A stretch of DNA of 25,600 nt, taken from assembly GCA_043760765.1 (NCBI GenBank), contig JAYUOR010000493.1:1-25600 (forward strand), in the 5' to 3' direction. Source of the stretch: Planctomycetota bacterium (GTDB taxonomy: Bacteria; Planctomycetota; UBA1135; GCA-002686595). A program made the translations under genes and the position numbers. Under the pieces are notes generated by a model. The model saw only the letters and a program-made list of their open reading frames with translations, was not told the DNA's origin and did not search any database. Below, piece after piece: positions 1 through 25,600 of the stretch (the stretch's first letter is position 1; each line of letters starts with the position of its first letter).

Positions 1-1107
1 GTGCGCGAATCGGGCTTCGATATCACGGCGGCCAGCGAAATCATGGCCGTGGTGACGCTCTCGTCGTCGCTCGCCGACTTGCGCTTGCGCTTGGGCCGCA
101 TCGTCGTCGGGGAGACCTATGCGAAGAAGCGCGTCAGTGCATCGGACCTGCACGCGGAAGGCGCGCTGCTCGCGCTCCTGCGCGATGCGCTCAACCCGAA
201 CCTGGTGCAGACACTTGAGAACAATCCGGCCTTCGTGCACTGCGGGCCGTTCGCGAACATCGCCCACGGCTGTAACAGCGTCGTGGCCACCACGCTTGCG
301 CTGCGCCTTGGCGAATACACGATCACGGAAGCCGGTTTCGGCGCGGACCTGGGCGCGGAGAAGTTCTTCGACATCAAGTGCCGCAGCGTTGGCCTGCGTC
401 CGGATGCGGTGGTGCTCGTCGCCACGATCCGCGCGCTCAAATACCAGGCCGGGATCGAGCAAAAGAATCTGACCAAACCCGACGTGACTGCGGTGGCGAA
501 GGGCATCGCGCATCTCGAGAAGCACGTCAAGAATCTGCAGCGCTTCGGCGTACCGTGCGTGGTCGCGATCAATTCGTTCAGCAGCGACACGGAAGAGGAA
601 ATTGCCGCGCTCGAAAGCGCCCAGGGCAAACTCGGCGTGCGCGTCGTGCGCTGCGACCACTGGGCGCGCGGCGGCGCCGGCGCGGAATCGTTGGCGCGCG
701 CGGTGGTCATCGAAGTCGATGCGGCGAACGCGAATTTCAAGCCGCTCTACGAAGACTCGCTGGGCCTTTTCGAGAAGATCGAAAAGATCGCGCGCGAGAT
801 CTACGGCGCGGATGGCGTGGACGCCGACCTGAAAGTGCGCGAAAAATTGCGCCGCTTCGAGCAGGAGGGATTTGGAGCGCTGCCGGTCTGCATGGCCAAG
901 ACGCAGTACTCGTTCAGCACCGATCCGACCCAGCGCGGCGTGCCGCGCGGCTTCACGATCCCGGTGCGCGATGTCGACCTGCGCGTCGGCGCGGGTTTCG
1001 TCCTGGTGCTGACCGGCGAGATCATGACCATGCCCGGCCTGCCGAAAGTGCCGGCCGCGGAGTCGATCGACGTCGACGCGCAGGGCCGCATCGAAGGGCT
1101 GTTCTAA
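1..1107 (+). CDS. fhs: Formate--tetrahydrofolate ligase, 5'-truncated by the window edge
   Basis: Motifs FDITAASEIMA, HCGPFANIAHGCNS, TEAGFGADLGAEKFFDIKCR, CMAKTQYSFS and MTMPGLPKVPAA are characteristic of FTHFS. The 368 aa visible correspond to the C-terminal two-thirds, so the GTG at position 1 is probably internal. TAA stop at 1105-1107. Confidence 0.97.
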   Translation: MRESGFDITAASEIMAVVTLSSSLADLRLRLGRIVVGETYAKKRVSASDLHAEGALLALLRDALNPNLVQTLENNPAFVHCGPFANIAHGCNSVVATTLALRLGEYTITEAGFGADLGAEKFFDIKCRSVGLRPDAVVLVATIRALKYQAGIEQKNLTKPDVTAVAKGIAHLEKHVKNLQRFGVPCVVAINSFSSDTEEEIAALESAQGKLGVRVVRCDHWARGGAGAESLARAVVIEVDAANANFKPLYEDSLGLFEKIEKIAREIYGADGVDADLKVREKLRRFEQEGFGALPVCMAKTQYSFSTDPTQRGVPRGFTIPVRDVDLRVGAGFVLVLTGEIMTMPGLPKVPAAESIDVDAQGRIEGLF

Positions 1108-1254
1108 CGGATCGCTCACACGGTGGGGGGGCTTGGCGTCGGAGGCGGCGACGAGGCCCTATCCGATCGACGGACATCGACGTAGGCTCGGACTCAGCGC
1201 GCGCTCGCCCTTTCGCGGGTACGCGACAGTCCCCCCCCGTCGAAGGAGTCATCG

Positions 1255-4200
1255 ATGCGATCGCAACGTTCCTGCGTCCTCACGAAGTCCGTCCTTTCGC
1301 TGTTTCTTTGCGCCCCGGCATTGGCGCAACTGCCCAATGCCGCTGCCCCCGATTTCGCTCAGGCGCCGAGCGACACGATCTCGCTCGCGCTGCCTGAGAA
1401 CTTTGTCGCGAGCAGTCCCTTCCACCGCGTGCGCTTTGCGGCGAACGACGAACTCCTGCTCAAGCTGCTCGACGCCAAGGCGATCGTCTGGCAGTTGGAC
1501 TACAGCTCTTTCTTCTTCGCGTTGGTGGACGCGCGCCGGCTCGGTGGAGTCGCGAACTTCGGCGCGCTGGGCCTCGAACTAGTAGATGACGCGAGCCTGG
1601 TGAACTTGAACGGCTACTTGATCGACGGCGCGGACGGCGCCGGCACGGCACTGCGCCTCGCGTCGATTCCGCCGTTCCTTCGCGCTCCCGAGGGCCAACT
1701 GGGCTCCGACGAAATTCGTCTGCGCCTGGTGCAGTTCGCCGGCCCGATCCAGGATGCGTGGCTCGACGCCCTGCGCGCGAGCGGCTCGACGATCGTCAGC
1801 TACGTCGCCAACAACAGCTACGTCGTGCGCTGCGACGCGAGCGCACACCAGGCACTTGAGAATCTGCGCTCGCGCCCGTTCATCCTTTCCGTTTCGAACT
1901 ACGAACCGGCCTTCAAGCTGCGCCCAGAGCTGCGGCCGCCGTATCTGGGCGACGCGCAGTTCTATCCAGTCACCGTGCAGGTCATCGCCGACGGCGACGG
2001 AGCCGAATTTGCCGCGGGCCTTGGCCTGCGCGCGGTCGAAGTTCGCGCCGCGCCCAATGCGGTGCTCAATTACATCAACGTCGGCCTGGTGATGGACGGA
2101 GCCAACGTGCTCGACCTCGCCCGCGATCCGCACGTGTTCGCGATCGAGCCGCTCGACACGGCGCGCATGTTCGACGAACGGCAGGGCATGCTCCAGGCCG
2201 GCCAGCTCAACGTGGCCGGCACGGGCCCGGCCAGTGCGACCTATCTTTCCTGGCTTGGCTCGAAGGGCTTTCCCGGCGTGACGCCGTTTCCTTTCGTCGT
2301 CGACGTCCAGGACGACGGCATCGATCGCGGCAGCACGAGCGACATCAACGTCGAGTTCCGCGTCGGCGGGACCGCCGGAGGCGCGACTCGACTCGCCTAC
2401 AACAACAATTACTCCGGTGACGCGCTCGCCGATGGCGTTGCCGGCCACGGCAATATCAATGCCTCGATCGTCGGCGGCTACAACGATCTGACCGGCAGCG
2501 GGGCCGAGGACGCCGGCGCCTATCAGTACGGCTTGGGCATCGCTCCGTGGGTCCAGCTCGGCAACTCGAAGGTTTTCAACAACGCCGGCTCGGGCGTGTT
2601 CAACCAGCCGACGCTGACGCGCATGTCCAACGCCTACGGCGGCGGTGCGCGCATCTCGAGCAACTCCTGGGGCTACACCACGGGAACGACCTACAACTCA
2701 GACAGTCAGGCCCACGATACGGCCGTGCGCGACGCGCAGTCCGGGACGAGCGGGAATCAGGAACTGACGATCGTGTTCGCAGCAGGCAACAGCGGAAGTG
2801 GAGCTTCGACAGTTCACCCGCCGGGCACCGCCAAGAACGTGATCACGGTTGGCGCGTCGGAGAACGATCGTCAAACCGGGAGCGATGGCTGCGGGATCGC
2901 CAACACTGGCGCGGACAACGCCAACGACATCATCTCGTTTTCTTCGCGCGGCCCGACGTCGGACGCGCGCAAGAAACCCGAACTCGTCTCGGTGGGAACG
3001 CACGTTCAGGGCGCGGCGAGTCGCGCGACCGGCTACAACGGATCGGGCGTTTGCAACCAGTACTGGCCGAGCGGGCAGACGCTCTACGCCTGGTCCTCGG
3101 GCACCAGCCACTCGACGCCCGCGATCGCAGGGGCCTGCGCGCTGGTGCGCCAGTTCTTCGTCAACAACGGATCTTTGGCGCCCACTCCGGCGATGGAGAA
3201 GGCCTGGCTCGCGGGTACTTCGACCTACATGACGGGCGTGGGCGCGAACGACACGCTGTGGTCCAACAGTCAGGGCTTTGGACGCGCGAATCTCGGCGCG
3301 GCCTTCGACGGAGTTGCGCGCGTGAACGTAGACCAGACGCAGGTGCTCGGCGCAACCGGAGCCACGTTCGTTTCCGCGGGCAACATCGCCTCGGGCACGA
3401 GCGCGTTCCGCGTCGCTCTCGCCTGGACCGATTCGCCTGGACCGACGACGGGCAATGCCTATGTCAACGACCTCGACCTCGAGCTGACCGTGAACGGCAC
3501 GCTCTATCGGGGCAACGTGTTCAGCGGCGCGAATTCACTCGCCGGTGGCAGCGCGGATCCGCGCAACAATTTGGAATGCGTGTTCTTGCCCGCGGGCACG
3601 AGCGGTTCGTATTCCGTCACCGTGCGCGCGGCGAACATCGCCGGCGACGGCGTGCCCGGCAACGCGGACACGACCGATCAGGATTTCGCACTGGTGATTT
3701 ACAACGGCACGGCGGGAGCTCCGCCGCCGCCGGATTTTTCCGTCAGCGCTTCGCCGTCGTCGAACACGGTCGTGCAAGGCGCGGCCGCGAACTACACGGC
3801 CGGCAACACGGCGCTCAACGGCTTCACCGGTGACGTCACCTGGACGGCCACTCCGGCGATCACGGGCACGAGCTTCGGCTTCTCGCCCAATCCGGCCACG
3901 GCCGGCGCAGGCTCGACGTTTACGGCGAGCACCAGCGCTGCGACGCCGGTGGGGACGTACCTGATCACGCTGACTGGAACGAGCGGCGCGCTCGTGCACA
4001 GTACGGGCGTGACCCTGGTAGTCAACGCTCCGGGCGGCGGTGCCGGCTCGGTCAAGACCTACTCGCGCGCACCTGGGCTCGCGATTCCCGACAACAACGC
4101 GACCGGAGTCACGGACACGTTGAACGTCGCGGACAATCTCACGATCACGTCGCTCTCGGTGAGCACGGTGATTCCGCACACCTACAAGGGTGACCTGGTC

Positions 4201-4794
4201 GTCACGCTGATCGGACCCGACAACACCAGCGCGATCCTGCACAATCGCACGGGCGGCTCGACCGACAACGTGACCACGACGTTCGCGGTCGCGACCACGC
4301 CGAATCAGTCGATGTCGGTTTTCAACGGCAAGTCGAGCAGCGGTGCGTGGAAGCTCAAGGTCCAGGACCTGGCAGCCGCAGACCTAGGCACATTGTCTTC
4401 GTGGAAACTCACCTTCAACGGCGAGAAGTCCCAGACGGTCAATCTGGCGATCCCCGACAACAATACGACGGGCGTCACAAGTGCGATCAATTTCGTGGAC
4501 AGCGGACTCGTGGCGGCCGTGAAAGTGCGCGTGAGCATCACGCACACCTTCAAGGGCAACCTCGAAGTCTCGTTGATCGCACCCGATGGCACGACGGCGA
4601 TCCTGCACAATCGCACCGGCGGCTCCACCGACAACGTCAACACGGAATATCCCGACCTGACGGCTTCCGCGCAGTCGCTTGCGGTGTTCACAGGCAAGGC
4701 GATCAGCGGAAATTGGAGCGTGAAAGTTCGCGACCTCGCAGCCGCCGACACGGGTACGTTCGTGTCCTGGACACTGAGTTTCCAGGCGCAGTGA
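1255..4794 (+). CDS. Secreted S8 (subtilisin, KP-43-like) serine protease with an Ig-like domain and two C-terminal proprotein-convertase P domains
   Basis: AAGGAG RBS at 1243-1248; N-terminal signal peptide and long prodomain. Catalytic Asp (VQDDGID, codon 2311), His (GHGNIN, 2446), oxyanion Asn (FAAGNSG) and Ser (SGTSHSTP, 3106). KP-43-type beta domain (RVALAWTD...VNDLDL), PPPPDFS linker, then two P domains (IPDNN...HTYKGDL / HTFKGNL...WKLKVQD / WSVKVRD). Confidence 0.93.
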   Translation: MRSQRSCVLTKSVLSLFLCAPALAQLPNAAAPDFAQAPSDTISLALPENFVASSPFHRVRFAANDELLLKLLDAKAIVWQLDYSSFFFALVDARRLGGVANFGALGLELVDDASLVNLNGYLIDGADGAGTALRLASIPPFLRAPEGQLGSDEIRLRLVQFAGPIQDAWLDALRASGSTIVSYVANNSYVVRCDASAHQALENLRSRPFILSVSNYEPAFKLRPELRPPYLGDAQFYPVTVQVIADGDGAEFAAGLGLRAVEVRAAPNAVLNYINVGLVMDGANVLDLARDPHVFAIEPLDTARMFDERQGMLQAGQLNVAGTGPASATYLSWLGSKGFPGVTPFPFVVDVQDDGIDRGSTSDINVEFRVGGTAGGATRLAYNNNYSGDALADGVAGHGNINASIVGGYNDLTGSGAEDAGAYQYGLGIAPWVQLGNSKVFNNAGSGVFNQPTLTRMSNAYGGGARISSNSWGYTTGTTYNSDSQAHDTAVRDAQSGTSGNQELTIVFAAGNSGSGASTVHPPGTAKNVITVGASENDRQTGSDGCGIANTGADNANDIISFSSRGPTSDARKKPELVSVGTHVQGAASRATGYNGSGVCNQYWPSGQTLYAWSSGTSHSTPAIAGACALVRQFFVNNGSLAPTPAMEKAWLAGTSTYMTGVGANDTLWSNSQGFGRANLGAAFDGVARVNVDQTQVLGATGATFVSAGNIASGTSAFRVALAWTDSPGPTTGNAYVNDLDLELTVNGTLYRGNVFSGANSLAGGSADPRNNLECVFLPAGTSGSYSVTVRAANIAGDGVPGNADTTDQDFALVIYNGTAGAPPPPDFSVSASPSSNTVVQGAAANYTAGNTALNGFTGDVTWTATPAITGTSFGFSPNPATAGAGSTFTASTSAATPVGTYLITLTGTSGALVHSTGVTLVVNAPGGGAGSVKTYSRAPGLAIPDNNATGVTDTLNVADNLTITSLSVSTVIPHTYKGDLVVTLIGPDNTSAILHNRTGGSTDNVTTTFAVATTPNQSMSVFNGKSSSGAWKLKVQDLAAADLGTLSSWKLTFNGEKSQTVNLAIPDNNTTGVTSAINFVDSGLVAAVKVRVSITHTFKGNLEVSLIAPDGTTAILHNRTGGSTDNVNTEYPDLTASAQSLAVFTGKAISGNWSVKVRDLAAADTGTFVSWTLSFQAQ
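4231..4638 (+). repeat. Internal duplication: near-identical 42-nt segments (4231-4272 and 4597-4638) in the two P domains
   Basis: gcgatcctgcacaatcgcacgggcggctcgaccgacaacgtg vs gcgatcctgcacaatcgcaccggcggctccaccgacaacgtc. Three differences, all at third codon positions; both encode AILHNRTGGSTDNV. Confidence 0.85.
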
Positions 4795-4815
4795 CCCAGT
4801 CCGGATAGTTTCGAC

Positions 4816-4853
4816 GAAGGGGTCGCCCCATGCGGGCGGCCCCTTCTGCTTTG
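4816..4853 (+). terminator. Probable intrinsic terminator after the S8 protease gene
   Basis: 13-bp stem GAAGGGGTCGCCC / GGGCGGCCCCTTC (one G-U pair), 5-nt loop CATGC, followed by TGCTTTG; starts 22 nt after the stop codon. Confidence 0.7.
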
Positions 4854-4910
4854 CGAGGCCGACGCCGTTTCCACCGTGCGCGTGGATCGGTTACAACCGT
4901 CGTCCCAACC

Positions 4911-6323
<1,413 letters not shown>

Positions 6324-6329
6324 CGGCCC

Positions 6330-7022
6330 GTGTCCGAGGAGGACAAGAGCCAGCGCGCGTTTTTCTCCGCTTCGGGCAAGCCGCTGCTCGAGGTTCGCAG
6401 ACTCGCGCGCACGCCCTATCCGGTCGCGCACGATTTGCAGCAGGCACTCGTCGACCAACGCGTCGCCGGCCTGATCGGCGATCAACTGCTGCTGACCGAG
6501 CACGACCCGGTGATCACCGTGGGCCGCGGCGGCGAGCCCTTTCCTGCGACGCTTGGCGGCGTGCCGATCCTCACCGTCGAGCGCGGCGGCGACGCGACCT
6601 ACCACGGTCCCGGCCAACTCGTCGTCTACCCGATCGTGCTGCTCGGGCCGGAGCGGCGCGACCTGCATCGCTATCTGCGCAATCTCGAAGAGGTCGTGAT
6701 TCGCATGCTCGCTGAAGTCGGCGTAGCAGGGGCGCGCAAGCCCGGTCTGACCGGCGTCTGGGTAGGCGAGAAGAAGATCTGCTCGCTCGGCGTGGCCGTG
6801 CGCCGCTGGGTAGCTTGGCACGGATTCGCGCTCAATTTGCGCACGGAACTCGACGTTTTCAGGACTTTTCGGCCCTGCGGCCTCGATCCGGACGTGATGA
6901 CCCGCCTTGAGGACTACGTCGCGCTCGAGCCGGGCAACCTGCAGTTCGAGCGGCTGGCCGTACAACACTTTTGTCACGTGTTCGGCCACGAAGTGGCGGC
7001 TGCGACGGGGTCTGGGCGATAG
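6330..7022 (+). CDS. lipB: Lipoyl(octanoyl) transferase
   Basis: Motifs LLTEHDPVITVGR, VERGGDATYHGPGQLVVYPI, KKICSLGVAVRRWVAWHGFALN and PCGL; 6 nt downstream of lpdA. Confidence 0.95.
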   Translation: MSEEDKSQRAFFSASGKPLLEVRRLARTPYPVAHDLQQALVDQRVAGLIGDQLLLTEHDPVITVGRGGEPFPATLGGVPILTVERGGDATYHGPGQLVVYPIVLLGPERRDLHRYLRNLEEVVIRMLAEVGVAGARKPGLTGVWVGEKKICSLGVAVRRWVAWHGFALNLRTELDVFRTFRPCGLDPDVMTRLEDYVALEPGNLQFERLAVQHFCHVFGHEVAAATGSGR

Positions 7023-7181
7023 CCCGGAAAGAACTTCCAGGTCCGCGGGATTTAGCGTCGTTGGCTGGAGTCGGTGCCCTGCGGGCTCCGATGAAGGTCA
7101 CCCCTCCTGTAACGGCGTAGGGCCATCCAATTCCCGCATTCCAATGCGCGGGGAGGGCCGGCCGTCGGAGCGAAAATTCCC

Positions 7182-7544
7182 ATGAATCAATCCGAAGAAG
7201 GTGTGCTCGACATGGGCGTCATTGCCTCTCTGCGCGAACTCGGTGGAGATGGAGACGGCGGGTTGTTCCTCGAACTGCTCAATCTCTACGTGGACGACTC
7301 GACGAAGCAGATGGAGCGCCTCGAGCAGTCGCTGGCGAGTGGCGACCTCAAGGTCGCGGAACGCATCGCGCACACCCTGAAATCGAGCTCTGCGAACCTC
7401 GGCGCGACAGCGATGTCGAAGATCTGCCTGGAAATGGAAATGTGCGGACGCAAACAGGCCGTGGAGCAGATGAGTGCCTTGTTCGCCTCGACGCGCGAAG
7501 CGCACCGACGCGCCATCACTGCGCTCAACGCGCTGCGGGTCTAG
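7182..7544 (+). CDS. Stand-alone Hpt (histidine phosphotransfer) domain protein
   Basis: 120-aa helical protein with IAHTLKSSSANLGA, the conserved phospho-His motif of Hpt domains. Confidence 0.92.
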   Translation: MNQSEEGVLDMGVIASLRELGGDGDGGLFLELLNLYVDDSTKQMERLEQSLASGDLKVAERIAHTLKSSSANLGATAMSKICLEMEMCGRKQAVEQMSALFASTREAHRRAITALNALRV

Positions 7545-7592
7545 GACACGAGACACAGATTTCCTAGGCAGCAACAGATCCACCACGAGCGC

Positions 7593-9512
7593 ATGCAACG
7601 CAGAGGTTTCGAGGCACTCAAGCACGTCGGCAACATGCCGTCGCCCACCGGCGTCGGCTTGGCCATCCTGCGGCTGACCCAGCGCGACGATTTCGTCCTT
7701 GGACCCCTTGCGAAGACGATTCAATCGGATCCGGCGTTGACCGGCCGCCTGCTCCAGCTTGCGAACGCCAACCTTTCCATCGGCGAATTGCCGATCAGCA
7801 GCATCGAAGATGCCGTGCTGCAAGTGCCGGTCGGCACGGTGCGCTCCCTGGCCCTGGGATTCACGCTGGTCAGCGCGAATCGCCTGAGCGAAGGCCGCGG
7901 CTTCGACTACGAGGGGCACTGGTCGCGCTCGCTGATCATGGCGGTCTGCGCGCGCCACCTCGCCGCCGAGCGCGGAGACGTCGAGCCGGCCACGGCGTTC
8001 ACGGGCGCGTTGCTCTCAGGCATCGGGCGTCTCGCGCTCGCCTCGACGCATCCTGAGGAATACGACGACGTCGTCGAAGCCGGGCGTGGACTCTCCGGGG
8101 AAGGACTGCTGCTCCTCGAGCGGAGCGAGCTCGGGCTCGACCACGCCGGGATGGCATCGGCGTTGCTCAGGGACTGGAAACTACCCGAGGCGATGATTCA
8201 CGCCGTACTCGCGTTCGAGTCCGCCCCTGGAACGATTGCGCCGCCGGGCGAAGCCGCATTGGCGTTCGAGCAGGTCTTGCGTGGGGCCTGCCTGCTTGGC
8301 GAAGCCTTCCAGTCCAGCGACGGCTTCCGTTCGCCGCAGCGGGGTCAGGATCCTGCCGGAACAGGTTTCATGTCGCGCGAACTGGCGGTCTCGCCGGCGG
8401 CCACCGTGCGTCTGCGCAATCGCATTGTTGCGCACTGGCAAGACTGCTCGCGCGTGCTCGAGGTCCCGACCACGACTCCGGCGCGGAAAGCGTTGGCGGA
8501 TACGGCGGTCGAGCGGCTGGCGCAGGCCGGGTTGCGCCGCGGTCTGCGCATCCTCGCCGTCGACGACGATGTGGTGACGATGCGCCTGTTGCGACATCAT
8601 CTCGCGCAGGACGGTCACACGGTCAGCGAGGCCTGCGATGGCGCCCAGGCCCTGGCCATCGCCCTGAAGACCAGGCCGCAGATGATCGTCACGGATCTGA
8701 CGATGCCCGAAATGGATGGCCTGGAGTTGTGCCGCTCACTGCGCAGCTCCAGTGTATGCAAGGAGGCGTATATACTCGTCGTCACCGGCCAAAACGAAGA
8801 GTCGCGCGTGGTGGAAGCCTTCGAGGCGGGCGCCGACGAATTCGTCACCAAGCCGTTCAATCCCAACATCCTGCTGGCCAGAGTGCGCGCGGGACAGAGA
8901 CTGATCGAGCTGCGCGAGCACATCGAGACCGACAAGCAGGAGCTCAACCGTCAGAACGGGCAGATGACGATCCTGAATCGCAAGCTCAGCGCGGCGGCGA
9001 TGACCGACGTGCTGACCGATCTGCCCAACCGCCGGCACGCGCTGCGCAGGCTGGAGGAGGAGCTGATCCACAGCCGGACCCATGCTCTGCCCCTGTCGGT
9101 GATCCTGCTCGACATCGATCACTTCAAGAGTGTCAATGACCGCCACGGCCACGACGTGGGCGACATCGTGCTGCGCGAAACGGCGTCCGTTCTGCGCAGC
9201 TGCACGCGGCGTCGGGAGGAGGTCTGCCGCCTCGGTGGCGAGGAATTCCTCGTGATCGTGCCGCAGTCGACGCGCGAGGCCAGCGCCTACTTCGCGGAGC
9301 GTTTGCGCGAGGCAGTTGAGAGCCTCGAGATCAAAGCCGGCGCCTACACCGGACGCGTGACCGTCAGCCTGGGAGTCGCGGGTCTCGAAGACGGCGCTAC
9401 CACGGTCGACGAACTTATCAAGATCGCCGATTCGCGCGCCTACATGGCCAAGGCCGCCGGCCGCAACTGCGTCGTATCCGAAGGCGGCGAATCGCAGGCG
9501 CAGAGCGCGTAG
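7593..9512 (+). CDS. HDOD-REC-GGDEF response-regulator diguanylate cyclase
   Basis: N-terminal HDOD (MPSPTGV...IQSDPALTGRLLQLAN...LLSGIGRLAL...LDHAGMASALLRDWKLP). REC with ILAVDDD, IVTDLTMPEMDG, VVTG and FVTKP. GGDEF domain with TDVLTDLPNRR, LLDIDHFKSVNDRHGHDVGD and RLGGEEF. Confidence 0.94.
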   Translation: MQRRGFEALKHVGNMPSPTGVGLAILRLTQRDDFVLGPLAKTIQSDPALTGRLLQLANANLSIGELPISSIEDAVLQVPVGTVRSLALGFTLVSANRLSEGRGFDYEGHWSRSLIMAVCARHLAAERGDVEPATAFTGALLSGIGRLALASTHPEEYDDVVEAGRGLSGEGLLLLERSELGLDHAGMASALLRDWKLPEAMIHAVLAFESAPGTIAPPGEAALAFEQVLRGACLLGEAFQSSDGFRSPQRGQDPAGTGFMSRELAVSPAATVRLRNRIVAHWQDCSRVLEVPTTTPARKALADTAVERLAQAGLRRGLRILAVDDDVVTMRLLRHHLAQDGHTVSEACDGAQALAIALKTRPQMIVTDLTMPEMDGLELCRSLRSSSVCKEAYILVVTGQNEESRVVEAFEAGADEFVTKPFNPNILLARVRAGQRLIELREHIETDKQELNRQNGQMTILNRKLSAAAMTDVLTDLPNRRHALRRLEEELIHSRTHALPLSVILLDIDHFKSVNDRHGHDVGDIVLRETASVLRSCTRRREEVCRLGGEEFLVIVPQSTREASAYFAERLREAVESLEIKAGAYTGRVTVSLGVAGLEDGATTVDELIKIADSRAYMAKAAGRNCVVSEGGESQAQSA

Positions 9513-9526
9513 GACGGGGGCAAGTG

Positions 9527-9546
9527 GGGGTGCGCTTGCGCACTCC
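9527..9546. terminator. Possible hairpin terminator between the convergent DGC and GT2 genes
   Basis: Stem GGGGTGCG / CGCACTCC (one G-U pair) closing a CTTG tetraloop; no clear U tract. Confidence 0.35.
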
Positions 9547-9554
9547 GGACAAAG

Positions 9555-10607
9555 TCACCTGACTCCGTACACGTCGCGGCCCTTTTCGTGCGTCACACGC
9601 GCCCAGGCGAAGCCGATTCCGCCGTAGACATAGTAGAGCAGGTGCAGCGCCACGCCCGCCGGCAGGAACAGCGCTCCGCGAAGGCGTGCGAGCAGCGCGT
9701 AGAAACCGCGGTTGATCCACAGGATCGGCGCGAGGAGTGCGAGCGGAGCGCAGAGCCAGACCCAGCCGTAGCCCAGCCCGCCGGCCACGCTCGAAAGCGG
9801 CAGGCTGCAGAGCGCCAGGAAGACGAGCACCACGCACAATTTCTGCGCCCGCGCGAGATTCAGATCGCCGCCCGTGCCCGGCCGTTCGAGCAGCAGATGC
9901 GTCCACGGAATCGCGCGGCAGGTGAGATCGACGCGCACCATTTCAGCGAGGCGCCAGCGTTTCAAATGCTTGACCTGGATCCACGGCGCGAGCCGGATCC
10001 TGTGTCCCGCCGCGCGCAAGCGCATGCCGAGTTCGATGTCTTCGATCGAAGGCCGCTGGAAGCGCTCGTCGTATCCGCCGATGCCCTGAAACACTTTGCG
10101 ACGCAGGGCGCCGCAGCCCGCCCAAAAGGTCGTTGCGTCGCGCGGACCGGTCTGATGGACGTAGTGGTGCAGGAGATTTCGATAGCTGCTGAGCGTTCCG
10201 GTCGCGTCGGGCGCATCGTCGTAGGAACCAAAGCACGCGTCGACCGAGGGCTCGTCGACGAAGACCTTGGCGAGCGCTGCGACTGTCGTCGGCGTCACGA
10301 CCACGTCGGAATCGATGAAGACAATCAGCTCGCCATTGGCCTTGCGCGCGCCCGCATTGCGGGCGATGGCCGGACCGCCATTTTGTTCCAGGCGCAGGTA
10401 ACCGGCGCCGGCGCGCTGCATCACGGCGATCGCGGCGGGGTCCGTGCTGGCGTCGTCGACGACGATCAGCTCGAACTTCACGCTCGAGCGGTTCAGCGCG
10501 TCGAGGCAACGACTCAAGTAGGCCGCGGCATTGAACGCCGGCACGATCACGCTGATCGTCGGCGTTTCTTTCGACCCGGACAGGTCCGTGTGGGGGGAGG
10601 TGGTCAA
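9555..10607 (-). CDS. Family 2 glycosyltransferase with C-terminal membrane helices
   Basis: ISVIVPAFNAA, IVVDDASTD, NGGPAIARNAGA, DXD motif FIDSD, IEDIELG; hydrophobic C-terminal segments. GTG start is uncertain. Confidence 0.9.
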   Translation of the reverse strand: MTTSPHTDLSGSKETPTISVIVPAFNAAAYLSRCLDALNRSSVKFELIVVDDASTDPAAIAVMQRAGAGYLRLEQNGGPAIARNAGARKANGELIVFIDSDVVVTPTTVAALAKVFVDEPSVDACFGSYDDAPDATGTLSSYRNLLHHYVHQTGPRDATTFWAGCGALRRKVFQGIGGYDERFQRPSIEDIELGMRLRAAGHRIRLAPWIQVKHLKRWRLAEMVRVDLTCRAIPWTHLLLERPGTGGDLNLARAQKLCVVLVFLALCSLPLSSVAGGLGYGWVWLCAPLALLAPILWINRGFYALLARLRGALFLPAGVALHLLYYVYGGIGFAWARVTHEKGRDVYGVR

Positions 10608-10749
10608 TCGCTTGGGAAAGGTTTGCGGGCTATTGCCGGAACGGCCTGCCCGACGATACGAGCAGAGTTGCAGATCGGCCGCCTGCCGCGCAGTCTAAAG
10701 TGACGCAGGCCGCCAACTCAGCGAGCACCCCCCCCCAGAATCCCGTTCC

Positions 10750-12126
10750 ATGCAAAGTCCCCTGGCCTTCCTGTTCGCGCCGTTGCTCGTCTGCGCGGCG
10801 CTCTTCCAAGCTCAGAGCCCCGACGCGCCCAAGCCGGTGCGCGAGCGCAACTGGGAGGAGATCCTGGGACGTAGTCAGGCGCAGTTGCCCAGTCCGCGGC
10901 CGGCGACCCGCTGGTTCGACAAGTTGGACGAGGCCAAGGCCGTTGCGGCGCGCGAAGGCCGGCCCCTGTTCGTGGTCATGCGTTGCCTGCCTTGCAAGCA
11001 GTGCGCCGATTTCGACGCTGCGGTGCTCGAGGGTGGTCCGACGCTCGCCCCCTTGCTGCGTCAGTTCGTCTGTGTGCGACTGACCAGCGTGCAATCCGTC
11101 GATCTGAACCAGTTTCCGATGCAGACGATGCAGGACATGGACTTGTCGTGGTGGGGCTGGTTCCTCTCGCCCGAGGGCAGCATTTACGGCGTTTTCGGCG
11201 GGAAGGACGAGCATGGCGACAGTTCGCGCATTTCGCCGCCAGCGTTGGCCGCGACACTCAGGCGAGTGCTCGAGCATCACTTCGACCCGCGGCGCGCGGA
11301 TTGGGACGTCGACGTGAAACCGGCGCGCGGCGAGAAGGCCCGGACAGCGTTCGATCTGCCCGGGTTCGCAGCTTGGGGCCGGCGTTTCGCGGACCTGAAT
11401 GAGATCGGGTGTCTTCACTGCCATCAGGTTGCGGAGATTTTGCGCCAACCGGCAATCGATGCGAAGACTTTCGACAAGCAGCGCGACCTGCAGCTGTGGC
11501 CGTACCCAGAGAACATCGGCATCGAAGTCCTGCGCGACGACGGACTGCTGATTACGCAAGTGATCGAAGGCAGTCCTGCCGCCAAGGCCGGGCTTGCGCC
11601 CGGCGATCGCCTCGCTGCCGCGGGTGCGAAGAAGCTCTTCAGCCAAGCGGACCTGCGCGTCGCGCTGCAGCGCATGGAGGCCGAAGGGGGAGCGCTGCAG
11701 TTGCGCTGGAAGCGCGAGCGGCAATTGATGGAAGCGACACTTGAACTGCAACCCGGCTGGAAGCGCGTCGTGCTCGATTGGCGTCAATCGGTCGCCGACG
11801 GGAACATCGGCGCGCACCCTGGATTCGCCTGGCCTAACGAGGTTACGGCCGGGAACAAGCCGGGCATGGGGATCTTGCGGGACTCGATGGCGGTCAGACC
11901 CTACTTCGGCAACAAAAAGGAAGCTTGGGTCGCGCGCAAGGCGGGCCTGACTGACTCCGACGTGATCCTCGCCGTCAACGGGCAATCGCCCAACCTCTCC
12001 GGGCGTGCATTCCTGGTCTGGTTTCGCGGCTTGCTCGAACCGGGCGACGAGGTGGTGCTGCGTGTGCGCGCTGCGAAGGGCGGCGAGCGCGAGGTGAAGT
12101 ACAAGGCGACGGCGCGCGGGCGTTGA
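10750..12126 (+). CDS. Secreted thioredoxin-like (Trx7)/PDZ domain protein with CxxCxxC and CxxCH motifs
   Basis: Signal peptide MQSPLAFLFAPLLVCAALFQA; thioredoxin-like WFDKLDEAKAVAAREGRPLFVVMRCLPCKQC; CLHCH at 11410-11424; two PDZ-like segments (VIEGSPAAKAGLAPGDRL; ARKAGLTDSDVILAVNG). Confidence 0.82.
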   Translation: MQSPLAFLFAPLLVCAALFQAQSPDAPKPVRERNWEEILGRSQAQLPSPRPATRWFDKLDEAKAVAAREGRPLFVVMRCLPCKQCADFDAAVLEGGPTLAPLLRQFVCVRLTSVQSVDLNQFPMQTMQDMDLSWWGWFLSPEGSIYGVFGGKDEHGDSSRISPPALAATLRRVLEHHFDPRRADWDVDVKPARGEKARTAFDLPGFAAWGRRFADLNEIGCLHCHQVAEILRQPAIDAKTFDKQRDLQLWPYPENIGIEVLRDDGLLITQVIEGSPAAKAGLAPGDRLAAAGAKKLFSQADLRVALQRMEAEGGALQLRWKRERQLMEATLELQPGWKRVVLDWRQSVADGNIGAHPGFAWPNEVTAGNKPGMGILRDSMAVRPYFGNKKEAWVARKAGLTDSDVILAVNGQSPNLSGRAFLVWFRGLLEPGDEVVLRVRAAKGGEREVKYKATARGR

Positions 12127-12133
12127 GGCCCGA

Positions 12134-14113
12134 CTAGTAACCCAGGCTACGCAGCTGGGCGCGCACTTCAGGCGTCTGCTGAGTCCTGCCTGCGCCCTGA
12201 GCGGTGATGCCGCGCCAAGTTTCAAGGCTCGCGCGCATGCTCTGGAAGGACTGCCCGTTCGCTCCATCGTCGGGGAGTTTCTTCGAGCCCTCGAAGATGT
12301 CTGAGTGCTCGTGAGGATCACGCGCGAGGTCGTACAGTTCCCATGCTTCCGGCACGCGCACGCTGTCCAGCCACCAGTCGGAAGTCCAGATCATCTTCTG
12401 GCCATGCTTGCGCAGCGAGAGCTTGCGTCCGCCGAGCTCGTAGCCCGAGAGCTCGCCAGAGACCTCGCCCTGCGCGAACGACGGCCTGTTGACCGGCGCC
12501 GTCTTGTGCAATTCACCGACGAGTGAGACACCGCTCAGATTCTTCGGTATGTCGATGCCCAGCACCCCCAGCACCGTCGGCGTGATGTCGAGCAGGCGCA
12601 CCTGCTGTTCCACCTTCAGGCCGGCGTCTGTTCCAGCAGGAAAGTGCATCAAGAGCGGCACGGACAACTCGCTGTCGTACAGGTAGGTGCCGTGGTCGAA
12701 CCAATAGCCGTGTTCGCCAAGCCCCTCACCGTGATCAGCTGCCAGGATCACCAGCGTGTTGTCGAAAGTGCCGTCGGCGCGCAGGCGATCGAGGAGTCGC
12801 GCGAGTTCGTGATCGGCAAATGAAATCTCGCCCTTGTAGAGCGCGCGCATATGCTCGACCTGACGCGGATCGGAGATCAGTTCGCGGCGCTCCGACGTGC
12901 TTAGCTTGTACCAGTTTCGCGTGGCGACCGGTTCTCCAGCGCCGTCGTGCATCCGATCGAAGGGCGCCGGAGGGTTGTACGGACAGTGCGGATCGAAAAG
13001 ATGCGTCCACAGGAAAAACGGCCGCTGAGGATCGCGCGAATCAAGCCAGCCGAGCGCCGAATCGATGGTCTCGTTGGCCGGGCGATCCGCCCGCAGCGGA
13101 GGGGAGCCGAACTGATTGGCGACCTGGATCGCGACGCGGAAAAGACGCAAGTGTATGGCCGCCTCCGGAAGCCAGTGCCAGGCCAATAGGTTGTCGTCGT
13201 AGTACTCGAAACGCGGCGCGAACTCCGTGGCGCTCTGCACCAGCGTGAAACCCGACACGCAGGCCGCGGTCGAAAATCCTTGCTCGCTCAAAACCTCCGG
13301 CAGAGTGCGAATGCCGTTGGCGATCGGGACAGCGTTGCTGCGCACGCCGTTCTCGCTCGGATACATCCCGGTGAGCATTGTCGCGTGGGACGGACCGGTT
13401 GTGTTCGCCTGACTGGTCGCGTCGAGGAACTGCACGCTCTGCTTCGCGAGCGCATCGATCGTCGGCGTCTTGGCATCGCTCGCGCCGTAACAGCCCAGGT
13501 GGTCCCGGCGCAAAGTGTCGATCGTCACCAGCAGCACATTCGGGCGCGGCTGCGAGACCGCCGCCGTGGTCCGCGCGCCGGCCGTCGAGCCACCGCGCAC
13601 GCCGAAGGTGACCGCGCCGCACAACAGCGCGACGCTAGCGAGCAAAATCCACGGCCACGGCTTCACGAGAAGCGGCACCCAGACGAGCAGTTCGCGCAGC
13701 GAGAGCGCGAGCAAGGTCCCCAAGAGCGCTGCGGGCAACAACGCCTTGGCTCCGACCGGCGCCACGAGCACGAACGCCGCGAGAGCGAGCAAGGTCCCGA
13801 CGCCGGCGCAGGCGGACGCGCTTGCGGCTTTGAACGAGGGGCGACGCCATAGGATCCAGGCCAGCACACCGCAGAACGCGCCTAGCAGCGCACCGAGCAG
13901 TGCGTACCCGAGTGTTCCGGCGCCCACCGTGCGCAACGCCTGCTCGGCGTAGCGCGGCGCACCCTTGATCAGGAGCTGTGCGCATTCCGCTGCGCCGACC
14001 GAAGCCCCATACAGCGTGCCCAGCAGGGTCGAACGCGCCACGCAGCTCCAGGACGATTCGGCTCTCAACTGAGGGTCTTCCACGGGACGGAGCTTATCGG
14101 CTCGCCGTGCCAA
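12134..14113 (-). CDS. Membrane-anchored sulfatase-like (alkaline phosphatase superfamily) enzyme
   Basis: About 4-5 N-terminal hydrophobic helices, then RPNVLLVTIDTLRRDHLGCYG, TTGPSHATMLTG, FFLWTHLFDPHCPY, YKGEISFADHELARLL, ADHGEGLGEHG and ELYDLARDPHE. Start codon (TTG 14113 or GTG 14083) uncertain. Confidence 0.9.
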   Translation of the reverse strand: MARRADKLRPVEDPQLRAESSWSCVARSTLLGTLYGASVGAAECAQLLIKGAPRYAEQALRTVGAGTLGYALLGALLGAFCGVLAWILWRRPSFKAASASACAGVGTLLALAAFVLVAPVGAKALLPAALLGTLLALSLRELLVWVPLLVKPWPWILLASVALLCGAVTFGVRGGSTAGARTTAAVSQPRPNVLLVTIDTLRRDHLGCYGASDAKTPTIDALAKQSVQFLDATSQANTTGPSHATMLTGMYPSENGVRSNAVPIANGIRTLPEVLSEQGFSTAACVSGFTLVQSATEFAPRFEYYDDNLLAWHWLPEAAIHLRLFRVAIQVANQFGSPPLRADRPANETIDSALGWLDSRDPQRPFFLWTHLFDPHCPYNPPAPFDRMHDGAGEPVATRNWYKLSTSERRELISDPRQVEHMRALYKGEISFADHELARLLDRLRADGTFDNTLVILAADHGEGLGEHGYWFDHGTYLYDSELSVPLLMHFPAGTDAGLKVEQQVRLLDITPTVLGVLGIDIPKNLSGVSLVGELHKTAPVNRPSFAQGEVSGELSGYELGGRKLSLRKHGQKMIWTSDWWLDSVRVPEAWELYDLARDPHEHSDIFEGSKKLPDDGANGQSFQSMRASLETWRGITAQGAGRTQQTPEVRAQLRSLGY

Positions 14114-14230
14114 CTTCTGCAGGCACTGGGTAGGAGCGGGCTGGCGCCCGGCATGGTCGCGGGCGCTAGAATGCGCTACTCGCGGGTGCTCATCCGGCCG
14201 CGCTCGAACGAACCTGGGACTCGCGTCGGC

Positions 14231-16105
14231 ATGTTTTCACTGCTCCACACACTCGCGCTCCTGATCCAGATCGCCGCAGGCCACGCGGCGCCGGTCCAGA
14301 TTCCTCAGGATCCGCCGCTTTCGGCGATCCCAGGCGAGCATTCGACGCCGCGCGATCCGTTGATGGCCTCCAAGTACGATTTGCGCGACGCAGCCCGCGA
14401 CGCACCCTGGGCTACGGAGGTGGCCAACGAACAGGTCGGCCCGCAGTTGTCCGCGCTCGCGAACCTGATCGAGGAATCCGTTCACGACAGGACTCCAATC
14501 GCTGTCGCCGAACTGACCGCCATCGCTGGTCAAAGCATCGCCCGCGCGATGCTGCGTCCAGCGGACAGGGCACTCGCATTCGAGAGTTCGGCCGGCAGCG
14601 TCTGGCGCACGCCCGCAAGCGGCGCCGCCGAAGTTTCTTCCAGCGTGGGCTTGGAGGCGCTTTCCGCCGCGCTCGCGGAAATGAGCGCTCCGTTCGAGCC
14701 CGGCAGCAAGCTGCACGCGAAGTTCAAAGTGATCGACGTGCGCATCTCCTCAGAAGAGAGCTCGGGAGTCGAGGCCTCGAAGGCTGCTGTCTCGATCGAG
14801 ACCGTCGCCTACCTGATGATCGACGGCCAAAGCGCGGACTGCGAATTGCAGCAAAATGCGACTTGGCGTTGTCGCTGGCGTCGCGAGGCCGCTTCGACGA
14901 AGCCGCTGCTCGAATCGATCGCCGTAGAAGCCTTCGAGGAGTGTCGCGGGGCGGCGGGGCGCGGCACGCTGTTCAAGGATTGCACGCAGTCCGCGCTCGG
15001 CGCGACGGAGGCCTGGAAGAAGCAGCTGACCAAGAGCCTCGATCAATGGGCGGGGGAGCTCGACGCCTCGTTCGGCGGAGCGATCGTCGGCCACGAGGGC
15101 ATCGCGCTCGGCGACGTCGATGGCGACGGCCTCGACGATCTGTTCGTTTGTCAATCGGGCGGCTTGCCCGACCGGCTCTTCCGGCACTTGCCCGATGGAA
15201 CGCTCGAGGATGTTTCGCATGCCTTCGGCGTGGACTTTCTCGATCAGACCCGCAGTGCGCTGATCCTCGATCTTGACAACGACGGCGATCAGGACATCGT
15301 CGCGGCCGTCGATCCGTGGCTCGTGTTCCTCGAGAATCGCGGCGATTCCAAGGATCCCAAGCAAACGCGTTTCGCGGGCGTCGCGCGCGTGCCGGGCGTC
15401 TCGGTGACCTCGCTCGCGGCCGCCGACGTCGATCGCGACGGCGATCTCGATCTGTACGCCTGTGGCTACATGCTGCCGGATCGTCTCGAGACGACGCCGG
15501 TGCCCTATCACGACGCCAACAACGGCCGACCGAACATCCTCTATCGCAACGACGGCAAATTTGCCTTCGTCGACGCCACGCGCGAAATGGGACTCGATCA
15601 GAACAATCGCCGCTTCAGTTTCGCGGCCGGTTTCGAGGACTACGACGACGACGGCGATCAGGATCTTTGCGTGGCCAACGACTTCGGCCGCAAGAATCTG
15701 TATCGCAACGACGCAGGAATCTTCCACGACGCCGCGGCCGAAGCCGGCGTCGAAGACATCGGCGCGGGCATGGGCGTCAGTTGGGCAGACTTCGACGGCG
15801 ACGGGCGCATGGACCTGTACCTGAGCAACATGTTCAGCTCGGCCGGCGAGCGCGTCACCTCGCAGCGCAATTTCAGGCCTGATCTGGACGATGCGACGCG
15901 CGCCAGTTTCCAGCGCCACGCGCGCGGCAATTCGCTGTTCAGGAATCTCGGCGACGGCACGTTCCGCGATGTCTCGATCGAGAGCGGAACGACCATGGGC
16001 CGCTGGGCCTGGGGCGCGAAGTTCGTCGACTTCGACAACGACGGTCGGCCCGACATCGTCGTGCCCAACGGTTTTGTCACCGGCGAAGATCCCGCCGACT
16101 TGTGA
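14231..16105 (+). CDS. FG-GAP/VCBS repeat protein (N-terminal part; conventional split annotation)
   Basis: Repeated DxDGDGxxDL motifs (GDVDGDGLDDL, DLDNDGDQDI, ADVDRDGDLDL, EDYDDDGDQDL, ADFDGDGRMDL, VDFDNDGRPDI), most followed by L(Y/F)RNxGxGxFxD segments. The ORF track starts it at 14153. Confidence 0.9.
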   Translation: MFSLLHTLALLIQIAAGHAAPVQIPQDPPLSAIPGEHSTPRDPLMASKYDLRDAARDAPWATEVANEQVGPQLSALANLIEESVHDRTPIAVAELTAIAGQSIARAMLRPADRALAFESSAGSVWRTPASGAAEVSSSVGLEALSAALAEMSAPFEPGSKLHAKFKVIDVRISSEESSGVEASKAAVSIETVAYLMIDGQSADCELQQNATWRCRWRREAASTKPLLESIAVEAFEECRGAAGRGTLFKDCTQSALGATEAWKKQLTKSLDQWAGELDASFGGAIVGHEGIALGDVDGDGLDDLFVCQSGGLPDRLFRHLPDGTLEDVSHAFGVDFLDQTRSALILDLDNDGDQDIVAAVDPWLVFLENRGDSKDPKQTRFAGVARVPGVSVTSLAAADVDRDGDLDLYACGYMLPDRLETTPVPYHDANNGRPNILYRNDGKFAFVDATREMGLDQNNRRFSFAAGFEDYDDDGDQDLCVANDFGRKNLYRNDAGIFHDAAAEAGVEDIGAGMGVSWADFDGDGRMDLYLSNMFSSAGERVTSQRNFRPDLDDATRASFQRHARGNSLFRNLGDGTFRDVSIESGTTMGRWAWGAKFVDFDNDGRPDIVVPNGFVTGEDPADL

Positions 16106-17785
16106 AGTTTCTTTTGGCGACAGGTCGTGTCGCAATCACCACTCGAGCAAGACACCGACGCCGCGAGTCCGCAGCGCGCAAGCTATGAAGCCGGCTGGGT
16201 CGCGATCCACCGCATGATCCGCGAAGGCGGCTCGTGGAGCGGCCGCGAGCGCGACATCGCTTTCCTGAACACGGGCGACGGCGCCTTCGCGCAAGTTTCC
16301 GCCGTCACGGGTCTGGCCTTCCCCGACGACGGCCGCGCCGTGGCGAGCGTCGATTGGGATTTCGACGGCGACACGGATCTGTGGCTCGCGAATCGCACGG
16401 CTCCGCGCCTGCGCTTGATGATCAACGATTCGCCCAATGGCAGCCAAGCGAACGGATTCATCGGCCTGCGCCTGCAAGGCAAACTGCAACGCGACGCGAT
16501 CGGCGCGCGCGTCGAAATCAAACTTGGCGGCGAGCGGCCGCGCACGCTAGTGCAGACGCTGCGCGCCGGCGAAGGCTATCTCTCGCAGTCGAGCAAGCTC
16601 CTGAGCTTCGGTCTGGGCGATGCGCGCGCGATTGAAGCCCTGAGCGTGCGCTGGCCCGACGGCACGCGCGAGGAATTTGTAGGCGCGAGTCCGCGTGCCT
16701 GGTTCACCTTGGTCGAAGGCAGCGGCCGCGCAGTGCCGTGGGTCGTTCCCGCTCAGGCTTCGAAGCTCGCGCCCAAGCCGCCCGAACTTCCCGTGCCGAC
16801 CTCTGTCGCCACGATTCCGCTCGCCGCGCGAGTTCCCATTCCCAACCTCGCATTCAGCGACTTGAAGGGTGCGTCCCTGACGCTCGAGAATCCGCTCGCG
16901 CCTTATGTGATGTTGCTCTGGGCGAGTTGGTGCGCACCCTGCATCGCAGAATTGCGCGAGTTCTCGGCCGCAGCAAAGCAGCTCGAATCGAGCGGCGTAA
17001 AAGTGGTCGCAGTTTGCCTCGACGCGCCCGCGGATCGTCCCAAGGCGGCGGCGCTGCTGGCCAACATGAGTTGGCCTCACGTGTCGTTGTTCGCCGACAG
17101 TGAGGCCGTCGACGCGCTGGATGTGCTGCAGCAATCGCTGCTCGAGCGGCGCCGCAAGCTGGGCTTGCCCTCGAGTTTCCTGGTTGACGCGCAGGGTCTG
17201 CTGGCCGTGATGCAGCGCGGGCCCAGCTCTCCCGCGCGGCTATGCCAGCAGGTCGCGACGCTCGCCGGAAGTCCGCTCGAGCTGCGCGATCGTGCCGTAC
17301 CCTTCGAAGGCCGTTGGATCGGCGATCCGCCGCTGGCGCCTTACGGCATTCTGGAATCACGTTTCCGCGAGCGCGGCTTGACGCGGATCGCGGACGAATA
17401 TCAGCGCCTGACCTGGAAGCGCATCGAATCCAGTCCGGCGCAGTTGCGCTACAAGATCGGGATCGCCCGCGAACAGGCGGGCAGCGCTGATCTCGCGCGC
17501 GCCGAATTCGCGCAGGCCGTCCTCTTGGAACCGGAGTTCGTCGAAGCACGTATGGCGCTCGCCTACATGCTCCAGCAAGCCGGCGATCATGCAGGCGCCG
17601 TCGAGGCCTATTCCATCGCCCTGCGCAGAGCCCCCAAGCACCAGATCGCGCTGCAGAATCTGATCGTCTCCCTGGTGGCGCTGAACAAACGCGACCTGGC
17701 CCTCGAACGCCTTGAGCAACTTCGCAGCGTCAACGCAACCGCTGCCGTGCAACTTGACCTTCGGCTGAAGATCTCGAAGCACTGA
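14231..17785 (+). CDS. Putative selenoprotein: secreted FG-GAP propeller / ASPIC-UnbV (CRTAC1-like) / TlpA-redoxin / TPR protein with in-frame UGA at 16103-16105 (about 1184 aa, Sec at about residue 625)
   Basis: Likely start ATG 14231 (signal peptide MFSLLHTLALLIQIAAGHA). The frame continues without another stop across the TGA: ...NGFVTGEDPADL*SFFWRQVVSQSP... to TGA 17783-17785. The FG-GAP repeat period spans the TGA, and a SECIS-like hairpin lies 11 nt downstream. Confidence 0.78.
16106..17785 (+). CDS. FG-GAP + ASPIC/UnbV + TlpA-like redoxin + TPR protein (C-terminal part; conventional start GTG 16127)
   Basis: FLNTGDGAFAQVS...VDWDFDGDTDLWLAN repeat; ASPIC/UnbV domain (RDAIGARVEI...GEGYLSQSSKLLSFGLG...VRWPDG); LWASWCAPCIAEL (CxxC at 16931-16942); C-terminal TPRs (ARAEFAQAVLLEPEFVEARMALA; AYSIALRRAPKHQIALQNL). 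Confidence 0.9.
   Translation, partial: SFFWRQVVSQSPLEQDTDAASPQRASYEAGWVAIHRMIREGGSWSGRERDIAFLNTGDGAFAQVSAVTGLAFPDDGRAVASVDWDFDGDTDLWLANRTAPRLRLMINDSPNGSQANGFIGLRLQGKLQRDAIGARVEIKLGGERPRTLVQTLRAGEGYLSQSSKLLSFGLGDARAIEALSVRWPDGTREEFVGASPRAWFTLVEGSGRAVPWVVPAQASKLAPKPPELPVPTSVATIPLAARVPIPNLAFSDLKGASLTLENPLAPYVMLLWASWCAPCIAELREFSAAAKQLESSGVKVVAVCLDAPADRPKAAALLANMSWPHVSLFADSEAVDALDVLQQSLLERRRKLGLPSSFLVDAQGLLAVMQRGPSSPARLCQQVATLAGSPLELRDRAVPFEGRWIGDPPLAPYGILESRFRERGLTRIADEYQRLTWKRIESSPAQLRYKIGIAREQAGSADLARAEFAQAVLLEPEFVEARMALAYMLQQAGDHAGAVEAYSIALRRAPKHQIALQNLIVSLVALNKRDLALERLEQLRSVNATAAVQLDLRLKISKH
16117..16133 (+). promoter_or_regulatory. Candidate bacterial SECIS element
   Basis: GCGACA-GGTCG-TGTCGC: perfect 6-bp stem, 17 nt total, starting after an 11-nt spacer following the TGA, with a GGUC-containing loop. 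It extends via a bulged G16116 to T16114/T16115 pairing with A16135/A16134. Confidence 0.7.
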
Positions 17786-17789
17786 GCCC

Positions 17790-17818
17790 GCCCATACGGT
17801 GCCAGGCACCGTACGGGC
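17790..17818. terminator. Hairpin between convergent genes (possible bidirectional terminator)
   Basis: GCCC-A-TACGGTGC / loop CAG / GCACCGTA-C-GGGC: 8-bp perfect inner stem plus 4 bp outer stem; fills almost all of the 34-nt gap between the two stop codons. Confidence 0.5.
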
Positions 17819-17819
17819 G

Positions 17820-18935
17820 CTACTTGCGGGCGCCGCGACGCCGCCAGCCGATCGCGACGGCGATGACCACGCCGATGACGGCGGGGTAAAGCCAGATTCG
17901 TCGCCGGGCGCTCGGCTCGGGCTGCTTTTCTGTGGCTTGAGGCTTGTCGGCTTGTCTTTCCAGCGCGCGAACCGTGATCGCGATCGCCTCGCTTTCCAAG
18001 GTTCGATAGCAAGCTGGCGGGGTCGTGTCGAAGTACGAAAACGCGATCTGCGGCAGGCGCGTCGAGCGTTCACTGGTCGGAGCGAGGTCGTACTCGATCG
18101 TGCGCAGCGTGCGCGAGCGGTGCTCGACCGAACCGTGCACGCGCCAGCCCTCCACGGGATCGATTCGCGGCGCTTCGAAGGACTCGAGATTGCCGTCGCC
18201 TTCGATCGAGAGCGTGAGTTTCACGCTGGAATTCAAGTCGATTTCACGCGCATTCACTTCGCTGCGCAGCGTGAGCCGGCCCACCGCGCCAAAGAAACCC
18301 GCGGGGCGACCGCTCTCCGGCAGCGGCATGATCGTCACGCTGCGCGCGGCACTGCGCACGATCGCCTCGACCCGATCTTGCGCGCTGTTGTCCTGCAGCG
18401 CGCGCTCGCCAAAGCGTGTCGCATAGGCGAAGCGCAATCGCACTTGCGGGAAAACCAGCTCGCCCGGATTCGTGGCGAGCCAGCTGCGCTCGATCTCGAA
18501 CGAGCGCAGCCGGCGCCCATCGACTCGTGTGTCGTCGACCGCGCGCGCGCGGGTCAGGGTCGAGTTGAGCACGAAAGTCTTGCCCGCTTTCTGCGCGGGC
18601 TCCGACTCCTCCAGCAGCGTGGCGTTCGGCAATTGATCGAGCCACGGCACTTCGAGCTGCACCGGCACATCCATCGACGGCCGAAACAGCGCAATCAGAT
18701 TGCTCTTGAACAGCTCCTCGTCGAATGCGAAGCGCAGACTGACGTGAATCGGCTCGCCCACGAAGTAGTTCGCGCGCTCCGTGAGCAGCTCGACGGACGC
18801 CAATCCATCCGCGGTCACGTCCTTGGCCGCCTCGTCGGCGAACGGCTCCTGGCCGAGGTCCTGGGGGGTAGCGTGTGCCGTGCCAACCGCGGCGAGCAGG
18901 ACTAGCCCGGTGTGCCAGGTGAAAATGGGACTCAC
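17820..18935 (-). CDS. BatD-like (oxygen-tolerance) protein with C-terminal membrane anchor
   Basis: Probable start GTG 18935 with signal peptide (MSPIFTWHTGLVLLAAVGTAHA). Motifs YFVGEPIHV, VTIMPLPESGRPAGFFGAVGRLTL, VKLTLSIEGDGNL and LPQIAFSYFD are typical of BatD. Ends in a TM helix plus basic tail (IWLYPAVIGVVIAVAIGWRRRGARK). Confidence 0.75.
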   Translation of the reverse strand: MSPIFTWHTGLVLLAAVGTAHATPQDLGQEPFADEAAKDVTADGLASVELLTERANYFVGEPIHVSLRFAFDEELFKSNLIALFRPSMDVPVQLEVPWLDQLPNATLLEESEPAQKAGKTFVLNSTLTRARAVDDTRVDGRRLRSFEIERSWLATNPGELVFPQVRLRFAYATRFGERALQDNSAQDRVEAIVRSAARSVTIMPLPESGRPAGFFGAVGRLTLRSEVNAREIDLNSSVKLTLSIEGDGNLESFEAPRIDPVEGWRVHGSVEHRSRTLRTIEYDLAPTSERSTRLPQIAFSYFDTTPPACYRTLESEAIAITVRALERQADKPQATEKQPEPSARRRIWLYPAVIGVVIAVAIGWRRRGARK

Positions 18936-19131
18936 GCTGCGTGGTCTTGCGCCATGCCGAGCAGGGCTGTGGAAGTGTCGGGATCGATGGACATTGCCGG
19001 CAGGGGATAGCAGCGTCAGGGGCACACTACCACAGCCATTCCGGTATCTGGCCCGTCGCCGATCTGCTATGCGGTGACTACGATCAGTCCGAGCACGGCA
19101 AGCTCATCACAATGATCAGGGAGCTATCGAA

Positions 19132-20190
19132 GTGACTGGCGCCAACCTACCCGTTCCCGCCGGCTACTCGGACTGGCTGCGGGACCTCAAGCTGCGCATT
19201 CAAGGCGCGCGCCAGCGCGCGCTGCTGGCCGCCAACGCTGAGCAGCTCCAGCTCTACCATCACATCGGCCGCGAGCTGCTCGACCGCCGCGACCGCGACG
19301 GTTGGGGGGCCAAGGTCGTCGATCGGTTGGCTCAGGACCTTCGAGATGCCTTCCCTGAAATGAAGGGTCTTTCGGCTTCGAATCTAAAGTACATGCGGTT
19401 TTTCGCGCAGGAATGCCCGGAGCGCCAATTTGGTCAGCAGTCCGCTGACCAATTGCCCTGGTTCCATATCGTCGCCCTGATCACGAAGCTGAGCGACCCG
19501 GCGATGCGGGCCTGGTACGCGCGGGCCGCGGTCGAGCGGTCTTGGTCGCGTGAGGCGCTGCTCGGCCAGATTCGCGCCGGCGCCCACCTGCGGCAGGGTA
19601 CCGCCGTGACCAACTTCGAGCGTCGCCTGCCGGCCTCTGACGCGGGACTCGCGCAAGAGATTCTGAAGGACCCCTACCACTTCGACTTTCTGGGTTTGGG
19701 CGAGGAGGCGCACGAGCGCGACATCGAAAACGCCCTCATGCGACACATCACACGTTTCCTGCTCGAGCTTGGCGCAGGCTTCGCCTTCGTAGGTCGACAG
19801 TACAGACTCGAGGTAGCGGGCGATGAGTTCTTCCTCGACCTGCTCTTCTTTCACACGCGTTTGAAGTGTTTCGTGGCGGTCGAACTGAAGGCACACGAGT
19901 TCAGGCCCGAGCACGCGGGCAAGCTGAACTTCTATCTTGCGGCTCTCGACGCACAACTGAAGGCCTCCGACGACAAGCCGACGATCGGCCTGCTGCTTTG
20001 CCGCCGCAAGAACCGCATCGTCGCGGAGTACGCGCTGTCGGGCATCGACAAGCCGATCTGGATTGCCGAATATCAACTCGTGCGCGCGCTGCCCGACCCG
20101 CTCGACACGAATCTACCTTCGATCGAAGCGCTCGAGTCCGAGCTCTCGCGGGAGCTGAATGAGCCGGAGACGGGTGAGGAGCGGCCGTGA
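19132..20190 (+). CDS. yhcG: YhcG/DUF1016 family PD-(D/E)XK nuclease
   Basis: LYHHIGRELL...GWGAKVVDRLAQDL...FPEMKGLSASNLKYMRFFA, LPWFHIV, ILKDPYHFDFLGL, FLLELGAGFAFVGRQY, DLLFFH...VAVELK, GKLNFYL and PTIGLLLC. AGGGAG RBS at 19118-19123. Confidence 0.95.
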   Translation: MTGANLPVPAGYSDWLRDLKLRIQGARQRALLAANAEQLQLYHHIGRELLDRRDRDGWGAKVVDRLAQDLRDAFPEMKGLSASNLKYMRFFAQECPERQFGQQSADQLPWFHIVALITKLSDPAMRAWYARAAVERSWSREALLGQIRAGAHLRQGTAVTNFERRLPASDAGLAQEILKDPYHFDFLGLGEEAHERDIENALMRHITRFLLELGAGFAFVGRQYRLEVAGDEFFLDLLFFHTRLKCFVAVELKAHEFRPEHAGKLNFYLAALDAQLKASDDKPTIGLLLCRRKNRIVAEYALSGIDKPIWIAEYQLVRALPDPLDTNLPSIEALESELSRELNEPETGEERP

Positions 20191-20770
20191 ACTCTCCGCA
20201 GTAGCCGAAGTAGAAGGCGAGCGGCGGCGAGTGGCTGCAGACTACTCGCAGGTCTCCGCCGCCGTTGCGATCAGGATCTAGATAGGGCGATGGAATTCAT
20301 CTGAAGCCAATCGCCGCGGCGTCGCTCGACGGGCTCAATCTTTCGCCGGTCGACGCGGCCAAGATGATGCGTGCCAGGCTCTCGGAGCTGGCCAAGACAG
20401 AGCTCGCCGAAAGATTGGACAAGGCCCTCGCTGCTCTCGATCCCGAGCTTCTGCGCCTGCCCGCCTACGAGCGCGAAGGCCCGAGCGGACCGCAGCCCGG
20501 CAACCGCCGCGGCAATCGCCAGCGTCCGCCACCGGGCCGCTGAACCGGCAGGCGCTCGGGCGCCAAGGCGCTGTTGGCCGTCTTACGGACGCGACTGAAC
20601 CAGCAACTTGACGAGTTCGCCGTTGGCCATGCAGTCAACGGCGTGATTGCCTTGCTATCGTGAGCGCAGGTGTGAATTCGAAAGCTGGCCTCGGGTACGA
20701 ATCGCGAATCGGGAGTGTTCGGCTCACCGTCCACGACACTGCGCCTGGCCCTTCGGATCCATTGGAAGCC

Positions 20771-21514
20771 ATGACCATGAACTTCTGCGCGCGCACCCTG
20801 ATCAGTACCACGCTACTCTTGCTCTGCGTAATCTCCTGCTCGGCGACGCAGACAGCGGTGGACATCGGGCCGGGTACCGTCGAAACGGCGGTCAACGCAG
20901 CGGTCGGCATTCTGCCCGTGCCTCGCGGCCCCCTGGAGTTGTTCACGGGCACTGGCGCCGGCCTCACGCTCAGGGAACTGACCGCACGATTGTCGAATCT
21001 GACAGGCGTGACCTATTCGATGTCGGACAGTACGGGAAAGCGCATGAGCAAAGACTTGGTCACGCTCAGTCAGGACAAGCCGATTCCCGCGGCCGAGGTC
21101 TATCCTTCGGTTGAGTCCATCCTGCATCAGAACGGTTACATGCTCGCGATCCTCGAGGGAGGTCCGGCGGCGCTGGTCGGAGTTTATTGGAAGGCAGAGC
21201 CGGGGCGGAATGCACCGTCATTCAAGTTGGACGCGGCTCATCTCGAAGAGTGTCGTGTGCATCCGGCAACCTTCTTCACGACCGTCCTGACCTTGCCTGA
21301 CACGGATGTGCGTTCGGTCGGCAACTCGCTGCGGATTCTCTCGCCCGATTCGCAGACGGGCGGCGTCGTACCTGTCGGTATGACGAGCAGTGTGATCCTC
21401 TCCGGCACCGGGCGCGAAGTCGCGGACCTCGCCGCATTGCTATTGAAAGTCAAGGCCGACGCGAGGCTCGGCAAGCCAGCGCTGGCGCCGGTCGCTGCAC
21501 CGGCAACGCGCTGA
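20771..21514 (+). CDS. Predicted lipoprotein made of secretin-like N0/N1 periplasmic domains, lacking a secretin barrel
   Basis: Probable start ATG 20771 (or 20777) with hydrophobic signal and lipobox VISC. LTLRELTARLSNLTGVTY...VTLSQDKPIPAAEVYPSVESILHQNGYML resembles GspD N0. TTVLTLPDTDVRSVGNSLRIL...VPVGMTSSVILSGTGREVADLAALL resembles the Secretin_N (N1) repeat. Recognised by eye, not by HMM. Confidence 0.6.
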   Translation: MTMNFCARTLISTTLLLLCVISCSATQTAVDIGPGTVETAVNAAVGILPVPRGPLELFTGTGAGLTLRELTARLSNLTGVTYSMSDSTGKRMSKDLVTLSQDKPIPAAEVYPSVESILHQNGYMLAILEGGPAALVGVYWKAEPGRNAPSFKLDAAHLEECRVHPATFFTTVLTLPDTDVRSVGNSLRILSPDSQTGGVVPVGMTSSVILSGTGREVADLAALLLKVKADARLGKPALAPVAAPATR

Positions 21515-21531
21515 CTGCTACTCTACGCAAG

Positions 21532-22674
21532 TTGCTTCCATACACAGAGTTTCAGCTTGGCTATGCAATCGGGACGTTCGTCCTTGCCGTGCTTGCGTGG
21601 CGCTGGCTCGGGCGATTGTCGCAACTTGCGGCCAGGCCGTTCGTGCACATCCTTGCAACCGGCGTGTCGATGGCAGGGCCGGCGCTGGTTGCCGCGCTGG
21701 TCGCCGACAGTGGCTTCGCGGTTGTCGCGATCTTGTTCTACACAGGCGCTCTCGCGCTGCCGCTGCTGATCCTCTGGCAGCAGCGCGGCGCGCAGCGCAA
21801 AAATTTCGCTCTGATCGCGCTCGCGCTGCTCGCACCGCTGATCGCCGGGTACTCGGCTTTCGTGGCGCCCAACGATTTGCGCGTGGTCGAGCGCGAACTC
21901 GCCTTCCAGGCCTGGCCAGCGGATGCAGCGTCGTTCAAGATCGTGCAGATCTCCGACCTGCAGACCGTCGGCCCCTGCGCTCGCCAGGACGAAGCCGTGG
22001 CGCGCATCAACGCGTTGGAGCCCGACCTGATCGCGATCTGCGGAGACTACATCGCCGGTCCGTTCTTCGAGCCAGAGCCCGCGATCGATGCTGCGCGCAC
22101 GTTCCTGGGAGCGTTGCGCGCGAAACACGGAATCGTCTGCGTCAAGGGACATTCCGAGCCGCGCTTCCTGCGCGATCGCGTCTTAGACGGACTTGGGCTT
22201 CGCTATCTCGACGACGACGAGTTCACGATCGAGCTTGGGCCCGATCGGCGGCTGCGGATCATCGGCCTGGGTTTCGATGAGCCGCGCTTTGCGCCACGCC
22301 GCGCAGCAGGCACGCTGACACTGGTGCTGAGCCATGTGCCCGATCAGTCGCGCGAGTTGATCGGTCTCGAAGTCGACCTGCACCTGGCCGGTCACACCCA
22401 TGGCGGCCAGATCGTGATTCCTGGTTTTGGCGCGCCGTTGACGCTGACGAATCTGCCGCGCGAATTTGCGCGCGGATTGTTCGGCTTCGGCGACCACTGG
22501 TTGAGCGTGAGCCCCGGCATCGGCATGGAAGGCTTCCATGCGCCGCGCGTGCGCTTGTTCTGTCCGCCCGAAATCGACGTGCTACTTCTGCGCGGTGGAG
22601 GCGGGCCCTTCAGCTGGGTCGAGCCGCCGCCAGCTGGTGCGGTCAGTGCGACGCGACACGCCGGTATTCGATGA
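21532..22674 (+). CDS. Membrane-anchored calcineurin-like metallophosphoesterase (YkuE/LpxG-like)
   Basis: About four N-terminal TM helices; motifs QISDLQ, PDLIAICGDY, VKGHSE, LVLSHVPD, LHLAGHTHGGQI and VSPGIG. TTG start. Confidence 0.88.
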   Translation: MLPYTEFQLGYAIGTFVLAVLAWRWLGRLSQLAARPFVHILATGVSMAGPALVAALVADSGFAVVAILFYTGALALPLLILWQQRGAQRKNFALIALALLAPLIAGYSAFVAPNDLRVVERELAFQAWPADAASFKIVQISDLQTVGPCARQDEAVARINALEPDLIAICGDYIAGPFFEPEPAIDAARTFLGALRAKHGIVCVKGHSEPRFLRDRVLDGLGLRYLDDDEFTIELGPDRRLRIIGLGFDEPRFAPRRAAGTLTLVLSHVPDQSRELIGLEVDLHLAGHTHGGQIVIPGFGAPLTLTNLPREFARGLFGFGDHWLSVSPGIGMEGFHAPRVRLFCPPEIDVLLLRGGGGPFSWVEPPPAGAVSATRHAGIR

Positions 22675-23116
22675 TCTCGCGCTGGGTGCGGCCGTTTTCG
22701 ACCCCGGAGACCTCGGCGCGCAGGCTGTTGCCGTTGCGGCGATACTCGATGCGCTGGGGGAAGTCGTGCTCGGGGTTCTCGAAGCGCACCCATTCGATAC
22801 CGCGATCCACGAGCTGGAACTCGACCGGCGCCGCGCCGGGGAGTTCTGCGACATAGACGTAGTTCTTGCCGCGCGGCTCGATCGACAGGACCTCGTGGAA
22901 GACCTCGCGTTCACCTCGCAGGGTGCGGCCCACGCCGTGCATGCTCCACCCCTCGTTGAGCTTCCAGACCTCCTCGGTCGTTTCGCGCGCGGTGGTCTGC
23001 GCCCAGCGGCCTTCGAGGAAGCCGAAATCGTTCAAAGGACCGTTCGCCGGCCGCCAGCTCGCGCAGGCCGCGCTGAATGTGAGAATGCCGCAGCTCAGAT
23101 ATCGCCAGTGCTTCAT
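22643..23116 (-). CDS. DUF6265-like secreted protein (possible lipoprotein)
   Basis: AGGAG RBS and ATG 23116 with signal peptide. FGFLEGRW...EEVWKL...MHGVG...FENPEHDFPQRIEYRR...LRAEVSG matches my recollection of DUF6265. Its 3' end overlaps the convergent phosphoesterase gene by 32 nt. Confidence 0.75.
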   Translation of the reverse strand: MKHWRYLSCGILTFSAACASWRPANGPLNDFGFLEGRWAQTTARETTEEVWKLNEGWSMHGVGRTLRGEREVFHEVLSIEPRGKNYVYVAELPGAAPVEFQLVDRGIEWVRFENPEHDFPQRIEYRRNGNSLRAEVSGVENGRTQREIIEYRRVASH

Positions 23117-23493
23117 TTGGAGTAGCTCCTAGTGGCCCGCCGGCGTCGGACTCGGGCTTGTGCCCCTGACGCCCTGGACAAGCGCTGCTGCCACAGCGTG
23201 CCGCAGGGCCGGCGGATTGAAATGGGGCCTCGACTCTGCCCCGACAAGGGAACACTACCCACCAATATGGCCGATTGTTACAGGCTTTTTCGCGGGCGCT
23301 TTCCTCGCGCGCCGGATTCCGTACCGTACTGGAATGCAGATTCGCCCGCGCCCTCACACCGGCTTTGGCGGCATGCGCCTCGGCTGGGTGAGCCTCGAAC
23401 TCGTCCGGCGCGAGTCGAAGCGCGCCGGTACGGAATCCGCTCTGGCGCGGGTGTTCACCTACGATCCGCGTCGCTTGACGGAGTGAGGCCAGA

Positions 23494-24405
23494 TTGCCGT
23501 CGAATCGAATCTTCGTCACCGGAGCGAGCGGGTTCATCGGGCGCGCGTTGCTCGAGCAGGTCCGCGCCGATGGGCTGGAGACGGTGCGCGCACTGTCGCG
23601 CAGCGCGCAACCCCAGGCGACAGGCGTCGAGTGGGTGCAGGGCGACCTGGCGAAGGTCGAAGCGTGGGCGCCGCGGCTCGCGGGCTGCGACACGCTGTTG
23701 CACCTTGGCGCGAGTACCGGCCGCGCGTCCGCCGCCGAACACGAACTCGTCAATCTTCTGGGCACACGTTCGCTCGTGCGCGCCGCGCGCGACGCCGGTG
23801 TTGGGCGCATCGTTTTCGTCAGCACGATTGCTGCGGCCTATCCTGAAGTCGACCGCTATCCCTACGCCGCCGCGAAACGCGCCGCGGAGAAAGCCGTGAG
23901 CGCCGGTGCCCTGGGCTGGACGATTCTGCGTCCGACGATCGTGCTCGGGCAAGCTGGCGGCATCGGGCCCAAGCTGCTCGATTTCGCGAAGCGTGCTCGC
24001 ACGCCGCTGTTCGGCGACGGCAATGTGCGCGTTCAGCCGATCGGCGAGCGCGACGTCGCGCGGCTGATCCTCGAAGCGATGCGCGATTCAGCCACACTGC
24101 GCCAGACAATCGACTTGGGCGGGCCGGACGTGCTCACTTTCGCGGAGCTGTTGCGCCGACTGCGCGCCGCGCTGGGACAGCAGCCCGAAAAATTCCTGCG
24201 CTTCCCGCTGCGCCCCGCCATGTCGACGTTGTGGATCGTCGAGCGCTGTCTGGGCCCGCGGCTGCCGGTGCTCGCCGGCCAGCTGTACGCTTTTCGCTAC
24301 GACTCGACGGCACGGAGCTCGACCTTCCTGGATCAGCGTATGCCGAAGATTGCGCGCATCGACTCGCTGATCGCCGGACTGGTGCGTGGAGCGGGCCGTG
24401 CTTGA
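23494..24405 (+). CDS. NAD-dependent epimerase/dehydratase (extended/atypical SDR)
   Basis: RIFVTGASGFIGRAL Rossmann motif, VQGDL, VNLLGT, FVST, YAAAKRAAE (YxxxK), LRPTIVLG and IDLGGPDVLTF. Confidence 0.9.
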   Translation: MPSNRIFVTGASGFIGRALLEQVRADGLETVRALSRSAQPQATGVEWVQGDLAKVEAWAPRLAGCDTLLHLGASTGRASAAEHELVNLLGTRSLVRAARDAGVGRIVFVSTIAAAYPEVDRYPYAAAKRAAEKAVSAGALGWTILRPTIVLGQAGGIGPKLLDFAKRARTPLFGDGNVRVQPIGERDVARLILEAMRDSATLRQTIDLGGPDVLTFAELLRRLRAALGQQPEKFLRFPLRPAMSTLWIVERCLGPRLPVLAGQLYAFRYDSTARSSTFLDQRMPKIARIDSLIAGLVRGAGRA

Positions 24406-24865
24406 GGCCGTGGAGAATTCGGAGCTGCTCGCTCTGGAGTGCAGAGCCTGGAGTCGCTATCTCGTCGATCGCATGCCGTCGGCGTCGGTTCTCTCGCGTT
24501 ATCTCGAAGCCCATGCCCAAGGCATTGTCGAGGGGCCGAAATCGAGCAGCACATTCGATTGCGCCCTGGTGCGCGTCGCGCGGGTCGCGCCGTTCCTGGC
24601 GCGCCTGTGCGACGTGCACGCGAGGATCTTCCGGCCCGCCGGTTTGTTGCGGCGCAAATTGGTGCTCACGCTCGCGCTGCTCGAGGCGGACCGCCAGAGC
24701 CATGTCCGGGTCGATGAGAACAGCGCGGACTCGCAGCTTGGAATAGGCTTGGCGCTTTGCGCGTGGCTCGTGCGCTTCGCGCTGCTCGCAACTTTGGGTC
24801 TGTTCATTTTCTTGCCACTGCGCTTGGTCTGCGGCCTGTTCGGCACGCGCGCGGAGGCTGCATGA
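24398..24865 (+). CDS. Hypothetical membrane protein, translationally coupled to both neighbours
   Basis: GGAG at 24388-24391 precedes GTG 24398, which overlaps the SDR stop by 8 nt. Its TGA overlaps the next ATG (ATGA 24862-24865). Hydrophobic C-terminus; normal codon usage. Confidence 0.7.
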   Translation: MLEAVENSELLALECRAWSRYLVDRMPSASVLSRYLEAHAQGIVEGPKSSSTFDCALVRVARVAPFLARLCDVHARIFRPAGLLRRKLVLTLALLEADRQSHVRVDENSADSQLGIGLALCAWLVRFALLATLGLFIFLPLRLVCGLFGTRAEAA

Positions 24866-25600
24866 AGTCGCTCTCGATCGTCGGCAGCGGTGCAAGCGCG
24901 GTGCACTTTGCGCAGACCGCGCTCGAACGTGGCTGGAACGTGACCATGTTCGACGTCGGCCGCTCACGGCCCGAGCACACCAGGCCGGAGCTTTCCTTCC
25001 GCGGGCTCAAAGACTCGCATCCAGGCGCCAGCGAATACTTCCTCGGAAAGCGCTTCGAAGGCGTGCTCTTCCCCGGTGCAAAGGGCGAGTACTACGGCTT
25101 TCCGCCGCACCGCGACTATGTTTTCGCGCCGCATCGAAAACTACAGACGCTCTCGAACGGATTCGATCCGCTGAGCTCCTTTGCGCGCGGCGGTCTGGCC
25201 GAGGCCTGGACCGGCGCGGTGTTCCCTTTCAGTGACGCGGAACTCGTCGACTGGCCGATCCGTCACGCTGATCTTTCGCCGCACTACGATCTTGTCGCCA
25301 GGCGCATCGGGATCGCGGGGCTGCGCGACGATCTCGAAGCCTTCGTGCCCGCTCACGCGCACCTCGATGCGCCGCTCGAGCTCGACGTGCATTCCAAGCG
25401 GCTCTCTGAACGCTACGCATTTGTCCGCGAGTTCCTGAACCAGAAACTCGGTGTTTTCGTCGGCCGCACGCGCGCGGCCGTGCTGGTCAAGGCGCGCGGC
25501 GAGCGCAAGGCCTGCGATCTCAAGGGCCGTTGTCTGTGGGGCTGCCCCAATGATTCGATCTACTCGCCACTGTTCACGCTGCGGGAACTGGAGCGTCACG
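24862..25600 (+). CDS. GMC-family FAD-dependent oxidoreductase, 3'-truncated by the window edge (absent from the ORF track)
   Basis: Hand translation from ATG 24862 is open to the window end: MKSLSIVGSGASAVHFAQTALERGWNVTMFDVG (GxGxxA FAD motif)...SFARGGLAEAWTGAVFPF...WPI...LSPHYDLVARRIGIAG...ACDLKGRCLWGCPNDSIYS. GGAG RBS at 24853-24856. Confidence 0.85.
   Translation, partial: MKSLSIVGSGASAVHFAQTALERGWNVTMFDVGRSRPEHTRPELSFRGLKDSHPGASEYFLGKRFEGVLFPGAKGEYYGFPPHRDYVFAPHRKLQTLSNGFDPLSSFARGGLAEAWTGAVFPFSDAELVDWPIRHADLSPHYDLVARRIGIAGLRDDLEAFVPAHAHLDAPLELDVHSKRLSERYAFVREFLNQKLGVFVGRTRAAVLVKARGERKACDLKGRCLWGCPNDSIYSPLFTLRELERH

Follow-up and report, generated by a model that had tools for sequence, protein, structure and literature searches.

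The locus described here raises the question of whether an in-frame UGA codon ends a gene or is read as selenocysteine (Sec). The window, by which we mean the whole 25,600-nucleotide stretch of DNA analysed, comes from a metagenome-assembled genome (MAG; 82% complete, 864 contigs). ORFs 14153..16105 and 16127..17785, both on the forward strand, share a frame and are separated by only one stop, TGA 16103-16105. A first-pass annotation had described this arrangement and inferred that the TGA is read as Sec, at about residue 625 of a protein of about 1184 residues. Re-examination of the sequence bore out both the common frame and the junction, which translates as ...GEDPADL-U-SFFWRQVV..., and the proposed length and position match read-through from ATG 14231. 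When read through the UGA, the gene extends from 14153 or 14231 to 17785 on the forward strand (terminator TGA 17783-17785), and its product has 1,210 residues (ATG 14153) or 1,184 residues (ATG 14231), with Sec as residue 651 or 625, respectively. The start is uncertain (ATG 14153, 14171 or 14231), 14231 being favoured by the closest relative; residue numbers below are counted from ATG 14153.

The UGA lies in a conserved alignment column. Of 30 relatives from 26 genomes, 23 carried TGA at this position, and the protein remains conserved to either side of it at identities as low as about 36%. Exactly one in-frame TGA was present in about 60 of 85 homologous frames, from 41 related genomes, at an identical column wherever this was checked, which is far beyond chance. 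The family was present in 41 of the 301 genomes and 34 of the 238 genera of an even sample of the phylum, with one TGA in about 64 of 74 matches. The exact 31-nt string spanning the UGA and the hairpin described below was recovered from at least 120 MAG contigs labelled Planctomycetota, Verrucomicrobiota or Acidobacteriota, and also from one Dehalococcoidia MAG. The same TGA is common to congeners (93-95% identity), distant genera and other phyla; a TGA private to this genome, named at the outset as an observation that would refute the Sec inference, can therefore be discounted. The column also alternates with Cys codons, as the first-pass annotation had expected of a Sec site: true Cys orthologues exist (L037, together with P0003 and P0005, which carry TGC and translate under table 11), and they are single uninterrupted genes. 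One of the TGC orthologues has an intact hairpin and one a decayed hairpin. Gly occupies the Sec column in L046 and L047, Glu or Asp is found there in some relatives, and in the ordinary bacterial paralogues, of about 600 residues, the position is a gap or Tyr. A second TGA-bearing match in the source genome, on contig C380, was rejected as an ordinary ASPIC paralogue, in which TGA is the normal stop.

The general rule that bacterial Sec is encoded by UGA plus a 3' hairpin had been cited for this locus, but no hairpin had been named. A putative 17-nt element was found at 16117-16133, after an 11-nt spacer (16106-16116), with a stem formed by 16117-16122 and 16128-16133 and the loop GGUCG at 16123-16127. 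Each of the 23 homologues compared forms all six stem pairs, with compensatory changes at two of them (24-34 as GU, AU, CG and UA; 26-32 as AU and GC), and pairing was destroyed when the partner columns were slid as a control. The G of the apical loop is invariant and the following U nearly so. The hairpin is the local minimum free energy structure (-9.3 kcal/mol). Considered alone, it is no more stable than shuffled sequence (z -0.81), the folding energy of the 81 nt around the UGA is no better than that of shuffles, and no Rfam model matches the hairpin; the evidence is confined to the short conserved hairpin and to covariation. Synonymous-codon entropy (0.47 near the UGA versus 0.59 elsewhere, six columns) indicated modest constraint and provides weak support. 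The element resembles that of Escherichia coli fdhF in its in-frame UGA, 11-nt spacing, 17-nt length and apical-loop GGU(C) in the same register. It differs in that its stem consists of six uninterrupted base pairs and lacks the bulged U, its loop has 5 nt in the clade of the window gene (CGUGG or CGGAG variants in others), and the host protein is unrelated and is not a molybdopterin enzyme. Part of the conservation of the hairpin is confounded with that of the WRQVVS peptide. An assignment as an fdhF-like SECIS is strongly supported by pairing, covariation and register, in the absence of SelB-binding data.

The source genome encodes a tRNA-Sec (70.6 bits, anticodon TCA), selB (308 bits) and selD, the last of these carrying a TGA of its own. 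The machinery genes that the first-pass annotation had listed for checking were thus present, except for selA, of which no copy was detected in this 82%-complete MAG. It was found in four of five congeners and in all 40 other family-carrying genomes of the phylum sample, as against 220 of 301 genomes overall. The conserved column, the Cys orthologues, the hairpin and the machinery genes together lend strong support to the original inference. On these comparative grounds, UGA 16103-16105 is almost certainly decoded as Sec, although neither the incorporation of selenium nor a full-length product has yet been shown directly.

The order of domains in the predicted protein is FG-GAP propeller, UnbV/ASPIC, TlpA/ResA-like CxxC domain and TPR, and the CRTAC1/ASPIC-UnbV propeller identity proposed earlier was upheld by Pfam and Foldseek. 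A putative signal peptide (14231-14293), a hydrophobic segment with an A-x-A-like site at its end, was recognized by eye, as were resemblances of the N-termini of homologues to signal peptides or lipoboxes (Cys at the lipobox-like column in 35 of 78 family members). Export of the protein is inferred from this likeness, with the start codon uncertain. The FG-GAP beta-propeller (15101-16420; Pfam FG-GAP_3, E 1.2e-40) has Dx[DN]xDG-type motifs and helical inserts between blades. It is followed by the UnbV/ASPIC beta-sandwich (16496-16684; PF07593, E 3.1e-16), which aligns to CRTAC1 residues 377-485, and by a thioredoxin-fold domain (16835-17230) with matches to Pfam AhpC-TSA/Redoxin, NCBIfam TlpA, and the PDB structures of TlpA (1jfu) and ResA. 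This domain resembles TlpA, ResA and CcmG, matching TlpA and ResA in both sequence and fold, and its CxxC active-site motif (C927-A-P-C930, 16931-16942) is followed by a conserved Glu, E933. The C-terminal TPR repeats (17450-17638; Pfam TPR_16) are shared by many homologues but missing from others. The Sec-bearing part is not covered by any NCBIfam model. Residues 280-1060 were modelled by AF2 as one chain with high confidence (pLDDT 94.4, pTM 0.95), and Sec (model residue 372) was placed as the second residue of an alpha-helix (371-382); the first Cys of the CxxC motif likewise lies at a helix N-terminus. The top Foldseek match was the crystal structure of murine CRTAC1 (9etn_A; E 1.5e-26, TMt 0.70, 596 aligned columns). 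CRTAC1 and the bacterial ASPIC-UnbV proteins share the FG-GAP propeller and UnbV/ASPIC sandwich in one chain, but CRTAC1 lacks Sec, thioredoxin and TPR domains, and the Sec-bearing helical insert shows no sequence alignment with CRTAC1.

The only near-universal Cys columns of the family are those of Sec651, C927 (72 of 78 members) and C930 (70 of 78), the CxxC motif lying 276 residues downstream of Sec. The motif is retained in 70 of 73 complete Sec forms, with CxxS in two more. At the Sec column, the 120 best database homologues with an uninterrupted frame had N (41), S (26), A (26), G (15), C (3), E (3), D (2) and Q (1), and CxxC was kept in two of three C, three of three E, three of 26 S and one of 41 N forms, and in none of the 26 A or 15 G forms. 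Only Cys and Glu among the sense-codon variants therefore show high retention; relatives without Sec or Cys have nearly all lost the motif, and C927 and the ResA-type Glu E933, three residues past the second Cys, are found specifically in the Sec/Cys group. The tree implied at least four changes of Sec status, and CxxC was also absent in three of the four non-Sec lineages. The non-Sec forms fall largely into one clade, so that the number of co-loss events is small, and the retention of CxxC by some E and S forms indicates that the coupling is not absolute. Nevertheless, the maintenance of CxxC with Sec or Cys, and its loss without them, makes the Sec site look catalytic or redox-active, contrary to the initial description of the site as non-catalytic-looking. 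The accompanying remark that Sec has no partner Cys is true locally, but overlooks the CxxC of the fused domain.

We consider it highly probable that the gene encodes an exported multidomain selenoprotein, in which Sec is inserted by SelB, tRNA-Sec and an fdhF-like SECIS, as indicated by comparative evidence, and which acts, by inference, as a redox enzyme recycled by its fused CxxC. SelB and tRNA-Sec would decode UGA 16103-16105, directed by the hairpin within the coding sequence 11 nt downstream. Sec, at the start of an alpha-helix inserted in the CRTAC1-like propeller, would be the reactive centre of an extracytoplasmic enzyme. After turnover, it may be regenerated by electron transfer from the CxxC of the TlpA/ResA-like domain on the same chain, which would itself be supplied with electrons by the usual periplasmic reducing route. 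The role of the TPR tail is probably to bind a partner or substrate. No substrate has been identified, and neighbourhood clustering of 120 loci revealed no conserved partner gene that might hint at it. Neisseria PilB (Trx-MsrA-MsrB) is a fusion enzyme with its own TlpA-like reductant. The joining of a reductase domain to its client in PilB-type fusions follows the logic proposed for the window protein, but the client in the present case is a beta-propeller bearing a single Sec, a combination of which no description was found in the literature.

Sec could be genuinely inserted and yet serve, with additional ligands from CxxC, as a ligand for a soft metal or chalcogen, for instance in a carrier or sensor of Cu, Hg or Se. 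TlpA-type proteins do act in copper-centre assembly (PDB 4txo and 4txv, TlpA with ScoI and CoxB), and the Sec column is occupied by Glu or Asp in some relatives, three Glu forms having kept CxxC. However, the group-specific positions include no conspicuous His- or Met-rich or other metal motif, and both the helix N-terminus placement and the ResA-type Glu are characteristic of thiol-disulfide chemistry; we regard a ligand role as unlikely, but it cannot be set aside.

The UGA might instead mostly terminate translation, so that the cell would make a shortened propeller (about 650 residues) and perhaps, starting at GTG 16127, the C-terminal part as a second protein, while Sec insertion would be minor or selenium-dependent. 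SelB-dependent recoding is inefficient and selenium-dependent, and gene callers do yield two ORFs. Such a cut would, however, split a propeller domain that was confidently modelled only as one chain; frame and sequence past the TGA are conserved in more than 100 genes, the Cys orthologues are uninterrupted, and Sec co-varies with a motif encoded well beyond the cut. Predominant termination is thus improbable.

Comparative data alone cannot identify the inserted residue, and a near-cognate or suppressor tRNA might in principle supply Trp, Cys or Arg. This is very improbable in view of the fdhF-type hairpin, with its canonical spacing and conserved G-U of the loop, the presence of tRNA-Sec, selB and selD, with selA in 40 of 40 other carrier genomes, and the high retention of CxxC by Cys and Glu variants only. 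Moreover, TGA is a normal stop elsewhere in the window: it terminates five of the 10 Pfam-supported or long ORFs and is internal to none of the other nine, so a reassigned code was also rejected.

A recent nonsense mutation or a sequencing or assembly error, for which only the fragmentation of the MAG speaks, is already refuted by the occurrence of the same TGA in other genera and phyla, by the absence of any other disruption across 1,210 codons, and by Logan per-run assemblies from four sediment-metagenome runs, which were identical over 16028-16600, with zero differences, and reproduced the TGA whose verification in reads had been advised (these runs may be the source samples, so their agreement excludes an assembly slip without amounting to independent biology).

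The Sec-containing family is not wholly unknown, the prior art consisting of one supplementary table. Kim et al. 2016 (PLoS One, PMC4807772, S9 Table) listed ASPIC/UnbV-FG-GAP selenoprotein candidates from the same phylum, likewise called as two genes, with a SECIS given for three of four, and the closest NCBI match has Gly at the Sec column, like L046 and L047. These candidates share their domain description with the window gene, a likeness that rests on the text of the table, without sequence comparison. The entry amounts to a single line of the table, with no discussion of alignment, distribution, structure or partner domain. A full-text literature search on propeller/UnbV selenoproteins retrieved nothing else of relevance, and the family is unmentioned in the main text of 2025-26 selenoprotein reviews and tools and of a 2026 database paper, and absent from the deep-Sep supplements.

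This is almost certainly a widespread bacterial selenoprotein family that annotation has split in two. Gene callers divide its genes, and databases consequently hold truncated "VCBS/FG-GAP repeat" and "TPR/peroxiredoxin" fragments; given also that many genomes contain several paralogues, selenoproteome counts are too low for Planctomycetota, Verrucomicrobiota and Acidobacteriota. The bacterial selenoproteins known to date are mostly enzymes of the thioredoxin-fold or molybdopterin type, and a propeller Sec outside the cytoplasm with a built-in reductant domain would broaden the range of structures in which Sec is used. One member of the CRTAC1 superfamily is a human protein of cartilage and neural tissue; to our knowledge, the superfamily has no known chemistry in bacteria. 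The evidence is evenly balanced as to whether the lone propeller Sec, recycled in cis by the TlpA-like CxxC, is the first enzyme-like centre in the CRTAC1/ASPIC-UnbV superfamily and defines a new class of extracytoplasmic selenoenzymes, common among the Planctomycetota, Verrucomicrobiota and Acidobacteriota that live in soils, sediments and oceans; on this reading, a large sister branch gave up Sec together with CxxC and adopted a role other than redox. The naturally occurring Sec, Cys and N/S/A/G forms, in which CxxC is kept or lost accordingly, constitute a ready comparison set for experiments, and the Sec-bearing family offers a testable handle on the function of the CRTAC1 superfamily.

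The ORFs 14153..16105 and 16127..17785 (+ strand) lie in the same frame and, when the sequence was read directly, were found to be separated by a sole stop, the TGA at 16103-16105, as proposed in the first-pass annotation. Read-through yields a 1,210-residue product that reads ...GEDPADL-U-SFFWRQVV... across the junction. Pfam identified five FG-GAP_3 repeats, an UnbV_ASPIC domain (residues 782-844), an AhpC-TSA/Redoxin domain containing W-C-A-P-C (residues 895-1026) and TPR (residues 1100-1162). The top NCBIfam match for the redoxin part was TlpA, and in this search with the window protein no NCBIfam model covered the Sec-bearing part. An assembly error at the TGA would account for the interruption, but 16028-16600 was reproduced without any difference in the Logan per-run assemblies of four sediment-metagenome runs; these runs may be source samples of the MAG, and their agreement therefore excludes an assembly slip only. 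The genetic code is standard, because TGA terminates five of the ten good ORFs of the window, including the selenoprotein gene, and the other nine contain no internal TGA.

The first-pass annotation took this UGA to be read as selenocysteine. Our results support that reading, which we consider very probable, in the absence of a direct demonstration of selenium. A six-frame search of 41 related genomes with residues 400-900 of the window protein recovered about 85 homologous frames from 30 of these genomes, about 60 of them with exactly one TGA. In 23 of 30 aligned loci (from 26 genomes), with identities to the window protein as low as ~36%, the TGA occupied one alignment column (the Sec column), within the motif NGF-x-T-(5-7 residues)-D-[LT]-U-S-x-[FYW]-W-R. 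The TGA is thus shared by relatives, as expected for a Sec codon. The remaining seven loci had Cys (L037), Glu, Asp, Gly (two loci) or a gap (two loci) at this position. L047 (G031:C29:74178-75536) and neighbours, distant relatives that have Gly in the Sec column, were still reported as matches with one TGA; their frames stop at a TGA ~207 residues past that column, which may be a second Sec codon or just the ordinary terminator. In spite of the high GC content, 16 of 17 homologues had UUG (Leu) as the codon 5' of the UGA, and the Ser codon 3' of it was always AGY, never UCN (window 16100-16108 and homologues), which points to putative context constraints around the Sec codon.

The window was placed in Planctomycetota by its kinship to named MAGs. 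An even sample of this phylum (301 genomes, 238 genera) contained the family in 41 genomes and 34 genera, with one TGA in ~64 of 74 matches. A 31-nt string comprising the UGA, spacer and hairpin, with three degenerate positions, had exact matches in at least 120 contigs of a species-representative genome collection. The labels among the matches listed included Pirellulaceae, Planctomycetaceae, Bythopirellula and Phycisphaerae (Planctomycetota), Roseibacillus, Akkermansiaceae and Rubritalea (Verrucomicrobiota), Bryobacterales and Thermoanaerobaculia (Acidobacteriota), and one Dehalococcoidia MAG.

Recoding follows the usual mechanism of bacteria. Directly after the UGA, an 11-nt spacer (16106-16116) precedes a 17-nt hairpin, with a stem of 16117-16122 paired with 16128-16133 and the loop GGUCG (16123-16127). 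A protein search supplied 23 homologues for alignment A1, and each of them formed all six stem pairs, with covariation at pairs 24-34 (GU, AU, CG, UA) and 26-32 (AU, GC); in the loop, the G of column 28 was invariant and the next U nearly so. When the 3' partners were shifted by 1-3 columns, pairing fell from 90% to 22-75% and covariation almost vanished. Conservation of the hairpin is partly confounded with that of the peptide W-R-Q-V-V-S; a W-R-H-V-V-A-S clade keeps the helix using different bases. The register is identical to that of E. coli K-12 fdhF, the sequence of which, when read, had a UGA, 11 nt and a 17-nt element with GGUC at its apex. The minimal fdhF SECIS needs 11-nt spacing.

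The expected selenocysteine machinery was recovered in part from the genome (864 contigs, 82% complete). We found a tRNA-Sec (contig C7, 738-835, - strand; 70.6 bits; also called SeC by ARAGORN, with anticodon TCA), selB (308 bits) and, ~3.6 kb from the tRNA on the same strand, selD (C7, 4448-5404; 294 bits), the own in-frame TGA of which indicates that SelD is itself a predicted selenoprotein. No selA was found in this 82%-complete MAG; it was present in four of five congeners and in 40 of the 40 other family-carrying genomes of the phylum sample, versus 220 of 301 overall. These genomes are related rather than independent, and this co-occurrence is a consistency check, not a statistic. In another member of the genus (G003, 89% complete), neither the Sec protein nor selA was found, and this congener may have lost the Sec trait or may simply be incomplete.

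The alternation of TGA with Cys codons at the same column was borne out by L037 and by database proteins. More than 4,500 uninterrupted homologues in a large protein database have the same four-domain architecture, and two of the best, when their genes were translated (table 11), proved to be true Cys forms with TGC at the Sec column. In the Phycisphaerales form P0003 (L189:3001-7002, JADZBE010000032.1; 65% identity), the downstream 17-nt hairpin is intact, suggesting that the change from Sec to Cys may have been recent and the hairpin a "fossil". In the Polarisedimenticolia form P0005 (L190), the hairpin is broken.

A full-length alignment of 78 sequences had only three near-universal Cys columns, namely the Sec column and the two positions of the CxxC in the TlpA-like domain (C927 and C930). 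This CxxC was present in 70 of 73 complete Sec forms; two Roseibacillus loci (L087 and L168) are Sec forms with C-P-V-S (CxxS) in its place, perhaps representing a monothiol form of the relay proposed below. CxxC was mostly lost from members with neither Sec nor Cys. Among the 120 best of the uninterrupted homologues, the residue at the Sec column was Asn in 41 (CxxC kept in one), Ser in 26 (three), Ala in 26 (none), Gly in 15 (none), Cys in three (two), Glu in three (three), Asp in two (none) and Gln in one (none). Ten positions distinguished the Sec/Cys group from the Asn/Ser/Ala/Gly group, including C927 and E933, which we take to be the counterpart of ResA Glu80, a residue tuning CxxC reactivity. 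In the maximum-likelihood tree for 86 family members, Sec status must have changed at least four times. CxxC was absent from three of the four lineages without Sec, the fourth being a single long-branched Ser form that has it. Many genomes have 3-9 paralogues. Repeated horizontal transfer of the family is suggested, at the level of sequence, because Planctomycetota, Verrucomicrobiota and Acidobacteriota were interleaved in this tree with strong support and the 31-nt string is identical across phyla.

An AlphaFold2 model of residues 280-1060, based on 93 homologues (mean pLDDT 94.4, pTM 0.95), placed the Sec (model residue 372) at the N-terminal end of helix 371-382, in a helical insert of the propeller, and the CxxC (model residues 648 and 651) at the N-terminal end of helix 649-660. 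Reactive thiolates and selenolates are classically found at helix N-termini. Foldseek ranked the crystal structure of murine CRTAC1 first (9etn_A, E 1.5e-26, TMt 0.70) and, for the C-terminal domain, next matched TlpA and ResA; in a profile comparison, the Sec-bearing insert was not aligned to CRTAC1. The N-termini of homologues resemble signal peptides, several with lipoboxes, and therefore fit an extracytoplasmic protein with a TlpA-type reductant. The propeller Sec would be coupled to the CxxC of the TlpA-like domain as a redox relay, an inference that we rate slightly above an even chance. No conserved neighbouring gene hinting at a substrate was found.

Elsewhere in the window, genes for a Thioredoxin_7 and PDZ protein (10750-12126, +) and for a pyridine-nucleotide disulfide oxidoreductase followed by a lipoyl ligase (4830-6323 and 6330-7022, +) are redox-related, with no link to the selenoprotein found and no conserved synteny. 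A 1,179-residue subtilase (1255-4794, +; Peptidase_S8) has two C-terminal proprotein-convertase P-domain matches (Pfam). The long flanking ORFs 17799-18905 (+) and 9588-10703 (+) had no Pfam match and may be spurious, in DNA with 65% GC, or novel genes.

In databases, the pieces of these proteins are named "VCBS repeat-containing protein", "FG-GAP-like repeat-containing protein" or "TPR repeat protein/peroxiredoxin". As far as we could find, the family appears in the literature only as four lines of a supplementary table (S9) in Kim et al. 2016 (PMC4807772), without discussion in the paper itself. A 2026 review and the deep-Sep and BSepDB papers do not name it in their main text, and it is missing from the deep-Sep supplements; beyond Kim et al., full-text literature searches gave nothing relevant linking selenoproteins to FG-GAP, VCBS, ASPIC, UnbV or CRTAC1. 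These proteins constitute a new or barely noticed family of bacterial selenoproteins, with an unusual structural and cellular context.
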